Part shown: positions 1 to 50,477 of the stretch, piece after piece | Numbering within the stretch: the first letter of the stretch is position 1 | Layout of the letters: every line of letters begins with the position of its first letter | IMG/VR virus record: IMGVR_UViG_3300020166_000003 | Coordinates: 1-50,477 of that record | Direction: 5' to 3' (one strand) | From: a virus | Lineage: Duplodnaviria; Caudoviricetes | DNA: 50,477 nucleotides | The notes under the pieces: model-generated | The model's input: only the letters and a program-made list of their open reading frames with translations | Told to the model about the DNA's origin: nothing | Databases searched by the model: none | Program-made: the position numbers and the translations under genes

Positions 1-127
1 CCTAGAGCCTTTGACGAGCTAATGTACATACTTATGAACGGGACAGGCGTGGGCTTTAGCGTCGAACGTCAGTATGTAGACAAGTTACCTGAGATAGCTG
101 ATGAGTTCTTTGACACCGACACAGTGA
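1..127. repeat. Terminal overlap, identical to 50351-50477 (circular assembly)
   Basis: 127 nt direct repeat at both ends of the window, lying in frame inside the RNR gene. Confidence 0.97.
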
Positions 128-1614
128 TACACATAGCTGATTCTAAGATCGGGTGGGCTAAAGCCTTCAAAGAACTCATCAGTCTATTGTACTCTGGTCA
201 AGTACCTAGCTGGGACTCTAGCCTTGTTAGGCCTAAAGGCTCAGCCTTAAAGACCTTTGGAGGACGAGCAAGCGGCCCTGAGCCTTTGGAGGCTTTGTTC
301 CGCTTCACCGTTGAGACCTTTAAGGGTGCGGCTGGTCGTAAGTTAAACGGACTAGAAGCCCATGACATCTGCTGTAAGGTGGCTGACATTGTAGTGGTAG
401 GTGGCGTAAGGCGTTCAGCCCTTATCAGCTTATCCAATCTAACAGACACAAGGATTGCCAAGTGTAAGCATGGTGAGTACAGAGCCGAGCACGGACATCG
501 TGATTTAGCCAACAACAGTGTAGTCTATACACAGAAGCCCGACTTAGAAAGCTTTATGACTGAGTGGGTTAACCTCTATGAATCTAAGAGGGGTGAGCGT
601 GGTTTCTTTAGCCGTGTTGCTAGTCAAAACCAAGCCGCTAAGAACGGGCGACGAGATCCTGACCATGAGTTTGGTACTAACCCGTGTAGTGAAATCATCT
701 TAAGACCTAATCAGTTTTGTAATCTTAGCGAGGTGGTGATACGTCCATCAGATACCTTTGAGACTTTGAAGACTAAGGTGGCTAACGCTACTATAATGGG
801 TACACTACAATCTACACTAACCGACTTTAAATATTTGCGCCCTATATGGAAACGTAACACAGAAGAAGAAGCGTTGCTTGGAGTGAGCATGACAGGGATA
901 CAAGACCACCCCTTCATGGCTGGTAAGGTTGATAGTCATAGGGGGTTTGAGGGGTCGTTGCCTGAAGTTCTAGAGGCCTTGAAGGCTATAGCCGTAGAGA
1001 CAAACAAGAAGTGGGCTAAGGCTTTGGGCATTAACCAATCAACTGCTATCACTTGTGTTAAGCCTAGTGGTACAGTGAGTCAGTTAGTCGATAGTGCGTC
1101 TGGTATTCACGGTAGGTTCGCTAGGTTCTATAGACGTAGGGTAAGAGCAGATGCTACTGATCCTTTGTGTCAAGTACTTAAGGACGCTGGAGTCCCTTGG
1201 GAGGAGGCTGATGGAAACCCTAATGCCTTAGTGTTCTCATTCCCCGATAAAGCCCCTGAAGGCTCTGTCATTGCCTCAGAACAAACAGGCATAGAGCAGT
1301 TGGAGTTATGGAGCCTGTACCAAGAGCATTGGTGTGAACATAAGCCAAGCATTACTGTTTACTACAACGATGATAATTTCCTAGACATAGGAGCTTGGTT
1401 GTTTAAGAACTTCGATAAGGTTTCTGGTGTGGCTTTCATGCCTCACACTGAACATGCTTTTGTTCAAGCCCCTTACGAAGAGATAACAGAAGAGGAGCAC
1501 CAAGAACTAGTAGCCTCAATGCCTAAAGAAATTAACTGGGACATTGCAGAGCATGACGATAACACGGAAGGAGCACAGACACTAGCTTGTGTCGGGAATG
1601 TATGTGAAGTATGA
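1..1614 (+). CDS. nrdJ: Class II (adenosylcobalamin-dependent) ribonucleotide reductase, 3' part; full gene join(50081..50350,1..1614), 627 aa
   Basis: TNPCSEI thiyl-radical loop, VKPSGTVSQL, GGVRRSALISLS, C-terminal ACVGNVCEV redox pair; no nrdB-like small subunit seen in the genome. Confidence 0.9.
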   Translation, partial: PRAFDELMYILMNGTGVGFSVERQYVDKLPEIADEFFDTDTVIHIADSKIGWAKAFKELISLLYSGQVPSWDSSLVRPKGSALKTFGGRASGPEPLEALFRFTVETFKGAAGRKLNGLEAHDICCKVADIVVVGGVRRSALISLSNLTDTRIAKCKHGEYRAEHGHRDLANNSVVYTQKPDLESFMTEWVNLYESKRGERGFFSRVASQNQAAKNGRRDPDHEFGTNPCSEIILRPNQFCNLSEVVIRPSDTFETLKTKVANATIMGTLQSTLTDFKYLRPIWKRNTEEEALLGVSMTGIQDHPFMAGKVDSHRGFEGSLPEVLEALKAIAVETNKKWAKALGINQSTAITCVKPSGTVSQLVDSASGIHGRFARFYRRRVRADATDPLCQVLKDAGVPWEEADGNPNALVFSFPDKAPEGSVIASEQTGIEQLELWSLYQEHWCEHKPSITVYYNDDNFLDIGAWLFKNFDKVSGVAFMPHTEHAFVQAPYEEITEEEHQELVASMPKEINWDIAEHDDNTEGAQTLACVGNVCEV

Positions 1615-1823
1615 AAAACGAAGCGACACTTATAGGCTTTAAAGTACTGTTGAACAGTCGAGGCACTTTAGTTACAGAGTACACCGAGCTTCCAGCAGAT
1701 GCAGTTGAAACAGTCTTCCGTGGAGGGGGCGACCAAGCAGACGTAAGGGCTATTCTGCGTGAGGTCAGTAAGAAACTTAAGCCCTTACACAATGAAATTG
1801 AACAACTACTATTAGAGAGATAA
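1611..1823 (+). CDS. Hypothetical protein
   Basis: ATGA overlap with RNR stop; 70 aa. Confidence 0.7.
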   Translation: MKNEATLIGFKVLLNSRGTLVTEYTELPADAVETVFRGGGDQADVRAILREVSKKLKPLHNEIEQLLLER

Positions 1824-1824
1824 A

Positions 1825-2073
1825 ATGAAATCAATAATCCATGTCAACCGTCAGAACATAGCTATGAACGCTAAGGACGGGAAGAATCGCCCTGTGTATA
1901 CTGTAAAGCAAGGAGGCAAGACAATCTATGCCGCACAAGTAAACCTCTCAGGAGCAAGTCAGTTGGTGTACAACGGTACTCAGCTAGGTTGTGGGGCGAG
2001 GGCATGGGTTGAAACTAACCACCCTATAGAACTTATAGGTCAATGCACGTTCAAAGAATCGAGGGCTGTTTAA
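1825..2073 (+). CDS. Hypothetical phage protein
   Basis: Tightly coupled ORF; IHVNRQNIAMN...PVYTVK...CGARAWVET pattern resembles small phage proteins. Confidence 0.75.
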   Translation: MKSIIHVNRQNIAMNAKDGKNRPVYTVKQGGKTIYAAQVNLSGASQLVYNGTQLGCGARAWVETNHPIELIGQCTFKESRAV

Positions 2074-2074
2074 T

Positions 2075-2251
2075 ATGAGCGCACTAGAGCATTTAGTAAA
2101 GAGTAAGAAAGAAATAATGTACAATGAACTTATAAAATCTATAGGCAGTAAAAAGGCCTCCGATGCTGAGAAACATGCGGAGGCCTTGGAGCTTATAAGG
2201 GCTGGTATTTATTTCACCTATATGAATCAGAAGGGGATTATCTCCTCCTAA
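2075..2251 (+). CDS. Small hypothetical protein, 58 aa (MSALEHLVKSKK...), last gene of + arm
   Basis: Hand-translated; starts 1 nt after previous stop with GAGGG upstream; below ORF-track size cut-off. Confidence 0.5.
   Translation: MSALEHLVKSKKEIMYNELIKSIGSKKASDAEKHAEALELIRAGIYFTYMNQKGIISS
2150..2187 (-). terminator. Intrinsic terminator at the junction of the two arms
   Basis: GGCCTCCG (2155-2162) / CGGAGGCC (2178-2185) stem followed by T5 on the - strand, about 50 nt past the last structural gene. Confidence 0.7.
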
Positions 2252-4481
2252 TCCTATTCTCAAACCACTGGGCTTTAGCTTGTTCCTTTTTAGGATTATC
2301 CCTAGCTCCAGCCCAGTGATGTTTGGCATAGAACTTGCCTTTATCTACCTTGCCTTTTGCTATATCATCTAAAGGCGCGGCACCTTCTGATAGATCTGCT
2401 AGAAATATAGAGTCCTGTACTTCTTCTGGCAATGTACTGAAGTCTACGTTCTTCTTGGCGATTAGACTATCTAGCTCAGGAGTATCTTCTACTCCGTGGC
2501 GGGCTAAAAACCTTTTAGTCCTTTTAAGGGCTGTATTATTTGCACCACTTCCCCCTGCTACATCCTCTAGTTCAAACTGATACTTCCCTCTTCCTGCTCC
2601 TCTTGCTTCCCCGTCTATAATCTGTACAGCTTTGGGGTCGTTATTAGATTCTACATGGGCAACATCATCGCTATACTCTTTAATCCTTTCTACTTCTTCA
2701 TCGGTGTAACCACGCTTGTCTTTAATAGCCTTTAGTATCTTATCTGATAGTCTTGATTTCTTCACTGGTCTCCTTTTGATTGTGCCTTTCTGTGAGGTTG
2801 CGTTAGAATTTAAGCCCATTAGGTCTTGTCTTGTGGGTACTCCGTCAACAACCAAACCTCCTGAGCTATAGTTAGATCTAGGATCATTGCGATCCATTTT
2901 AGAGTTCCATATAGTTTTGAATTGAGCATTATCAAATGCAATGTAGCTCTCTCCTTTACTATCAGGTAGGGATTTCTCAGCGGCGTTCTTATACCTTATG
3001 CCATCAAAGCCCAAGTCCTTTAGCCAGTTTCTAAATTGCATGTTCATCTTCTGGTTAAACAAATCTCCCATTATCTCATCTAAGTACTCACCTTGACTTG
3101 GATTCTCGAACTGTCCTGCAGGGGCTGTAGGGTCTTTAAACCTAACAAACCTTTCATTCTTATCCCTTGCAAATAGCTTAGCTTCTTTATAGAGTTTGTC
3201 CATCTGCTTCTCTGCTTTCTTTGTCAGCTCTACTCCACTTCTCTGCACGGCAAGTTTAATCCGAGCAACAGTAGGTGCATCCTTTAAACGCCTTCCCATG
3301 TGCCAACCCAGCTTCATGTCGTCCATGTCTAAGGGCTTCTTTATTTGGACATAACCTTTAGTAATAGCATAGGGCTTAAGATCCATCACGCCCTCGCTCC
3401 CTGCAAGCCCTTCTCCAAAGCCTATACGGACTTGTTGATCCTCATACCTACCTAAGTAGTTCTCAAAGTAATTATCAATCTCAGGCTTAGTCACGGTGAG
3501 CTTGCCTTCATTAGCAGCAAAGGCTCTAAACCTATCGCCGTCCATCTGTGTTGCAATGATACTAGCTACTTGGGCTTCATCTTCACCTAGATGTATACCT
3601 ACCTCACGGGCCAGCACACCAGCTATGTCAGCATCTAAATCATGGTGGTCTGCCGTGGCTCTGTATACAGGTATCTTAACCTCAGAAGGTCTTAGAAACT
3701 TAGCAACATTATACTCCTTCTCCTCTTCTGCTTCCATGCGCTTTATGGCACTGGTCTCATGGAAGGGAGTAGGTATGTCCGTTTTGTTTTTATTAGGAAA
3801 GTTCTCTACTACTTCTCGTATAAACTTACCGTACTCTGCGTCCCGCGCCAGTCTCTGTACTAGCATAGCCCCTACTTTCTCTGAGCCTTCTTTGCCTAAG
3901 CGGCTGAAGGCTTCTGGGTGTAGTTTTTTAAGGGAGTCAGTAACATAGCCTGAGAGCTTCTGGGCTTGCCAGTCATTTAGGGGTTCGCCCTTAAACTTTT
4001 TCTCGTCTGGGAGTTCTCTGGGCTTAAACTTAGAATGGAAACTTCTGATGTCTCCATAAATCTCATTGATGTTATGGACTATAGAGCCGTCAGGGTCTAC
4101 CTCGTCAGCAAACACACTAGAAAGCTCAAAGGTTTCTCGCTCTCCTTCGGTGTAGCCCCTCCACTTCCCAAACTTCTCCCCGCCTATCTTGCCTTCAGGG
4201 GATTTCGCTATCATTTCACTTTTCAGCATGTCGTTCTTTTCTCTAAGGTAAGCCTCCACATTTAAAAGTATGTGCGCTGAACCCTCGTCCGTATCAAGGA
4301 CATCGTTTAGAGTATTCTTGTCAGAACCCTTCACATTTTTATAGGGCTTGGATACAGCCTCCACTAATCTTTGATTGGCTTCCTCTAAAACATCTTTAGA
4401 AATAAAACCATCTAAAGCATCATAAGCTGTATCAGTAAGCTCTTTAACTATTGAGTGGGTTACTTTTCCTAGTCCTGCCAT
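2238..4481 (-). CDS. Internal virion protein with ADP-ribosyltransferase-like (ART-PolyVal-type) domain and C-terminal lysozyme/transglycosylase-like domain
   Basis: IPVYRAT...GIHLG...YVQIKKPL...LGFDGIRYKN...SYIAFDNAQFKT pattern; C-terminal AHVESNNDP...GRGKYQF; last gene of virion module. Confidence 0.6.
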   Translation of the reverse strand: MAGLGKVTHSIVKELTDTAYDALDGFISKDVLEEANQRLVEAVSKPYKNVKGSDKNTLNDVLDTDEGSAHILLNVEAYLREKNDMLKSEMIAKSPEGKIGGEKFGKWRGYTEGERETFELSSVFADEVDPDGSIVHNINEIYGDIRSFHSKFKPRELPDEKKFKGEPLNDWQAQKLSGYVTDSLKKLHPEAFSRLGKEGSEKVGAMLVQRLARDAEYGKFIREVVENFPNKNKTDIPTPFHETSAIKRMEAEEEKEYNVAKFLRPSEVKIPVYRATADHHDLDADIAGVLAREVGIHLGEDEAQVASIIATQMDGDRFRAFAANEGKLTVTKPEIDNYFENYLGRYEDQQVRIGFGEGLAGSEGVMDLKPYAITKGYVQIKKPLDMDDMKLGWHMGRRLKDAPTVARIKLAVQRSGVELTKKAEKQMDKLYKEAKLFARDKNERFVRFKDPTAPAGQFENPSQGEYLDEIMGDLFNQKMNMQFRNWLKDLGFDGIRYKNAAEKSLPDSKGESYIAFDNAQFKTIWNSKMDRNDPRSNYSSGGLVVDGVPTRQDLMGLNSNATSQKGTIKRRPVKKSRLSDKILKAIKDKRGYTDEEVERIKEYSDDVAHVESNNDPKAVQIIDGEARGAGRGKYQFELEDVAGGSGANNTALKRTKRFLARHGVEDTPELDSLIAKKNVDFSTLPEEVQDSIFLADLSEGAAPLDDIAKGKVDKGKFYAKHHWAGARDNPKKEQAKAQWFENRIRRR

Positions 4482-7400
4482 TAGTAGTTCCTCTTAGTAT
4501 ATTTATCGTTCTCACCAGCAAGTTTCTTGTCTATCTCTCTTAGCATCCTCTTATACTTTTGCTTGCCTTCTCTACTAATTACTAGAGGATTAGTATATCC
4601 GGGAAATAATCTTTGACCTAAGAAGGTTACAGGGCCTTGAGACCATATTGTACCAACGTCACTACCCGCTACCCCAAAAGGTATGCCAAGATAAGGAGCG
4701 GGGTTGCCAATATACTTAGAGGCCTCTGCGGCTCTCCTAAACTGGTCTCCTGCTGTAGTGAACGCACCCCACCTTTCAATAGCTCTTAGGTATGCCATGC
4801 CCTCGCCATCTTCTTCCGAGGCTCCCTCGCTTCTGTAGTAGTTTAAGACCCTTTGCATCTCAGTCATTATTACGCCAGCAGCAACCACACGCGCCGCACC
4901 CTCAGGGGACTTATCGCGGTATAGTTTCTTGGCTGTCCCCTTCAATACAGTGTTAGTAAATGCTGTAGGGTATGTCATAAGTTGAAACATCCAAGCGGTC
5001 TTAGGGTTGTTGTATAGTGCAGGCTTCTGTCCTGACATGCTAGAAGGCTGTAAGATAACCTCATCTGTATATCTAGCTGCTCCCCTCTTTACAACACCAT
5101 AGAAATCGTCGTCTGTGCTTTGCCCAGCGTTATGCCAACGGATGCCTTCCTCTATGTTTACATTAAGCTCTTTGAGTTCATTGACTTTCTGAGTCATGCG
5201 CCTAGTCATAGGGCGGTCTCCGTGGGCCGCCAAGGCTTCTAGGTTACTTGCTATTAACTGTTTGCCTGTTACAAAACTAGTGGACTGTACAAACTTAGTC
5301 CACTGGTCAAGCAAAGTTAATTTAAAGAACGCATTAGTTACTTTATTCATGCCCTCGGAAGTAAGCTCATCGCCTACTAGCCTGTTAGAGATAGACATTA
5401 AGCCGTGCTCCAAAGCTAAGCCATTCTCATATAGCTCCCGTCTAGCCTCTTTAGCTGTTAGACCGAAGTTGTTTTTAAGTATACCTTCAGTATCACCAGT
5501 GAGGATCTTAAAACCTGAACGGCTAGCAGCCGCTAAGCCTTTAATGCTGTTTCTAAAGCCTGCCTTAGGCACGTTCAGCATAAACTCTGTTAAGCTTGTA
5601 ACGGTTGCCATGCCCAGTAACGAAACTCGTGTGGCTAAGCCGTAAGAGTTTGAAACCATTTCACCAGCAGGGCTAAAGCGGTCTAGCCCCTCGCTAGTTA
5701 CATTCTTGTATAAAGCCTCTAAGTGACGCTGCAAAGCTTCATACTCTTTTATACTTAGCTTCTCTCCTGCTTTCTCCCTTACTTGATCTATTATAGGATT
5801 GGCTATACGTTCCATGAACTCGTCAAGGTTAGAAACGCCTAAGCGTTCTTTCTTTGCTATAGCTTTAGAGGCTTGGTGAACATAAGAAGCCATAGTTACA
5901 CGAACGTCCTGCTCAAAAAACTCCGCAAACTTAGAATCATCTTTGATTTTATCCAGTGTACGCACCTTGCTAAAGAACTGAGTACTCATATTGCTGTCGT
6001 CTAGTTGGTTTGCTTTGTCCATCATGCTCTTAAAGATAGCATCTGCTTCAGCCATATCAGCCGCTTGTCCCTCGGAGACTAAAAGGCCTTTAAATTTCTT
6101 AGGGTTAGCCATGATGTGTTCTCTATGCCACATACGGTGGACATAGTTAGGGAGCTTCTCGCGGATAAGCCCATTAGATAATAGCTTATCACCTATTTCG
6201 CTATAGAGGTTTTTCAAATTAGCCCCTATAGTATTAGCCATCTTGTTCCCTACGTTCTCTCCTCGCATAGCTCTGTGTACAAGATCATTAGCTTCAGCGT
6301 CCATCTTGCCTAGTGTCTTGTTTCTTAAGCCTTCTTTGGCTATAGGCTCTACCATAGACATATACTTACCCATCCAGTTCCCGCTGTAGCTCTTGTATAC
6401 TTCAAACAAGCTAGGGGGTATGTAGTCTTGTGCCCCACTCCAAACCTTTGCAAACTCTGGGGATATGGCTGACTGTAGTTCTCTTGCCATAGCAGATATT
6501 TTAGCGTAGGCAGTTAAAAATCCAGGCTGTTTGCCCCAAAGGATTGTAGAGGTCGCACGACTCCCCAAGCGATTAAGGATACCGCCTACCTCACCCTCTA
6601 CGCCTTCTTCACTAACAGCCGCTACGCTTCCCGAAGGGGGAGCAGGAGCTTCAGGAGGTCTAGGGCCGTCTGGGCCGTCTGTAGGGCTTTCTCCGTCTGG
6701 GCCTACGCCTCTAGTTTTAGTAGGGGTAGTTGCATTAGCTGAGGCTCCTCTAGAGGTTACAGTAGCGATCTTCTCGGATACTAAATCTAGGGTCTCTTCG
6801 CCTCCACCGTTCCGTGCTACATAGTCTCTGATCTCTTTTAGTTTTTTAATGTCCTCAGGAAACAAACGCTTGCCTACCGACAAAGCCTCTTCCATCGCTG
6901 CCGTGACTGAGGCTATAGCTTTATCTATGCTCTCAGATTCCATGCTAATAGACTCTGTTAATTTTCTAAGATAGTCTACTGTCTCGTCTACCATCTCAGG
7001 AGTAGCCTGTTCAGCAGGGACAACATCCTCGATGTCCATTTGTGTCTTTAGGTTAGGACGTTCTTCGGGCAGTAGTTTAGTCCTGAACAACTCTAATTGT
7101 TCTTTAGGCTCTACGCCCTTTTTAGGCTTAGCCATGTCCTTGAACATATCTAACTGCTTCATCAGATCTTCGTCGCCTGTCTCTTTTACAAAAGCTTCAA
7201 AGGCATCCATCTGTTCTGTAAGCTCTAGTCTCCGAGAGGATAGCTCCTCGGGGGAGAACAAATCTAACTGGTCTTTTATAGGCTTCTTAGCCGCTACCTG
7301 CTTTAGTAAATCCATCTGCTCAGTAATCTGTCTACTTGCTTGAGGAGAAACTTTATCGGCAAAGGTCGCTGCCGCCTCTACAAGACTGCTTTTGCCTGTA

Positions 7401-8533
7401 CTTGTGTTGAACAAATCTAATTGCTCTGCAAATTCACCTGCCTGTTCTTCAGGGTAAGCATCCTCGAAAAAATCAGCCTGTCTCCTGCCCCTAGATTTCT
7501 CTTCTGGACTTATGCCAGCCTTGAATAAATCTCTTTGCAGTGGAGTAGTAGGCTCAGGAAACATATCCATTTGCCTAGATACATTAACTACACCAACATC
7601 AACATTATCTAACGCCCTGCTAAACACAGGGTCGTCCAGTAGACGGTTAACCACCTTGCCCATAACTCTAGGGCTTTGTTCTGTAATCAGAGGAGCTACC
7701 GCCGCCTTACGCATGAAGGGGGATGCCGCTACCTGTAAGACTTTACCAGCCCCTACTCCGAGACCAAAGGCCCCTAAGGTTTCTGGAATACTTATCTCGT
7801 CTTTAAGGCCTATAGCAACGTCACGCTTCTGTTGTATTGCGGAATCTGCGGCAGCCCACGATCCTGTGACCAGAGGGAAACCAAACTTACTGGTCATGTC
7901 TCCCGCCGCTAGGCCTCTCACAGCCATCTTCTTTGCTACATTCTTAGCAGCAGCAAAGGCTCCTGCCTGTGCGGTACCCTTAACGCCCGCCATAGCCCCT
8001 GCCTGAGCCGCAGTACTTCCACCGCCTGTCGCCAAGCCCAAGAGTACGCCGATAATAGTTTCAGGTGCTGTTATAAGATCAGTACCAATATCAACAAACG
8101 CTGACCATTGCTCATTCCCGCCCCTAATAACTGCTCTGTCAAAAGACTCGCTAAGTTTAGCGGCTTTTAGTTTAATGTGCTCAGGGGCATTTTCAAGTCT
8201 GCCTGCTTCTGATAGCGCAGTAAGCATCCTGTACCTACTATCACGCATATCTTCTACGGGGTCAAAACTCCCCCAGCTACTCCCTGCTTCCATCCACGCA
8301 TCTTTAGTGGTCTCTTGAGAGGCTAGATAGTCGAATACTTCTTTACTGTCTTCCCAGTTGTCAGCACGCCACTCATCCATTGTAGGGATATGCTCAATCG
8401 TAGGGGGTCTGGAGAGTCCAGAGGTTTCAGGAAGCCATCCCTTCTCGACGTACTCAGCTTTTTCAGCATCCATAGCATCAAGTTCTGCTAAGCTATATAC
8501 ATGAGGATCGTACTTACTTCTTTGTTCAGCCAT
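4481..8533 (-). CDS. Large internal virion (ejection) protein, 1350 aa
   Basis: Size, position after tail/lysis genes, Gly/Ala-rich hydrophobic N-terminal segments, helical C-terminal half. Confidence 0.7.
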   Translation of the reverse strand: MAEQRSKYDPHVYSLAELDAMDAEKAEYVEKGWLPETSGLSRPPTIEHIPTMDEWRADNWEDSKEVFDYLASQETTKDAWMEAGSSWGSFDPVEDMRDSRYRMLTALSEAGRLENAPEHIKLKAAKLSESFDRAVIRGGNEQWSAFVDIGTDLITAPETIIGVLLGLATGGGSTAAQAGAMAGVKGTAQAGAFAAAKNVAKKMAVRGLAAGDMTSKFGFPLVTGSWAAADSAIQQKRDVAIGLKDEISIPETLGAFGLGVGAGKVLQVAASPFMRKAAVAPLITEQSPRVMGKVVNRLLDDPVFSRALDNVDVGVVNVSRQMDMFPEPTTPLQRDLFKAGISPEEKSRGRRQADFFEDAYPEEQAGEFAEQLDLFNTSTGKSSLVEAAATFADKVSPQASRQITEQMDLLKQVAAKKPIKDQLDLFSPEELSSRRLELTEQMDAFEAFVKETGDEDLMKQLDMFKDMAKPKKGVEPKEQLELFRTKLLPEERPNLKTQMDIEDVVPAEQATPEMVDETVDYLRKLTESISMESESIDKAIASVTAAMEEALSVGKRLFPEDIKKLKEIRDYVARNGGGEETLDLVSEKIATVTSRGASANATTPTKTRGVGPDGESPTDGPDGPRPPEAPAPPSGSVAAVSEEGVEGEVGGILNRLGSRATSTILWGKQPGFLTAYAKISAMARELQSAISPEFAKVWSGAQDYIPPSLFEVYKSYSGNWMGKYMSMVEPIAKEGLRNKTLGKMDAEANDLVHRAMRGENVGNKMANTIGANLKNLYSEIGDKLLSNGLIREKLPNYVHRMWHREHIMANPKKFKGLLVSEGQAADMAEADAIFKSMMDKANQLDDSNMSTQFFSKVRTLDKIKDDSKFAEFFEQDVRVTMASYVHQASKAIAKKERLGVSNLDEFMERIANPIIDQVREKAGEKLSIKEYEALQRHLEALYKNVTSEGLDRFSPAGEMVSNSYGLATRVSLLGMATVTSLTEFMLNVPKAGFRNSIKGLAAASRSGFKILTGDTEGILKNNFGLTAKEARRELYENGLALEHGLMSISNRLVGDELTSEGMNKVTNAFFKLTLLDQWTKFVQSTSFVTGKQLIASNLEALAAHGDRPMTRRMTQKVNELKELNVNIEEGIRWHNAGQSTDDDFYGVVKRGAARYTDEVILQPSSMSGQKPALYNNPKTAWMFQLMTYPTAFTNTVLKGTAKKLYRDKSPEGAARVVAAGVIMTEMQRVLNYYRSEGASEEDGEGMAYLRAIERWGAFTTAGDQFRRAAEASKYIGNPAPYLGIPFGVAGSDVGTIWSQGPVTFLGQRLFPGYTNPLVISREGKQKYKRMLREIDKKLAGENDKYTKRNY

Positions 8534-8535
8534 TA

Positions 8536-10554
8536 TTAGTTTCCTTGTTTTATTGTCATAAAGCCTGCCTCTCGCATAAGCTCTTTAAGCTCGGCTAATT
8601 TGATAGTGGCTGGATTAATACCTCGCTCCTTCAGGCGCTCAGTCACAAACTGTATATGAAGCTCTGGCGGATACCTATTGGCTCCTGTTTCGTTCAGTTC
8701 CTGTGCGTTCTTTATAAGAGCTTTGATAATGTCAGGATCTTTTATCTCGTACTTCTCATTGTCTTCGGGAGCCTTAGGTTCCTCGACAGGCAAAGGCTTT
8801 TGAATCATAGATTCCTCCTTAGAGAGCTTGCGTACATTACCGCTAGGCTTTTTAGCTGGAGGTTTACTTTCTGAATCCCCTGCTCGTCTAGCCGAAGGTA
8901 AGCTTTGCACTCCATAGCTTCCTAGTCCTGCTCTATACGGGTGCTCATCCGCAACAGCTGGAAGACCTCCATATTTCTCAACTTTTCTGGCTATAGTTTC
9001 CAAAAGCCCATACTTTCTCGGTAGGTAAGGTACGCCAGCCTGAGTAGCAATCTTTTGCGCGAGGGTGCCTGCTATTTCCTCGTCCCTATTAGGGTCTTCG
9101 GGGTGAGGGTCGCCCGTTAGAACTCGAAAAGTCTCAGGCACTTTATCAAACATGCTCTTGCTATCCATGTAATTTATTAACTTACTCACCTTATCTTTGC
9201 TCATATTGCTTACTAGTCTAGCTAGAATTGTCTTATCTGTAATAGCAATTAGAAGATCCTTCTCATAAGCCTTATACATTTCTGGATTAGAGTTTTCCCT
9301 AGGGTTGTTTATTTTTATTGTGTCCAAAGCCATCCAACTTAGTAGAGGATTTTCCGTAGCCCCATTGCCTATTAAACTAGTGCCCACGTCAGAATCTTCA
9401 TCTGTTATCCACTTTTCATTTTCTATATGGGAAGTCGCTGCTAGCTGATCGGCAAATTCTTTAGGGAGACCACGAGATCTTGTTAGTGTATAGGATAGGT
9501 TCACAGCAGGAGCCAGTGTATTCTTTGTAAAAGCCTCCGTTACAGCTTTATTTGCATTATTGCTTTCGCCTAAGCCTGCGTCCGTAAACTGCTTTAGATA
9601 TATCTCTCTCCCGTCATCACCAGTTGAGCCATAGATAACCGCTGCCATTTCATCTACCTGATCTTTTTTAGGTACAAAGGCTACGGCGGTTGGGTCTAAT
9701 GGGCTGTCGCCTAGGTTGCCACCCTTATTATCTGCATAGCCTATGAAGCTGCCATCGGCCCCGTTTATCACCACTTGTCGTGTAACGGTAGATACCTCTC
9801 CCGTCCTTCGGTCTACCTGCTTTACATCTCTAAGTTCTACTTTAGTATTCCTAGGCATTCCGTCAGGATAGAGCCTTGAGAGATTTGCCGCCGAGACCTT
9901 AGGGACTCCTACACCTTTAAGTTCTTCATAGGCCTCTAAGTACGGGTTGTACTTAGCCATTATAGCTTCTAAGTCATCGTCGTCGTTCCCTGTTACTAGA
10001 CCTGTAAGCCATGAGCCTACAGTACTGGGCTTTAATTTTCTTAGTTCAGTCTCATAGAAATTAGGATCGCCGCCTGAAAGAGTCTCAATATTCCCTGCAA
10101 CTTTTAGTCTCTGAGCTAAAAGGGATTCGCGCTCCTCAGCTATCCTCCGAGCGACTGGACTTATCTGAGCCTCTATCATATCTAAGTCAACGCCCACACC
10201 ATCAGCATCAAAAGCAGCACCCGCGTTTTCTAAAATCTCCTGCTTGGCTTGGTTGAAATAATAATCAGGATCTTTTTGAAGCTTCTCCAAGGCCGCGTTA
10301 TCCCTAGAAATATCCTGCATAACACCGTTAATTTTAAGTCTGTTGCTAAGGTTAAATTCATTATTGACAAACTTATCCGCACGATCTCTCAAAACCGCAT
10401 TGCCGATGTGACCTCCTATAGACGCCAAAGCTTGGTATTTCTGCGCCCTTTTCTTCCTGTTCCTAAGAACCTTGTTGCGCTCTTTCGTCTGAGCCATTAA
10501 GGAATTGGCTAACTTGTCAATCCCTTCTGTCTGTGCACCATAATCAATAGCCAT
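8536..10554 (-). CDS. Putative internal virion protein, 672 aa
   Basis: Position within ejection-protein block; no recognisable motif. Confidence 0.55.
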   Translation of the reverse strand: MAIDYGAQTEGIDKLANSLMAQTKERNKVLRNRKKRAQKYQALASIGGHIGNAVLRDRADKFVNNEFNLSNRLKINGVMQDISRDNAALEKLQKDPDYYFNQAKQEILENAGAAFDADGVGVDLDMIEAQISPVARRIAEERESLLAQRLKVAGNIETLSGGDPNFYETELRKLKPSTVGSWLTGLVTGNDDDDLEAIMAKYNPYLEAYEELKGVGVPKVSAANLSRLYPDGMPRNTKVELRDVKQVDRRTGEVSTVTRQVVINGADGSFIGYADNKGGNLGDSPLDPTAVAFVPKKDQVDEMAAVIYGSTGDDGREIYLKQFTDAGLGESNNANKAVTEAFTKNTLAPAVNLSYTLTRSRGLPKEFADQLAATSHIENEKWITDEDSDVGTSLIGNGATENPLLSWMALDTIKINNPRENSNPEMYKAYEKDLLIAITDKTILARLVSNMSKDKVSKLINYMDSKSMFDKVPETFRVLTGDPHPEDPNRDEEIAGTLAQKIATQAGVPYLPRKYGLLETIARKVEKYGGLPAVADEHPYRAGLGSYGVQSLPSARRAGDSESKPPAKKPSGNVRKLSKEESMIQKPLPVEEPKAPEDNEKYEIKDPDIIKALIKNAQELNETGANRYPPELHIQFVTERLKERGINPATIKLAELKELMREAGFMTIKQGN

Positions 10555-10555
10555 C

Positions 10556-11155
10556 TTATTGCTCCTCAGTAGGGTCTAGTAAGCTCTCGGGGCTAGCTTC
10601 GGGTTTAGTAATCATACTTTCTATTTCTTCTTTCATGGGAAGCGCGTTAACCTTTTGTTTAAGCTCGTCCGTCAGCTTGCCTCCTGTAGGCATAGTAGTA
10701 AACTGCTTACTTCTACGCTGTAGTGCCTTGAGTTGGACTTCTTGGTTCTCGGCTACAACACCGTCCTCGTCGTCCTCATCATCGTCTTCTTCACCGTCAT
10801 AGATCTTAGCCTCAATGCCTGCCCTTTCAGCAAGAGCAAGAATCATATAGGCTACAGGCTCCCCTAATAGGAGCATGAGGTCAGGAGTCCAAAGGCCTTT
10901 AGCAAACCCAGAGAACGTAACAACTTGGACTATCTCCATAACTGTGCGCCCGTTCATCAACTCGCCCATGAGCTGAACGTAAGTTTCCTCGTCTAGCAAG
11001 TTCCCAAAGATATACTCCGAGGCCTCATGGAGGGAAACAAATTGAGGAGGGGACTCAAAAGGCCTTGGGTTGTCAGGGTCTGCCGTAAGGCTCTGGCCTG
11101 GAATTGCCCGTGGTGCTTCTGTAAGCTGCTTTAAGTATTTAGGATCTTGTTCCAT
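10556..11155 (-). CDS. Hypothetical virion-module protein, 199 aa
   Basis: Coupled ORF; IPGQSLT..P..PRPFESPPQF N-terminus and acidic patch. Confidence 0.65.
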   Translation of the reverse strand: MEQDPKYLKQLTEAPRAIPGQSLTADPDNPRPFESPPQFVSLHEASEYIFGNLLDEETYVQLMGELMNGRTVMEIVQVVTFSGFAKGLWTPDLMLLLGEPVAYMILALAERAGIEAKIYDGEEDDDEDDEDGVVAENQEVQLKALQRRSKQFTTMPTGGKLTDELKQKVNALPMKEEIESMITKPEASPESLLDPTEEQ

Positions 11156-11162
11156 TTTTATA

Positions 11163-12215
11163 TTATCCGTAAGAGGGGTTAGACATTCTGGCTAGCTGGT
11201 CTTGATACATGTTATACACCTGCGCTCCCTGCCCATAAGGGTTAGAGTTCATGTAGCTAATAGCCGACTGAGGTACATAAGTCTGTAAGGGCTGGCCTGT
11301 CACCGCCGTGTAGCCTTCGCGTTGATTAGATAGGCCGTTCATAAAACTTTGGTAGTCAGCTTCAAATTGACCATAGGGCTGCTGCTCAGATTCCTGTCCC
11401 GAAGAGCCTGCAAGGGCTTTCATTCCTTCCTCTAAAATAACTTTAGGAGCGTTAGATGCCATCTTCTCTAAGGTTTCTTTACCTAGTTCCTTGGCTGAAG
11501 ATACGAATTTATCCTTAAGCCCTCCTAATAATGTAGACTTAGCTGTAGGGGCCAGAAGAGACTCGCCTGCTGCCTTGGTAGCCGCCTGAGAAACCGCGCC
11601 TCCTGTAGATGATACGTTAATAGTGTTCATAGGGGCCATAGTTTCTAGTGTAGCGACTGACTGCCCCGCGCCCACAAGCTTACTCGCAACGTCAGTAGTC
11701 CAGTTATATGTCTTAGTATTAAAAATATCTGCCACCGCAGAACCCGCTGACTTTACATTAGTCATTAGGTCTCCAAAGGCTTTGCCGAATGTTTTATCAG
11801 CCACTGCAGGCATATTGAAGCCTAGCTTGTTAGCTGCCGCGCCTGCGAAATCTCCTATGAACTTAGAAACTCCACTGGTTATAGTTTTAAAAGCTGTGCC
11901 TACTTTAGATCCAAACTGTGCCGCAAGGTTAATAACTTTAGTTCCTGTGTTTACTACAGCTGTTAGGAACTTAGAACCCGCAGCGGCTCCCTTTATAAAA
12001 GTACCTACTGCCGTAGAGACTGTCCCCATCGCTGCTCCAAGGGCGGCTCCTAAATAAGGCATGGCGATCATCAAGCCTATCTGGCCTACAATCCCCAGCT
12101 TATTAATCGCTGTGCCTACCTTCTTTACTATTTTCTTAATACCCTTACCTATCTTTTTAAACACTTTACCAATGGTGCCTTTCCATACTTTCTTTAATTT
12201 GCTAAATAATCCCAT
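11163..12215 (-). CDS. Putative ejection protein with cationic amphipathic N-terminus
   Basis: MGLFSKLKKVWKGTIGKVFKKIGKGIKKIVKK followed by Gly/Ala hydrophobic stretch. Confidence 0.6.
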   Translation of the reverse strand: MGLFSKLKKVWKGTIGKVFKKIGKGIKKIVKKVGTAINKLGIVGQIGLMIAMPYLGAALGAAMGTVSTAVGTFIKGAAAGSKFLTAVVNTGTKVINLAAQFGSKVGTAFKTITSGVSKFIGDFAGAAANKLGFNMPAVADKTFGKAFGDLMTNVKSAGSAVADIFNTKTYNWTTDVASKLVGAGQSVATLETMAPMNTINVSSTGGAVSQAATKAAGESLLAPTAKSTLLGGLKDKFVSSAKELGKETLEKMASNAPKVILEEGMKALAGSSGQESEQQPYGQFEADYQSFMNGLSNQREGYTAVTGQPLQTYVPQSAISYMNSNPYGQGAQVYNMYQDQLARMSNPSYG

Positions 12216-12219
12216 AATA

Positions 12220-14610
12220 TTATCCTAATAACCTGTTTATAATGTCCATAAAATCCGTAGTACTACCGCCACCAGCATCACTTTCGTTCTGCATAGAAGC
12301 TGAGTACAGGGATACCTTCCTGTCTTGCTCGTTCTCGTAAGATCTAAAAGCCCTATCGGCTTCGTCTCTCGCTGACTGCCACACAAATCCCATTTCTCCC
12401 ATTTTCATATTGAACGCATTAGCCGCGTTAAACTGGTTAGTCTGATTAATTGCCGCTGTGTTCATCGTATTAACATTTCGTCTCCAAGTAACGTCAGCCT
12501 GCATTACTGCCTGCTTATTAGCTGCGTTCCACTGCTCCCTTTGCTGATCCAGAGTAGCGTTGAATTGCCTAATCTTATTCTTCATCTCAGCGTTGGACAG
12601 ACTTACTTGTGTCTTGTTGTTAGAATTCTGAGCATTTATTTTGTTTTGTTCGGAAGCCGCAAACTGAGACATAGCATTAGTTTGAGTAGCATTGTACTGA
12701 TCTATCTGCGCCGCAAGGCTAGCCATAAACTGATTGGTCTGGTTCTCGCTTGCTGAGTTAAACTGCCTAGCCGCGTTTGTTGCCGACTGGTTAGCCAACA
12801 ATGTTTGCTGAGTGGCTTGTTGGTTAAGTACCGCCATCTGTTGCTCGTTGCTAAGATTAGTCATGTCCATCTGTAAGAAAGCCTGAGCGTTCTGTACAGC
12901 CAGTTTAGTATTAGCATCTAAGTTTGCCATGTCCATAGAGGCCAGCGCCGTAGCATTTTGAATAATGCTTTGCTGCTTTGCCGAGAACTCTGTTGCGGTC
13001 ATGGACTGTGAGAACTGACTATTAGCTAAGGCTGTCTGCTGCGCCGCACTAAACTTAGTTAAGTCTATGTTCCCCTTAAGCCCTGCATTCTGTAGTGCGG
13101 TCTGCTGGCGGTTAGATAGATTACTTACCTTTAGCTGGTGCTCAAAGTCAGCAGTAGCCATATTAGCTTGCTGCTGATTAGCTAGGTTTTGATTAGCCCT
13201 GTTGCTTAATATTTGTGCGTTGCTCTGAGCAATAGGTAGAGCACTCTGTATAATCGCATTATACATAGAGTCCCTAGCTACTGAAGAAACATTAATTCCT
13301 CTTGCTGCTAATTTTTGGTTGATGGCATCTACCGCAGGACGTGCCCACTTAGGGATTGTCCCGTTATCCATTTCACTAATTAGGTTCTCCATCTGCGTAG
13401 ACATCAAAGCTTCTACAGGCATTTCAGCCATAGCAGCTTGAGCTTCTACAGATTGATTATCTACTTGAGCTTCTGCCTCAGACTCTAAAGATGCTATGAA
13501 CTCTGGAGTTTCTGCCAACGATGCCATCTCCGCAGCAACATCACGTTCCGCTACGTCCGCTAAAGCCGTTAGAGTTTCTTCGTCTCTCTCGGCAGTTGAA
13601 CCCTCGCTAAGCTCTCCTTGTGCTGCCGTCCCTTGGGCCGCTTGGTCTACTTGTGCTCCTTCATACTGAGAAGCAGTTACGTCTCCTGCACCAGCAGCTA
13701 ACGCCGTTTCACCTATAGTTGCAGCGGTGGCGTCATACGCTTCGGCTTGCTTGGCCTTGACATTCTTAGTATTACGCATACTAACGATTTTGCTGGGGTC
13801 TCCTTCCTCTACCATTTCTATCTTTTTAGGATCTATGTAGTAAGAAGAACCGCCCCCGCTATGCCCTCCGCCGCCGACGCCATGCCCTCCGCCGCCATGT
13901 GAGGGGGCATTATTAGGTTTAGGAGGAGGAGCTGCACGCCCCCCGAAACCATGCTGAGCGTCTATAGCCTTTCTAGTTTCTGGGTCTGCCGCGTTCCAAG
14001 CTCTTATGTAATTGTCATAAGCTTCACGGTCACCACGCGCTCCCGTGTTTCTAGCCTTTCCATCCAAGTGATCGAAAGCTAAGTTGTTGTTCCAGTGCCC
14101 AAAATCTACAGGGGAATCCGCGTAGTTTGTAGGGGGAGGATCAGCTTGATTATTGGCTGTAGGTGGAGGCGATATTCCACCGTTACCCCTAGGCGGAGTG
14201 TTGTTAGGCCTAGGGTCTGGCCTAGACGGGAAATAAGGCAAACCCGATAGTCCACCGTCACCCTTAGACGGAGTCGGAGTGTTGTTAGGCCTAGGGTCTG
14301 GGCTAGACGGGAAATAAGGCAAACCCGATAAGTCATTATGAGCTGTAGCTGTAATGCCTGAGGTGTCTGCTAGAGTCCCCGCCATGCCGTTGCCTGACAA
14401 GGTCATACCCGAGTTATCCGTTAGAGTCCCCGCCATGCCGTTGCCTGACAAGGTCATACCCGAGTTATCCGTTAGAGTCCCCGCCATGCCATTGCCTGAC
14501 AAGGTCATACCCGAGTTATCCGTTTGAGTCCCCGCCGTGCTTGAACCTAGAGACACTAAAGGCTTCCCAGCCTTGTTTTTGAGGTCGTATAAATTTATCT
14601 TGCTTGCCAT
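12220..14610 (-). CDS. Putative DNA-ejection/pilot-like protein, 796 aa
   Basis: Long Gln/Asn/Ala-rich helical repeats in C-terminal half; low-complexity repeated N-terminus. Confidence 0.6.
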   Translation of the reverse strand: MASKINLYDLKNKAGKPLVSLGSSTAGTQTDNSGMTLSGNGMAGTLTDNSGMTLSGNGMAGTLTDNSGMTLSGNGMAGTLADTSGITATAHNDLSGLPYFPSSPDPRPNNTPTPSKGDGGLSGLPYFPSRPDPRPNNTPPRGNGGISPPPTANNQADPPPTNYADSPVDFGHWNNNLAFDHLDGKARNTGARGDREAYDNYIRAWNAADPETRKAIDAQHGFGGRAAPPPKPNNAPSHGGGGHGVGGGGHSGGGSSYYIDPKKIEMVEEGDPSKIVSMRNTKNVKAKQAEAYDATAATIGETALAAGAGDVTASQYEGAQVDQAAQGTAAQGELSEGSTAERDEETLTALADVAERDVAAEMASLAETPEFIASLESEAEAQVDNQSVEAQAAMAEMPVEALMSTQMENLISEMDNGTIPKWARPAVDAINQKLAARGINVSSVARDSMYNAIIQSALPIAQSNAQILSNRANQNLANQQQANMATADFEHQLKVSNLSNRQQTALQNAGLKGNIDLTKFSAAQQTALANSQFSQSMTATEFSAKQQSIIQNATALASMDMANLDANTKLAVQNAQAFLQMDMTNLSNEQQMAVLNQQATQQTLLANQSATNAARQFNSASENQTNQFMASLAAQIDQYNATQTNAMSQFAASEQNKINAQNSNNKTQVSLSNAEMKNKIRQFNATLDQQREQWNAANKQAVMQADVTWRRNVNTMNTAAINQTNQFNAANAFNMKMGEMGFVWQSARDEADRAFRSYENEQDRKVSLYSASMQNESDAGGGSTTDFMDIINRLLG
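14194..14330. repeat. Two 56-bp direct repeats (14194-14249, 14275-14330) encoding LSGLPYFPSxPDPRPNNTP
   Basis: Near-identical copies, period 81 bp. Confidence 0.9.
14371..14536. repeat. 51-bp tandem repeat, about 3.25 copies (AGTLTDNSGMTLSGNGM)
   Basis: Units begin at 14371, 14422, 14473, partial at 14524; near-identical DNA. Confidence 0.95.
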
Positions 14611-14777
14611 AATTTTCTCTTAGGTTTCTTAATACGTTTAATACATTGATCAACTGCTGTAGAGCTACATCCTAATTTCTTAGCTGCTTTACGGTTAGAT
14701 CCTTTTTCTAGTACTGCTTCTAATATTTGGGTCTGTTTGTTTGATTCACAATATTCTAAATAATGAGATGTAATCAT
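14595..14777 (-). CDS. Small helix-turn-helix protein
   Basis: QTQILEAV...SNRKAAKKLGCSSTAVDQCIKRIKK HTH pattern; AAGGA RBS upstream. Confidence 0.7.
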   Translation of the reverse strand: MITSHYLEYCESNKQTQILEAVLEKGSNRKAAKKLGCSSTAVDQCIKRIKKPKRKLWQAR

Positions 14778-14792
14778 AGGATTCCTTGTGGG

Positions 14793-14924
14793 TTAAGCGT
14801 CTTCACTCTCATCTGTTTCAAGAGTCTTTTTAGGTTTTGGCTTTACTCTATCATACACATACATAATACCGTTGTATGCAAGGGCTATCCCTACTAAAGC
14901 TAGTTCTTTTAATGTTACTTCCAT
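14793..14924 (-). CDS. Small membrane-anchored protein, 43 aa (MEVTLKELALVGIALAYNGIMYVY...)
   Basis: Hand-translated; fills gap between coupled genes. Confidence 0.55.
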   Translation of the reverse strand: MEVTLKELALVGIALAYNGIMYVYDRVKPKPKKTLETDESEDA

Positions 14925-14927
14925 ACT

Positions 14928-16316
14928 TTATTTTACTTTTATAAACCACACGTTAGTACGCTTCTTAGGAGAGCCTTGCTCCTTAGCTCGGTTACCGTCC
15001 CGTATTATATAAGAAGCCATTATTCCAATTACATCACCACTTTGTATGGAATAACTTGCCTTAGCTGCTCCGTGTACCATCCGAGTAGTATTAGTCCTTA
15101 GGTACTCAAAAGGTAACCCTTTGGTTTTGCCGTCTTCAACATAGAAGATAGTAATATTAGCGTTAACATTTATGGTCTGCCCCATATGCTTAGCATCAAC
15201 ACCGGGCCATACATTTTTTTCTGTATGGTTAATACTAGATACTCCTGAGTAGTTAGCCGACATAGACGCAGATATAACTTTAGATGTTTCACGGTACTTC
15301 AAAGGATTTATAAATCCCTGCATATCTACTGAAGCTAAATTGAAATCCGCTTTAGTAATAGGTGCTCTTTTTGGTGGAGGGGGAGGCGCAGTAGTCTGTA
15401 TTAGAGTTTCTTTTGCACCTATGGCAATACGATCTTTGCAAATATCCATGCCATGTTGGATGCCGTTAAATATCCGCGCTATGTCCTTTTCAAAACCTAA
15501 ATCTTTAGCTACACAAAGAACGTCAGCAATTCTCAATACTCCAGTGTTGTCTTTAATTCCAGCGTTTAACTCTTGATTGCGCTTTAGAATTTCAGGGCTA
15601 TTGGCTAAATCCCACGCCTTGAGGGGTCTATTACGATTAATCCATGTGTGCGTGTCTTGGTAAGGTGCGGGTAAGTTACTGCGGGTTATCAGTGTGTAGT
15701 ACTCAGTGACAGCTCCAGACTTATCCTGTAGTCGGTCTAATACATATTTAGCCGCACTGGGGTTTATAGTCTCGTTCCATGTATGCTCTAGCAGTCGAGG
15801 TAGTTTGATATTATGGATATGGCATCCATCTTTGAAAGCCCTTGCAACATCACCCGCAGGAGATCCGAGATAGATTTTAAATACGCCCTTTTTGCTTTCT
15901 GCGACAATCGCATCGCTTAATTCAGACTTTGCGCCTAAGTAAGTCGGTGCGCCTTCTAATACAGGGATGTTGAGACATAACTCTTTTATAGCGTCGATGG
16001 TGGGCTGTTTATTTACCCCATGCTCACCACACGACACACCAATAAAAGCGGGTTTAGTACCTGTCTCGGATATTAGTAAATACAATTGCGCTTGAACGTC
16101 CTGCGCTCCATTAGTCTCACGGCCTGCCGCGACTTCTGGCGTACATTCATCAATGATGCAATAGTTGCCCACTGGTAAATCGGCAATTGATGGGCGAGGA
16201 ATGAGTACGGTTTCTTCCTTCTTCTTTTTGGCTTCCGCATCTTTCTTGCGGTTCTGTGTGAACGCCCATAGTGCTGCTACAACCACTAAACCTATAAGGA
16301 TATTTTCAATACTCAT
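14928..16316 (-). CDS. Membrane-anchored protein with nucleoside-hydrolase-like fold, 462 aa
   Basis: N-terminal TM helix; IIDEC...QDVQAQLYLL...FIGVS...IPVLEGA...SDAIV...LGSPAGDVARA follows the IUNH-family motif order. Confidence 0.45.
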   Translation of the reverse strand: MSIENILIGLVVVAALWAFTQNRKKDAEAKKKKEETVLIPRPSIADLPVGNYCIIDECTPEVAAGRETNGAQDVQAQLYLLISETGTKPAFIGVSCGEHGVNKQPTIDAIKELCLNIPVLEGAPTYLGAKSELSDAIVAESKKGVFKIYLGSPAGDVARAFKDGCHIHNIKLPRLLEHTWNETINPSAAKYVLDRLQDKSGAVTEYYTLITRSNLPAPYQDTHTWINRNRPLKAWDLANSPEILKRNQELNAGIKDNTGVLRIADVLCVAKDLGFEKDIARIFNGIQHGMDICKDRIAIGAKETLIQTTAPPPPPKRAPITKADFNLASVDMQGFINPLKYRETSKVISASMSANYSGVSSINHTEKNVWPGVDAKHMGQTINVNANITIFYVEDGKTKGLPFEYLRTNTTRMVHGAAKASYSIQSGDVIGIMASYIIRDGNRAKEQGSPKKRTNVWFIKVK

Positions 16317-16552
16317 TTAAACTCTCCGATACACTCTCTGGCGCGTTCATATCTACGGCTAAAGATTAGAGCCTCTTCGGTTCTTACTCTTGCCGCTTCG
16401 TAGTAGTCTTCTTTAGTGGCTAAAGGTTTTGGCGGTACGTTCAATTTGACTAGAACCATCTCGTGCCCGAAGCACTGATCAGCTAGCTTGTAGTCCGTTG
16501 TGACACAACTACTGGTTAATAAAATCATTGTTAGGATCATTAACAATCGCAT
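16313..16552 (-). CDS. Putative o-spanin (lipoprotein)
   Basis: Signal peptide with lipobox-like LTSS-C; overlaps 3' end of i-spanin candidate. Confidence 0.65.
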   Translation of the reverse strand: MRLLMILTMILLTSSCVTTDYKLADQCFGHEMVLVKLNVPPKPLATKEDYYEAARVRTEEALIFSRRYERARECIGEFK

Positions 16553-16772
16553 CTACCGCCTCCTTTTTAATTTCACTTTCGTCTACTGCGTCTTGCTCCC
16601 GCCGTTCAACGGTAGCCTCTATCTGGTCTTCAAGTTTTTTATCTTCCTTGTAGTCCTTGTACTCAGACTTAACTCGGCTAAGTCCCATGTAGGCCGCTAA
16701 GCCCGCAATGGCTAGAGCCAGTCCGTTGTTCCATAGTGTATCCAGAAAGAATGTTTTTAGTATGTTAAGCAT
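16509..16772 (-). CDS. Putative i-spanin, 87 aa (start revised to MLNILKTFF at 16772)
   Basis: One TM helix then charged coiled coil; TAATG coupling to upstream stop. Confidence 0.6.
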   Translation of the reverse strand: MLNILKTFFLDTLWNNGLALAIAGLAAYMGLSRVKSEYKDYKEDKKLEDQIEATVERREQDAVDESEIKKEAVDAIVNDPNNDFINQ

Positions 16773-16981
16773 TATAGTTTCTTCGCTGCGTTTAAGGCAA
16801 ATAGATGTGCAATCCCCGCAAGGTTTACAAGAGCCTCTAATCTGTTCTCGGGCATGATGTAAGTGATAAGCACCATAATGGCTAGGGTGGCCCATGTCTT
16901 ACTCCCCGCCCAATAGTTAATGTCGTAGTGCTTTAAGGTTTTAAGGGTTTTAGCTCCCCATGCTTTGACTTGCTCTTTCAT
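16772..16981 (-). CDS. Small two-TM protein, holin/antiholin candidate
   Basis: Two hydrophobic segments, basic termini, located in lysis cluster. Confidence 0.5.
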   Translation of the reverse strand: MKEQVKAWGAKTLKTLKHYDINYWAGSKTWATLAIMVLITYIMPENRLEALVNLAGIAHLFALNAAKKL

Positions 16982-17103
16982 TCTTGTTCCTCTTGTAAAA
17001 CTTCAATGTAAACTAATGCGCCCCATACCGCCGCTAAGATCAGCCCTATTGTCCCCACTAGAATAAGCAGTCCGTAGCCTAATAGAGTAAGGGCAGGCTT
17101 CAC
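16978..17103 (-). CDS. Small single-TM protein, 41 aa (GTG start; MKPALTLLGYGLLILVGTIGLILAAVWGALVYIEVLQEEQE)
   Basis: Hand-translated; GTGA and ATGA overlaps with both neighbours. Confidence 0.6.
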   Translation of the reverse strand: MKPALTLLGYGLLILVGTIGLILAAVWGALVYIEVLQEEQE

Positions 17104-17702
17104 CTGATGAGGTTTCTTATCTTTCGTGCTGCTAGTTTTGCGTTGAATAAAGTTCCAGCGTCCATATTGTCACTGGTCGTTGCCTGTGTAATAAATATAA
17201 TGCTGTTGCCCCTTATGCCCACTAGAGAAATTAGTGAGTGCTTAACTTCTTCTTCTTTGGAGTTGTAAATATCTCTCAGTAAGCAGGGGGGCATTTCAGA
17301 AACATTCAAGAGTACATGGTCTTCTTTGAGCAAGTCTCTGAGCATGTAAATGTAGTGGCTGTCCACATGCATTTCTGAGTATTTTTCTTTGATTTCATCT
17401 GCCGATAAGTGTCCGTCGCTTGCCCGTGTTCTTGGTTGAATAACATCAACATAGTACGGCTTGTCTGGGCTTGGCTGCCCTCCACAGTTGTGGCCCTCAA
17501 ACATAATGGCTCTCTCTACGCCACTATCAGGATCAGAGACCTGATGCTCAAGGATAGCCATGCCCTCTGCCAGCCGACCCAAGTTTTGATACATGCGCCC
17601 TTTAGCCCCAAAGGCAAGTCTGCCTTTAGATATTAGAGCAACAACGATAGCTGAGAAAGCCGCAATGACCCCGCCCCATAATTCTACAGTATACTTTTCC
17701 AT
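17100..17702 (-). CDS. Single-TM protein with soluble C-terminal domain; T4 gpT-type holin candidate
   Basis: N-terminal TM helix plus about 170 aa alpha/beta domain (RAIMFEGHNCGG), first gene of lysis cluster. Confidence 0.45.
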   Translation of the reverse strand: MEKYTVELWGGVIAAFSAIVVALISKGRLAFGAKGRMYQNLGRLAEGMAILEHQVSDPDSGVERAIMFEGHNCGGQPSPDKPYYVDVIQPRTRASDGHLSADEIKEKYSEMHVDSHYIYMLRDLLKEDHVLLNVSEMPPCLLRDIYNSKEEEVKHSLISLVGIRGNSIIFITQATTSDNMDAGTLFNAKLAARKIRNLIR

Positions 17703-17727
17703 TATTAAATCTCTTGAGGGATTGTCA

Positions 17728-17904
17728 CTATCTAACCCTCTCTAAATTAATTTCAGATCGTGAAAGCACCGCAGATATTTCAGTAAGCCCCCTGTCAGAA
17801 GCAAGCGGAGGATTGTTTATCCCTGCCCCAGTAACCTCAACAGCCGCTACGACCCAAGTTATGTTTTTTAGCAGTATTGCTGCTAACCCCGATTCTGCTG
17901 GCAT
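17728..17904 (-). CDS. Possible small protein, 58 aa (MPAESGLAAILLKNITW...)
   Basis: Hand-translated; TAATG overlap with fiber stop. Confidence 0.35.
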   Translation of the reverse strand: MPAESGLAAILLKNITWVVAAVEVTGAGINNPPLASDRGLTEISAVLSRSEINLERVR

Positions 17905-20780
17905 TATTGTATCTCACGGTACTCAACCCATATAGAGTCTAGTTCAGAAGTGAAGTTGCCGTTTGTTCCTGCATGAAAGGGGAACACTTCCCAATCCCCA
18001 CTAGCGTTGTAGTGTGCGCTTGTAAGTTTATAAGTTGCGGTAAAAGCATTTTCAAAATTTGCGTTAGTTACAGAGTATTTGGCATCTTGTCGATGGGATA
18101 TGGATTGTCCTATGCCTGTATTCACGCTAGATGAATTGACATAGCCTCCTTGCGTTTTCCCTGCGACCAGTGAGCCTGTGCCAGTAGTTCTATCTACCCT
18201 TAATCCACCAGTAATAGTGACTATCAACTCGGTTGTACCGCTTGATGGAGTTACAGTCAAAGTATCGCTTGTACCTTTAGCTAATGTACCCGTAGCGTTA
18301 GTGCCATTAGCAGTAAGACTCTCTAAGCCAGCACTAAGCCTGTTCACATAAGCTACTACACTTTCGCTTGTTGGTAGTTTGGTAGCAGAAGCCGTTGCCA
18401 TTGAATCATCATCAATGACAAAACTCATACTTGCTGTAGAAGTATCGGATTCCATTACAGCCCCCGCCGCATTCACATTGGCTGCGTCTGTTACATCAGC
18501 ACCCGCCTCTACGCCTGTAGTAGCTCCTACTGTTAGCCCTGCCGCAGTACCAGTGATGTTAGTGCCAACCAGCGTTGACGGTGTGCCTAAGTTTGGCGTG
18601 ACCAATGTAGGGCTAGTGCCGAACACTAATGCGCCTGAGCCAGTTTCATCCGATATAACCCCCGCTAATTGAGCCGAAGTAGTTGCCGCAAATTGAGATA
18701 GCGGATCAGCTACTAAAGCATCGCCTCCACCACTTAAAGTTACCCAAGATGAAGTGTTGTCTCCATCAGCCTGCAAAACCTTGCCTGCTGTTTCACCTGT
18801 AGAAGCAATATCCGCGCCTTCTACTGTGCCTGATGGAATTGTAGTGGCGTTACCTACACTTGTTACGTCACCTGTTAGGTTTGCATTTGTTGTAACCGTA
18901 GCCGCATTGCCTGTGATGTTTACTTGGTCGCCAGTGTTAGTACCAGAAGTGTTACCTATAACTACCTTCTCTGCATCGGTAACATAGTTATCATCCACTC
19001 CTAAAGCTGGTGCATAGTCTGTAGTGTCAAAAGCTTTTACTTGTGCTAGATTAACTACCTCGCTATCCATTAAGGCTCCAGCAGCCGTGACGTTTGTTAC
19101 GTCTGTTACATCAGCTAAAGCCTCTATCCCTGCCAGTTTAGTTACTTCTGCATCTGTATAAGCGTTCGTATTCGCTTCGCCTTCATAGGCCGCTTTAATC
19201 TCTGCGCCAGTTTGATCTGCTGTAGCGTTCGCTTCTATCGCATTTAGTTTACTTAATAGAGCATTAGTAAATGCATTAGTATCTGAATTAGATTCGTAGG
19301 CCGTCTTAATAGAGGGGGCATCTAAATTCTTATTTACTATTGTCCAGTCGCCTTCGACTGCTGCTGAGGCTATGTTAGAGATAAGCATATCTCCAATTTC
19401 AACATCAATCGTGAAGAATGTACCAGCAACTGTTACTGTGTATACGTCCCCTAATTCTGTAGTTATCTTGCCTGTATCGTCTAGGTTCGGGGTATTGGTT
19501 GAAGCGTTATAGCCTCCCTTGTAACTCATTTCTGATGTCAGCGCAGCAGCTACTTCTGCGTCTACGTAAGCTTTAGTGCTCTGTTGAGTCGGCACTTTAG
19601 TTGCGCTGTCGCTGACCATATCATCTTCATCAACAACAAAAGACATTGGCGCTGTAGTAGTGTCTGTGTTCATCACAGCACCTGCGGCATTGACGTTAGT
19701 AGCGTCAGTTACATCAGCTAAAGCTTCAATACCGTCAAGCTTTGAATGATCTGCTGTAGTAAAGTTTTCATCCGTTGCAACGTATGTTGCATCTATAACG
19801 GTGTTAGCATTATACGCTTGAACATTAACGCCTATATCGGCGTCCTTTAATATTGTTGCGTCAGCGCCTTCATAATCAGAAGGATCGAAGGCTTTAACCG
19901 CCACCAAATTAACGACTTCGCTATCCATTAAAGCACCAGCAGCCGTTACGTTCGTGGTATCAGTCACGTCCGCTAAGGCCTCTATTCCTGTGAGCTTACT
20001 AACAGCCGCGTCATCAAAAGCATTTGTGTCTGCTTCGGCCTCATAAGAGGCTTTAATCTCTGCGCCACTTTGGTCGCCAGTTGCCCCATCCTCAACATTA
20101 AGAAAAGAAAGGGTAGTGGTTTTATTCAAGCCTAAGACTATAGTGCCTGAAGTAGTTATAGGGCTTCCTGAATCTACCTCGATCCCATCGCTCCCCGATA
20201 TTGCAACGCTAGCTACTGTGCCCCCTGCGGTTGTGTCTACATAAGCCTTCACGCTTTGCTGTGTTGGGATTAACGTAGCACTATCGCTGACCATATCATC
20301 TTCATCTACAAAACCTGTGATGGTTATTGCACCGTCCGATACTTGGTTGACTGTGAGCAAGCCCGATACTGTAGCATTCTCATCTACTTGTAACACATCT
20401 ACATTAGCCGTCCCGTCTAGCCAAAGGTCTTTAAACTCTAAGGCCGCAGAGCCTATATCATAATAGTCGTCTTGTACGGGAACTAGGACTGCTGTTTTAA
20501 ACCTAAGCTGTTCTTCGGCTACACTAGCCACACTAGTCCATAGAGTCCACCAGTTATTTCCAGTGTCCACTTCAAACCTATTAGCGAAGTCTATGCTCCC
20601 TATCTTAGGGATATTCCCGCCTTCTCCCGTGCTTCCGTCATGCCTGTGCCCTGTTAGAGTACTACTAGAGCTGGAGTAATTAAAAGCGTCTACAAGCTGA
20701 TTGTACTCAGCGTTGAATAGACTGGCGAATATTACGTCGCCTGTTCCCATAGAGGATTGTCTTGTGTAGTTTTTAGCCAT
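17904..20780 (-). CDS. Tail fiber/spike protein 2, 958 aa
   Basis: N-terminus paralogous to the 630-aa fiber; repeated KLxGIEAxADVTD and DEDDMxSxSATKxPTQQS modules; beta-rich C-terminus. Confidence 0.8.
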   Translation of the reverse strand: MAKNYTRQSSMGTGDVIFASLFNAEYNQLVDAFNYSSSSSTLTGHRHDGSTGEGGNIPKIGSIDFANRFEVDTGNNWWTLWTSVASVAEEQLRFKTAVLVPVQDDYYDIGSAALEFKDLWLDGTANVDVLQVDENATVSGLLTVNQVSDGAITITGFVDEDDMVSDSATLIPTQQSVKAYVDTTAGGTVASVAISGSDGIEVDSGSPITTSGTIVLGLNKTTTLSFLNVEDGATGDQSGAEIKASYEAEADTNAFDDAAVSKLTGIEALADVTDTTNVTAAGALMDSEVVNLVAVKAFDPSDYEGADATILKDADIGVNVQAYNANTVIDATYVATDENFTTADHSKLDGIEALADVTDATNVNAAGAVMNTDTTTAPMSFVVDEDDMVSDSATKVPTQQSTKAYVDAEVAAALTSEMSYKGGYNASTNTPNLDDTGKITTELGDVYTVTVAGTFFTIDVEIGDMLISNIASAAVEGDWTIVNKNLDAPSIKTAYESNSDTNAFTNALLSKLNAIEANATADQTGAEIKAAYEGEANTNAYTDAEVTKLAGIEALADVTDVTNVTAAGALMDSEVVNLAQVKAFDTTDYAPALGVDDNYVTDAEKVVIGNTSGTNTGDQVNITGNAATVTTNANLTGDVTSVGNATTIPSGTVEGADIASTGETAGKVLQADGDNTSSWVTLSGGGDALVADPLSQFAATTSAQLAGVISDETGSGALVFGTSPTLVTPNLGTPSTLVGTNITGTAAGLTVGATTGVEAGADVTDAANVNAAGAVMESDTSTASMSFVIDDDSMATASATKLPTSESVVAYVNRLSAGLESLTANGTNATGTLAKGTSDTLTVTPSSGTTELIVTITGGLRVDRTTGTGSLVAGKTQGGYVNSSSVNTGIGQSISHRQDAKYSVTNANFENAFTATYKLTSAHYNASGDWEVFPFHAGTNGNFTSELDSIWVEYREIQ

Positions 20781-20781
20781 A

Positions 20782-22674
20782 TTAGTATTTGATCACGTAA
20801 GATACTGATGCGTTTTCTGGGCGGGACTCCGTGCCCCCATCGGCGTCTACTGTTACCGTGTGGTTGTGTTCGTCATTATCTACAGTAATAGTATGGTTGT
20901 GGGTGTCACTTACAATAGCATCTGTAGCTGTGTATCCAGCAGTAGCCCTGTAGCCCGCGTCCCCGAAGTAAGGCCCTGTCGCTGGGGCAGTCCCGCCAGC
21001 AAAGAAACTTGTCTCTATATCATGGTCGTGGGTATCGTTGGCTGATGAAGCTGTGTGATTATGGGTGTCGTTTCCAGAGGTAGCTGTGTGAGTGTGAGAT
21101 TTATTAGCGTTAGTCTGGTAAGTAGCAATGGCTCTGGCTGCGTCCCTTCCTGCACTATCATCCCAACCCCTTAAGAATCTACCACGGAAATCAGGCAAGT
21201 TAAAAGTGGTTGAGCCGTCCCCTACCCCCCACGCTGTTCCCAAGACTGCAAAGAGGCCAGCGTATGTCGTTCTACTAACGGCTGCGCCGCCACAATAAAG
21301 GTATCCCTCAGGCGCTACAAGGCTTGCGTCATAAGCTACGGCATGTACGGCTCCCGTTGGATCAGGGATTACTAGCGTATCTATATAAGCCTTAATGCTC
21401 TGTTGTGTAGCTAGTTTAGTAGCACTGTTGCTGCTCATATCATCTTCGTCTAGGACAAAGGACATAGAGGCTGTAGAAGTGTCGGCATTCAGTACTGCTG
21501 CGGTTTCTAGCGTATCTACGTAAGATTTAATGCTTTGTTGTGTAGCCAGCTTAGTTGCGCTGTTACTGTTCATGTCGTCTTCATCAACAACAAAAGACAT
21601 AGAGCCTGTGGATGTGTCTGCTTCCTGAACGGCTCCTGTTATTGTGGCGTCAACATAAGCCTTTACGCTCTGTTGCGTAGGAACTTTAGTGGCTAAGTCA
21701 CTAGCTAAGTTGTCTTCATCAACAACAAAAGACATAGCTGCTGTGGTAGTGTCTGTATTCATTACAGCGCCAGCAGCGTTTACATTCGTGGCGTCTGTTA
21801 CATCAGCACTGGCTTCGATAAGGTCTAGCTTTGCGCCATCTGTGGCTACGTCCCTTCCGTCTATAGTACTAGAGGTAGTGAGCGCCCCTGTGAGGCTTAA
21901 GGTTGTAAATGTGCCAGCCGCTGGAGTAATTGCACCTATAGGCGCGTTGTCTACGCTTCCCCCAGAGACTACAGGGCTTGTGAGTGTTTTGTTAGTTAAT
22001 TCCTGAGTGCCTGTAAGCGTAGTAACTGTTGAGTCAATATTAAAGGTTACTGTGTTCGAGGCTCCTACACTGGTTATTCCTGTGCCGCCCAAGAGCGATA
22101 AGGTCTCTGAGTCTAGGTCAATGTTTAATGCACCGCCTGAATCTGCTATAAAGTCTAAGTCCTGTGCGGTTACTTGGGCGTCTACATAAGCTTTAACACT
22201 CTGTTGGGTGGGCACTAGTGTGGCACTGTTTGAAGACATAGTATCTTCGTCTGCCCATCCTGTGATGGCGATAGTGCCGTCGCTAAGGCTTCCCCAGTAA
22301 GTTGTGCCTTCGACATACACATCTTTAAACTTTAAAGACGCTGTGCCTAAGTCAATATCATTTGTAGTAACAGGAACAATAGCTCCGTCCTGAAACCTAA
22401 TCTGCTCTACTGGGGCTGATGCTACTTCTACAAATACCCCCCATCGGTTATTGGCACTATCCGCAACTATCTTGTTGTTGAAGTCCATGTCTCCAATGAC
22501 GTATATGCTCCCGCCTTCGTTTGTGGAACCGTCGTGTCTATGTCCTGTGGCTGCTTCGTTCGTGCTTGAATACTTAAAAGCGTTTAATAGCGCATTGTAT
22601 TCATTATTAAACAAAGCAGCAGTAATTACGTCTCCTGTAGAGAATGTACTTTGTCGGGTGTAGTTATACGCCAT
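20782..22674 (-). CDS. Tail fiber protein 1 with tail-collar domain and HxH tip
   Basis: PEGYLYCGGAAVSRTTYAGLFAVLGTAWGVGDGSTTFNLPDFRGRFLRG collar motif; five HxH motifs; ESRPEN...YVIKY end. Confidence 0.9.
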   Translation of the reverse strand: MAYNYTRQSTFSTGDVITAALFNNEYNALLNAFKYSSTNEAATGHRHDGSTNEGGSIYVIGDMDFNNKIVADSANNRWGVFVEVASAPVEQIRFQDGAIVPVTTNDIDLGTASLKFKDVYVEGTTYWGSLSDGTIAITGWADEDTMSSNSATLVPTQQSVKAYVDAQVTAQDLDFIADSGGALNIDLDSETLSLLGGTGITSVGASNTVTFNIDSTVTTLTGTQELTNKTLTSPVVSGGSVDNAPIGAITPAAGTFTTLSLTGALTTSSTIDGRDVATDGAKLDLIEASADVTDATNVNAAGAVMNTDTTTAAMSFVVDEDNLASDLATKVPTQQSVKAYVDATITGAVQEADTSTGSMSFVVDEDDMNSNSATKLATQQSIKSYVDTLETAAVLNADTSTASMSFVLDEDDMSSNSATKLATQQSIKAYIDTLVIPDPTGAVHAVAYDASLVAPEGYLYCGGAAVSRTTYAGLFAVLGTAWGVGDGSTTFNLPDFRGRFLRGWDDSAGRDAARAIATYQTNANKSHTHTATSGNDTHNHTASSANDTHDHDIETSFFAGGTAPATGPYFGDAGYRATAGYTATDAIVSDTHNHTITVDNDEHNHTVTVDADGGTESRPENASVSYVIKY

Positions 22675-24278
22675 TATCGTCTTCCTGAAGGGTCGTAGTT
22701 AATATACAACCCGTTGATTGTATAAGGAGGTTTTGTATTTTCACTTTTAAGCCTATAGCTAGAGGTATGCCCTGAGCCTTCTACGGGCTGTCTTACCATA
22801 GGATCTACCGCGCCCCCAAATATGTCTGTCCCAAACACAGCCGTTCCCATCAGCGTGGGAGCGTCTATGGTTGTTAGTTCATAGTCAGATGGCTGGGGAC
22901 TGGAGGATGATCCATAATCATATCTTACTCTGAGCGTGGGGGACACGGCACCTTCAGGCGTTATGGACATTTCCACAGCCTTGATAGTCTTTAAAGTTCC
23001 TAGGTCTCCAAAGTCTAAGTACGGGGTCTCATAGCTTGAGAGTATGTTCCCGCCATTAAAGTCTGGGCCAGAATCATGTAAGTATATGTAGCCGTCATGG
23101 TCTCCGTGGTAGTATACTTCTTCGCCTACTTCATCGAACTCACTGGTTACAGAGGCTACTTCCATTTGGTGAATCTCTGACCACTGAAAGCCCTCTGCTG
23201 TTAGTGTGCCTATGAAGCCGCGAGCTTCTACCGCGTTTGCCCCATTAACATTATAAAAGAATCTGTACTGGGACTTATCCCTTATTACTGTACTGGAGAT
23301 TACATACTGGCTTATGTTAGAAGTGAGAGGCTCTACTAGTACTTGAATGGCGCGGCTGACGGAGCTTAGCTCTACGTCACCTATGCGCTCTGTTCCCGCT
23401 ATCTGCCTAAAGCCGTCAGGGGCTAAGAAGATCAGGTCTCCGCCAATCTCTTGAATACTTTGGCTGCTCACACAGCCGACATTGCCTGTCACTTGTGTTA
23501 TGGCTGCGGTAGCCGTGTCGTTAATGTTATCTAGTTTGTATATAGAATTTTCACAGAATATGTATAAGGACGCTCTAAAGCTTTTTATTCCTACTATTCT
23601 GTCTGGTATAGTATAGACCTCTGAGCCTGCTGAGGCGAAGTCAGTATCTGAATCCGTCGCTGAGACAGTCACCGTACTGGGAGTATTGGTCGTATCTATT
23701 ACGCATAAATGTTTATTGTGAACTTCTATGTGCTTAGCGGCTGCGGGCGCTCCTGCTCCCGAAACTTCTTCGTATACGAATTTTCTGGTTGCTCCAGTCC
23801 CGTCAATATGGAAGTGGCCCATTGGGTCTCCTCCCGTGGCTATGGTCAGAGACCCGTAAGGGTTTGTAGTGTGTCCTACAGCGGCTCTCATTATTTTAAA
23901 GGATGCTTTGCCTTGGAGGCTTCTTGGAAGCTCAGTAGCTGCTGCCATGTCCGCTTCTACTAAGCCTGCGTGGGTAGTGTCTTTATTGACCTGTAGCCAT
24001 GTGATACCATCCTCTGAGTAGAATACCCCGTCCCCCACACAGCAAATAAGGCCTAGCGCATAAGGCACTAAGCCGAGAATAGTATTCTCGCCGTTCGGTC
24101 TTGTAGCACTAACGCCTCCAAAAGGTTCATAGCCGTTAATACGTCTATACCCACCGTCAGGCTTGACCTCATAATTGATAAGCTCCGCAGCTAATCCAGG
24201 CTGAGCCAGTAGGTCGAACTTACTTAAAGTTTTATTGAGTCCTCCCTTGCAGGGGAATCCATAAGGCTGTGAAGGCAT
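22674..24278 (-). CDS. Tail nozzle/stabilisation protein (tubular protein B / P22 gp10-like)
   Basis: Beta-propeller-like composition, GCVSSQSIQEIGGDLIFLAPDG motif, position after adaptor. Confidence 0.75.
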   Translation of the reverse strand: MPSQPYGFPCKGGLNKTLSKFDLLAQPGLAAELINYEVKPDGGYRRINGYEPFGGVSATRPNGENTILGLVPYALGLICCVGDGVFYSEDGITWLQVNKDTTHAGLVEADMAAATELPRSLQGKASFKIMRAAVGHTTNPYGSLTIATGGDPMGHFHIDGTGATRKFVYEEVSGAGAPAAAKHIEVHNKHLCVIDTTNTPSTVTVSATDSDTDFASAGSEVYTIPDRIVGIKSFRASLYIFCENSIYKLDNINDTATAAITQVTGNVGCVSSQSIQEIGGDLIFLAPDGFRQIAGTERIGDVELSSVSRAIQVLVEPLTSNISQYVISSTVIRDKSQYRFFYNVNGANAVEARGFIGTLTAEGFQWSEIHQMEVASVTSEFDEVGEEVYYHGDHDGYIYLHDSGPDFNGGNILSSYETPYLDFGDLGTLKTIKAVEMSITPEGAVSPTLRVRYDYGSSSSPQPSDYELTTIDAPTLMGTAVFGTDIFGGAVDPMVRQPVEGSGHTSSYRLKSENTKPPYTINGLYINYDPSGRR

Positions 24279-25052
24279 TTATACCGTCCGTATTCTGTCG
24301 TCTGTTACATTCTCTGGTGCCACGCCCAACAAGTTCTCTCTCATGCTCCTGAGGCCTTTCTTATAATCCTCATCAGCTATCATAGACGCTTGGTAGTTAT
24401 GCTTAAACATCCAAATGTAGTAACGGGCTTTAGCTAGTAGCACTGTTCTGTACATGGCTGGAAAGACTACCTCGTCTGTACTTTCTACCAATTCTGTTGG
24501 CTGCTTGTACGCAAAGTATTTAATAGAGTATACCTTATCGGGTATAGGACTAAGACCAAAGTTTCTATTGTCGAAGCTTCGGATAACTCTGACGGGCGTT
24601 CCGCCCACGGAATCTCCTGCGTCGTCTTCGTTTTCTTGGTTCCTAAAAAAGTCTTGCCATTTTTGGACACTGATATAATCTAATGTCCTGTTCAAATAAG
24701 GAGCTGTCTCTCCCGCAACGCCGATGGTAGTTACATAAAAACTACTCCAATCCACGTTTGTATAATCTTCTGTGTGGTTAGCTGCGGCATCGTTAATAGG
24801 ATACCACCTCTGTCCCTCCACTGTGTCTTTAGCCACGTTACCATAGAAAGGATCGGCTAGTCCTGATTCGGCTACCGAAAGGAAAGGCCATCTAGGTTCT
24901 GCGTTTACGATGTCTAGGTAAGCTAGGTTAACTTTATCTTTCACCATCTGCTGTACGCCTAACGCGTCTGAGAAGTTTGCAGAAGTTAACGCTACTTCGT
25001 TTAGTTCCCTCAGAAGTTCATTGGTTAGATTGATAAATGAAGTAGAAGCCAT
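24279..25052 (-). CDS. Head-tail adaptor (tail tubular protein A-like)
   Basis: FINLTNELLRELNE...VNLAYLDI...WPFL pattern; first gene after capsid. Confidence 0.75.
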   Translation of the reverse strand: MASTSFINLTNELLRELNEVALTSANFSDALGVQQMVKDKVNLAYLDIVNAEPRWPFLSVAESGLADPFYGNVAKDTVEGQRWYPINDAAANHTEDYTNVDWSSFYVTTIGVAGETAPYLNRTLDYISVQKWQDFFRNQENEDDAGDSVGGTPVRVIRSFDNRNFGLSPIPDKVYSIKYFAYKQPTELVESTDEVVFPAMYRTVLLAKARYYIWMFKHNYQASMIADEDYKKGLRSMRENLLGVAPENVTDDRIRTV

Positions 25053-25069
25053 ATAGTTCTCTTAATGTT

Positions 25070-25100
25070 AAAAAAGAAAAAGGGGCGCGATGGCCCCTTA
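25070..25100 (-). terminator. Intrinsic terminator after major capsid gene
   Basis: - strand AGGGGC-CATCGC-GCCCCT followed by TTTTCTTTTTT. Confidence 0.85.
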
Positions 25101-25113
25101 ATCTTAAGCCTGT

Positions 25114-26106
25114 TTAGGCAGTTCCAGTTGTATAGTGAGCTACTACCATTGCTTCTGGGCGAAGAACTTTCGCACCGAAAACATGTAGACCTCGACACAC
25201 ATCGCCAAACGAATCTGGGTCACGGAATGTCTCTGTCTTGATGATAGTCTGGGCAGTCGCCGTAGCTGAAATATGTCCGCCTAACAATACGCCACTAGCT
25301 GTTGCTGGTGTTGCGAAGTTGTTAGTCTTATACATTTCAAAACCACGTAGTTTGCCTGAGCTTACTAGGCCGTTTCTGATTGAACCCATACCGCCGTTGT
25401 AGTCTACTGACATCAACTTAGAAGAAGTCTTAGACAACTCCTCGTAGAAATCAGGTGAGCCTACAACATAACGACCTTCCTCAGGTACATTCTCTGAGTC
25501 TAGCTTACGAGACATACGAGCTAATAGATCTAGAGGGTCAACACCATTAGTGCCGCCATTCAAATCTACAGAAGCTGTAGTTTCGTCAAGACCGCCTGTA
25601 CCTACTGCCGCGTCCGCACCGATAACATTATCGGGGGATGAGGCTGAAGCACCAGCAATCATCTTAGCTAAAACACCTTCGTCATACGCATCTTTCAAAG
25701 CGTAAGCTGCTGAGCTAGCTGCAACTTCTTTCCAGTTTACGTGAGACATTGAAGTTTCAATATCGTCCACTTTAAACTTAAAGCCGTTCGCCGTATCAAC
25801 TACGAGAGTATCTTCTTGGTCGGTTAGTTTTGTATCGGTAATATCCTGTCCACGTTCGTACTGATAAACAGTGATAGTAGGCTCTTTGACAATTCGTACT
25901 GAATCGCCGAAGGCCGTAATCTCGCCTGCATAATCTGTATTAGTAATGGCTTCTACTACTGCGCTCTTACGAAAAAAGTTAAGAACTTTCTTAGAATAAA
26001 CTTCAGGTAGAAAGAAGGAATTAGTTTGTCCACTGACACTGTTTGCAAAGTTTGCATTGGTATCGGTTGACGGTTCAAAATATTGGTCTGCTTGGTTATA
26101 AGCCAT
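25114..26106 (-). CDS. Major capsid protein
   Basis: FLPEVYSKKVL...ITNTDYAGEI...GDSVRI...RDPDSFGDVCRGLHVFGAKVLRPEA; strong AAGGAG RBS; followed by terminator. Confidence 0.92.
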   Translation of the reverse strand: MAYNQADQYFEPSTDTNANFANSVSGQTNSFFLPEVYSKKVLNFFRKSAVVEAITNTDYAGEITAFGDSVRIVKEPTITVYQYERGQDITDTKLTDQEDTLVVDTANGFKFKVDDIETSMSHVNWKEVAASSAAYALKDAYDEGVLAKMIAGASASSPDNVIGADAAVGTGGLDETTASVDLNGGTNGVDPLDLLARMSRKLDSENVPEEGRYVVGSPDFYEELSKTSSKLMSVDYNGGMGSIRNGLVSSGKLRGFEMYKTNNFATPATASGVLLGGHISATATAQTIIKTETFRDPDSFGDVCRGLHVFGAKVLRPEAMVVAHYTTGTA

Positions 26107-26153
26107 TGGATTTTCTCCTTATTAAATAATTGACAATAGGAGAAAGCGTGGCT

Positions 26154-26954
26154 TTAGCCCTTTACTACACGACCCTCCGTAACAGCTTTATCAATCTCTG
26201 CTTCGTACTTGTCGTATTGGTCTGGGGTTAAGCGGTCAATCTCCGATAATTTCCAGATCTTAGCCTGTCGCACTTCAGGTGCTGCGGACTTAGTAGAAAC
26301 TAAATCTGCATTAGACTTGGATCTGGGCTTGGTTGCTAGAGAAGACTTAATACCTTTTTCAGCTTTATAAAAATCAATAGCCCTACTTGCTAGGTCTGGG
26401 TTGTCAGGGTTCCGATAGATCCAATCTTGAATCTCCTCAGGCTGGGCTTCTGCCCATGCGTGAAAAGCGTCGTCTTCTTTGATCTTATCAAAATCAGGGT
26501 GTCGTTGCTGGAGGACTAGTAAAGCTTCCCGTTTGGTAACTTCAGCAGTCTTAGCTGCGATGGCCTGCACCTGTGCTTCCATGTCTCTTGTGCCTTCTGC
26601 TGTTTTTAATTCAGCTAAAGACGAGATATTCTTAAACAAGTCTGGGTATTCTTTTTGAAACGCTGCTAGGTTTTCAGGCATTTGCTGTGGCTGTGCTCTG
26701 ACAGCATCAACAGCTTCCTCCTGTTCCTTGCTTTGTTTCATCGAGTTGATCTTCTGATCGTAATGCTTCTTCAGATCATCGTATCTCTTTTTATAATCTA
26801 CTTCGCTCTGAGTTTGAGGGGCCTCATCGGGGGTAGCCTCGTCCTCTTCTTGTGCGAAGAACATGCTGTCAGCTCGTCCGTTGTCTGCTTTGTCAGGCTT
26901 GTGCCATGACTTTTTGCGGTTGTATGGATTCGCTTTTGGTTCTGGTTTACTCAT
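26154..26954 (-). CDS. Capsid scaffolding protein
   Basis: DYKKRYDDLKKHYD coiled coil, HPDF motif, EIDKAVTEGRV C-terminus; directly upstream of capsid gene. Confidence 0.8.
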   Translation of the reverse strand: MSKPEPKANPYNRKKSWHKPDKADNGRADSMFFAQEEDEATPDEAPQTQSEVDYKKRYDDLKKHYDQKINSMKQSKEQEEAVDAVRAQPQQMPENLAAFQKEYPDLFKNISSLAELKTAEGTRDMEAQVQAIAAKTAEVTKREALLVLQQRHPDFDKIKEDDAFHAWAEAQPEEIQDWIYRNPDNPDLASRAIDFYKAEKGIKSSLATKPRSKSNADLVSTKSAAPEVRQAKIWKLSEIDRLTPDQYDKYEAEIDKAVTEGRVVKG

Positions 26955-27128
26955 CTCTAATTTTCCTAGCTGGGGCTGTCAAATAATAGAAGTAGCTTCA
27001 CAATGTCTTAGTTAGGTATACGTTAAACTAAAGTCTGTAAAGGGTTCCTTACTACAGGTGGCCTTTAAGGTTGTTGTTTGTGAGAAGGGCCAACAATATA
27101 TATTTGCTGGGTAGCCTCTCGGTGGGTA

Positions 27129-27749
27129 CTACATGCTTGACATCTTATTAGAGCCAATCATTAATCTGTTAATCTCGTCTTGGAGAGGGAGCTTGCCCTC
27201 ATCGCGTATAAGGCCTCCGCCTGCTTTACGCATAAGGCCTCCGTCGTAGGCTCTTTCTGCTTCGTCCATCATGGACTGAAGGTTCTCAGGGCCTATCTGG
27301 TCTGTAGCCTTTTTAGTCATTACGAACTCCCCATCGCTTAGGCGTGCTGGGATCGAGTCACTTGTGCCGTCACCTTCTCCTTCTACCATACCTGAGCCGC
27401 TGAACTCTGTAGCCGCTACAATAACTTTCTCTACTATAGCCTCTAGGTCAGGGTCTGCGCTGATAGCTTGTTGGAGGTAGGAGGCTTCCTCGTCAGTGAG
27501 TACTTCTTCTACTACGTAACTGAAGTAATCCTCTTCGACTTCCTCGTCGCCTAGCTGTGAGGCTGCTAAGGCCTCTGGGTCTTCTACATTTGGGTAAGTG
27601 TCCTCAGGAACTGCCGCTTCCAGTTCAGCTTCCATCTCGGCTAGCTGTGCTTGCTCCAGTGCCGCAAGGTCGTCTACTCCGCCCCCTGCGTTCTTTTTCA
27701 TTCTGTTGTGGATACAGCTTCTTAGGCTTTTAGTTTCTCTTTTTTTCAC
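27129..27749 (-). CDS. Acidic head-module protein
   Basis: GEGDGTSDSIPARLSDGEFVMT motif; true start uncertain. Confidence 0.65.
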   Translation of the reverse strand: MKKRETKSLRSCIHNRMKKNAGGGVDDLAALEQAQLAEMEAELEAAVPEDTYPNVEDPEALAASQLGDEEVEEDYFSYVVEEVLTDEEASYLQQAISADPDLEAIVEKVIVAATEFSGSGMVEGEGDGTSDSIPARLSDGEFVMTKKATDQIGPENLQSMMDEAERAYDGGLMRKAGGGLIRDEGKLPLQDEINRLMIGSNKMSSM

Positions 27750-27969
27750 TGGCTTGTCCTATTACGTCTTCTTTTAAATTAAGCAGTTGGCGCACTAAAG
27801 CCAGCTTCCCCTGCAACTGGTACATTACCTGTGCCGATGGTTCCGTTTCCATTGCCCTGCTCTCCTTGGCTTGCAGGCCCAGCAGTAGCTCCTTGAGTGG
27901 GAGGTAGTGTTCCTCCTTGTTCACTAGGGGCACCAGTCTCCTCGCTAGGGACTTGTCCATTGGCAACAT
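27730..27969 (-). CDS. Small helical protein overlapping portal 3' end
   Basis: AGGA RBS 7 nt before ATG; YQLQGKLALVRQLLNLKEDV resembles small post-portal proteins. Confidence 0.6.
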   Translation of the reverse strand: MLPMDKSLARRLVPLVNKEEHYLPLKELLLGLQAKESRAMETEPSAQVMYQLQGKLALVRQLLNLKEDVIGQASEKKRN

Positions 27970-29920
27970 TTTGCATTCCTATAATTTTTGCAGCTATCTC
28001 CGCTTCTTCAGGGCTATTCATTATCTCGTCAGGGTCTAGGTCTAAAGACTTAGCTAACTCTGACAACAACGTGCCTACTCTGACGTAAGGGGCTAGTGCT
28101 GGGTTTTGTATGGTTTGAAGCACACTTGTTAGACGCTGTGATCTTACTTCCTTCTGCATTAGAGAAGAAGTGCCAGTAGCGCGAATATCTAAGTCCCCTT
28201 GAATGTCCAAAGGGCCTTCAAAGAATTGCATGTTCCATCTGTAGTATGCTTTGCCTAAAGGCTTTAACAGCATGTCGTCCAAGTTCTTTACTACAGTCTT
28301 GATGTTCAGGCTAGCAGCCCCTAGAAGCATACTCATGCCCGAAGCAGTACGAGTCATTGACTGGACACCTGTGATACCGTGTGAGTAACTAGGTATGCCC
28401 GTCTGTTCGTCTGCAAGTTGTCGGAACTTGTCGAACATCATCAAGTTTTCTTGAGTGGTGTTCGGAAACTTAATCCCGTGTATGGCTTGGCCCACTTGTC
28501 CTGATTGCCGTCTAAAGACTTTTCCTGGATATAGGTCTAGGGACTGACCATGCTCTAGCATAGTCGTGTCTACGTCAAAGATCAGTGAGCCGCTGAGTGC
28601 CATGTTGTCGATAGCCATTCTAGCATGACCGTTCATGATCTGCTGGCTGTCGTCCATGTTCTCCCCTACGCCTATACCAAAAAGGCTATAAGGGTTTTGC
28701 TCATACGAGAAAGCATGATAGGGAAGATGAGTAGGAAGGAAAGGATTTGCGATTACGCGGAGCACTTCGTTGTTACATACCCATGCGTTTACTTGAATCT
28801 CACCGTCTTTCTCTACGTCTAGGCCTAATTCTTTGCCTGTATCCTCATCTATAATGCCCCAATACTCTAGGACTTCGTACTTAGTCTGGTCTAGTTCTTG
28901 TGTGCCTAAGCCGTCTTTAAGCTCGTTCTCGTAGCTATCTAGGGTGTAATTAGGCCCTTTGGCTACGCAACGTGCTATAGCTTTCGCGTCGAAGGCTGGC
29001 ATTGATCGTAATGCTCTTACCTGTGACGCATTGTATTTGTGTCTGTGTACTAAGTACTCTGAGTCTTCTACGCTTGTAGCTGTAGGATCAGGGAAGAAAT
29101 CCCATACACTTACAAACTCACATCGAGGCACTCTTGTCTGTATAGGGGCGTATGTTCGCTCTCCTTCTTCGTCTTGTTCCCAACGATGTATAGTCTTGTT
29201 GAAATTAAAAGGCCCTTTGATTACGCCTGTCCCTAATAGGACTGACTCAAACAAAGATCTTCTTAGTTCGTTAGCTCCATCAGACTCTTCTATCTGGTCA
29301 TGGATGAGCTTCTCCATTTTCTCTGCCGCTAATTTAGCTGGAGAGATTTGAGCCTCTTGAGGGTTCTGTGTAGGCCCTCCTTCTAATAAGAGTCCTGCGT
29401 CTTCTGCCTTATCATATATAGAGGGGGAGTCTACTAGAGTCTTACCTGCTCTCAGTACCCGTCCATCGCCCTTGTAGCCTATGTCATAGATGTTACCTTC
29501 TGGCTCCATCTCTTCTAGGGGGTCTACGCTAGGCTCTTGGTCTAGTTTCAGGTGAGCGTACTCTGGTACACCCTCAGGAACTTTAGTAGGCTTAACGCCT
29601 ATAGGAAACGTATCTGCACCAAACACTACTTCGATCAACTGTCCGTAGGCCGCAACCACTTTAGTCTTAGTAATCTTTACAAAAACCCTAGACTTCTCGC
29701 TGTCGCGGAATCTGACGTTCTTGGGGTAGATGCCTCGGAAATTGTGATAGGCTTGGAGCCAACGTGACTCCTGACCTTGACGCGCCATCTTAGCTTCAGC
29801 GAACTTTAAGTTCACCAAGCCTACGAGCCTGTTCTGCTCCTCTTGATTCTGCTTTGCCGAGAAGCCGTCTTGCTCCGCGTAGTGCATCTGGTCTGCGCCT
29901 TGTTCTACTGCCTTCTTCAT
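27779..29920 (-). CDS. Portal protein
   Basis: Follows TerL; WLQAYHNFRGIY, KSRVFVKITKTKV, GTGVIKGPF, WDFFPDP, TRTASGMSML motifs. Confidence 0.92.
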   Translation of the reverse strand: MKKAVEQGADQMHYAEQDGFSAKQNQEEQNRLVGLVNLKFAEAKMARQGQESRWLQAYHNFRGIYPKNVRFRDSEKSRVFVKITKTKVVAAYGQLIEVVFGADTFPIGVKPTKVPEGVPEYAHLKLDQEPSVDPLEEMEPEGNIYDIGYKGDGRVLRAGKTLVDSPSIYDKAEDAGLLLEGGPTQNPQEAQISPAKLAAEKMEKLIHDQIEESDGANELRRSLFESVLLGTGVIKGPFNFNKTIHRWEQDEEGERTYAPIQTRVPRCEFVSVWDFFPDPTATSVEDSEYLVHRHKYNASQVRALRSMPAFDAKAIARCVAKGPNYTLDSYENELKDGLGTQELDQTKYEVLEYWGIIDEDTGKELGLDVEKDGEIQVNAWVCNNEVLRVIANPFLPTHLPYHAFSYEQNPYSLFGIGVGENMDDSQQIMNGHARMAIDNMALSGSLIFDVDTTMLEHGQSLDLYPGKVFRRQSGQVGQAIHGIKFPNTTQENLMMFDKFRQLADEQTGIPSYSHGITGVQSMTRTASGMSMLLGAASLNIKTVVKNLDDMLLKPLGKAYYRWNMQFFEGPLDIQGDLDIRATGTSSLMQKEVRSQRLTSVLQTIQNPALAPYVRVGTLLSELAKSLDLDPDEIMNSPEEAEIAAKIIGMQNVANGQVPSEETGAPSEQGGTLPPTQGATAGPASQGEQGNGNGTIGTGNVPVAGEAGFSAPTA

Positions 29921-31591
29921 CTAATATCCGAAAGTGTTGTCTGCTGGTGCGTAACTTACGCTCCGTTTATATTCGTTCATACGTGCTCTAGGATCTACGT
30001 GTCTTGGTCTACTCATAATGAGATAGCGTAGAGCGTCGTATGCGTGGTCAGGAGCGTGTGTGTCTACATCCTCAGGATTGTTTTTTGCCAGAGGAATACT
30101 TTGAAGTTCACGGACGAGGTTAGGACATGTATTAAATATTTGTATTTTTGGTCTACCTGTGTGCTGAGTCTTCAAGTACTCATGGACTTGTATCTTTCCT
30201 GCTATTCTATTCTTGTCTGCTCGGCGGACTTTGTGCCCTGTCTTGATTATACTTTCGGCTATACTTGGCCCACTTGAGCCTGTCTTAGACCAACAAGCTG
30301 TATCTAGGATACCATGTATGCTCATTGGGTCTGTACGTTCCATCTCGGCTAAGACTTGTCCTAGCTCTACGGCTGTGAGGCCTTTGCGGTACAACTCCCT
30401 ATAAATTACTAGAGTGCCATCACTAGGATCTACTGCTCCCCATACACATGCACTTTCACTTGCATACCCGTAATCTATTCCCTTTACTCTTTCCCAGTGC
30501 AGAGGGATCTCGAAGGGCGGTATCACATGCTTAAGGTAATCAAACTCTAAGAACGCTGCTCCTTCTGCTACGTCCCAATCGCCTTCCAGTAATTGCTTAC
30601 GTAGTATAGGAGGGAGACTCTCCAGCATCTTCTGATAACTCCCGTCCCTTGTAAGGTAGGGGTTGTCGCTTAGCTTTGCTGGTATGAAGCGCCTTGTTAC
30701 TCCATCCTCTCCCGTGAAGCCCACATTAGGGGGAACAGGATCAATGTATCTTTTCTTTACCCAGTGAGAGCCTACACCCCCTGGATTTGCTGTACAACGC
30801 ATATAGCATTGTATCTCTGTGTCTGTTGTTCTTAGTCGTGACGCTAAGTAGTTCCAAGCAAAGTCTGTAGGTACCTGTGTGATTTCATCAAAACCAATCC
30901 AGCTGTAGGACTGTCCCTGATACCTGTAAACATCTGCATCACGCTCTAGGAATCCGAACTCCATCTTAGCCCCGCTAGGGAATGTCCAAGTCTTCTCTAC
31001 TTCTTTGAACTTCGCGCCTTTGAAGGCTTTAGGGTAGAGTTCCCGCGAGTTGTCTATCAGCTCTCGCAGCTCGGGCATAGTCCTTCTCAACAGGAGTGCT
31101 CTGTGCTTACCTCTGTGGACATACCGCAAAGGGTCTGCCAGCAGTGAATAGCTTTTGCCGCCTCCTGCTTGCCCACCGTAGAGAACATCTTTCTCTGGAG
31201 CCGCAAGAAACTCTGTCTGAGGCCCTTCGTTAGGCTTGAAGGCTACGTCTTCTTCCACGCCTACCTCTACTACGGAGGTCATGGATTTAAGTTCGCCTGT
31301 CGTGACTAAGCCTCCGTCCTTGAGGAGTTTCTTCTGGGCTTTTAGTTCTCTAGCCCTTTTAGCTGCTTGGTCTGCTTTCTTTCTGTCTCGTGTAGCCTTG
31401 CGCTGCTGTGTGCGTATGCGGGCTTGGAGGGCCTGTGCGGCCTTTTGTTTCTTTGAGAAATTGTAAGGAACCTTTAGAGGCCCTGTCTTTCTTCCTGCTT
31501 TCTTCTTTGGCGTACCATCCAGCTTTAGTTTAAAAGTCCCATCTAGGTTCTTTTGATAACCGTCTGGATTAAGCTCCCAATCTTTTTGCAT
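29921..31591 (-). CDS. terL: Terminase large subunit
   Basis: Walker A YGGQAGGGKS, Walker B IGFDE, TANPGG, RNase H-like GIDYG and DHAYDALRY. Confidence 0.96.
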   Translation of the reverse strand: MQKDWELNPDGYQKNLDGTFKLKLDGTPKKKAGRKTGPLKVPYNFSKKQKAAQALQARIRTQQRKATRDRKKADQAAKRARELKAQKKLLKDGGLVTTGELKSMTSVVEVGVEEDVAFKPNEGPQTEFLAAPEKDVLYGGQAGGGKSYSLLADPLRYVHRGKHRALLLRRTMPELRELIDNSRELYPKAFKGAKFKEVEKTWTFPSGAKMEFGFLERDADVYRYQGQSYSWIGFDEITQVPTDFAWNYLASRLRTTDTEIQCYMRCTANPGGVGSHWVKKRYIDPVPPNVGFTGEDGVTRRFIPAKLSDNPYLTRDGSYQKMLESLPPILRKQLLEGDWDVAEGAAFLEFDYLKHVIPPFEIPLHWERVKGIDYGYASESACVWGAVDPSDGTLVIYRELYRKGLTAVELGQVLAEMERTDPMSIHGILDTACWSKTGSSGPSIAESIIKTGHKVRRADKNRIAGKIQVHEYLKTQHTGRPKIQIFNTCPNLVRELQSIPLAKNNPEDVDTHAPDHAYDALRYLIMSRPRHVDPRARMNEYKRSVSYAPADNTFGY

Positions 31592-31802
31592 GAATTTTTC
31601 TAAGGCCTTGTGGCGTAATCGCTCTGTCTGTCATTATGGTCAACCACTCTGATGCAGTAGCGTAGCCTATGTCGTCCTCTTCTATCATGTCTAAGGACTC
31701 TTCTAAGTATTTTAGCTCGTCTGAGATTGGTAGGATGCAGGTAGTGTCTTCAGGATCTTCTTTATATCCGTATGGGATGTTGTGCCACCTATCCTTTTTC
31801 AT
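31569..31802 (-). CDS. Small DNA-binding protein (recombinase-domain-like)
   Basis: IPYGYK then helix and ASEWL...ITPQGLRKI HTH-like pattern. Confidence 0.55.
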   Translation of the reverse strand: MKKDRWHNIPYGYKEDPEDTTCILPISDELKYLEESLDMIEEDDIGYATASEWLTIMTDRAITPQGLRKIHAKRLGA

Positions 31803-32169
31803 TGATCACGTCTTTAGTGGGGAGTATAAACACTGAAGAACCTTCATTGAGGTTCACATCTACTGCTGCACGCTTGGCTACCCCTACACGGTCTAGTATA
31901 CTGTTAGACGCAGCCAACTTGTGTTGGACTTGAGGGATAGGCTTGTTAGAGTTCATCACTTCTATCAGTTTGCTAGCCGCCTGAGGCGCTGAGGTGGCTA
32001 GTATAGCCTCGCTCATCTCTAGTATCTCGGCTCTAAGGCCTTTAGCTACCTTGAATGAGTTGGTTGTGCTATAGCCTGCTTGTCTACATGCCTCTGCCAC
32101 ATTGAACCCTACCTTGGGCAGAGCCTTCAAGAATGCTTGCTGCTTATCTGTATAGTTTCTTTTACTCAT
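31789..32169 (-). CDS. terS: Terminase small subunit (start revised to MSKRNY at 32169)
   Basis: TDKQQAFL...NVAEACRQAGYS HTH, KLAASNSILDRVG, VFILP; upstream of TerL. Confidence 0.75.
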   Translation of the reverse strand: MSKRNYTDKQQAFLKALPKVGFNVAEACRQAGYSTTNSFKVAKGLRAEILEMSEAILATSAPQAASKLIEVMNSNKPIPQVQHKLAASNSILDRVGVAKRAAVDVNLNEGSSVFILPTKDVINEKG

Positions 32170-32173
32170 ATTA

Positions 32174-32458
32174 TTACCATTTAGCTTTGTCGGCCCAGTA
32201 TGCTCCACTCATCTTACCTTTCTTGATGTTCGCACTATGTCGGGCTTTAAATGACTTACGCTTTGCTTTCATGGCAGCACTTTCCCCCGCCTTTGGCTTA
32301 CCAGCAGTCTTTGCGCCTTGTTCTCCAAAGCGTATCGTTTTAATCTTGTCACCTTCTTTAGCTAATACAACGTGTGACTTAGTTGGGTGTGCTGGGGTTC
32401 TTTTCGGTTTGTTAAACCCCTCAACCCCCAGCTTTGCTATACGTGTATCTTTAGTCAT
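32174..32458 (-). CDS. Basic hypothetical protein, first gene of the structural arm
   Basis: Lys-rich; IRFGEQG...RKSFKARH...AYWADKAKW pattern. Confidence 0.8.
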   Translation of the reverse strand: MTKDTRIAKLGVEGFNKPKRTPAHPTKSHVVLAKEGDKIKTIRFGEQGAKTAGKPKAGESAAMKAKRKSFKARHSANIKKGKMSGAYWADKAKW

Positions 32459-32465
32459 ACTATCT

Positions 32466-32493
32466 ATTATAGTGCGTGTGGTACATTTGTCAA
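32466..32493 (-). promoter_or_regulatory. Sigma70-type promoter for the structural arm
   Basis: - strand TTGACA (32493-32488), 16 nt, TATAAT (32471-32466). Confidence 0.8.
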
Positions 32494-32533
32494 GTGTATT
32501 TAGTAAATAAATGGCTTTTAGTGTAAAAAAGAC

Positions 32534-32562
32534 TTGACAAAACCCGATTTAAACACTATACT
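32534..32562 (+). promoter_or_regulatory. Sigma70-type promoter firing into the non-coding region
   Basis: TTGACA (32534-39), 17 nt, TATACT (32557-62), A-tract upstream. Confidence 0.7.
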
Positions 32563-32569
32563 AGAAGGT

Positions 32570-33240
32570 AAGCCATCGCCCCCCGTATACCCCATACATT
32601 CCCTAAAGCTCTAATAGCTTTATCGGCCCCTACCTACCTTATCATGTCCTCTCTGATAGTTGAAGTAGCAGTATAAGGGCTATTAATCCTCCTGAAGTCC
32701 TAAAGCCTATAAGCCTTTAAGGTTGGTAGGCGCCTAAAACCCCCCAAGATCTCCAAACCTACCCACCCCTATGAGACTTTTACGTGCTCAGGGATACTCG
32801 TGCATGGGTTCTAAGGTTTGAGGGCTTAGGGAGGCTCTGAAGGCTCTCGGGGTTACTAGGCCTTTTAGTTAATTTAGTGTAACCATTAGTATATACTATG
32901 GGGGTGTGGGTGCCCCCCTGCCTACCCCTAATGCCTACAAGCCTACAAGACCTCCAGAGAACTCCGAAGCCCTAAAGGGCTAGGAAATCTCCAAGTCCTC
33001 CGCGTAATGCGCGGGGAAATTCTAAAGAATTTAGGGGTTCCGAGGTTTTTAGGCTCTGAGGCCTTAGAGATTCTGCACCTAAAAACCTAACAAGCCTCCC
33101 AAAATCCCTAAGGATTTCATACACCTACGCGATTAAGCCCCACGCAAAGAATACGCATAGCTTCCTAGGCTTCCTAGGCTCTCAAGCCTGTGCGATAGGA
33201 GCCGCAAAAATCTACCTACGGTAAAAAAATAAATAGCGAA
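32570..33240. other. Non-coding inter-arm region, probable physical genome ends / terminal repeat
   Basis: Only long ORF-free stretch; many CCTAAAG-like heptamers, short tandem and inverted repeats; arms diverge from it. Confidence 0.6.
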
Positions 33241-33245
33241 AAGTG

Positions 33246-33327
33246 TTGACAGCACCGCCAAGACCTGATCTAATGTAATGGCTCAGGGCAAATTCGCCTT
33301 CAGCGAACTCCTAATCACGAGGAACTT
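33246..33327 (+). promoter_or_regulatory. Early promoter/stem-loop/RBS cassette 1
   Basis: TTGACA-17-TCTAAT(GTAA), GCTCAGGGC hairpin, ACGAGGAA RBS. Confidence 0.75.
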
Positions 33328-33585
33328 ATGTACACTTACAAGCACTACACATCCGACGAAAGACTTATCCTAGCAAAGCTAGCCCTTGAAGAACAAGACT
33401 TGACCGCTAAATTTGGTAGCCTAAAGGCTTGCCGAATTATTGCCAAGAAGTATGGCTGGGATCTCAGCTTTGCTGAAGAAAGGTTGGACGAGGCAGACGA
33501 AGTCTGGGCAGGTGAGACGAAGTCTATGACACCCGCCGAGCGAAAGGAATGGGAGACACTCACAAGAGCAAGCGAGGCAGACTAA
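33328..33585 (+). CDS. Early hypothetical protein
   Basis: GAGGA RBS, own promoter. Confidence 0.8.
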   Translation: MYTYKHYTSDERLILAKLALEEQDLTAKFGSLKACRIIAKKYGWDLSFAEERLDEADEVWAGETKSMTPAERKEWETLTRASEAD

Positions 33586-33620
33586 GCCCTAAAGGGCTAG
33601 AAAATAAATGACGAAAGTTG

Positions 33621-33707
33621 TTGACAGGGCAAGCAATTCATGCCCTAAATGTAATGGCTCAGGGCAACTTCGCCCTTTGCACAATCCTAATCACGAGGAA
33701 ATTTATC
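33621..33707 (+). promoter_or_regulatory. Early promoter/stem-loop/RBS cassette 2
   Basis: TTGACA...TAAATGTAATGGCTCAGGGC...TCCTAATCACGAGGAA, shared with cassette 1. Confidence 0.75.
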
Positions 33708-34295
33708 ATGGCTACAAACACTAAAGGCAAGCAGCAAGCAACGAATTTCAAAGAAATTGAGCGAGTAATGGGCAGTACCTATTGCGAAGGAGCTTTGCTC
33801 CCTGCTTCCACATCACAGCTATACTTCCTAGGAAGTCTATTCGGTCAAGTGTGGCTCAAGGGGGCTGGAGTCGATGTGGATACTTTTAAGTATCAAGCCC
33901 GCAAGATATTCGGTGCGATTGTTTGCAAAGCAAATGACAACGCCAAGCATGGCATCACCCGCTTTGATGTAGCTTTAGCTAAGGAGAATTTCGACAAGGG
34001 CAACCTAAAGGTTCCTGCGGCAATGCTCAAAGCTTGCACCGTTGATCCTACCAGCTTCAAGCCGAAAGCTCCTAAGACAGCCCGCAAGTCTAAGACAGCC
34101 GCCAAGCCTACGGCAACCGCTAAGCCTAAGACACCCGCTAAGCCTAAGACACCCGCCAAGCCTACAGCTAAGACACCCGCTAAGCCTACAGCTAAGACAC
34201 CCGCTAAGCCTAGCACCGATGTGCAGGCTTTGCTCGATGTGATCGAAGCCCAACAAGCGCAGATCGCGGCACTAATGCAAGCCCTAAAGGGCTAA
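33708..34295 (+). CDS. Early protein with histone H1-like Lys/Pro/Ala/Thr repeats, 195 aa (start revised to MATNTK); paralog of 36084-36527
   Basis: GAGGA RBS before ATG 33708; AKPKTP/AKPTAKTP repeats; C-terminal coiled coil. Confidence 0.8.
   Translation: MATNTKGKQQATNFKEIERVMGSTYCEGALLPASTSQLYFLGSLFGQVWLKGAGVDVDTFKYQARKIFGAIVCKANDNAKHGITRFDVALAKENFDKGNLKVPAAMLKACTVDPTSFKPKAPKTARKSKTAAKPTATAKPKTPAKPKTPAKPTAKTPAKPTAKTPAKPSTDVQALLDVIEAQQAQIAALMQALKG
34070..34215 (+). repeat. Degenerate 18/24-bp tandem repeats (GCTAAGCCTAAGACACCC-type)
   Basis: Directly visible; encodes the AKPKTP / AKPTAKTP repeats. Confidence 0.9.
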
Positions 34296-34304
34296 TCAAT
34301 CGAA

Positions 34305-34330
34305 GGGGCGTGTGTAGATTATCACGCCCC
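34305..34330 (+). terminator. GC-rich hairpin (terminator or processing site), copy 1
   Basis: GGGGCGTG-10 nt-CACGCCCC; no U tract. Confidence 0.5.
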
Positions 34331-34358
34331 GCATCACCCACATTAAAATTCAGGAGCC

Positions 34359-34697
34359 ATGCTCATGCCAAAAAAATTATACTCTAGTCGTGTACGCCGC
34401 GATACATCCGTAACCTATACATACCTAACGCGTCATGTGTTAGCCTTAGTGCAAGGTTTAGCAATCGACAGCCGAGAGTATGCTAATACTAGGGTTGACC
34501 GTAAGGTACGCACTATATTAGACGAAGCTAAAGTATCCTCCTGCGATTACAAGGTAACAGTAACGCAGGAGCGTGTGTTAGGATTTATAGCGACTATACT
34601 CACTATGACCTATTACTACGGTGACGAAACATTAGTATCACGCTATACTTTCGTAGGCGCAGAAAAACTATTACGTGTCACACACGACTGGACATAA
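34359..34697 (+). CDS. Early hypothetical protein
   Basis: AGGAG RBS (start 34359 or 34365). Confidence 0.75.
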   Translation: MLMPKKLYSSRVRRDTSVTYTYLTRHVLALVQGLAIDSREYANTRVDRKVRTILDEAKVSSCDYKVTVTQERVLGFIATILTMTYYYGDETLVSRYTFVGAEKLLRVTHDWT

Positions 34698-34717
34698 TAC
34701 TATAACGCAACTAGGGG

Positions 34718-34800
34718 TTGACAGCCTCTGGTCGCTTGTGGTTTAATGTAATCGGTCAGGGCAAATCCGCCTTGATCCAACTCGCATAGGAGCTTCACGC
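34718..34800 (+). promoter_or_regulatory. Early promoter/stem-loop/RBS cassette 3
   Basis: TTGACA-18-TTTAAT(GTAA), GGTCAGGGC/GCCTTGATC hairpin, CGCATAGGAGCTT RBS. Confidence 0.75.
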
Positions 34801-35058
34801 ATGAAATCATCCATCCTCAACACCCAAATTGTACATGACGCATACGACTTTAACCAAGCCTACAGACTCGACGAGCAAGTAGGACACCTACCCGCAGGTA
34901 CACTTGTGTATTCTACAGGGGTCAAGATAGGCAACGACAGCCCTGATGTTTACCCTGCAATGCTAGTGTTCCACAAAGCGGGTAACGCATACGAGCTAGT
35001 ACTAGAGGGGCTTATGAGTCCAGTCGGTGACATAGGAGACCTAGACTTCCGCACATAG
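34801..35058 (+). CDS. Early hypothetical protein
   Basis: AGGAG RBS, own promoter. Confidence 0.8.
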   Translation: MKSSILNTQIVHDAYDFNQAYRLDEQVGHLPAGTLVYSTGVKIGNDSPDVYPAMLVFHKAGNAYELVLEGLMSPVGDIGDLDFRT

Positions 35059-35065
35059 CGTGTGA

Positions 35066-35104
35066 GCAGGGGCGTGTGCATCTTATCACGCCTCTGCATT
35101 TTTT
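35066..35104 (+). terminator. Intrinsic terminator, hairpin copy 2
   Basis: GCAGGGGCGTG-10 nt-CACGCCTCTGC then ATTTTTT. Confidence 0.75.
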
Positions 35105-35126
35105 AAATTATTGGGCTGAGTTTTCG

Positions 35127-35207
35127 TTGACACCAACGGCTCAGCGTGATTTAATGTAACGGCTCAGGGCATTCCGCCTTGAGCTTATTCGCATAGGAGC
35201 TTTACAC
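35127..35207 (+). promoter_or_regulatory. Early promoter/stem-loop/RBS cassette 4
   Basis: TTGACA-17-TTTAAT(GTAA), GCTCAGGGC/GCCTTGAGC hairpin, CGCATAGGAGCTT RBS. Confidence 0.75.
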
Positions 35208-35642
35208 ATGACTAAATATGCACGATTAACGCAAGCCTTTGAGGACTTGCCACATAAAGCCTTAGTAAAGGTTACACCTGTGACTAGTAACGATGGCGAC
35301 TACCAACTAGTAATTTGTGAATCCACTGGAGATCCTTATCATGTTCCAGTTGAAATCTTAAAGCCATTTGAGCCTAAGAGGGTTCGACGTTTTTTCAATT
35401 ACAAGGCAGGCACTAAGCTTGCTGTACTTGAGGGAGGCACAGATTCTGCTGATCCTGTCCACTATTTTAAAAAGGGAGATGTGGTGGAGATACTCAAGCG
35501 TGATAAGACTATGACACCCCATGCTTATTACTGCAAGAAAGGACTTGAGGTTCAAGTAATCTACGGCTATCAACTACGACCAGTAACGCCTAGCATGTCT
35601 GTCTTATCACGCATTAAAAACCTTTTTAAAACATCGGGCTGA
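35208..35642 (+). CDS. Early protein with two SH3/KOW-like barrels
   Basis: YKAGTKLAVL...HYFKKGDVVEIL...YQLRPV pattern. Confidence 0.7.
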   Translation: MTKYARLTQAFEDLPHKALVKVTPVTSNDGDYQLVICESTGDPYHVPVEILKPFEPKRVRRFFNYKAGTKLAVLEGGTDSADPVHYFKKGDVVEILKRDKTMTPHAYYCKKGLEVQVIYGYQLRPVTPSMSVLSRIKNLFKTSG

Positions 35643-35649
35643 ATTGTTG

Positions 35650-35678
35650 TTGACAGTGTGGCGTTGTTGTGGCATCAT
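35650..35678 (+). promoter_or_regulatory. Early promoter 5
   Basis: TTGACA-17-CATCAT with extended TG. Confidence 0.65.
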
Positions 35679-35731
35679 TTAAATGGCAACACCACTCCCC
35701 TTTTAATTAGAAACATTTGAGGTACTTGAGC

Positions 35732-35965
35732 ATGTATAAAGTAGGAGATAGAGCAATAGTAGTAGAGAGCAATGGGGTTGGAAATGTTGCTCACCACTAC
35801 AAGGTAGGTACGGAGGTAGAAATCTTAGACCTTAACTGTGATAGAGACACTATCTATTGCACAGACAATGATAGTAGGATGCCCATGAGACAGTTTATTC
35901 CTAAGCATCAGCTAAAATTTGTACCTAAGGATGCACATGTATGTCCCACATGTGGGCGCTTTTAA
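35732..35965 (+). CDS. Early SH3/KOW-like protein (start revised to MYKVGD)
   Basis: GAGG RBS; YKVGDRAIVV...HHYKVGTEVEIL...HQLKFV similar to preceding gene; C-terminal CPTC. Confidence 0.75.
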   Translation: MYKVGDRAIVVESNGVGNVAHHYKVGTEVEILDLNCDRDTIYCTDNDSRMPMRQFIPKHQLKFVPKDAHVCPTCGRF

Positions 35966-35986
35966 AAATATCGGGCTGAATTGTTG

Positions 35987-36017
35987 TTGACATTGACGAC
36001 TCGGTGTGGTGTAATGT
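35987..36017 (+). promoter_or_regulatory. Early promoter 6
   Basis: TTGACA-17-TGTAAT(GTAA); 23-nt identity with promoter 5 (35633-35655 = 35970-35992). Confidence 0.7.
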
Positions 36018-36083
36018 AAACCGATCAGCAACACCGATCACACTTTAATAAAATTTAAACCTAATCTATACGAGGAAATTATC

Positions 36084-36527
36084 ATGGCTACAAAGAAACA
36101 AATACTAGCAGTAATGGGTGAGCAGTATGCAGAAAAAGCTAACGAGCCAGCAAGCACTGGACAGTTGTTTAAACTTGGCGACATGTACGGTCAAGTATGG
36201 TTGGCTGATGCAGACAAGGACTTGAAAGCCTTTAGGTATCAAGCACGTAAAACCTTCGGCTCTATCATCTGCAAAGTAAACGGCGCGGCGACTAAGCCTT
36301 TGACACAGTACGATGTAGCTAAGGCTGTCGAGGACTTTGAAGCTGGCAAACTCAAGATGCGTAAGGAGTACTTAGACTTGTGTATAATAGACGTTAACGC
36401 TTTGGAAGTTCGTAAGCCTAAGACAAGCCGCAAGGTGAGCAAGCCTAGTAGCGATGTCGAGGCTCTTACTGCGATGATCGAAGCACAACAGGCTCAGATT
36501 GCTGAGTTGATTGCCGCTAACAGTTAG
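36084..36527 (+). CDS. Early protein, paralog of 33708-34295 without the long repeat
   Basis: Shared PASTxQL, GQVWL, FxYQARKxFGxIxCK, IEAQQAQIAxL blocks. Confidence 0.85.
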   Translation: MATKKQILAVMGEQYAEKANEPASTGQLFKLGDMYGQVWLADADKDLKAFRYQARKTFGSIICKVNGAATKPLTQYDVAKAVEDFEAGKLKMRKEYLDLCIIDVNALEVRKPKTSRKVSKPSSDVEALTAMIEAQQAQIAELIAANS

Positions 36528-36534
36528 TAAATCC

Positions 36535-36568
36535 TAGGGGGCTGGCGAGGACTAGCCCCCTACAGTTT
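36535..36568 (+). terminator. Hairpin/terminator after 36527
   Basis: TAGGGGGCTGG-6 nt-CTAGCCCCCTA then CAGTTT. Confidence 0.6.
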
Positions 36569-36588
36569 AATAATTTTGGAGAAACGCA

Positions 36589-37080
36589 ATGTTAAGCACA
36601 GTACAGAAACATGAGCTGAAGGTATTACTCAGCCAAATAAAAGAGTTAGGAGATGAGTGGGATTTACACTATAAGTATCTTAGCAACTTAACTGACAGTA
36701 ACCTATATGTATCTTCGACATCTTCGTGTACTAACGTAGACGAAATGTTTACATGGTCTGATACTCCTCAGGGGCATGACTTTTGGTCGCCTCTTAACTC
36801 TGCCCATAAGGAGGAATACGGCAATGAGATATATGCTTATGCAAAAAAAGCCGATGATGCCAAATACATGGTGGATCACTATAGTCTTATTGCTAGGGTA
36901 CACGTTTTAGATAAGGAGGCGGCAAGCTATATGATTAAGGAAGCGCCTAAACTTGAGGGCTTTAAGCCTTCTAACCGTTTACGCTATTGCTTTGAGTATA
37001 ATTCAACACCTCAAGGCTGTGAGTATTGGACAGACATAGCCCTAAAACTCCGCGCCCTACCACACAACGCACTCTATTAA
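36589..37080 (+). CDS. Hypothetical protein with internal duplication
   Basis: GGAG RBS; FTWSDTPQGHDFW and FEYNSTPQGCEYW. Confidence 0.8.
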   Translation: MLSTVQKHELKVLLSQIKELGDEWDLHYKYLSNLTDSNLYVSSTSSCTNVDEMFTWSDTPQGHDFWSPLNSAHKEEYGNEIYAYAKKADDAKYMVDHYSLIARVHVLDKEAASYMIKEAPKLEGFKPSNRLRYCFEYNSTPQGCEYWTDIALKLRALPHNALY

Positions 37081-37101
37081 AAACATTGTGCCGAATTGTT
37101 G

Positions 37102-37130
37102 TTGACAGTGGACTGACTGCCATGTACAAT
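37102..37130 (+). promoter_or_regulatory. Sigma70-type promoter of the Ubl operon
   Basis: TTGACA (37102-07), 17 nt, TACAAT (37125-30). Confidence 0.8.
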
Positions 37131-37240
37131 GCACCACATCGAGACACCGACATTTACTTTACTTATTAAATGTCACGACAGAACACTGGGATTTGCCCTT
37201 TGTATTTTACTTTTAATTTTAATTTAACGGAGCTTTATAT

Positions 37241-37462
37241 ATGTATACTATCGTAATCGCAGACATCGCCAATTCTTCTAGTGACGACCTTAAGCAAGTC
37301 CAAGTTGAGTCAGGTTCTACAGTAGGGCAAGCACTTGCTCAAGCTGGTGTGACCTTATATCCTGGGCAGAAGGTAGCCTTGAACGGTGTAAATACTACAC
37401 TCGAAAGCCCTATCAATGTTACTGGCATGTTGTCTGTTACTGGCGAAGCTAAAGCAGCCTAG
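37241..37462 (+). CDS. Ubiquitin-like beta-grasp protein (ThiS/MoaD-like), C-terminus -GEAKAA
   Basis: 73 aa; VQVESGSTVGQALAQAG...KVALNG...L...I.....LSV beta-grasp pattern; GGAG RBS; E1/JAB neighbours. Confidence 0.8.
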   Translation: MYTIVIADIANSSSDDLKQVQVESGSTVGQALAQAGVTLYPGQKVALNGVNTTLESPINVTGMLSVTGEAKAA

Positions 37463-37497
37463 TAATTAACCCACAATAACTAAGAGAGGACTCTGGA

Positions 37498-38781
37498 ATG
37501 ACTTTTAAATTAGACGAATACATGAGTAGGTACTATGGTGTTACACCTAGCAGTGTTTACCAACATTCATTTGGGATTGCCCAACAAATAGTCAAGTTAG
37601 AGTCCCAACTTAGGGAGCTAGAGGGTAGAGAAGCTGTAGGTGTTTTGCTTATTAAGGAGCAGTACGCCGCGTATAAACTCCTACCCCTTAGTGACCCATT
37701 AAAATGGAGATGGAAAGAATGTGTGTCTAGGCTTATATCACAGTATAAGCTGGATGTAGACACATTAAGGGAACAAAGCCTTAGACTGCCCCAGCTCAAG
37801 GCTAAGTTAGCTATGGCTACCCCATCACCAGAAAACGAACCGAATTATATTAGTGCCGAGAAGTATGCAAAGGCGTTTGAACAGTTACCAGTATCACTAG
37901 CCCTTGAAGGGGTTTACATTAAACCTACCAAGCCTAATAGAGTTTGGTTGGTTATTACTATAGGCGACCATGTTATAAGACCTGCTAGTAATTTTTTAGA
38001 AGCCCTAGAGGAGGGGCGAGATTTTACAAAGAAAGGCTGGGATCTCACGACTATAGCGCAGTTTGCTCAACAAGGTATCCCTAGAAAGCCTATAACCTTT
38101 GCCATCAATGTGATCTTTAATGACCAAGACGACATGGCTACTGACGTAGAACTTGGAGTATTAACAGGGCATCCCACTAACATTAACTCTAATGAGGCTA
38201 TATTTTGGGACGGTGATAAAGTTTATGAGACTACCGAGATTGAAGAAGGGAGTGAGTATGTGTGTGGCGCCCCAAGCTGTGATGCTACTGTAGTATTCCA
38301 CCCACACATTAGGACTGAGCTATCCGAGTATGAAATATATAGTAGGAGGATGGCATGTTTAGGATCTTACATGACCCCGATGGCTAAAGCAATTAGGGAT
38401 AACAAGCCTACAGGACTTGGGCTATACCTTATAAATTATTTCCAAGAATTTGACCTTACAGATACATGGGGTAGGTTTGGACTTGCACGAATGTTCCGAC
38501 CTAGTGACTTGGAACCTGTAGTCGAGACACCTAAGGTAGAGGCTGTACAAGACTGGCGCCCTTCCTTTATATATCACCAAGACACTAAGATTCTAACCCT
38601 ACTCAACCAGCCCACAGAACAGCAAACGTATGAATTATACGGAAGCTATGGGGATGGTCTTATGTTTATTAGGGAGGGAAGCACCTCAGATAAGGAGGTA
38701 GACTTATCTGATACCGTATATACTTGGATATGGCTTAGAATTGTACCCCGCTATGGGAAAATAGTAACACTTAAACTTTAA
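37498..38781 (+). CDS. Prokaryotic E2-like (UBC-fold) conjugating enzyme with N- and C-terminal extensions
   Basis: FHPHI (H268,H270)...ACLG (C287) mirrors the E2 HPN...CL active site; gene context. Confidence 0.65.
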   Translation: MTFKLDEYMSRYYGVTPSSVYQHSFGIAQQIVKLESQLRELEGREAVGVLLIKEQYAAYKLLPLSDPLKWRWKECVSRLISQYKLDVDTLREQSLRLPQLKAKLAMATPSPENEPNYISAEKYAKAFEQLPVSLALEGVYIKPTKPNRVWLVITIGDHVIRPASNFLEALEEGRDFTKKGWDLTTIAQFAQQGIPRKPITFAINVIFNDQDDMATDVELGVLTGHPTNINSNEAIFWDGDKVYETTEIEEGSEYVCGAPSCDATVVFHPHIRTELSEYEIYSRRMACLGSYMTPMAKAIRDNKPTGLGLYLINYFQEFDLTDTWGRFGLARMFRPSDLEPVVETPKVEAVQDWRPSFIYHQDTKILTLLNQPTEQQTYELYGSYGDGLMFIREGSTSDKEVDLSDTVYTWIWLRIVPRYGKIVTLKL

Positions 38782-38793
38782 CAGAGGATAACC

Positions 38794-39513
38794 ATGACAG
38801 ACTTACATTCTTTATCAGGCTTAAGGTCTTTAGAAATTATAGACTTTGAGAAATACGAACATATACCTATTCATATTGTAGGGCTTGGGGCAGTAGGCTC
38901 TAAAGCCTTTGAGCAATTAGTATGCTTAGGGGCAAGGCACTTAGTATTGCATGACTTTGATACTGTCGAGCATCATAATACTCACAATCAACTCTTTGGA
39001 GTGGGACATGTGGGCATGACTAAAGTGGACGCTTGTTTAGATTGGGTCAAGTATAAGTATGGCGACCAGTATGTAGGTAAAATTGAAACCTTTAACCACA
39101 AAGTTACTGAGGACACTGAGTTAGTTGGTGCGGTATTGATGTGTGTTGATACCTTTGATGGCAGGAGAGCAGTAATACAAGCTTCTATAGCCTCTCAAGG
39201 TGTTGGGATAGTGGTCGAGGGGCGGTGCGCTCCTAAGTTCTTTGAAGTACGGACTATCAATCCTTTCAATACTGAGCAAGTCGAAGGGTTCTTAGGTTCT
39301 TTAGGAGACGATAGCACTCCCGATACTCATGTATCTATTTGTGGTGCGCCTATCTCCTTTTCTCCTGTCATGTCAGCTTGTGGCATAATCATGGTGGGGC
39401 AGTTAATTAGCGCACTAAAAAATGGAGGGGTAGCCCCATCACAAGAACACTTAAACATTTTTATGCAGCCATTACTAATGGTTGGCGGTCAATCTTTAAC
39501 AGGAGAAGTATAA
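38794..39513 (+). CDS. E1-like ThiF/MoeB-family adenylyltransferase
   Basis: IVGLGAVGS, LHDFDTVEHHNTHNQ, GMTKV, CVDTFDGRR; candidate catalytic Cys183 (VSICG). Confidence 0.92.
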   Translation: MTDLHSLSGLRSLEIIDFEKYEHIPIHIVGLGAVGSKAFEQLVCLGARHLVLHDFDTVEHHNTHNQLFGVGHVGMTKVDACLDWVKYKYGDQYVGKIETFNHKVTEDTELVGAVLMCVDTFDGRRAVIQASIASQGVGIVVEGRCAPKFFEVRTINPFNTEQVEGFLGSLGDDSTPDTHVSICGAPISFSPVMSACGIIMVGQLISALKNGGVAPSQEHLNIFMQPLLMVGGQSLTGEV

Positions 39514-40430
39514 TGGGAACACCTAAGGCAGAAGCACTACCAATTAAAGACGCAATCATACCTGACGTATGGTTCTCTACGTTAGCATGGGCTAAGATAC
39601 AAGACTTAATAACCTCACCACATAAAAAATCTAACGAGATTACTTGGTACGGTGACATTGAAAAGACTGATGTGGGAGACTTATACATTAACGATGTCTT
39701 TGTGCCAACCCAAGAAGTTACAAGGGTGTCAACGTCTATCGAAGATTTTAATGTAATTGTACCTGAGGCAGTAGAAGCGGGGCTTAACCCTATGAAACTT
39801 AAGGCTTGGTTTCATCTACATCCTAACGGCATGTCCACTAGCCCTAGCAGTGTTGATGTGGAACAAACTGATGAATACCTAAAGACTTGGAGCTATATCC
39901 TTAGAGGTATCATAAACAACGAGGGTGAGTTTCAATTAGATTACTTTGATAAGGATGCGGGGTTACAGTATAGTAATCTTAGACACTTCATTGACTTTAG
40001 TGATGTGTTAGACAGCGAAGAATTTGAAAAGGTTATAAAAGAACGTGTCACCATCAAAACTCCCGTCTCTCTTGCTAAGAAAGCAGGCTCTACCTACAAC
40101 ACTTACAGCTATGATTACGCTCAAGACAGTAGAGGCAACCAAGACACTGTATATGTAGGGCTACTGGATACTAGGGCTGCCCATGTAGATATATTAGATG
40201 CTTTTGTAGAGGGCGACAGTACTCTAGTAGAGACGGCAACCCACGTTACTACAATGTCCCTTGCAGAAGCTATTGAAAACGGGAGGCTCAAGACTACACC
40301 TTCTACTTGGGAGGCTTTCAAACGTAAGATAGCTATGACTCCTGAATTTTTTGATGTCATGTTCCCAAGTGTTTCTGAGCAAATGAATAAGAGGATTAAA
40401 AATGATAAGACTAAACGCAGTAGTAAGTAA
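39513..40430 (+). CDS. JAB/MPN+ (JAMM) metallopeptidase
   Basis: E42 ... WFH101-L-H103-PNGMSTSP-S112-SV-D115; TAATG coupling to E1. Confidence 0.88.
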   Translation: MGTPKAEALPIKDAIIPDVWFSTLAWAKIQDLITSPHKKSNEITWYGDIEKTDVGDLYINDVFVPTQEVTRVSTSIEDFNVIVPEAVEAGLNPMKLKAWFHLHPNGMSTSPSSVDVEQTDEYLKTWSYILRGIINNEGEFQLDYFDKDAGLQYSNLRHFIDFSDVLDSEEFEKVIKERVTIKTPVSLAKKAGSTYNTYSYDYAQDSRGNQDTVYVGLLDTRAAHVDILDAFVEGDSTLVETATHVTTMSLAEAIENGRLKTTPSTWEAFKRKIAMTPEFFDVMFPSVSEQMNKRIKNDKTKRSSK

Positions 40431-40764
40431 AATCTATGGTGATGGTAGTCGTATCAGGGCTATAGTCTTGAATACTGCAAGTAGGGACACCATGACAGTT
40501 AAGACTGAAGATAATTGTATTCTCGTATGGAGGAGGAGCGATACCGAGTATGTAGGTACACTAGATCCAGAAACTAGGGTACGTGTTAAGAATATGTACG
40601 AGCCTAACTATAAAGTAAGAAGGCTTATAACTATAGTGCCTAGCAGGATGTATAGTGGTAAGCTTTGTATGACTAGAAGCCCTAAGGGTGAGATAGAAAC
40701 TTTCTCGTACATGAATTTCTTTAAGGGCATTAAGGCTCTGGAGGACAGCGATGGACAATCCTAA
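40402..40764 (+). CDS. Hypothetical protein
   Basis: GAGGA RBS; overlaps JAB 3' end. Confidence 0.7.
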   Translation: MIRLNAVVSKIYGDGSRIRAIVLNTASRDTMTVKTEDNCILVWRRSDTEYVGTLDPETRVRVKNMYEPNYKVRRLITIVPSRMYSGKLCMTRSPKGEIETFSYMNFFKGIKALEDSDGQS

Positions 40765-41086
40765 ATATATTCAAGCCCTTAAAGAGGGCAAGGTTCCTAT
40801 GGACTACCTACCCTATACTTGTTTTGCTGAGGACTCATTGTGTCATAAGCATGGGGCAGATAAGTATGGCATCAGGAACTATAGGATCAGTAAAATATTA
40901 GCCAGTACATACGAAGGGGCTATCATGCGACACTTTGTAGCTTGGGCTAATGGTGAGGACTTAGACCCTGACAGTGGGCTTAGTCACTTGACACACTTGA
41001 GGGCTTGCTGTGCTGTAGTCTTAGACTCGCAGAAGCATGGAACTTTCTTAGACGATAGGCTTAGAGCCGAGGAGAAAAAGGTATGA
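40751..41086 (+). CDS. dATP/dGTP diphosphohydrolase-like protein (DUF5664-type)
   Basis: HGADKYGIRNY...YEGAIMRH..AW..GEDLDPDSGLSHL.H..AC motif. Confidence 0.8.
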   Translation: MDNPKYIQALKEGKVPMDYLPYTCFAEDSLCHKHGADKYGIRNYRISKILASTYEGAIMRHFVAWANGEDLDPDSGLSHLTHLRACCAVVLDSQKHGTFLDDRLRAEEKKV

Positions 41087-41580
41087 GCGTATACTTTACA
41101 AGTGATTTACACTTAGGACATTTAATGGCTTCAGACAAACGAGGCTTTAACGACATTAGAGTACACGATGAAACTGTCTTAGCTTCTATTGAAGTTATTG
41201 ACGATAAGAGAATGGTGCTGTATATTCTAGGCGATGTTGCCATGAACCCAGCAATGCTATCGAGACTCAAAGACTTTAAGTGCCGCAAGATATTAGTGCG
41301 TGGCAACCACGATGTCTATAAACTTTCTGAATACTTGGAGGTCTTTGAGGAGATACACGGGTTCGTTAAGTACAAGGGTATGTGGCTGAGTCATTGCCCT
41401 ATCCACCCGCAAGAAATGTTCAGGGCTGAGGTTAATGTGCATGGTCACATACATAAGGATGCCATGACTAAGCCTCTAGGATTCCCTTACATCAATGTAA
41501 ATTGGGACTTCTGGCATAGACCAATAAGTCTTGACGAGGTTAAGGTGTTAATAGAATCACGATCAGATGGGTTAGTGTGA
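41083..41580 (+). CDS. Calcineurin-like metallophosphoesterase
   Basis: SDLHLGH, LGD, GNHD, SH, HGHIH motifs. Confidence 0.9.
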   Translation: MSVYFTSDLHLGHLMASDKRGFNDIRVHDETVLASIEVIDDKRMVLYILGDVAMNPAMLSRLKDFKCRKILVRGNHDVYKLSEYLEVFEEIHGFVKYKGMWLSHCPIHPQEMFRAEVNVHGHIHKDAMTKPLGFPYINVNWDFWHRPISLDEVKVLIESRSDGLV

Positions 41581-41632
41581 TGTACGACTACAACCACACG
41601 ATTAAAACTAAACGTATCAATGGAGTAATACA

Positions 41633-41863
41633 ATGAATTACAAAAACATTCCAGGACAAATAATACAGATTGATTCTGACGAGCAATTTCAGCTGTTCCC
41701 CTTGCCGCTATCAAGACGCGACCAGCTTGCGGGTATGGCTATGCAAGGATTGCTGGCTGGAAATTTTTATAGTAAAGACCCAGAATTAGTAGCCGAAGTA
41801 GCCTGTGACCGCGCAGACGCACTAATTGCAGAGCTAGACAAAGACCACAAAGTCGCTATGTGA
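41633..41863 (+). CDS. Hypothetical phage protein
   Basis: GGAG RBS; LSRRDQLAGMAMQGLLA...ADALIAEL pattern common in small phage proteins. Confidence 0.75.
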   Translation: MNYKNIPGQIIQIDSDEQFQLFPLPLSRRDQLAGMAMQGLLAGNFYSKDPELVAEVACDRADALIAELDKDHKVAM

Positions 41864-41938
41864 GCTATACAGGATGCAGAGGATGAACAACGCTGAGAAG
41901 ATAAAAGAATGTTAAGTAATATTTGTGTTGAAATACAC

Positions 41939-41967
41939 TTGACATCTACCGAGGGGTGTGGCATAAT
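41939..41967 (+). promoter_or_regulatory. Sigma70-type promoter of the replication operon
   Basis: TTGACA (41939-44), 17 nt, CATAAT (41962-67) with extended TG. Confidence 0.8.
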
Positions 41968-42012
41968 GCCCATCCCAAACAACAACAACCATTGGAGAAT
42001 AATAAAAATAAC

Positions 42013-42429
42013 ATGCCAATTATAGAAGGAAAAGCTTACTGGGCTAACATCACAGTACCTAATACTACCTATGAACCTTGCTACACTATCGACCTAGTAG
42101 TAGACGAAGAGAACGCCGCTAAGTTTAAAGCGGAAGGCTACAACGTCAAGGATAAAGATAATGGGCCGACGCTAACTATTAAGCGTAAAGTCCTGAAGAA
42201 GGATGGTAGTAAACGACCTGTCCCTAAACTCATGGATGCTAAGAAACAACCCTTAGATGAATCTGTAGGTAACGGATCTTATGTCCGAGTACAATATAGA
42301 CCGTGGGAAATGGGAGAGTATAAGGGTTTAGAACTTCAAGCCGTTCAAGTCATTGACCTAGTAATCTTTGGCGGCGCAGATGGCGAGGAGTTTGAAGCTA
42401 TAGATGATTACGAAGATGGAGAACTGTAA
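42013..42429 (+). CDS. ssb: Single-stranded DNA-binding protein, T7 gp2.5-like (start revised to MPIIEG)
   Basis: GKAYWA, VGNGSYVRV, LQAVQVIDLV motifs and acidic C-terminal tail. Confidence 0.8.
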   Translation: MPIIEGKAYWANITVPNTTYEPCYTIDLVVDEENAAKFKAEGYNVKDKDNGPTLTIKRKVLKKDGSKRPVPKLMDAKKQPLDESVGNGSYVRVQYRPWEMGEYKGLELQAVQVIDLVIFGGADGEEFEAIDDYEDGEL

Positions 42430-42627
42430 ATGATTATTAGTATATACGGCAAGGAGTACGACCTTACTGAGGCTCCTGATGAACTCAAACAGACAGTCAA
42501 TACTATTGCGATTTTAGAACGCAAGCATACTGAAGCTGTGTCTGAGCTTTCAATTCTTCAAGCGGCAGCTAAGTCTCTCAACGAGAAGATGAAGTCTGAG
42601 TTGAGCGAAGATTATCTAGTAACCTAA
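42430..42627 (+). CDS. Small coiled-coil hypothetical protein
   Basis: Coupled ORF with GGAG RBS. Confidence 0.7.
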   Translation: MIISIYGKEYDLTEAPDELKQTVNTIAILERKHTEAVSELSILQAAAKSLNEKMKSELSEDYLVT

Positions 42628-42643
42628 AAGGGATGGCGGAACA

Positions 42644-44296
42644 ATGAATAACGAAGACAATAAATTTATAGAATATCACTTACCCTGTCCTGATGCTGAG
42701 ACATGCGGAAGTTCAGACGGTGCTTCTAAGAACGCTGACGGTTCATTGTTCTGCTTTGCCTGCAATAAGTTCTTCCCTAGTAAGGGAGGCACAGTAGTAG
42801 CATTAAAGAAAGAAGCAGTAACGAAACCAGTACTACATGACGACTTCGGTTACAGTCCTCTAACGGACAGAAGAATTAACGTAGGAACCGCAAAGAAGTA
42901 TGGGGTACTGGTAACGTCACTGTCAACAGGAGAGGTAACGCAACATGCTTACCCCTACTTGAGTAAAGATACAGGCGACACTAACTATAAGATAAGGAAT
43001 GTCAAGGCTAAAGGGTTCACTTGGGCTGGTTCGCCTAAAGGTACTACGCTCTTTGGACAGCACTTGTTTAGGGCTGGAGGTAAGTTTATAACTCTAGTCG
43101 AGGGAGAGTGTGATGCTCTAGCGGCTTACCAGTTACTAGGATCTAAGTGGGCTGTAGTTTCTATCAAGAATGGTGCGGCTGGTGCAGTTAGGGATGTTAA
43201 AGAGAACTTAGAATACCTAGAAAGTTTTGACAATGTTGTAATCAATTTTGATTCAGACGAGGCGGGACAAGCGGCGGCGCAAGCTGTAGCCCAACTGCTC
43301 ACACCTAGTAAGGCTAAGATTATGTCGATGCCTACAGGATTCAAAGATGCGAACGACATGCTCAAGGCTAACAAGATTACCGATTACGTTAGTCATTGGT
43401 GGGATGCTAAGGTTTATAGACCTGATGGTGTACTAAACGCCTCAGAAGAACTAACGAATTATTTAGAATACGAACGGAAGCCCTGTATACCTTATCCGTG
43501 GGATGGCTTGAACGCTAAGCTAGAGGGCATAAGACTTGGAGAACTGACCACCATTACAGGCGGCACAGGCTTAGGCAAGTCTACAGTAACCAGAGAGCTA
43601 ACCCATTGGCTATTGACTCAAGCTGATTCCCCTATAGGTGTCATGGCTTTAGAGGAGAACTGGCGTAGGACAGTCGATGGTCTATTGGGTATTGAAGCTA
43701 ATGTCTTGATGCACAAAGCAGAGATAAGAGAGGGCTACAGTAAGGAAGCTATAGCAGAAGTGTATGAAAGGATCATACTGCCTGACAAGCTATGGATTCA
43801 TAGCCATCACGGGGTGACAGATATTGAAAGTATCTTTAGTAAACTCCGATACCTTATTGTAGGGTGTGGCTGTAAGTACATAGTTCTTGACCACTTGCAC
43901 ATGCTAGTCTTAGCACATAAAGAAGTGGATGAAAGGTTAGGTATTGATAACATTATGGGGCGACTAAGCTCTTTGTGTGAGGAAACAAACACAAGTATAT
44001 TCTTAGTGTCGCACCTCAAGAGGGTAGAGGGCAACAGGGGACATGAAGATGGGGTGCAAACTTCGATCAGTCACCTTAGAGGTTCTCAGTCTATTGCTCA
44101 ACTCTCTCATAATGTTGTCTCGATAGAGCGCAACCAACAAGCGGAAGATCCTATCGAAGCCTCGACATCTTATCTAAGAGTTTTGAAGTCCAGAGAGACA
44201 GGTACTGTAGGCTTAGCCTGTGCCGTTATGTACGATAGCGTAACAGGAAGATTAAAAGAGACAGATATGAATGATGAATTTGCAGGAGAATTATAA
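42644..44296 (+). CDS. DNA primase-helicase (T7 gp4-like)
   Basis: N-terminal Zn ribbon (CP...C...CFAC), TOPRIM EGECDA and FDSD, Walker A GGTGLGKST, VLDHL, LRGSQSIAQ. Confidence 0.95.
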   Translation: MNNEDNKFIEYHLPCPDAETCGSSDGASKNADGSLFCFACNKFFPSKGGTVVALKKEAVTKPVLHDDFGYSPLTDRRINVGTAKKYGVLVTSLSTGEVTQHAYPYLSKDTGDTNYKIRNVKAKGFTWAGSPKGTTLFGQHLFRAGGKFITLVEGECDALAAYQLLGSKWAVVSIKNGAAGAVRDVKENLEYLESFDNVVINFDSDEAGQAAAQAVAQLLTPSKAKIMSMPTGFKDANDMLKANKITDYVSHWWDAKVYRPDGVLNASEELTNYLEYERKPCIPYPWDGLNAKLEGIRLGELTTITGGTGLGKSTVTRELTHWLLTQADSPIGVMALEENWRRTVDGLLGIEANVLMHKAEIREGYSKEAIAEVYERIILPDKLWIHSHHGVTDIESIFSKLRYLIVGCGCKYIVLDHLHMLVLAHKEVDERLGIDNIMGRLSSLCEETNTSIFLVSHLKRVEGNRGHEDGVQTSISHLRGSQSIAQLSHNVVSIERNQQAEDPIEASTSYLRVLKSRETGTVGLACAVMYDSVTGRLKETDMNDEFAGEL

Positions 44297-46095
44297 TGAG
44301 TACCTATGTATTTGACATAGAGACAGACAGCTTAGAAGCCAACGAACTTTATTGTATTGTTGCTCAGCACCTGCCTTCTAAAAAACTTTACAGCTTCCCG
44401 CCTGATAAACTTAACGAAGGGCTGGAGTTACTTAAGTCCGCCACTTGTTTAATCGGGCACAACATACTAGGCTTCGACCTCCCTAAGCTAGAGAAACTAA
44501 CAGGCATTAACTTAGACGACGAGCGATCTATAATAGATACTCTTGTGTTGTCAAGACTCTTTAAACCTACAAGGGAAGGCGGTCACAGCTTAGAGTCATG
44601 GGGCTATAGACTTAATAAGCATAAGCTAGACTTTGCAGTAGAGGATTTTGGTAAGGGCTTCACCCCTGAAATGCTAGCGTACTGCGAAGGCGACGTAGAA
44701 TTAAACACAGAAGTATACTTGCACCTAAAGGCTTATGAGGCTCAAGGGTTCTCAGAGAAAGCAATACAGTTGGAGCATGAAGTCTTTAGAATCATTAGGG
44801 GACAGATGGGACACGGCTTTCTAATGGACATGCCTATGGTAACAGGGCTTGAAGCTCAGATAGCTCAGGAGATTGTAGAGTTAGAAGACGAGGTACACAA
44901 AACCTTTGTGCCTAAGGTCACTAAAGAAAAACTCATAGCTAAGTTCACAGCCAGTGGAGAGTTGTCTAAGATGGCGCATAACGCAACGCTAGATAAAGGC
45001 ACTAGGCTTAAAGAAGATGAGTATAATAAATTAAAGGCTCTTATGGCTGACCTACCTAATCCTCTTGACCTTAGCTACATTGTAAGGCATACTTCTACTC
45101 CCTTTAATCTAGGTAGCACTAAACAAATTGGTGAGTACCTTCAAGACTTTGGTTGGGTTCCCAAAAAGTTTACACCAACAGGACAGCCCATTGTAGATGA
45201 TAAAGTATTGACAGCCGTTAGGGGCATACCCGAAGCGGCTTTGATTGCTAAGTACCTTACCCTTAAGAAGCGTTTAGCTTTTGTGTCTGGTTGGATTAAA
45301 GATGTAAACCCTGAGACTAATAGGCTTCACGGCTATGTGAATACTTTGGGTGCAGTAACGAATAGAATGACGCACAGTAGACCTAACGTGGCTCAGACCC
45401 CTAGTTCTTCTACGCTATATGGAACAGAATGTAGAGGATGCTTTACAGTACCCAAAGGTTATAAGCTGGTGGGGGCTGACGCATCAGGACTAGAACTTAG
45501 AGTACTTGCTCACTATATGGGCGACGAGGATTACGCAAATGAAATTATCAATGGGGATGTTCACCAACGCCATCAAGGAATTACAGGTATTGACAGTAGA
45601 GATAAAGTCAAGACATTCATCTATGCTTTTATCTACGGGGCAGGAGATAAAAAACTTGGATCAGTTATTGGAGGAGGCGCAAAAGAAGGGAAGAGACTTA
45701 GAGCTTCTATTCTGGATGGCATCCCAGCACTTAAACAACTACAAGACAGAGTTGCAAAGGCGGCAAGAAAAGGATACTTAAACGGCTTAGATGGTCGCCG
45801 TATACTAGTACGTTCTCCTCATGCCGCACTTAACACAGCCTTTCAGAGCGCAGGAGCTATCATAATGAAGGTAGCTCTTGTGTTGTTGTCCGAGGAGATA
45901 AAGAAGCGGAGGCTTGATGCACATTTTGTGGCTAACATTCACGATGAATTTCAAATAGAAGTTAGAGAAGATCAGGCAGAGGAGGCAGGGTCTTTAGCAG
46001 TATGGGCTATTCAACAGGCAGGTGTAGTACTTAACCTAAGAGTTAAGTTGGATGGTGAATATAAAGTAGGAAACAACTGGGCGGAGACACACTAA
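44296..46095 (+). CDS. polA: Family A DNA polymerase with 3'-5' exonuclease (T7 gp5-like)
   Basis: FDIET, GHNILGFD, YCEGD; motif A DASGLELR, motif B RDKVKTFIYAFIYG, motif C IHDE. Confidence 0.96.
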   Translation: MSTYVFDIETDSLEANELYCIVAQHLPSKKLYSFPPDKLNEGLELLKSATCLIGHNILGFDLPKLEKLTGINLDDERSIIDTLVLSRLFKPTREGGHSLESWGYRLNKHKLDFAVEDFGKGFTPEMLAYCEGDVELNTEVYLHLKAYEAQGFSEKAIQLEHEVFRIIRGQMGHGFLMDMPMVTGLEAQIAQEIVELEDEVHKTFVPKVTKEKLIAKFTASGELSKMAHNATLDKGTRLKEDEYNKLKALMADLPNPLDLSYIVRHTSTPFNLGSTKQIGEYLQDFGWVPKKFTPTGQPIVDDKVLTAVRGIPEAALIAKYLTLKKRLAFVSGWIKDVNPETNRLHGYVNTLGAVTNRMTHSRPNVAQTPSSSTLYGTECRGCFTVPKGYKLVGADASGLELRVLAHYMGDEDYANEIINGDVHQRHQGITGIDSRDKVKTFIYAFIYGAGDKKLGSVIGGGAKEGKRLRASILDGIPALKQLQDRVAKAARKGYLNGLDGRRILVRSPHAALNTAFQSAGAIIMKVALVLLSEEIKKRRLDAHFVANIHDEFQIEVREDQAEEAGSLAVWAIQQAGVVLNLRVKLDGEYKVGNNWAETH

Positions 46096-46625
46096 TGCAA
46101 CCTAAGATACAACTAATGTCGGGCAAGGTACTGGATTTCCAAGACCCTAAGCCCGATCAGTTTACTATAGAGGACATAGCCTTAGGGCTTTCAAGGCAGC
46201 CGAGGTTTGGTGGTCACACTAAGTCTTTCTATAGCGTGGCACAGCATTGCATTACACTATCGCAAGTAGTACCTAATGGCTACAAGATGCAAGCACTAAT
46301 GCACGACGCCAGTGAAGCCTTTATGGGAGACTTACCTACCCCCCTTAAACATCTACTACCTGAGTACATGGGCATTGAAGAAGAAGTCAGTGATGCAATA
46401 CAAGAGGCTTTCGGCTTTAGCACTATGAGTCCTTTGGTCGAGGTAGCCGATGCCCGTATGTTAATTACAGAACGTAACGCTTTACTTCCTAGCCTTGATG
46501 TGTTAGACTGGGAGGAACACAAGCCTTACCCTATTAGGATTAACCCGATGCCTATGGACAAGGCGTATGGAGAGTTCCTTAAAATCTATCACCGCCTTAA
46601 GAGGGATGAGTTATGTGGTTCTTAG
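46095..46625 (+). CDS. HD-domain phosphohydrolase (YfbR/YfdR-like deoxynucleotidase)
   Basis: IEDIA..LS...RFGGH...YSVAQH...LMHDASEAFMGD.PTPLK. Confidence 0.85.
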   Translation: MQPKIQLMSGKVLDFQDPKPDQFTIEDIALGLSRQPRFGGHTKSFYSVAQHCITLSQVVPNGYKMQALMHDASEAFMGDLPTPLKHLLPEYMGIEEEVSDAIQEAFGFSTMSPLVEVADARMLITERNALLPSLDVLDWEEHKPYPIRINPMPMDKAYGEFLKIYHRLKRDELCGS

Positions 46626-46783
46626 AAATTAGTATCATAGTTCTCATAGCTTTAGCGGGCTTAAACATAGTAAGAATTTTATCGTGGGAGGATATACAAG
46701 CAGACGACTATGTTTACATACTGTGTCACCTTGTAATCATCTTAATTTTATGTAGCAGTATTTATCTAGGAGTATTTGAATGA
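46613..46783 (+). CDS. Small two-TM membrane protein, 56 aa (MWFLEISIIVLIALAG...)
   Basis: Hand-translated; overlaps both neighbours. Confidence 0.55.
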   Translation: MWFLEISIIVLIALAGLNIVRILSWEDIQADDYVYILCHLVIILILCSSIYLGVFE

Positions 46784-46941
46784 GTGATTTTATTTTCAAG
46801 TTAAAAGTATGGTTAGTATTCAACAAGGGCTTTGTCTCTAGAATTTACCATACAGATTTAGACGAGCCGTTGCGGGAGAATGGAGAAGAGACAAACGCCA
46901 CTCACCGTGATAGGCTTCAAGAGATTTTAGACGCAAGTTAA
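46780..46941 (+). CDS. Small hypothetical protein, 53 aa (MSDFIFKLKVW...)
   Basis: AGGAG RBS, ATGA overlap. Confidence 0.6.
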   Translation: MSDFIFKLKVWLVFNKGFVSRIYHTDLDEPLRENGEETNATHRDRLQEILDAS

Positions 46942-46948
46942 AACTAAT

Positions 46949-47018
46949 GAGGCCTGTTCTGGGACGACAGAGGTTTCCAAAACCTTTAAGCGGGGTTCGA
47001 TTCCCTGAGGCTTCGCCA
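46949..47018 (+). tRNA. trnW: tRNA-Trp(CCA) with shortened D-arm, 70 nt
   Basis: Acceptor GAGGCCT/AGGCTTC + GCCA; anticodon arm GAGGT-TTCCAAA-ACCTT; T arm CGGGG-TTCGATT-CCCTG. Confidence 0.8.
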
Positions 47019-47036
47019 AATAAGAAGGAGAGCACA

Positions 47037-47255
47037 ATGGAAGCAACATTTAAATCACCAATTAAACCAGATAAATTTTGGATGGTGTGGCGTTACGGAA
47101 CAAACGCGCCTACCTTTGTACATCATAGTGAAAGCTCGGCTGTATATGAAGCCGAGAGGTTAGCACAAAAGCACCCAGACGATGTTTTTTATGTCATGGA
47201 GAGTGTTAAGGAGATTAAAGCCTCCCGATCCCCTGTAGTCATTATAGACCTTTAA
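47037..47255 (+). CDS. Hypothetical protein, 72 aa (start revised to MEATFK)
   Basis: AAGGAG RBS; FWMVW...PT..H.S..SA..EAERLA..HP...FYVME pattern. Confidence 0.8.
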   Translation: MEATFKSPIKPDKFWMVWRYGTNAPTFVHHSESSAVYEAERLAQKHPDDVFYVMESVKEIKASRSPVVIIDL

Positions 47256-47292
47256 ACCTAAACATACTAATAATAAGAAGGAGAAGATCCCA

Positions 47293-47373
47293 ATGTTTGA
47301 TAACCCACTAGTCGCCTTTGTTTTTATTGTAGTACTACTCGGCGTGACGGCTTACTACGGAGACAGATCATGA
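47293..47373 (+). CDS. Possible 26-aa single-TM peptide (MFDNPLVAFVFIVVLLGVTAYYGDRS)
   Basis: AAGGAG RBS; ATGA overlap with next gene. Confidence 0.5.
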   Translation: MFDNPLVAFVFIVVLLGVTAYYGDRS

Positions 47374-47849
47374 CAGATGTTTGCATAACCTGTGACGTTC
47401 CCCTAATCTCAGGAGAGAACTGGTATCCTAGCTTTGTAGCTAAGAACCACCGTAAGTGTAAGACTTGTTACGACGAGCGTAGACTTATAAACAAAATCAA
47501 AAGAGATGGTATGGAAGAAAGGTTTGTAGCTCAGTTACTTAAACTTCAGACCGCCTCTCAGTTTAACAAGGTGAAAGGAGGTCACATATATATTATCTCC
47601 AATCCCGCTTGGGATTCTTGGTACAAGGTAGGTAGCTCTATCGACGCTAAGAACCGCAGAAATTCTTATCATACTGCTAGCCCTTTTAGAGATTACAAAC
47701 TTAACTATAAGGTTTGGTTCGACGACAGACGAGCAGTAGAGTGTAAGATACATATAGATTTAGAGTCTAAGGGACTGCCCCGACAAGGGGAATGGTTCCA
47801 GACTAACGACATAACTAAAATTAAAGAGGCGATACATGAGTACAAATAA
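47370..47849 (+). CDS. GIY-YIG superfamily (T5orf172/MUG113-like) protein with N-terminal CxxC...CxxC
   Basis: GHIYII...YKVG...R...TASP...E..IH...GEWF. Confidence 0.8.
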   Translation: MTDVCITCDVPLISGENWYPSFVAKNHRKCKTCYDERRLINKIKRDGMEERFVAQLLKLQTASQFNKVKGGHIYIISNPAWDSWYKVGSSIDAKNRRNSYHTASPFRDYKLNYKVWFDDRRAVECKIHIDLESKGLPRQGEWFQTNDITKIKEAIHEYK

Positions 47850-48678
47850 AACATTGGACACCCTAGTCCCTGACATCTATGATAAGCTGGCAGTACTTAA
47901 CACCAAAGATAAGCTGGAGATTTCTGACGAGGAGTTAGACTTCACTGCGGCTAACATGAGGGAGGCTATAGATCATTGGTGTACCCCACAGAACCACGAC
48001 ACCTTTACGTTGCGTATGTCTAACATAGGACAGCCCACTAGAAGGCTTTGGATGGACTCTAGGGACAAGCACAGCGAAGATCATTCTCCTGCTACCCAAC
48101 TTAAATTCTTGTATGGACACCTACTAGAGCAAGTTGTTTTAATGCTATGTCGAGTAGCGGGACATGAAGTTACCGATACACAAAAGGAAGTAGAGATTGA
48201 TGGCATCAAAGGACACATGGATTCCAAGATTGATGGGGAAGTTGTGGATGTCAAGACAGCTAGTAGCTTTGCGTTCCTTAAGTTTGTAAGGGGAACACTA
48301 GCAGAGAACGATCCTTATGGCTACATGGGTCAGTTGGCAGGGTATGAGGCGGCAGAGAATACAAGTGCTGGAGGCTTTCTTGTTTTGAATAAGGAGTCAG
48401 GGCAGTTGTGTCTTAACCGACCTGATGATTTAGACAAGCCTGACATTAGGGCTAGGATTGCTGAGGTTAAAGCTGCGATAGAGCTTGACACCCCTCCTGA
48501 GATATGTTATGATCCAGTACCTCATGGGGCTAAGGGTAACATGAAACTTGCAAGTGGATGTACTTGGTGTCCTCATAAACATAAATGCTTTGACGACCTT
48601 CGTACCTTTAGATATTCTAAAGGGCCTGTGTACTTTACTAAGGTTGTAGTAGAGCCTAACGTAGAAGAGATGCTATAA
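47836..48678 (+). CDS. PD-(D/E)XK exonuclease (Cas4/RecB-like)
   Basis: LRMSNIG, GHMD...VDVKTAS, QLAGY, C-terminal CTWCPHKHKC. Confidence 0.85.
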   Translation: MSTNKTLDTLVPDIYDKLAVLNTKDKLEISDEELDFTAANMREAIDHWCTPQNHDTFTLRMSNIGQPTRRLWMDSRDKHSEDHSPATQLKFLYGHLLEQVVLMLCRVAGHEVTDTQKEVEIDGIKGHMDSKIDGEVVDVKTASSFAFLKFVRGTLAENDPYGYMGQLAGYEAAENTSAGGFLVLNKESGQLCLNRPDDLDKPDIRARIAEVKAAIELDTPPEICYDPVPHGAKGNMKLASGCTWCPHKHKCFDDLRTFRYSKGPVYFTKVVVEPNVEEML

Positions 48679-48977
48679 TGGAAAGGAAAAGAATAAACGA
48701 AAAGACTATGAAGGTTATTAGCTTTCATGCTAAGGGGCTTTTGAGGGACTGGTTGTATACCCTAGTCGCTGACGCTGAGGAAATACCTTTGAAGAAAGTG
48801 AAGTCTTACTTATCCCCCGACCAACATTACTTTGTAGGGGGCAAGATAATACTCAGTGGTTACTCTTACAAGTGGACAACCAAAGGCTTGAAGAAACTGT
48901 ATCGTGAACAGCCCACTAAGCCTATAAGGGAATGGAGGTTTGAGGACATTGAGCGAATCCACAGAGCAACAAACTAA
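48678..48977 (+). CDS. Hypothetical protein
   Basis: TAATG-coupled ORF. Confidence 0.7.
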   Translation: MERKRINEKTMKVISFHAKGLLRDWLYTLVADAEEIPLKKVKSYLSPDQHYFVGGKIILSGYSYKWTTKGLKKLYREQPTKPIREWRFEDIERIHRATN

Positions 48978-49119
48978 AAACCTAACACTGTATGTGATTC
49001 AGTTAGCTTATATACTTAAAAGCGGCACGCCACTATCTGAGTTAGACGACCATGTACTAGAAGAGTTTATGGAAATGTTATCCCATGAATTGAATAGTAG
49101 AAACAGAACGCTACACTAA
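48949..49119 (+). CDS. Small hypothetical protein, 56 aa (TTG start; ...ELNSRNRTLH)
   Basis: Hand-translated; GAGG/GAGGA upstream; fills gap before endonuclease. Confidence 0.5.
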   Translation: MSESTEQQTKNLTLYVIQLAYILKSGTPLSELDDHVLEEFMEMLSHELNSRNRTLH

Positions 49120-49132
49120 CCAAAGGAGCATC

Positions 49133-49603
49133 ATGCCTAAAATAAAAAGAGGCGTAAGGAAAGCAAGAGTTAAACGCCCGAAGGAAAAAGACGTACCCAA
49201 GAACTATGACAGCCTGTTTGAACACGAACTTCATACAGGAATCTTAAAGGATTGGGACTTTCATTCTGAAGTAGTTGAGTATTCAGTAGACCATAAGTAC
49301 CACGCAGATTTTGTACGGAAGATAAACGGTGTTCAAATCCTACTAGAGGCTAAGGGTAGGTTTTGGGATTACGCTGAGTACAACAAATACATTTGGATTA
49401 AAAAGAATTTGCCCGAAGGTACTGAGCTAGTCTTCTTGTTTGCTAACCCCTCTGCCGCAATGCCAGCCGCAGTAAGGCGTAAGGATGGTACTAAAAGATC
49501 ACATGCAGAATGGGCAACAGCTAACGGTTTCAGGTGGTTTAGTAGGGAGAGTATGCCTGAGTCTTGGGTAGACGCTTCGTGCTTAGACGGAGGAGAATTA
49601 TAA
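49133..49603 (+). CDS. Endonuclease I-like Holliday junction resolvase (T7 gp3-like)
   Basis: YDSLFE, YHADF, LLEAKGRF, LVFLF, EWA...GFRW. Confidence 0.85.
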   Translation: MPKIKRGVRKARVKRPKEKDVPKNYDSLFEHELHTGILKDWDFHSEVVEYSVDHKYHADFVRKINGVQILLEAKGRFWDYAEYNKYIWIKKNLPEGTELVFLFANPSAAMPAAVRRKDGTKRSHAEWATANGFRWFSRESMPESWVDASCLDGGEL

Positions 49604-49604
49604 A

Positions 49605-49823
49605 ATGAAATGTACGCCAAAGTATTTAGAGTCTTTAGGCTACACACTGTCTGAGGTTGCTGTGCCTAAAATCACTGGATTTTATTATACCTTTGCAGAT
49701 TCAGGGCTTATCCTTTACTACTACAACGAAGAGACTAAAGAACTTAAGTCCACTGACGAGAGGCTGATGGATTTTCATAACTACGGGCCAGCTAATTTTT
49801 TAAAGCTGGCGAGGAAAAACTAA
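49605..49823 (+). CDS. Hypothetical protein
   Basis: GGAGGAG RBS. Confidence 0.7.
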   Translation: MKCTPKYLESLGYTLSEVAVPKITGFYYTFADSGLILYYYNEETKELKSTDERLMDFHNYGPANFLKLARKN

Positions 49824-50080
49824 TGACTATAACGAGAGAGCAGCTAAAGGCTCTAGACTTTAGAGAAGTAGAACCCGACTATGAAGTTACAAGGGAGGGT
49901 AGGTATTTTGTAGCAGACACAGGTGTGCTATTCAATTATAAATTGTATGTGTTGGCAGGAGGAAGGATCTATAGGGCGCAGACCTCAGTACTTAATCGGA
50001 AAGGGTACAGCCTAGATAGCTTTATGCAGCGCGTACACAAAGACGTTAAAAAACCATTAAACATTCAGGAGAAAATGTAA
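49823..50080 (+). CDS. Hypothetical protein, possible paralog of preceding gene
   Basis: GAGGA RBS, TAATG coupling. Confidence 0.7.
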   Translation: MTITREQLKALDFREVEPDYEVTREGRYFVADTGVLFNYKLYVLAGGRIYRAQTSVLNRKGYSLDSFMQRVHKDVKKPLNIQEKM

Positions 50081-50477
50081 ATGAACCCATATCAAACATA
50101 CATAGCTAAGAGTAGGTACTCAAAATATTTGGCAGGCGAGAACCGTAGAGAAGATTATGACGAGACAGTAGATCGCTGGCTCAATTTCTTTAAGGACAAG
50201 GTAGAAGATGATAGCGTATTTGAGGGGTTAAGAACCTCCATGCTGTCTATGGACACTATGCCCTCTATGCGTTGTTTTATGACAGCAGGGGAGGCGTTAC
50301 GCAAGTCTAACGTGGCAGGATACAACTGTTCTTATCTTCCTGTTGATCATCCTAGAGCCTTTGACGAGCTAATGTACATACTTATGAACGGGACAGGCGT
50401 GGGCTTTAGCGTCGAACGTCAGTATGTAGACAAGTTACCTGAGATAGCTGATGAGTTCTTTGACACCGACACAGTGA
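50081..50477 (+). CDS. nrdJ: Class II ribonucleotide reductase, 5' part (continues at position 1 after 50350)
   Basis: MNPYQTYIAKSRYSKYL...RRE...ETVDR...MPSMR...AGYNCSY; AGGAG RBS; in frame with 1..1614. Confidence 0.92.
   Translation, partial: MNPYQTYIAKSRYSKYLAGENRREDYDETVDRWLNFFKDKVEDDSVFEGLRTSMLSMDTMPSMRCFMTAGEALRKSNVAGYNCSYLPVDHPRAFDELMYILMNGTGVGFSVERQYVDKLPEIADEFFDTDTV
50351..50477. repeat. Terminal overlap identical to 1-127
   Basis: Direct comparison. Confidence 0.97.

Follow-up and report, generated by a model that had tools for sequence, protein, structure and literature searches.

The largest open reading frame of the window, by which we mean the whole analysed stretch of 50,477 nucleotides from an uncultured marine phage, encodes a 1350-aa protein, P0001 (positions 4481-8533, minus strand), whose variable linker carries an array of ten Q-x-[D/E]-x-x pentapeptides. 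These resemble the clamp-binding motif (CBM) of bacterial replication and repair proteins, and on the sequence comparisons below we consider it about evenly balanced whether P0001 is an ejected virion protein with a multivalent array of putative beta-clamp-binding peptides. We infer the ejection, the exposure in the cytoplasm, the clamp binding and the effect on the host.

P0001 is probably an internal virion protein, as suggested by the gene order and its size, by the virion annotations of weak homologues and by a LysM domain in fused relatives. The PHROG 7348 profile aligns to aa 638-1341, a further profile match is PHROG 684 ('virion structural protein'), and the genes of cultured phages that gave weak tblastn matches bear the names 'virion structural protein' or 'particle protein'. 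Since relatives with a fused C-terminal part contain LysM, part of the protein would act in the periplasm, which counts against the clamp-binding reading. The PHROG 7348 profile is split between two genes in this phage, with positions 358-1067 in P0001 and 1339-1664 in the downstream 747-aa gene. Relatives in which the P0001-like part is fused to a C-terminal extension are 1800-2650 aa long, and the downstream gene corresponds to this extension. The main features of the region are as follows.

2238-4481, minus strand: downstream 747-aa gene (PHROG 7348 profile positions 1339-1664)
4481-8533, minus strand: P0001, 1350-aa virion/ejection-type protein (ORF list and translation; PHROG 7348, PHROG 684)
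4484-6808, minus strand: conserved C-terminal domain, aa 576-1350, with a GGGE block at its start (invariant columns of alignment A1; PHROG 7348)
6809-7027, minus strand: remaining variable linker, aa 503-575, ending at the conserved GGGE anchor (alignment A1; HMM)
7028-7573, minus strand: whole array of ten pentapeptides, aa 321-502 (scripted motif search)
7634-8533, minus strand: conserved N-terminal domain, aa 1-300 (alignment A1; HMM)
8536-11155, minus strand: upstream 672-aa and 199-aa genes (ORF list)

The C-terminal domain is shared by 80 related viral loci, and an HMM of the N-terminal domain (aa 90-300) was detected in 82 of 87 family proteins. The N-terminal domain of P0001 contains two Gly/Ala-rich hydrophobic stretches (aa 153-178 and aa 252-283, with Kyte-Doolittle peaks of 1.26-1.46) that might insert into a membrane. 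HMMs delimit the family linker between the two domains as aa 301-559/575 of P0001. Searches against Pfam gave no family for P0001 and no polyvalent-protein domain above threshold, ART-PolyVal scored 19 bits in the downstream 747-aa gene (below the cut-off of 31.2), and the two upstream genes had no family matches in Pfam or PHROG. A clamp gene was looked for in the phage and none was found. Among six-frame ORFs of at least 60 aa, only 2 CBM-type motifs lay outside the array, and none was in a phage replication protein.

A scripted search reproduced every detail of the array that an earlier sequence-only reading had described, namely the ten motifs with their sequences, coordinates and Gln positions (321, 333, 352, 371, 406, 422, 441, 460, 479 and 498). 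The distances between successive Gln residues are 12, 19, 19, 35, 16, 19, 19, 19 and 19, so that six of nine are 19 aa, as had also been noted. The 35-aa gap before motif 5 contains a probable decayed unit, AAATF, 19 aa ahead of the next Gln.

7559-7573, minus strand: motif 1, QMDMF, aa 321-325 (motif search)
7523-7537, minus strand: motif 2, QRDLF, aa 333-337 (fits Q-x-[DE]-[LM]-F)
7466-7480, minus strand: motif 3, QADFF, aa 352-356 (position 4 off-consensus)
7409-7423, minus strand: motif 4, QLDLF, aa 371-375 (optimal clamp peptide)
7361-7375, minus strand: probable decayed unit, AAATF, aa 387-391 (read by eye)
7304-7318, minus strand: motif 5, QMDLL, aa 406-410 (motif search)
7256-7270, minus strand: motif 6, QLDLF, aa 422-426 (motif search)
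7199-7213, minus strand: motif 7, QMDAF, aa 441-445 (position 4 off-consensus)
7142-7156, minus strand: motif 8, QLDMF, aa 460-464 (motif search)
7085-7099, minus strand: motif 9, QLELF, aa 479-483 (motif search)
7028-7042, minus strand: motif 10, QMDIE, aa 498-502, degenerate (opposite the short linker of the relative P0003 in alignment A1)

The pattern Q-x-[DE]-[LMFAI]-[FL] occurs 9 times in P0001, as compared to a mean of 0.24 and a maximum of 4 in 20,000 shuffles of the whole protein, and a mean of 0.15 and a maximum of 3 when only residues 315-510 were shuffled. Conservation is limited to five contiguous residues per unit: the pairwise identity between units is 0.59 in the pentapeptide versus 0.09 in the flanks for protein, and 0.64 versus 0.30 for DNA, and Tandem Repeats Finder detected no 57-nt repeat in the array DNA. 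The linkers are thus divergent, as the sequence-only reading had it, and its further suggestion that the pentapeptide itself is selected is supported by these identities together with the repeated gains in distant relatives described below. Nine of the 12 Phe residues of the array region fall inside motifs, and the region has a mean hydropathy of -0.75 and a net charge of -13. The Gln and the Asp/Glu are invariant in all ten units while the Leu/Met-Phe pair decays in QADFF, QMDAF and QMDIE, a combination that is not predicted by pure selection for the clamp pocket.

For comparison with known clamp-binding peptides we used two published definitions, Q-phi-x-[L/M]-[F/L] from a review (PMC11139829, in part) and Q-x-[D/E]-[L/M]-F from the Mor/MuC family (PMC12867686, in part). 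Seven of the ten units fit these definitions, in agreement with the likeness to the QL[SD]LF consensus that the sequence-only reading had pointed out; QADFF, QMDAF and QMDIE fit neither definition. The array contains QLDLF twice, which the review gives as the strongest or optimal clamp-binding peptide, the Leu/Met-Phe pair counting most for the pocket (PMC11139829, in part). Judging from titles and the starts of abstracts, all 14 listed of the 16 literature matches for QLDLF dealt with the clamp, with clamp-using polymerases or with clamp inhibitors.

AF2 in single-sequence mode returned no confident fold for the array region (mean pLDDT 43.6, pTM 0.20), which was drawn as helices with pLDDT < 50 at 208 of 271 residues. 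CBMs bind the clamp in an extended form, so that the helices, although modelled at low pLDDT, are a further point against clamp binding. No Pfam or PDB match was found for the array region, and with a flank identity of 0.09, no family match and a pTM of 0.20 it did not have the marks of a folded tandem repeat of a TPR-like or other helical type. The sole non-self match to the array among 1.84 billion representatives was a TPR protein (E = 9e-6); the match follows the periodicity of the linkers, and the TPR protein has no Q-x-D-x-F motifs.

We also examined how the motifs are distributed in the family, using 33 independent linker types (clusters) from 77 homologues. The linker is hypervariable, ranging from 42 to 305 aa, and tolerates large insertions and deletions. 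The array lineage is shallow and consists of P0001, P0002 (96% identical) and the fragment P0008; alignment A1 shows no array in P0003, the closest non-identical relative (59% identical), and Q-x-x-[LM]-F was not found in 28 of the 33 clusters, which indicates that the array is dispensable for the core role of the protein. In four further lineages (4 of 32 linker clusters) Q-x-x-[LM]-F is present at this place in 2-4 copies, in linkers rich in Pro, Thr and acidic residues. The sequence-only reading had named a lack of conservation in homologues as grounds for its rejection, and this applies in part: the array is missing from most linker types, P0003 included, and the peptide has been gained in four other lineages.

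With this phage left out, Q-x-x-[LM]-F occurs 10 times in the 2885 aa of homologous linker versus 3 times in 51,653 aa elsewhere in the same proteins, and shuffled linkers average 0.42, with none of 5000 reaching 10. Permuted control patterns occur 0-4 times in the homologous linkers, and E, N or K as first residue 0-1 times versus 10 for Q. By hand count, 9 of the 10 motifs fit one of the two CBM definitions; they share the first residue, Q, and [LM]-F as the last two, leave positions 2-3 free, and include QLDLF as well as QLGLF, which we take to be the motif of E. coli Pol II. Two such motifs within 40 aa were seen in none of the 363 other ORFs of the same loci. In a quick tree, the five motif-bearing lineages require five changes, all five forced by well-supported branches, and motif-free relatives surround each of them. 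This scatter over the tree implies repeated independent gain, and the return of the peptide in the same linker argues for selection on the peptide itself. Within the array lineage, P0001 and P0002 have 48 differences, and aa 316-510 (195 aa) contain none versus 6.9 expected (P about 0.0005-0.001); as the unsubstituted stretch spans the linkers as well, it could reflect recent exchange rather than constraint.

The main rival, which we think rather unlikely, is that the pentapeptide, as a short linear motif, is bound by another partner, either a virion or ejection protein or a host factor, and that its likeness to a CBM is coincidental. It would derive from an older element without Q, phi-[FY]-[DE]-E...E-G-E-W-I-P-A-S-G, a single copy of which occupies the same place in 13 of the 33 linker clusters and is overlain by the first Q-motif of one motif-bearing linker (L220). 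The invariant Gln and Asp/Glu with a Leu-Phe pair decayed in three array units would suit such a partner, and since the array was singled out of a very large scan for its CBM look, a chance look-alike is possible. Against this, the independent gains converge on the constraint pattern of a CBM (fixed Q1 and [LM]-F, free positions 2-3) and include exact textbook CBMs, and patterns with E, N or K in place of Q occur no more than once; convergence in diverged phages requires that the partner is conserved among them.

An improbable explanation is that of a structural repeat, in which the array, as a helical spacer, determines how long or flexible an ejection device is, and the conserved residues pack or cap a 19-residue unit. 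The exact spacing of 19 in six of nine cases and the helices drawn by AF2 throughout the array speak in its favour, as do the variable lengths of the family linker and its frequent repeats or coiled segments, such as the three tandem repeats of about 33 aa in P0007 and the L246 cluster. However, folded repeats conserve positions across the whole unit, as do the true repeats met in the scans (L160, with conserved linkers), whereas here the flanks are at a random level of identity around five conserved residues. The low pLDDT and pTM and the missing Pfam and PDB matches also disagree with a fold, P0003 does without the array, and the motif linkers of the other lineages have a Pro/Thr/acid-rich composition, most of the L220 linker, with its motif-bearing part, being predicted as low-confidence coil. 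Least probable is a neutral, functionless expansion of a short unit: it would be at home in a linker that tolerates large insertions and deletions and would account for the restriction of the array to one shallow lineage, but the units are old, judging from the flank DNA identity of 0.30 and the lack of a DNA repeat, and the pentapeptide has still been kept. The gains in four other lineages and the absence of substitutions between P0001 and P0002 also weigh against neutrality.

Under the preferred reading of a clamp-binding array, P0001, a large virion protein, would travel in the capsid and be ejected into the host when infection starts, and the pentapeptides of its flexible acidic linker would act as short linear motifs. 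Each Q-phi-[D/E]-[L/M]-F motif would copy the peptide that polymerases and repair proteins place in the hydrophobic pocket of DnaN. Given seven canonical copies and two or three weaker ones, a single molecule could retain several clamp dimers or bind with high avidity. The most likely consequence would be that, where the DNA enters and before phage genes are expressed, P0001 takes hold of host clamps or attaches to clamps already loaded on DNA. This would bring it into competition with the clamp loader, Hda and the polymerases of the host and would place it beside replicating DNA; clamps may be trapped or P0001 may only be tethered, and we keep both readings. The injected clamp sponge or clamp-recruiting tether proposed by the sequence-only reading is in this way supported in part. 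A pure sponge is strained by copy number, since T7 gp16 has about 3 copies per virion (T7 record) and a similar number here would give only tens of sites. More tentatively, and with some doubt, virion-delivered multivalent clamp-binding arrays may be a recurrent, convergent phage strategy, in which ejected proteins seize the host clamp at entry, ahead of phage gene expression, and thereby either paralyse host replication and repair or bring the incoming genome, with its escort proteins, to the replisome.

If the binding is true, the central replication hub of the host would be engaged at time zero by a pre-made protein, which would be an early takeover of a new kind, and podovirus ejection proteins would carry a module of a new class. 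The family, with its five independent gains, amounts to a natural experiment in which matched relatives have 0, 2, 4 and 9 motifs, and a naturally optimised high-avidity binder could be of interest for antibacterial peptides that target the clamp. The clamp-binding peptide is already known, and so are proteins by which phages exploit or inhibit the clamp. We found no description in the literature of a multivalent clamp-peptide array on a protein delivered into the cell together with the DNA, and in this the search agrees with the sequence-only reading, which knew of none in an ejection protein.

Among bacterial proteins, the Dalrymple consensus QL[S/D]LF, the internal QADMF of Pol III alpha and the motifs of Pol II, Pol IV, Pol V and Hda have the grammar Q-phi-x-[L/M]-[F/L], and they are located in tails or loops outside folded domains (PMC11139829, in part), as those of P0001 may be. 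Unlike P0001, a virion structural protein with seven to ten motifs and putative binding, these replication and repair enzymes have one or two. Eukaryotic proteins with multiple PIP boxes likewise hold several clamp peptides in one flexible chain and are proposed avidity tethers, but they are cellular enzymes with two or three motifs that bind PCNA (PMC11139829, in part).

The phage Mu protein MuC, which shares with Mor and P0001 the Q-x-[D/E]-[L/M]-F type of motif, uses two CBMs, QHDLF and QPDLF, to bind the clamp, and this binding makes its over-expression lethal to E. coli (PMC12867686, in part). MuC differs in being a small transcription activator that is made after infection and uses the clamp to turn on late genes (PMC12867686, in part); it lacks an array, is not part of the virion, and we saw no sequence relationship to P0001. 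Gp168 of Staphylococcus phage Twort also targets the host beta clamp and stops replication, but its title places it in the DNA-sliding channel and not in the peptide pocket (PMC8565349, in part), and as a small protein of the early phase, and not of the virion, it is set apart from P0001.

The series of 199-, 672- and 1350-aa genes resembles T7 gp14, gp15 and gp16 (591, 2244 and 3957 nt; T7 record) in size and order only. As with the internal virion proteins of podoviruses (T7 gp16/IVP-D), the largest protein is encoded towards the end of the structural genes, preceded by a small and a mid-sized one, and the N4 virion RNA polymerase within an IVP-D homologue (PMC4819975) is likewise an accessory module inside a large ejection protein; the module of P0001, in contrast, is a peptide array and not an enzyme. 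An hhalign comparison of family alignment A1 with gp16 detected no homology (probability 0.2%, E 0.31); IVP-D-type homologues are described as 'notoriously difficult to identify' (Hardies et al.). Polyvalent proteins (Iyer et al. 2017, PMC5512222) are giant, multi-module, virion-associated proteins that are predicted to be injected with the DNA, and the relatives of P0001 are similarly large (1800-2650 aa), but no Pfam polyvalent-protein domain reaches threshold in P0001, and the main text of PMC5512222 contains no occurrence of clamp or DnaN. The nearest named atlas clusters to P0001 carry LPD38, LPD3 or PBECR3, and those with LPD38 or LPD3 have scores of 0.90-0.94 with 138-158 shared features, both of which we take as leads only.

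The largest ORF in the window encodes P0001, a probable virion protein of 1350 aa, and residues 321-502 of this protein contain the ten pentapeptides listed in a sequence-only reading, namely QMDMF, QRDLF, QADFF, QLDLF, QMDLL, QLDLF, QMDAF, QLDMF, QLELF and QMDIE, with the Gln at residues 321, 333, 352, 371, 406, 422, 441, 460, 479 and 498. The features discussed here are located as follows.

Features of the window
4481-8533, minus strand: gene for P0001
7573-7028, minus strand: the array of pentapeptides, residues 321-502 of P0001
7361-7375, minus strand: AAATF, residues 387-391 of P0001
2238-4481, minus strand: the next gene, 747 aa
7032-7343, plus strand: antisense ORF of 103 aa over the array region
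7512-8006, plus strand: antisense ORF of 164 aa over the array region

Six of the nine intervals between Gln residues are 19 aa long. The array pattern was counted 9 times in P0001, as compared to an expected 0.24 and a maximum of 4 in 20,000 shuffles. The linkers between the units had been described as divergent and this was borne out: protein sequence identity between units was 0.59 for the pentapeptide versus 0.09 for the flanks, and the corresponding DNA identities were 0.64 and 0.30. Tandem Repeats Finder identified no DNA-level repeat in the array region, and the Gln codons of the ten motifs are five CAA and five CAG. Taken together, the missing DNA repeat, the low flank identity and the mixed codon usage indicate at the sequence level that the units are old and that the pentapeptide alone has been retained. 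The array region is hydrophilic (mean hydropathy -0.75, net charge -13) and 9 of its 12 Phe residues are located inside the motifs. The segment AAATF is placed exactly 19 aa before the next Gln within the sole 35-aa gap, and is probably a decayed eleventh unit. The two antisense ORFs are probably spurious, because the genes around them all run on the minus strand.

We compared the units with the definitions of the clamp-binding motif (CBM) for the bacterial beta sliding clamp DnaN, taken from the accessible sections of a beta-clamp review (PMC11139829, 2024) and of a paper on phage Mu (PMC12867686). Of the ten units, seven agree with at least one of the two definitions, in support of the earlier description of the pentapeptides as clamp-binding-like. 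According to those sections of the Mu paper, QHDLF and QPDLF bind the clamp and the consensus of the Mor/MuC family is Q-x-[D/E]-[L/M]-F. When every six-frame ORF of 60 aa or more was scanned across the genome, there were only two CBM-type matches outside the array, and none in the replication proteins of the phage itself.

The 50,477-bp virus record is complete and has direct terminal repeats, with the structural genes (terminase, portal, major capsid protein and tail fibres) on the minus strand and the replication genes (primase-helicase, family A DNA polymerase and ribonucleotide reductase) on the plus strand. Since the nearest cultured relatives of the capsid protein and the polymerase, at 45-55% identity, are from the Pelagibacter phages HTVC115P, 103P and 104P, the Puniceispirillum phage HMO-2011 and the Roseobacter CRP phages, the phage is by sequence affiliation an uncultured HMO-2011-type marine podovirus. 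Neither tRNA genes nor a clamp gene (PF00712) were found in the genome.

No Pfam family was matched by P0001 and a profile search against the PDB gave no match below an E-value of 0.3. PHROG 7348, a profile of 2564 positions labelled "endolysin", matches residues 638-1341, and the later part of the same profile is matched by the adjacent 747-aa gene. The corresponding part is fused to the P0001-like part in relatives, commonly fusion proteins of 1800-2650 aa in the viral collection, and so the 747-aa gene appears to be a split-off part of a P0001-type protein in the window phage. This gene also has a sub-threshold match to the ADP-ribosyltransferase family ART-PolyVal (E = 0.0026; score 19 bits, cut-off 31.2). 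The C-terminal extension of all three fused proteins scanned includes a LysM peptidoglycan-binding domain (E-values of about 1e-11 to 1e-12).

LysM domains in fused relatives of P0001
L195: aa 2165-2207
L220: aa 1806-1849
L203: aa 2168-2210

Cultured phages have weak homologues, for which the annotation is "particle protein" or "virion structural protein". The gene for P0001 is located at the end of the structural operon, after genes of 199 and 672 aa, a series that resembles the internal virion proteins gp14, gp15 and gp16 of T7, although a profile comparison revealed no homology between the P0001 family and gp16 (probability 0.2%). Homologues of this kind are, according to Hardies et al., notoriously hard to recognise. 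From the virion annotations, the LysM domains in the relatives and the T7-like gene order it is reasonable to infer that P0001 is an ejected virion protein. We checked 4 of the 19 cultured-phage matches (Vibrio KIT05, Pseudoalteromonas Slicky01, Escherichia EC.W1-9 and Pseudomonas tf), and none had Q-x-x-[LM]-[FL] in the protein homologous to P0001.

Proteins of this family begin with a conserved domain (aa 1-300), which contains two hydrophobic stretches rich in Gly and Ala, and their conserved C-terminal domain starts at an invariant GGG block at aa 576. The segment between them, hereafter the linker, is unalignable across the family and is filled by the array in the window phage. With boundaries set by HMMs of the two flanking blocks, which both occur in 82 of 87 family proteins, the linker measured between 42 and 305 aa, and the 259-aa linker of the window phage was the longest among proteins with a complete N-domain match. 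The homologue P0002, which is 96% identical to P0001, has the same array, and P0003, at 59% identity, has a short linker without it. None of the 48 differences between P0001 and P0002 fall within aa 316-510, where 6.9 were expected (P of about 0.0005-0.001).

A single-sequence AF2 prediction of aa 290-560, a weak test with no alignment available, gave helices nearly throughout at a mean pLDDT of 43.6 and a pTM of 0.20, with pLDDT <50 at 208 of the 271 residues; in this model the array has no confidently predicted folded repeat. In docking of the four-motif segment aa 415-486 with two DnaN chains from E. coli, from which the clamp of the host may differ, the complex scored 0.65 in all three runs. 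The two unrelated 75-aa controls scored 0.66 and 0.00, and replacement of the clamp gave 0.00; these scores count neither for nor against binding.

The related-locus search contributed 80 loci with relatives at 31-42% identity, out of 109 confirmed, versus 6 clusters from a protein-level homologue search. After exclusion of L216, L229, L230, L232 and L241, with partial N-domain matches, and of five proteins missing one block, the dataset for the recurrence analysis consisted of 77 proteins in 33 linker clusters. The implication that the motif should recur in homologues held in part: Q-x-x-[LM]-F is present in 5 of the 33 clusters, always in at least two copies, and is missing from the other 28.

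Q-x-x-[LM]-F motifs in linkers
Window phage: 6 under the strict core
L220: 4 (QGELF, QFDMF, QGDLF, QVKMF)
L195 and L203: 2 (QLDLF, QGELF)
L222: 2 (QLGLF, QTNLF)
L227: 2 (QIDMF, QLNMF), plus QLDLI

Excluding the window phage, the linkers contained 10 motifs over 2885 residues, or 3.47 per 1000, as compared to 3 in the 51,653 residues of the remainder of the same proteins (0.058 per 1000). Composition-preserving shuffles of the linkers averaged 0.42 motifs, with no shuffle out of 5000 reaching 10, while control patterns (reversed, permuted or with the first residue swapped) occurred 0-4 times in the linkers. The 363 other ORFs of the same loci (L176-L255 and the window) contain 53 such motifs, or 0.34 per 1000 aa, and none has two within 40 aa. 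Motif density was thus higher in these ORFs than in the family protein's folded parts, and any motif located at the C-terminus of a replication or modification protein might be a true single clamp-binding tail.

We also inferred a maximum-likelihood tree from the C-domain of 33 representatives, using a quick search. The five motif-bearing lineages need five changes on this tree, all of which are forced by well-supported branches, and every one of these lineages sits within a group of motif-less relatives, with L222 as sister to L190 and P0001 as sister to P0003. Acidic residues, Pro and Thr are abundant in the linkers around the gained motifs, and the prediction for the L220 linker shows mainly coil at low confidence, with pLDDT 26-43 in the first 108 modelled residues.

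Binding to the clamp is a plausible reading of these motifs, and one that is strengthened by their convergent gain in relatives. In the gained peptides, positions 1, 4 and 5 are fixed while 2 and 3 are variable, which is the pattern of constraint given for the CBM in the review sections consulted (PMC11139829). The main rival is that the pentapeptide serves a partner other than the clamp. In the array it is the Gln and the acidic third residue that are invariant, while the Leu/Met-Phe pair, treated as critical in the same sections (PMC11139829), has decayed in three units. Furthermore, 13 of the 33 clusters (L176, L181-L185, L197, L198, L202, L204, L215, L224 and L225) have at the motif site, in the linker before the GGGE block, a single conserved element of the form phi-[FY]-[DE]-E-x-phi-E-G-E-[WFY]-I-P-[AS]-S-G, such as GLELFDEGIEGEWIPSSG. 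It is this element, together with the decay of the Leu/Met-Phe pair, that keeps a non-clamp partner as the main rival. The start of the element resembles a Q-less xxELF or xxDLF and the first motif of L220 overlies it, suggesting that the Q-motifs may have grown from an older element of the family.

On the reading preferred here, P0001 would be ejected ahead of or along with the DNA and its hydrophobic N-domain would engage the inner membrane. The acidic linker would then be exposed to the cytoplasm, offering seven to nine clamp-binding peptides. Because there are two pockets per clamp dimer, adjacent motifs could fill one dimer or bridge several. Clamps, whether free or loaded on DNA, would thereby be captured with high avidity where the DNA enters, with either inhibition (a "sponge") or tethering as the outcome. 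The steps beyond the motif match and the selection on it are ones that we infer, and the chain from ejection through membrane engagement and linker exposure to clamp capture has, as a whole, an even chance of being correct. The two-motif protein MuC, when abundant, poisons E. coli through clamp binding, according to the accessible sections of the Mu paper (PMC12867686). By analogy with T7, a pure sponge would be strained if P0001 copies are as few as those of gp16, with about 3 per virion (T7 record); the number of sites would, however, rise greatly with copies newly synthesized late in infection.

The literature search, which most papers in subscription journals lie outside, returned no description of a CBM in a virion protein. 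Only a review of T4 head assembly was retrieved for sliding clamp and ejection protein, none of the matches listed combined a CBM with an internal virion protein, and the main text of the polyvalent-protein paper makes no mention of the clamp or DnaN. The CBM itself is already known; what appears to be new here is its deployment in a multivalent array in a probable virion protein. A homology search of 1.84 billion representatives, with only the array as query, revealed no related array, its two matches being P0008, a near-identical fragment, and a TPR protein, for which the match rests on repeat periodicity. DNA patterns with two motifs 19 codons apart matched 14 loci in viral contigs, and those with three motifs and gaps of 21-51 nt matched 11 viral loci, at least 117 metagenome stretches and 32 genome-contig loci. 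Filtering of 173 loci left 24 candidates in ORFs of at least 150 aa, all of which except L160 were DNA tandem repeats or in non-coding frames. The back-translated patterns require a particular distance between motifs and, in the first of them, an xTG codon, and therefore miss most real cases; the motif-bearing homologues of P0001 went undetected by these scans. The L160 locus, on an alphaproteobacterial MAG contig, contains at least four tandem units of about 22 aa (frame +1, at about aa 974 of a 1737-aa ORF), each starting with QLDIF or QVEIF. Its linkers are conserved and it was rejected as a motif array, having the look of a coiled-coil-like structural repeat. Within the P0001 family, three tandem repeats of about 33 aa (ATAPEKFRLAIEQA...-type) occupy the linker in the homologue P0007 (aa 263-428) and in L246-L248 and L250-L252; the entire unit is conserved in this lineage, making it a different kind of insert at the site of the array.

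What the first reader, a model, noticed from the sequence alone, without database searches (positions are those of the whole stretch)
37102..40430. Phage-encoded complete ubiquitin-like conjugation system: Ubl - E2 - E1 - JAB
Seen: behind a near-consensus promoter lie four contiguous genes with RBSs: a 73-aa beta-grasp protein, a 427-aa protein with HPH...CLG (C287), a ThiF-family E1 with intact nucleotide-binding motifs and a lone candidate Cys183, and a JAMM peptidase with intact E/HxH/S/D. No thiamine, molybdopterin or tRNA-thiolation genes are present, and an E2 argues for protein conjugation rather than sulfur transfer. Known: E1/E2/JAB/Ubl operons occur in bacteria (Bil anti-phage system, CBASS Cap2/Cap3, PRTRC cassettes), where characterised examples act against phage. 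Inference: a lytic phage carrying its own ubiquitination-like writer/eraser set in the early-middle region, to tag host proteins, jam or reverse Bil/CBASS conjugation, or modify virion proteins of competing phages. I am not aware of a characterised phage-borne four-part system, but could not search.
Basis: partly seen in the sequence, partly recalled or inferred. Interest (0 to 1): 0.95.

Follow-up and report, generated by a model that had tools for sequence, protein, structure and literature searches.

The report
Phage-borne ubiquitin-like conjugation gene cassette
A complete marine phage genome carries four adjacent genes for a ubiquitin-like tag, its activating enzyme, a likely conjugating enzyme and a trimming peptidase, and the same set recurs in many unrelated phages, which suggests that phages as well as bacteria use ubiquitin-like protein tagging.

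Summary
The window is a complete 50,477-bp virus record with terminal repeats. It is an HMO-2011-type marine podovirus.

Three parts are confirmed by profiles:
- The 73-aa protein is a ThiS/MoaD-type beta-grasp (hhalign 91%, E 1.1e-6).
- The 239-aa protein is a ThiF-family E1 (Pfam 2.2e-18). Its nearest solved relative is UBA5.
- The 305-aa protein is a JAMM peptidase (Rpn11, 4.3e-4). Its E/HxH/S/D motif is kept in 46 of 46 relatives.

The 427-aa "E2" matches no Pfam, PADLOC or PDB model. Its invariant HPH...C-x-G core aligns in register with the HPN...C of Asgard UBC enzymes, but only weakly (E 0.011).

The cassette is not unique. Of 53 related loci, 41 hold E1, JAB and the E2-like protein together. 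These include Xanthomonas jumbo phages and crAss001 gp76-79. Nine literature searches found no description of it.

Verdict: a real phage-borne Ubl cassette and a new variant of a known kind. Its targets are unknown.

The parts
37102..37130 (+). sigma-70-like promoter TTGACA-17-TACAAT upstream of the cassette
   Evidence: It matches 11 of 12 positions and is the best site in 36400-41700. This is a consensus match only. Function was not shown.
37241..37462 (+). Ubl: a 73-aa ThiS/MoaD-type beta-grasp protein ending ...SVTGEAKAA
   Evidence: hhalign of the family (A8, cut to 78 columns) against 30 Pfam-verified ThiS/MoaD sequences gave probability 91%, E 1.1e-6 and score 35.7. None of 200 column shuffles reached that score (maximum 16.4), and four unrelated alignments scored 10.9-15.3. 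Direct Pfam hits are only sub-threshold: DUF348 'G5-linked ubiquitin-like' at 1.8e-4 and Ub-RnfH at 0.067. The RBS is GGAG.
37448..37459 (+). Ubl C-terminal tail A70-K71-A72-A73, the presumed activation and trimming site
   Evidence: In 11 aligned Ubls A70 and K71 are invariant. Position 72 is Gly in 10 and Ala in the window. A variable tail follows: N, NS, A, AKGA or a 79-residue extension.
37498..38781 (+). E2-like protein (427 aa): N-terminal helical region of about 125 aa that looks like coiled coil, a conserved core (about residues 128-348) and a variable C-terminal part
   Evidence: Few close relatives exist. In 18 sequences P226, H268, P269, H270, C287, G289, D322 and G325 are invariant. 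The core aligns with UBC in register at E 0.011. Profile hits of the N-terminal region are only to coiled-coil proteins and are weak. No Pfam, PADLOC, PHROG or PDB family matches.
38299..38358 (+). candidate E2 active site: H268-P269-H270, then 16 residues, then C287
   Evidence: The motif [HN]-P-H-[ILVM]-x(4-17)-C-x-G is present in all aligned relatives of both subfamilies. hhalign places HPH on the HPN and the Cys on the Cys of Asgard UQ_con proteins.
38794..39513 (+). E1: a ThiF/MoeB/UBA5-type adenylating enzyme (239 aa)
   Evidence: Pfam ThiF 2.2e-18. PADLOC Cap2 'E1-E2' models match its E1 part at 1.6e-10 and BilD at 3.9e-5. The family profile hits UBA5 at 8.8e-14, MccB at 1.8e-9, MoeB at 1e-8 and Cap2 at 6.5e-8. 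G30, G32 and G35 are kept in 44 of 44 relatives, D54 in 44 of 44, K77 in 43 of 44 and D119 in 42 of 44.
39340..39342 (+). E1 candidate catalytic Cys183
   Evidence: It is the only invariant Cys and is kept in 43 of 44 relatives. HMMER aligns it with the Cys of the 'CAASLPTT' stretch of UBA5. That this is UBA5's catalytic Cys is recalled, not tested.
39513..40430 (+). JAMM/MPN+ metallopeptidase (305 aa): catalytic domain of about residues 20-160, then a C-terminal extension with no family match
   Evidence: The family profile hits Rpn11 at 4.3e-4 and BRCC36 at 1.4e-3, with the HxH...S..D stretch aligned. E42, H101, H103, S112 and D115 are kept in 46 of 46 relatives. Pfam gives no hit, and Prok-JAB gives none even at E<=10.

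Best explanation
The cassette is a phage-encoded ubiquitin-like protein-conjugation pathway that the phage uses during its own infection.

Proposed course:
1. The JAMM peptidase removes the short tail after the conserved A-K-(G/A) at the end of the 73-aa beta-grasp protein.
2. The ThiF-type E1 adenylates the exposed C-terminus and takes it onto Cys183 as a thioester.
3. The tag passes to Cys287 of the 427-aa E2-like protein.
4. That protein's coiled-coil N-terminus and variable C-terminus stand in for an E3 and choose the target lysine.
5. The JAMM peptidase can also take the tag off again.

The cassette is transcribed with the replication and nucleotide-metabolism genes, so the targets are probably host or phage proteins that act early or in mid-infection.

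Shown here: the identities of the Ubl, E1 and JAMM, the conserved residues, the tight linkage of the four genes, and the phage setting. Inferred: every chemical step, the E2 fold, the trimming site and the targets.
For: Component identities. Ubl. E1. JAMM.

Linkage. Among 53 related loci fetched through the JAB or the E1, 49 have E1, 49 have JAB and 47 have the E2-like protein. 41 have all three, and 21 also have a free-standing Ubl detectable by HMM. Most of the 12 loci that lack one of the three are contigs of 1-3 kb or are cut at the relevant end. Some loci are near-duplicates.

Gene order differs between groups while the content is kept:
- Window and L031: Ubl-E2-E1-JAB.
- Marine group: Ubl-123aa-E1-JAB-E2.
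- Gut group: Ubl fusion-E2-JAB-E1.
A kept gene set under a changing order argues for a functional unit.

Catalytic residues. Cys is invariant in both the E1 and the E2-like protein.

The E2-like protein:
- The two large subfamilies are homologous (hhalign 97.7%, E 2.4e-12, 132 columns).
- Core against 50 Asgard UQ_con proteins scores 22.2, E 0.011, with HPH on HPN and Cys on Cys.
- None of 200 column shuffles reached that score (maximum 20.5).
- A merged 42-sequence profile gives 20.8, against 10.5-16.5 for 7 unrelated alignments.
- As a yardstick, UQ_con against the accepted E2 family Prok-E2_D gives only 28.0, E 0.0024, with the same tool.
- Asgard UBC paralogues also carry 11-15 residues between HPN and the Cys, so the window's 16-residue spacing is not disqualifying.
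- An ESM Atlas feature neighbour is a viral cluster in which 15% of members carry Prok-E2_D (score 0.90, a lead only).

Need for a peptidase. Ubls carry tails of 1 to 79 residues after A-K-G. In the gut and crAss groups the Ubl-like part is the N-terminus of proteins of about 200-225 aa.

A GG-ended Ubl. The Xanthomonas jumbo phage has a 140-aa ORF that ends in GG, placed by position as the Ubl. It is followed by an HPH...CLG protein and an E1.

No sulfur-acceptor or rhodanese genes are in the genome.
Against: No E2 model matches the 427-aa protein or 12 relatives directly. This covers Pfam UQ_con and the Prok-E2 families, the PADLOC BilB/Cap2 models and the PDB.

The profile-profile signal is weak. 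Probability is 3.8%. One unrelated real alignment (JAB, A2) scored 19.8 against the same query. The gut subfamily and the crAss-type proteins taken alone give no UBC signal. The core shows no similarity to Prok-E2_D.

The window's Ubl ends in Ala-Ala, not Gly-Gly.

The E1 has Asn where UBA5 has the Arg of its N-x-x-R motif. That might mean altered chemistry.

No fold, no complex prediction and no expression data could be obtained.

Nothing here points to a target.
Confidence: 0.5

Rival explanations
1. Same chemistry, different purpose. The cassette is a Bil-like defence or superinfection-exclusion module carried by phages as cargo. It would tag structural proteins of competing phages, or of the host's other prophages, rather than serve the carrier's own replication.
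For: All characterised bacterial Ubl-E1-E2-JAB systems named in the papers seen act against phages: the Bil preprint listing and abstract with passages, and the Bub abstract. The cassette moves between unrelated phages. Only the cassette genes, not their neighbours, are shared between the window and the other loci. The closest cultured relatives of this phage show no match to the E1 or the E2-like protein. It also occurs in phage-like regions of bacterial genomes (L033 Allochromatium, L031 Pseudohongiella).
Against: The cassette sits inside replication modules of apparently lytic phages. These are crAss-like phages, an HMO-2011-type phage without an integrase, and jumbo phages. It does not sit in moron or lysogeny regions. 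In crAss-like phages the E2-like gene is found in 45 records, which looks like a lineage core gene rather than cargo. PADLOC models of BilA, BilB and BilC do not match.
Confidence: 0.2
2. A sulfur-carrier system rather than protein conjugation. The E1 adenylates the ThiS/MoaD-like protein, which becomes a thiocarboxylate. The JAMM trims its tail, as recalled for the QbsE/QbsD and CysO/Mec+ systems. The HPH...Cys protein is the sulfur relay or the acceptor enzyme for a modified nucleotide or cofactor.
For: The Ubl's detectable homology is to ThiS/MoaD. The best NCBIfam hits of the E1 are ThiF models, all far below their cut-offs. The neighbours are nucleotide-metabolism genes: a dATP/dGTP diphosphohydrolase domain and a phosphoesterase directly downstream, and dCTP deaminase in L033. 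That trimming of a C-terminal tail by JAMM occurs in sulfur-carrier pathways is recalled, not tested.
Against: The phage has no rhodanese, ATP_bind_3 (TtuA/NcsA-type), MoaE or ThiG. The family's Ubl ends in A-K-G plus a tail or A-K-A-A, not G-G. The nearest solved E1 is the protein-conjugating UBA5. The conserved partner has a UBC-like HP[N/H]...C motif aligned in register.
Confidence: 0.12
3. The 427-aa protein is not an E2 at all. It is a different Cys-dependent enzyme, or the substrate or scaffold of an E1-JAMM-Ubl trio. The E1 could act as in peptide-modifying systems of the MccB/PaaA type and process the small protein's C-terminus into something other than a protein tag.
For: The family profile of the E1 also hits MccB (1.8e-9) and PaaA (5.8e-7). 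No E2 model matches. Statistical support for UBC similarity is marginal, and one unrelated control came close. The Arg-to-Asn change in the E1 motif hints at unusual chemistry.
Against: The best local profile alignment falls exactly on the UBC catalytic motif in three independent builds. H-P-H, the Cys and the Gly are invariant over 18 sequences, and the motif is kept in 16 sequences of the second subfamily. The small protein is a full beta-grasp domain, not a short peptide.
Confidence: 0.1

Closest known systems
Bil (ISG15-like) anti-phage system: BilA Ubl, BilB E2, BilC JAB, BilD E1
   Same: It has the same four-part parts list (Ubl, E2, E1, JAMM) in one operon. Cys is conserved in the E1 and the E2-like protein, so thioester chemistry is expected.
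   Different: This cassette is carried by phages inside replication modules, not by bacterial defence islands. Only the E1 gives a weak PADLOC BilD hit (3.9e-5), and no Bil Ubl, E2 or JAB model matches. The E1 here is a 239-aa single-domain ThiF-type protein. The 2006 survey says the E2 of the Bil-type operon (its row 6d) lacks the classical His before the Cys. This family keeps H-P-H there.
Type II CBASS Cap2 (E2-E1 fusion) and Cap3 (JAB)
   Same: The E1 part is the best PADLOC match (1.6e-10), and Cap2 structures are hit at 6.5e-8. A JAMM partner is present.
   Different: There is no CD-NTase and no fusion of E2 to E1. A free beta-grasp modifier is present. The plasmid Cap2/Cap3 locus fetched for comparison (L006) has a different architecture.
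Bub (bacterial ubiquitination-like) operons
   Same: It is a diverged prokaryotic E1/E2/Ubl pathway with a peptidase. BubCD structures are hit by the E1 profile at 1.8e-7.
   Different: By the abstract seen, Bub works through oxyester (Ser) intermediates and uses a serine protease. Here both candidate catalytic residues are invariant Cys, and the peptidase is a JAMM metalloenzyme.
Classical UBC (UQ_con) E2 enzymes of eukaryotes and Asgard archaea
   Same: There is an H-P-[N/H]-[ILV] motif followed by the catalytic Cys, a Gly two residues later, and a helix ending in an acidic/Pro-rich turn. It aligns in register. The loop between the motif and the Cys varies in length in both families.
   Different: No direct UQ_con HMM match was found in the Pfam scans. 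His replaces the Asn, or the order is N-P-H in the gut group. The proteins are two to six times longer than the 136-204-aa Asgard UBC proteins used for comparison, with a coiled-coil N-terminus. The fold is unverified.
UBA5-UFM1 and ThiF/MoeB-ThiS/MoaD pairs
   Same: The E1 is a minimal single-domain enzyme closest to UBA5 (8.8e-14), with a Cys at the aligned position. The modifier is ThiS/MoaD-like.
   Different: The Arg of UBA5's N-x-x-R motif is Asn here. The modifier ends in A-K-(G/A) plus a tail instead of G-G. No sulfur-acceptor enzymes are present.
Lambdoid/T1 tail-assembly proteins TAPI (Ubl) and TAPK (JAB + NlpC/P60)
   Same: This is the only phage-borne Ubl + JAB association found in the literature read (Iyer et al. 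2006, passages).
   Different: It has no E1 and no E2, lies in the tail module and is not a conjugation system. The cassette here lies in the replication module and has an E1 and an E2-like protein.

Membership tests
E1 / ThiF-MoeB-UBA superfamily (PF00899) | Match to the family model above the curated cut-off | tested here: met
   66.7 bits against a cut-off of 28.1, E 2.2e-18, covering residues 19-211.
E1 / ThiF-MoeB-UBA superfamily (PF00899) | Nucleotide-binding G-x-G-x-x-G, the acidic residue after it, and the Lys and Asp of the ATP/Mg site | tested here: met
   G30, G32 and G35 in 44 of 44 relatives, D54 in 44 of 44, K77 in 43 of 44, D119 in 42 of 44. The roles of these residues are recalled.
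E1 / ThiF-MoeB-UBA superfamily (PF00899) | Arg of the N-x-x-R(Q/L) motif | tested here: not met
   In the HMMER alignment to UBA5, 'HNlaNq' lies over 'ANMNRL', so Asn65 takes the place of the Arg. Asn is found in 41 of 44 relatives.
E1 / ThiF-MoeB-UBA superfamily (PF00899) | Catalytic Cys for a thioester (protein-conjugating E1s) | tested here: inconclusive
   C183 is kept in 43 of 44 relatives and aligns with a Cys of UBA5. Chemistry was not tested.
E2 / UBC fold | Direct match to a curated E2 model (UQ_con, Prok-E2_A to E, PADLOC BilB or the Cap2 E2 part) | tested here: not met
   No hit at E<=10 for the window protein, 5 relatives or 12 core domains. PF14461 and PF14460 gave nothing against the genome. 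PADLOC gave none.
E2 / UBC fold | H-P-N-type motif a short loop before the catalytic Cys | tested here: met
   H268-P269-H270 and C287 are invariant in 18 sequences. The motif was found in 21 ORFs next to JAB or E1 and in 16 of 16 gut-group proteins.
E2 / UBC fold | Profile-profile similarity to UBC over the catalytic core | tested here: inconclusive
   Scores were 18.8, 22.2 and 20.8 (E 0.046, 0.011 and 0.015), always in register. None of 200 shuffles reached 22.2, but an unrelated alignment reached 19.8. The known E2 benchmark gives only 28.0.
E2 / UBC fold | Alpha/beta UBC fold with a four-stranded meander before the active-site loop | not testable with these tools
The Atlas model of this protein is poor (pLDDT 0.43), and a relative has no Atlas model.
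JAMM/MPN+ metallopeptidase | E...H-x-H-x(7-8)-S-x-x-D metal and catalytic motif | tested here: met
   E42, H101, H103, S112 and D115 are kept in 46 of 46 distinct relatives. The motif definition is recalled.
JAMM/MPN+ metallopeptidase | Sequence similarity to known members | tested here: met
   The family profile hits Rpn11 at 4.3e-4, BRCC36 at 1.4e-3 and CSN5 at 0.2, with the motif aligned. There is no Pfam hit, so it lies outside the curated models.
ThiS/MoaD-type beta-grasp (ubiquitin-like) | Homology to the family | tested here: met
   hhalign 91%, E 1.1e-6, with clean controls. The Pfam ThiS model itself gives no hit.
ThiS/MoaD-type beta-grasp (ubiquitin-like) | C-terminal Gly-Gly | tested here: not met
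   The window protein ends in A-K-A-A. Ten of 11 relatives have A-K-G followed by 1 to 79 more residues.
Bil system | All four PADLOC Bil models present | tested here: not met
   Only BilD matches, at 3.9e-5 on the E1. Nothing matches the Ubl, the E2-like protein or the JAB.
Sulfur-carrier pathway (thiamine, molybdopterin, tRNA thiolation, CysO-type) | Sulfur donor domain and an acceptor enzyme encoded with the carrier | tested here: not met
   Rhodanese, ATP_bind_3, MoaE and ThiG are absent from the complete phage genome, with positive controls ringing. Host enzymes cannot be excluded.

The most novel reading that the evidence does not exclude
Phages of at least four unrelated lineages share an old, phage-specific ubiquitination-like pathway. 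The lineages are marine HMO-2011-type podoviruses, crAss-like phages including cultured crAss001 (gp76-79), Xanthomonas/Erwinia jumbo phages, and phages or prophage-like elements of gut Firmicutes. The conjugating enzyme of this pathway would be a classical HPN-type UBC, closer in its active site to Asgard and eukaryotic E2s than to the E2s of bacterial defence systems. The phages would use it during genome replication to tag host or phage proteins. Ubiquitin-like tagging would then be a weapon on both sides of the phage-bacterium conflict, and viruses would be a possible reservoir or vehicle of UBC-type E2s.
Probability: 0.3. Interest if true: 0.9.

Novelty: new variant of a known kind. Interest (0 to 1): 0.78.

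Why it matters
In the papers seen here, prokaryotic Ubl-E1-E2-peptidase systems (Bil, type II CBASS, Bub) are described as bacterial weapons against phages. A conserved phage-borne counterpart would show that viruses of bacteria run their own ubiquitin-like tagging, as many eukaryotic viruses manipulate ubiquitin. This one sits among replication genes of lytic phages and extends to the abundant crAss-like gut phages.

It also defines a sizeable E2-like family with no curated model. Annotation pipelines therefore call these genes 'hypothetical' and label the E1 a 'thiamine biosynthesis protein'.

Cultured carriers exist, so the question can be tested directly at the bench. They include crAss001 and DAC15 on Bacteroides, the PhiXhv and Ep phages on Xanthomonas and Erwinia, and a phage-like region in Allochromatium humboldtianum DSM 21881.

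Tried and rejected
Structure and earlier findings
- None of the three was retried. I went on with profile methods instead.

Direct similarity searches for the E2-like protein
- Megablast and tblastn against GenBank phages gave no match.
- The PDB gave no match with the single sequence.
- The PDB with three profiles gave only coiled-coil or chance hits.
- Pfam, PADLOC, PHROGs and NCBIfam gave none.
- The Atlas structure search was useless because its own model has pLDDT 0.43.

Locus searches
- The search for related loci with the E2-like protein or its alignments found nothing in viral contigs or in metagenomes.
- The JAB and E1 alignments worked instead.
- The plasmid search with the E1 found only a CBASS Cap2 locus and one unannotated record.

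Profile comparisons
- Prok-E2_D showed no similarity to the phage core (score 15.1, out of register).
- Only 4 of 401 genomes held Prok-E2_D, so that profile is thin.
- crAss-type E2-like proteins (5 sequences) against the core scored 29.6, E 0.0015, in register. The same query scored 27.8 against the unrelated E1 alignment. I therefore count this as inconclusive and rest the crAss link on synteny and motifs.
- The gut subfamily and the crAss set show no UBC signal on their own.
- In one search some column-shuffled alignments made hhalign stop with a format error. That null (0 of 100) is unreliable. The clean null is the one.

Expression and natural variation
- No RNA holder was listed for the stretch.
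- Read laying failed once and was repeated once, as the tool advised.
- Three DNA runs carry the stretch with 0 differences in the pieces laid.
- One run also carries a variant of the JAB C-terminal part whose indels cancel (+1/-1, and +1 with +2).

Literature
- Nine searches found no description of a phage-borne Ubl-E2-E1-JAB set.
- Passages were read in PMC1779556, 10.1101/2023.09.04.556158 and 10.1101/2024.10.26.620412.
- The abstract and outline of PMC11601596 were read. All other papers were seen as search listings only.
- Subscription papers are not covered, and supplements were not opened. Supplementary lists of Bil or CBASS homologues may include phage-borne ones.

Formal errors
- Search terms shorter than 3 letters.
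- 'of' needs a G handle. This was solved by searching under 'handles' first.

Full report
THE GENOME. The window is a whole virus record of 50,477 bp with direct terminal repeats, rated complete. PHROG scans find ribonucleotide reductase, large terminase, portal/adaptor, major head protein, tail fibre, primase-helicase, family-A DNA polymerase and a Cas4-like exonuclease. The terminase is 64-69% identical to those of Pelagibacter phages HTVC115P, HTVC103P and HTVC104P. It is about 50% identical to roseophages and to Puniceispirillum phage HMO-2011. This is therefore an HMO-2011-type marine podovirus. No tyrosine integrase was found. The stretch occurs almost letter for letter in 20 public runs of 13 studies, all marine. 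Seven of those runs, from 4 studies, are not flagged as possible sources of the assembly. Three runs laid on the stretch show 0 differences in the pieces laid.

THE OBSERVATION. All four ORFs lie where stated. Each has a Shine-Dalgarno sequence, and the gaps between them are 35, 12 and -1 nt. They lie behind a TTGACA-17-TACAAT site that is the best promoter-like match of the region. The series does not stop at 40430. Three more genes overlap in turn. They encode a 120-aa protein with no family hit, a dATP/dGTP diphosphohydrolase N-terminal domain protein (Pfam 1.5e-21) and a 165-aa ORF that the first PHROG scans did not cover.

THE E1. Pfam ThiF matches well above its cut-off. A profile of 13 family members hits UBA5 best (8.8e-14). 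It then hits MccB, UBA6/UBA1, MoeB, ThiF, TcdA, Cap2 and BubCD. The GxGxxG motif, D54, K77 and D119 are kept in 42-44 of 44 distinct relatives. C183 is the only invariant Cys and is kept in 43 of 44 relatives. HMMER aligns it with the Cys of UBA5's CAASLPTT stretch. That this is UBA5's catalytic Cys is my recollection. One departure stands out. Where UBA5 has N-M-N-R-L, this family has N-L-A-N-Q, so Asn65 replaces the Arg in 41 of 44 relatives.

THE PEPTIDASE. No curated model matches it. A five-sequence profile finds Rpn11 (4.3e-4), BRCC36 and CSN5, with the HxH...S..D stretch aligned. E42, H101, H103, S112 and D115 are kept in 46 of 46 distinct relatives. About 150 residues after the catalytic domain have no match.

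THE UBL. Direct Pfam hits are sub-threshold. I took 30 ThiS/MoaD sequences, all above Pfam's cut-off, from 41 proteobacterial genomes. hhalign of the phage Ubl family against them gives 91% probability and E 1.1e-6. None of 200 column shuffles came near that score, and four unrelated alignments scored 10.9-15.3. The C-terminus is unusual. A-K is invariant, and the next residue is Gly in 10 of 11 sequences and Ala in the window. A tail then follows: N, NS, A, AKGA or, in L008/L009, 79 more residues. In the gut and crAss groups the Ubl-like part is the N-terminus of proteins of about 200-225 aa. A peptidase that frees the C-terminus is thus needed in many members. This fits the constant presence of the JAMM.

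THE E2-LIKE PROTEIN. This is the weak point. The word-indexed search found one relative at 75% identity. The exhaustive HMMER search found four more at 26-30%. No library model and no PDB chain matches. Searching through its neighbours worked:
- The JAB profile fetched 2 IMG/VR loci and 23 metagenome loci.
- The E1 profile fetched 26 loci from genomes and MAGs.
- tblastn with the E1 found Xanthomonas/Erwinia jumbo phages, crAss-like phages and one further virus.

Next to these genes lies, almost always, a protein of 300-900 aa with the motif [HN]-P-H-[ILVM], 4-17 residues, then C-x-G. In 18 aligned sequences P226, H268, P269, H270, C287, G289, D322 and G325 are invariant. The marine/window subfamily and the gut subfamily are clearly homologous (97.7%, E 2.4e-12).

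TESTING THE E2 READING. I took UQ_con proteins from Asgard archaea. 108 of 151 genomes had a match, all above the cut-off. I used 30 best matches and 20 paralogues. hhalign of the phage core against them gives:
- 18.8 (E 0.046) with 12 query sequences against the 30 best matches.
- 22.2 (E 0.011) with 27 query sequences against all 50.
- 20.8 (E 0.015) with 42 query sequences against all 50.

Each time the top local alignment puts H-P-H on H-P-N, Cys on Cys, Gly on Gly, and the acidic turn after the following helix on the N-P-x-D-P turn of UBC. None of 200 column shuffles reached 22.2 (maximum 20.5). However, the unrelated JAB alignment scored 19.8 against the same query. In the later run seven unrelated alignments scored 10.5-16.5. 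As a yardstick, UQ_con against the accepted E2 family Prok-E2_D scores 28.0 (E 0.0024) with the same method. The method is therefore barely able to join known E2 families. The phage core shows nothing against Prok-E2_D. An Atlas feature search lists a viral cluster with Prok-E2_D in 15% of members at score 0.90, which is a lead only. Asgard paralogues have 11-15 residues between HPN and the Cys, so the window's long loop is no objection. I put the UBC fold at about two in three. I put the weaker claim, that this is the Cys enzyme that receives the Ubl from the E1, somewhat higher.

LINKAGE. Of 53 related loci, 49 have the E1, 49 the JAB and 47 the E2-like protein. 41 have all three, and 21 also have a free-standing Ubl found by HMM. 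The 53 are L002-L005 and L007-L055, and some are near-duplicates. The 12 loci that lack one of the three fall into these groups:
- Contigs of 1-3 kb, or loci cut at the relevant end (L007, L008, L026-L029, L032, L047).
- L005, where the JAB is visible by motif but missed by the HMM.
- L004, where I saw no JAB.
- L013, where the E1 is not in the fetched part.
- L052.

Gene order differs between groups. Outside the cassette the window shares almost nothing with these loci. The cassette therefore moves as a unit. Its neighbours are replication or nucleotide genes wherever I looked:
- Primase-helicase and polymerase in the window.
- Primase and uracil-DNA glycosylase in crAss-like phages.
- Topoisomerase in the Xanthomonas jumbo phage.
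- Primase, dCTP deaminase and exonuclease in Allochromatium.
- Polymerase and endonuclease in Pseudohongiella.

The crAss-type E2-like gene occurs in 45 GenBank phage records, including cultured crAss001, DAC15 and the PhiCrAssBcn series. In crAss001 the set is gp79 (Ubl fusion), gp78 (HSH...C-x-G), gp77 (JAMM) and gp76 (ThiF). The link of the crAss set to the window's family rests on synteny and motifs. The profile comparison was inconclusive.

MECHANISM. The most economical reading is a thioester cascade: trimming by the JAMM, adenylation and capture on E1 C183, transfer to E2-like C287, then conjugation. The long E2-like protein would choose the target itself, because no RING or HECT-like partner is conserved. 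The Xanthomonas version has Cys-rich ends that might bind zinc. The sulfur-carrier alternative is weakened by the lack of rhodanese, TtuA/NcsA-type, MoaE and ThiG genes and by the UBC-like partner. It is not excluded, because host enzymes could serve. A defence or superinfection-exclusion role is possible with the same chemistry. The position inside replication modules of lytic phages, and the lineage-wide presence in crAss-like phages, make me favour a role in the phage's own programme.

COMPARISON AND NOVELTY. The parts list equals that of Bil. Three of the four proteins do not match the Bil models. The E2-like core keeps the His-Pro motif, which the 2006 survey says the Bil-type operon's E2 lacks. 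Bub uses Ser and a serine protease. CBASS fuses E2 to E1 and has no free Ubl. The only phage Ubl-JAB pair in the literature read is the lambdoid TAPI/TAPK tail-assembly pair, which has no E1 or E2. Nine full-text searches found no description of a phage-borne four-part set. Subscription journals are not covered and supplements were not opened. GenBank records annotate the E1 as 'thiamine biosynthesis protein', the JAB as 'metalloprotease domain' and the other two as hypothetical. I rate it a new variant of a known kind.

LIMITS. No structure prediction, complex prediction or earlier-findings look-up was available. No RNA data were found. Every chemical step and every target is inferred.

Noticed in passing
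window 38974-38991 (E1 residues 61-66): The E1 family has H-N-L-A-N-Q (H-N-T-H-N-Q in the window) where UBA5 has A-N-M-N-R-L, so the conserved Arg is Asn. This holds in 41 of 44 relatives, and His61 is also kept in 41 of 44. It may mark a different way of holding ATP.
   Followed up: partly
window 40751-41086 and 41083-41580: A dATP/dGTP diphosphohydrolase N-terminal domain protein (Pfam 1.5e-21, best PHROG 1.6e-34) lies directly downstream, overlapping in series with the cassette. A 165-aa ORF that looks like a phosphoesterase follows, judged by eye only.
   Followed up: partly
window 40402-40764: A 120-aa ORF overlaps the end of the JAB gene by 29 nt. It has no family hit, and its only relative among the loci held is on the near-identical contig L007.
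   Followed up: partly
L015 4827-5198 (also L019 1828-2199, L011 4717-5205): In the marine group a conserved ORF of about 123 aa sits between the Ubl and the E1. PHROGs gave no hit, and it was not scanned against Pfam. The window has no counterpart.
   Followed up: partly
L008 and L009 4688-5140: The Ubl is fused to a 79-residue C-terminal extension after the conserved A-K-G-A, so it needs cleavage to be activated.
   Followed up: partly
L033 3470-3688 and 3771-3986; L032 454-663 and 730-939: Two tandem Ubl genes lie beside one E1/JAB set in the Allochromatium humboldtianum DSM 21881 locus and in a MAG labelled Thorarchaeota.
   Followed up: no
L004 1811-2233 and 2313-4991 (Xanthomonas phage PhiXhv-12): A 140-aa ORF, placed by position as the Ubl, ends in Gly-Gly. 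The E2-like protein is 892 aa with very Cys-rich N- and C-termini that look like zinc-binding modules. No JAB was seen next to the E1.
   Followed up: partly
L002 9675-10847: A reverse transcriptase (RVT_1, 4.9e-20) lies about 400 nt downstream of the E1 in a 127-kb IMG/VR contig.
   Followed up: no
L086-L105 (Asgard genomes): Asgard UQ_con paralogues carry 11-15 residues between HPN and the catalytic Cys. The best-scoring group has C-[VLI]-G right after the loop, much like the phage C-L-G.
   Followed up: partly
window 39641-40430 in run X15: A co-occurring variant of the C-terminal half of the JAB gene has 79 differences over 651 nt. Its indels cancel (+1 at 40057 with -1 at 40062, and +1 with +2 near 40378-40387), so the frame is kept. 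It resembles the 89%-identical relative P0004.
   Followed up: partly
window 1825-2073: A small ORF here is the only gene outside the cassette that the window shares with the marine loci L015-L019 and L022 (3.3e-9).
   Followed up: no
L031 7791-8834 (- strand): A transposase (PHROG 1.8e-29) sits directly after the cassette in the Pseudohongiella MAG chromosome.
   Followed up: no

Follow-up and report, generated by a model that had tools for sequence, protein, structure and literature searches.

A four-gene ubiquitin-like locus in a lytic-type phage

The window, by which we mean the whole 50,477-bp stretch of DNA that was analysed, is a complete virus record with direct terminal repeats of 127 bp, and its structural and replication genes (an SU10-type portal and adaptor, a terminase, and a T7-like replication module) are those of a phage. 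Four consecutive genes on the + strand, encoding proteins of 73, 427, 239, and 305 aa, are flanked there by small early genes and by nucleotide/replication genes. The phage is of the lytic type, and the kit lies in its early region. Searches of GenBank phages with the DNA of this operon, with the ubiquitin-like protein (Ubl), and with the poly-Ubl protein P0022 gave no match.

The first gene (37241..37462, + strand; 73 aa), identified from its open reading frame (ORF), its AlphaFold2 (AF2) fold, Foldseek, and homologues, encodes the Ubl and is preceded by a ribosome-binding site, GGAG (37229..37232, + strand), read from the sequence 8 nt 5' of the ATG. Its last codons, G68-E69-A70-K71-A72-A73 (37442..37459, + strand), form a tail that was studied through its conservation, its alignment to KGG/RGG ends, and a modelled E1 interface, and they are followed by the tandem in-frame stops TAG TAA (37460..37465, + strand). 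The next gene encodes a putative E2-like Cys protein of 427 aa (37498..38781, + strand), so called only for its motif FHPH-x18-C287-L-G. Two genes downstream of the Ubl gene lies that of its E1, a single-domain ThiF-type adenylating enzyme of 239 aa (38794..39513, + strand), recognised by Pfam, PADLOC, a PDB profile, and the alignments A3 and A6; the fourth gene encodes a JAMM/JAB metallopeptidase of 305 aa (39513..40430, + strand), recognised by a motif invariant in alignment A4, a profile match to BRCC36, and homologues.

The Ubl ends ...NVTGMLSVTGEAKAA (...VTGEAKAA), its last six codons and stop being GGC GAA GCT AAA GCA GCC TAG at 37442-37462. The preliminary description had pointed to these codons and to the lack of a terminal Gly, and both the direct reading and the ORF bear this out (the start that it gave, 37420, lies one base 5' of codon T61). 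TAG ends 7 of the 40 listed genes of the phage and is therefore a normal stop here. A fusion of the Ubl to the next gene by readthrough or frameshifting was also considered and is ruled out, because a TAA (37463-37465) follows the TAG directly and in frame and because the next gene, at 37498, is in another frame. The identical Ubl protein is recorded from 72 contigs; X15, X19, and X20, from three runs not flagged as the source, span the whole gene with zero differences, and X14, from a fourth run, agrees with it up to 37451. The 72 identical records and the agreement of X15, X19, and X20 show that this is a genuine allele and a common one in marine metagenomes, which contradicts the sequencing error that had been envisaged at the outset.

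AF2, run on an eight-row alignment of the Ubl, gave a model with a mean pLDDT of 87.8 and a pTM of 0.76, in which strands 2-8, 17-22, 44-47, 50-52, and 62-67 and a helix at 28-34 precede a flexible tail at 68-73; the predicted order of elements, b-b-a-b-b-b, is that of the beta-grasp fold. Foldseek matched this model in the PDB to SUMO2, ubiquitin variants, RnfH, SAMP1, TtuB, and MoaD, with 11 matches at E<=1e-3 (TM 0.56-0.73); Pfam gave only sub-threshold matches (DUF348, 1.8e-4; Ub-RnfH, 0.067). The 73-aa protein is, as modelled, a real beta-grasp Ubl. It has the fold of the ubiquitin/ThiS/MoaD/SAMP superfamily and lacks the C-terminal Gly or Gly-Gly of that superfamily, ending instead in K-A-A. 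The last strand of the model stops at T67, leaving six residues to A73 and one to G68; this agrees with the earlier suggestion that the length of the tail suits Ala-terminal activation.

The 239-aa protein matches Pfam ThiF at 2.2e-18 (66.7 bits, for a cut-off of 28.1) and has the Rossmann-type ThiF domain, GxGxxG loop, and catalytic Asp expected of the ThiF/MoeB/E1 enzymes: the loop is at G32-G35, the Asp is D119, and a conserved Cys is at position 183, with G32, G35, and D119 invariant in A6. In PADLOC, its best matches are the Cap2-type 'E1-E2' models (1.6e-10), ahead of BilD (3.9e-5), the match to which spans only positions 211-320 of the 453 of the profile. The E1 profile matches UBA5 (5.2e-10), MoeB (2.9e-6), and also UBA1/6 in the PDB.

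The window JAB protein has no Pfam or PADLOC match, and a Prok-JAB search of the genome was also empty. Its identity is based on the motif, the BRCC36 profile match, and the matches of its homologues. The 305-aa protein has the JAMM/MPN+ motif E...HxH-x(7-10)-S-x-x-D in the form E42...H101-x-H103-x8-S112-x-x-D115, the residues of which are invariant in A4, followed by a variable C-terminal extension; the A4 profile, built from three homologues, aligns this motif to BRCC36 with E=1.4e-3. The JAB homologue of locus L004 matches Pfam Prok-JAB (8.4e-4) and the PADLOC JAB (3.1e-5), and hhalign gives 96.3% for P0036 against A4.

In the 427-aa protein, the FHPH-x18-C287-L-G stretch, in which C287, L288, and G289 are invariant in alignment A5, resembles the HPN...Cys signature of E2 enzymes, and an HPH..C[LM]G motif recurs in large proteins adjoining E1 or JAB in L004, L008, L011, L013, L015, the L033-type loci, and phage PhiXhv-12. 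Pfam, a PDB profile search, and the Atlas gave nothing usable in support of an E2; 15 positional counterparts of the protein had no match in Pfam, and searches for UQ_con and Prok-E2_B in the genome found neither. An AF2 model from the single sequence (pLDDT 37.9) is uninformative. The protein is thus named, by motif only, a putative E2-like Cys enzyme. Since its E2 identity depends on that motif, conjugation itself is a step that we infer.

Conservation of the Ubl tail

An exhaustive HMMER search with the Ubl gave 22 matches, from which five long repeat proteins (P0011, P0013, P0018, P0020, and P0021) were dropped as spurious, being TPR, F-box, PKD, or disintegrin proteins; P0016, a DUF348-type protein, was set aside as well. 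This left seven single-domain Ubl lineages, including the window cluster. The latter ends GEAKAA, as do P0008 (52% identity to the window Ubl) and P0010 (47%); P0007 (52%) ends GEAKGA; P0004 (71%) and P0014 (47%) carry overhangs, of N in GEAKAAN and of AVVIV in GETKAAAVVIV, respectively; and P0017 (37% identity in the alignment, 39% in the search, E 9e-7) ends ..VSSPASAG. The tail E-A/T-K-A/G-A is kept in all of these except P0017 (six of the seven lineages, with identities of 47-71%), and the stop falls exactly at the aligned position of A73 in five of the seven, overhangs occurring only in P0004 and P0014. In alignment A2 (5 sequences, 48-70% identity), 6 of 7 columns are invariant in the tail versus 16 of 66 elsewhere (Fisher one-sided p = 0.0024), and by this comparison the tail is the best conserved segment of the Ubl. 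The preliminary description had set its idea against the case in which homologues all end in GG; none of the seven lineages ends in GG. The end of P0025 (..VTSRVANGRL) fits the tail motif poorly.

The last Gly of the Ubl, Gly68, lies five residues before the C-terminus. Six of the seven close lineages share it with P0019. It is not conserved across the family: P0017 has a Ser at this position, P0035 a Leu, P0012 a Pro, and units ending KGN a Lys. P0017, the sole close lineage without Gly68, has a Gly at position 73 (its end being Ala-Gly).

The relation between this tail and canonical ends can be read from multi-unit relatives, among which P0019 and P0012 are to be counted and others of which end each unit K-G-N. 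A profile alignment lays the ..VSGDVKG-G of P0019 over the ..VTGEAKA-A of the Ubl. In the units of P0012, which matches the Pfam ThiS family end to end, 11 residues separate a conserved turn Gly from the end ..RIRGG, and the same distance separates G62 from A73 in the Ubl; the end of the Pfam ThiS profile (76/76) coincides with the second Gly of the P0012 RGG. From these alignments with P0019, P0012, and ThiS, it follows that position 71 corresponds to the Lys/Arg, and positions 72-73 to the Gly-Gly, of the relatives. On the alignments, therefore, Ala72-Ala73 take the place of Gly-Gly in P0019 and P0012. The fit of P0035 to alignment A1 was poor in hhalign (5.9%), and its E-value of 6e-6 with a wider unit HMM refers to a search space of one sequence.

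The ends of more distant relatives were sampled by scanning IMG/VR with the broadened E1 alignment A6 rather than with the Ubl tail, because a tail-based search for termini would be circular. The scan identified E1 relatives, at 26-33% identity, in 46 phage loci; a JAB homologue was present in 43 and a Ubl candidate, small or multi-unit, in 32, and a Cys-motif protein adjoins E1/JAB in many of the 46. The distinct Ubl candidates numbered 25. The last residue is Ala in 11 of them, Asn in 7, and Gly in none, and in the remaining 7 a conserved motif (..[NS]A, ..KGN, or ..AG) is followed by one or more extra residues (the candidate of L012, for example, has a 24-residue Lys/Pro/Ala tail past KGN). 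This tally of 25 sequences leaves aside L016_8369 (101 aa), L048 (..SKGNS, below threshold), and proteins of 206-230 aa with a Ubl-like N-terminal domain in L019, L020, L042, and L044. The largest group, of 20 loci, ends K-A-D-[NS]-A, with an extra A, AA, AI, H, or VL in five loci, and its Ubl gene lies upstream of a protein of ~490 aa, an arrangement like that of the window. By profile comparison, this subfamily is homologous to the window Ubl: hhalign gives 95.1% (E 3.3e-8) over residues 1-50 only, with the tails outside the alignment. A more distant operon, L008, has the order E2-like/JAB/E1/Ubl, and its Ubl ends ..SVKGA.

Judged from these sequences, Ala ends characterise this phage and the K-A-D-N-A group, and Asn ends the KGN group; across the subfamilies, the last residue (Ala, Asn, or Gly) is fixed, and overhangs occur occasionally.

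Searches of viral contigs with the single E1 protein or with the Ubl alignment A2 found no relatives. A metagenome scan found three short loci (L002-L004), none of which extends to a Ubl gene, and an HMM detected no Ubl in the genome contigs L005-L007 and L009. In cultured Xanthomonas/Erwinia jumbo phages, a homologue of the E1 (29.5% identity) is encoded next to a protein of 893 aa with the HPH..CLG motif, and inspection by eye recognised neither Ubl nor JAB beside this E1.

A proposed route of activation and its rivals

Two E1 chains were modelled together with the Ubl, ATP, and Mg, and this complex obtained a score of 0.81, as against 0.04 for the best of three controls; 58 of 80 solved complexes attain the score mark used, as do 2 of 110 mismatched pairs. 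The runs share at least 68% of their contacts, with a partner pLDDT of at least 83. Ubl residues 67-73 are all within the modelled E1 interface, with the tail in the ATP site, where A72 contacts V34 of the GxGxxG loop, D119, and C145/A146. The E1 is thus predicted to engage the tail at its nucleotide loop through residues 72/73, between which the model does not separate. The score may only reflect a likeness to solved complexes because an E1 with its Ubl is a textbook pair. Complex models also tend to thread any C-terminus that is supplied.

We propose that the 73-aa Ubl would be the modifier of a phage tagging kit consisting of the Ubl, the putative E2-like Cys protein, the ThiF-type E1, and the JAB, in which Lys-Ala-Ala would be the functional counterpart of the Arg/Lys-Gly-Gly of canonical modifiers. 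The Ubl would be translated ready to use, such that the JAB would be unneeded for maturing this allele. The E1 would grip the beta-grasp body, thread G68-A73 into the ATP site, and adenylate the carboxylate of Ala73; the acyl group would then pass to Cys183 of the E1, to Cys287 of the 427-aa protein, and to the amines of targets; the JAB would reverse the conjugation and trim the short overhangs of some relatives. We infer every chemical step here, as well as the targets and the biological role of the kit. Direct activation at the terminal Ala, the first of the options in the preliminary description, is favoured by the conservation of the tail and stop, the alignment to Gly-Gly, the six-residue tail, and the complex model; we lean, with slightly more belief than doubt, towards a working end at Ala73 that the E1 adenylates directly, with a JAB that deconjugates and trims occasional overhangs. 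The activation of an Ala is chemically plausible, given the precedents of Cap2 (PMC10097602) and MccB (PMC11118369) in the available text of these papers.

Certain observations stand against Ala73 as the reactive end. In the best-studied systems, it is a Gly that the JAB exposes (BilC, BubCD) or that is essential (type I BilA); moreover, a JAB in the operon would suit maturation, and Gly68 is kept in six of the seven close lineages.

One alternative is that there is no covalent tagging at all: the Ubl might act non-covalently, as an adaptor or as a decoy for host E1/E2/JAB, or it might be a sulfur carrier working with a ThiF-type E1, and its non-Gly end would reflect relaxed or different constraints. 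Ubls that do not conjugate and have non-Gly ends do exist, single-domain E1s of the ThiF/MoeB type classically serve sulfur carriers, and the 427-aa protein is an E2 only putatively, by its motif. We nevertheless consider this explanation unlikely: the tail is strongly conserved and, by prediction, threads into the E1 that the phage itself encodes, JAB accompanies E1 in nearly all of the loci sampled (43/46), where the conserved Cys-motif protein often adjoins them, and a scan of 40 phage ORFs showed no gene of sulfur metabolism. As for a decoy for host E1/E2, which the preliminary description had also put forward, nothing supports the idea, since the phage carries an E1 of its own, a predicted binder of the Ubl.

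Another possibility is that the last residue is a cap: the JAB would remove Ala73 (N, G, or A in relatives), and the E1 would activate position 72, where this phage has Ala and P0007, L008, and the KGN relatives have Gly. Such a cap would resemble the G97|A98 of Ensifer aridi BilA, where processing takes place between the two residues and Ala98 sterically blocks ATP (10.1101/2023.09.26.559546, available text); indeed, the Ubls of P0007 and L008 end K-G-A, like the Gly-Ala of E. aridi, the KGN subfamily would expose a Gly, and in the complex model, the contacts of lowest error to the P-loop and D119 come from A72, not A73. However, a cut would then be demanded between the two glycines of the RGG/KGG relatives, whereas the ThiS profile ends on the second of these; the reactive residue of the K-A-D-[NS]-A group would be Asn/Ser, yet it is the next residue, Ala, that is invariant; and no member of the family stops right after the supposed reactive position, as a dispensable cap would predict. 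We therefore regard the removal of a cap as decidedly unlikely. The reactive residue of this phage's Ubl would, even with such a cap, be an alanine.

Least probable, and in our opinion very doubtful, is a classical precursor in which, as the preliminary description had suggested, the JAB would cut after Gly68, such that the propeptide EAKAA would be lost and a canonical C-terminal Gly offered to the E1: for all that JAB/JAMM enzymes expose a Gly in Bil (10.1101/2023.09.26.559546, available text), in Bub (PMC11601596), and in the Caldiarchaeum ubiquitin (PMC6043591, available text), that Gly68 is kept in most close lineages (6/7) and in P0019, and that an extension of five residues is within the published overhangs, which reach 9 residues, no other segment of the Ubl is as well conserved as this would-be propeptide, whereas Bil overhangs, as described in the available text, are not conserved, Gly68 is replaced in P0017 (Ser), P0035 (Leu), P0012 (Pro), and the KGN units (Lys), strand 5 stops at T67 and leaves Gly68 about one residue from the globular body, the modelled Gly68 is 4-5 residues away from the nucleotide loop, and the conserved stop lies five residues downstream of it.

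The working end at Ala73 would matter because a C-terminal Gly is regarded as obligatory for ubiquitin-like modifiers. The sole established exception that we found, in the accessible part of the literature, is that of the Ala-ended CD-NTases of Cap2 systems, which do not have the Ubl fold. If alanine served for the activation of a beta-grasp tag that has its own E1 and JAB, the accepted Gly rule would be relaxed, and Ubl kits would be weapons of phages, too, as well as of bacteria. Such a kit would also constitute a naturally orthogonal tagging pair, and its Ala-Ala remnant on lysine (+142.07 Da) would be missed by standard diGly proteomics.

A wider idea, which we advance tentatively and consider rather improbable, is that phage Ubl kits form a Gly-free class, with Ala or Asn ends, that is orthogonal to the Gly-specific E1s and JABs of Bil and CBASS and that marks host or rival proteins irremovably; orthogonality had already been raised in the preliminary description. 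Ubiquitin with a G76A substitution can be activated, and its conjugates resist deubiquitinases, which would fit the idea of orthogonality. By analogy, the E1 of the Asn-ended relatives may even work through an MccB-like succinimide intermediate.

Comparison with known systems

In the literature as accessible to us, kits with Ubl, E1, E2, and JAB were found only as bacterial defence or archaeal systems, and no phage-encoded Ubl/E1/JAB kit with a non-Gly tag was found, although the supplementary alignments of the Bil papers might contain Ala-ended homologues; pairs of Ubl and JAB in phages appeared only in connection with tail assembly (PMC1779556). The points on Bil, Cap2, and MccB that follow are those of the available portions of the papers cited.

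The type II BilABCD system of Ensifer aridi is like the phage kit in having a Ubl/E2/JAB/E1 operon, an Ala-ended Ubl product, and a JAB that acts on the C-terminus of the Ubl. There, BilC cuts G97|A98, and the native Ala98 blocks conjugation and sterically hinders ATP; in BilA, the Gly is universally conserved, and after it come as many as 9 residues that are not conserved and that BilC removes (10.1101/2023.09.26.559546). The phage Ubl does not have this conserved C-terminal Gly, whether bare or with a non-conserved overhang: in contrast to BilA, the residues past its last Gly are conserved and its stop is fixed. Likewise, BilD is a two-domain E1 (IAD-AAD-CYS), whereas the phage E1 is a single ThiF domain of 239 aa and is not of the BilD type; for the part of BilB, an E2 with a UBC fold and a catalytic Cys, the 427-aa protein is a candidate only by its HPH-x18-CLG motif with the invariant Cys287. 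Type II Bil is located in a bacterial defence island, whereas the present kit is on a lytic-type phage.

In type I Bil, the Gly of BilA is fully conserved, its G163L mutant abolishes defence, and 12 homologues have overhangs of 2-9 aa (10.1101/2023.09.04.556158). The phage family resembles this system in combining a fully conserved last residue with short overhangs in a minority, and an AlphaFold model of type I Bil also puts the terminal residue at the nucleotide loop of the E1 (10.1101/2023.09.04.556158); the conserved last residue is, however, Gly in type I Bil and Ala in the phage Ubl. In the Bub system, BubCD cleaves after G229 (PMC11601596).

ThiF-type and E1-like enzymes provide two further comparisons. 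ThiS/MoaD with ThiF/MoeB are like the phage kit in pairing a small beta-grasp protein with a minimal single-domain E1; unlike the kit, they end in Gly-Gly, carry sulfur, and are without a JAB or Cys-motif partner. The E1-like MccB acts natively on a C-terminal Asn but also O-AMPylates Ala, Gly, Ser, and Thr variants (PMC11118369), and the ends that it tolerates overlap the N/A/G ends of the phage Ubl family. Its substrate, MccA, is nevertheless a heptapeptide that is converted into a peptidyl-nucleotide antibiotic and, unlike the phage kit, the pathway as described in PMC11118369 is without E2, JAB, or protein conjugation.

The precedent for a terminal Ala on a protein is type II CBASS. The CD-NTase substrates of Cap2 systems end in Gly or Ala, the Ala-ended E. 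cloacae enzyme is conjugated, and the JAB, Cap3, acts as an isopeptidase (PMC10097602), such that the preliminary description had cited this precedent correctly. Cap2 is an E2-E1 fusion with a CD-NTase as its substrate, not a beta-grasp protein, whereas the phage genes are separate, and family scans of 40 phage ORFs named no CD-NTase. Both systems nonetheless have a JAB and an Ala-ended substrate (a putative one in the phage), the end of the phage Ubl is one of the two (Gly or Ala) found on Cap2 substrates, and it is with the Cap2-type 'E1-E2' models of PADLOC that the phage E1 scores best.

E1/JAB pairs and the diversity of Ubl tails

An E1 gene paired with a JAB gene is common among uncultured phages, since the pair is present in 43 of the 46 IMG/VR loci that came from a scan seeded on a broadened E1 alignment. 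Two gene orders occur in these loci, Ubl-large protein-JAB-E1 versus large protein-JAB-E1-Ubl, and many of the large neighbour proteins give coiled-coil-like Pfam noise. The Ubls of these loci have at least three types of tail: K-G-N, K-A-D-[NS]-A, and ..AG plus one or two residues.

In one IMG/VR locus, the Ubl (L012:4246-4524) continues after the K-G-N motif into a 24-residue extension rich in Lys, Pro and Ala (..KGNAAKKPAAKPVKKPASKPAKKPAKK). Three others encode proteins of 206-230 aa with a Ubl-like N-terminal domain (L019:1480-2097, L042:443-1072 and L044:1906-2595); this domain strongly matches the K-A-D-N-A-type Ubl profile (E 1e-25 to 1e-37). These proteins do not have the tail motif and may therefore be Ubl-fused paralogues.

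Variation and gene content in the window

The C-terminal half of the JAB gene of the window (39671-40431) is strongly divergent in a second set of contigs from X15, a sequencing run not flagged as the source. Compared with the window over this region, a 655-nt contig has 79 differences and 5 gaps, and two 170-nt contigs have 13-18 differences. The 2.4 kb upstream, which includes the Ubl, the 427-aa gene and E1, contains only two differences, both of them located upstream of the Ubl gene. The C-terminal extension of the JAB could represent a target-facing module that varies, or else a hotspot of recombination.

The window also encodes a pair of paralogous early proteins (33618-34295 and 36084-36527), which have in common an N-terminal block (..STSQLYFLGSLFGQVWL.. 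and ..STGQLFKLGDMYGQVWL.., respectively) and, on the C-terminal side, a helix with the sequence ..IEAQQAQIA... The 33618-34295 product also contains a PAKP(T)AKT repeat. The extension of the L012 Ubl resembles the K/P/A/T-rich repeat of this ORF.

Downstream of the Ubl operon, at 40751-41580, a gene for a protein with a dATP/dGTP diphosphohydrolase N-terminal domain (Pfam, 1.5e-21) is directly followed by a metallophosphoesterase gene. A YfbR-like 5'-deoxynucleotidase gene lies farther along the window, and a class II RNR-like gene is found at 22-1614. These genes may indicate nucleotide-pool manipulation or modified DNA.

Related operons and cultured phages

An E1 homologue, annotated as 'thiamine biosynthesis protein', is present in cultured Xanthomonas and Erwinia jumbo phages (e.g., Xanthomonas phage PhiXhv-12, PV764601.1 140754-144128, our locus L056). 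It lies directly downstream of a gene for an 893-aa protein with Cys-rich ends and an HPH-x13-CLGS motif, the HPH..CLG motif that the window's 427-aa protein also has; neither a Ubl nor a JAB was recognised by eye adjoining these two genes. In a related metagenomic operon, the JAB and E1 genes are separated by a 167-aa ORF (L004:2106-2609) that, by eye, looks like an HNH homing endonuclease. Finally, a Saccharibacteria MAG includes a contig (L008) on which PhoH, a Whirly-like protein and SpoVG come after a distant E2-like/JAB/E1/Ubl operon; the surroundings of this operon are phage-like, and the contig may be that of a phage binned with this MAG.
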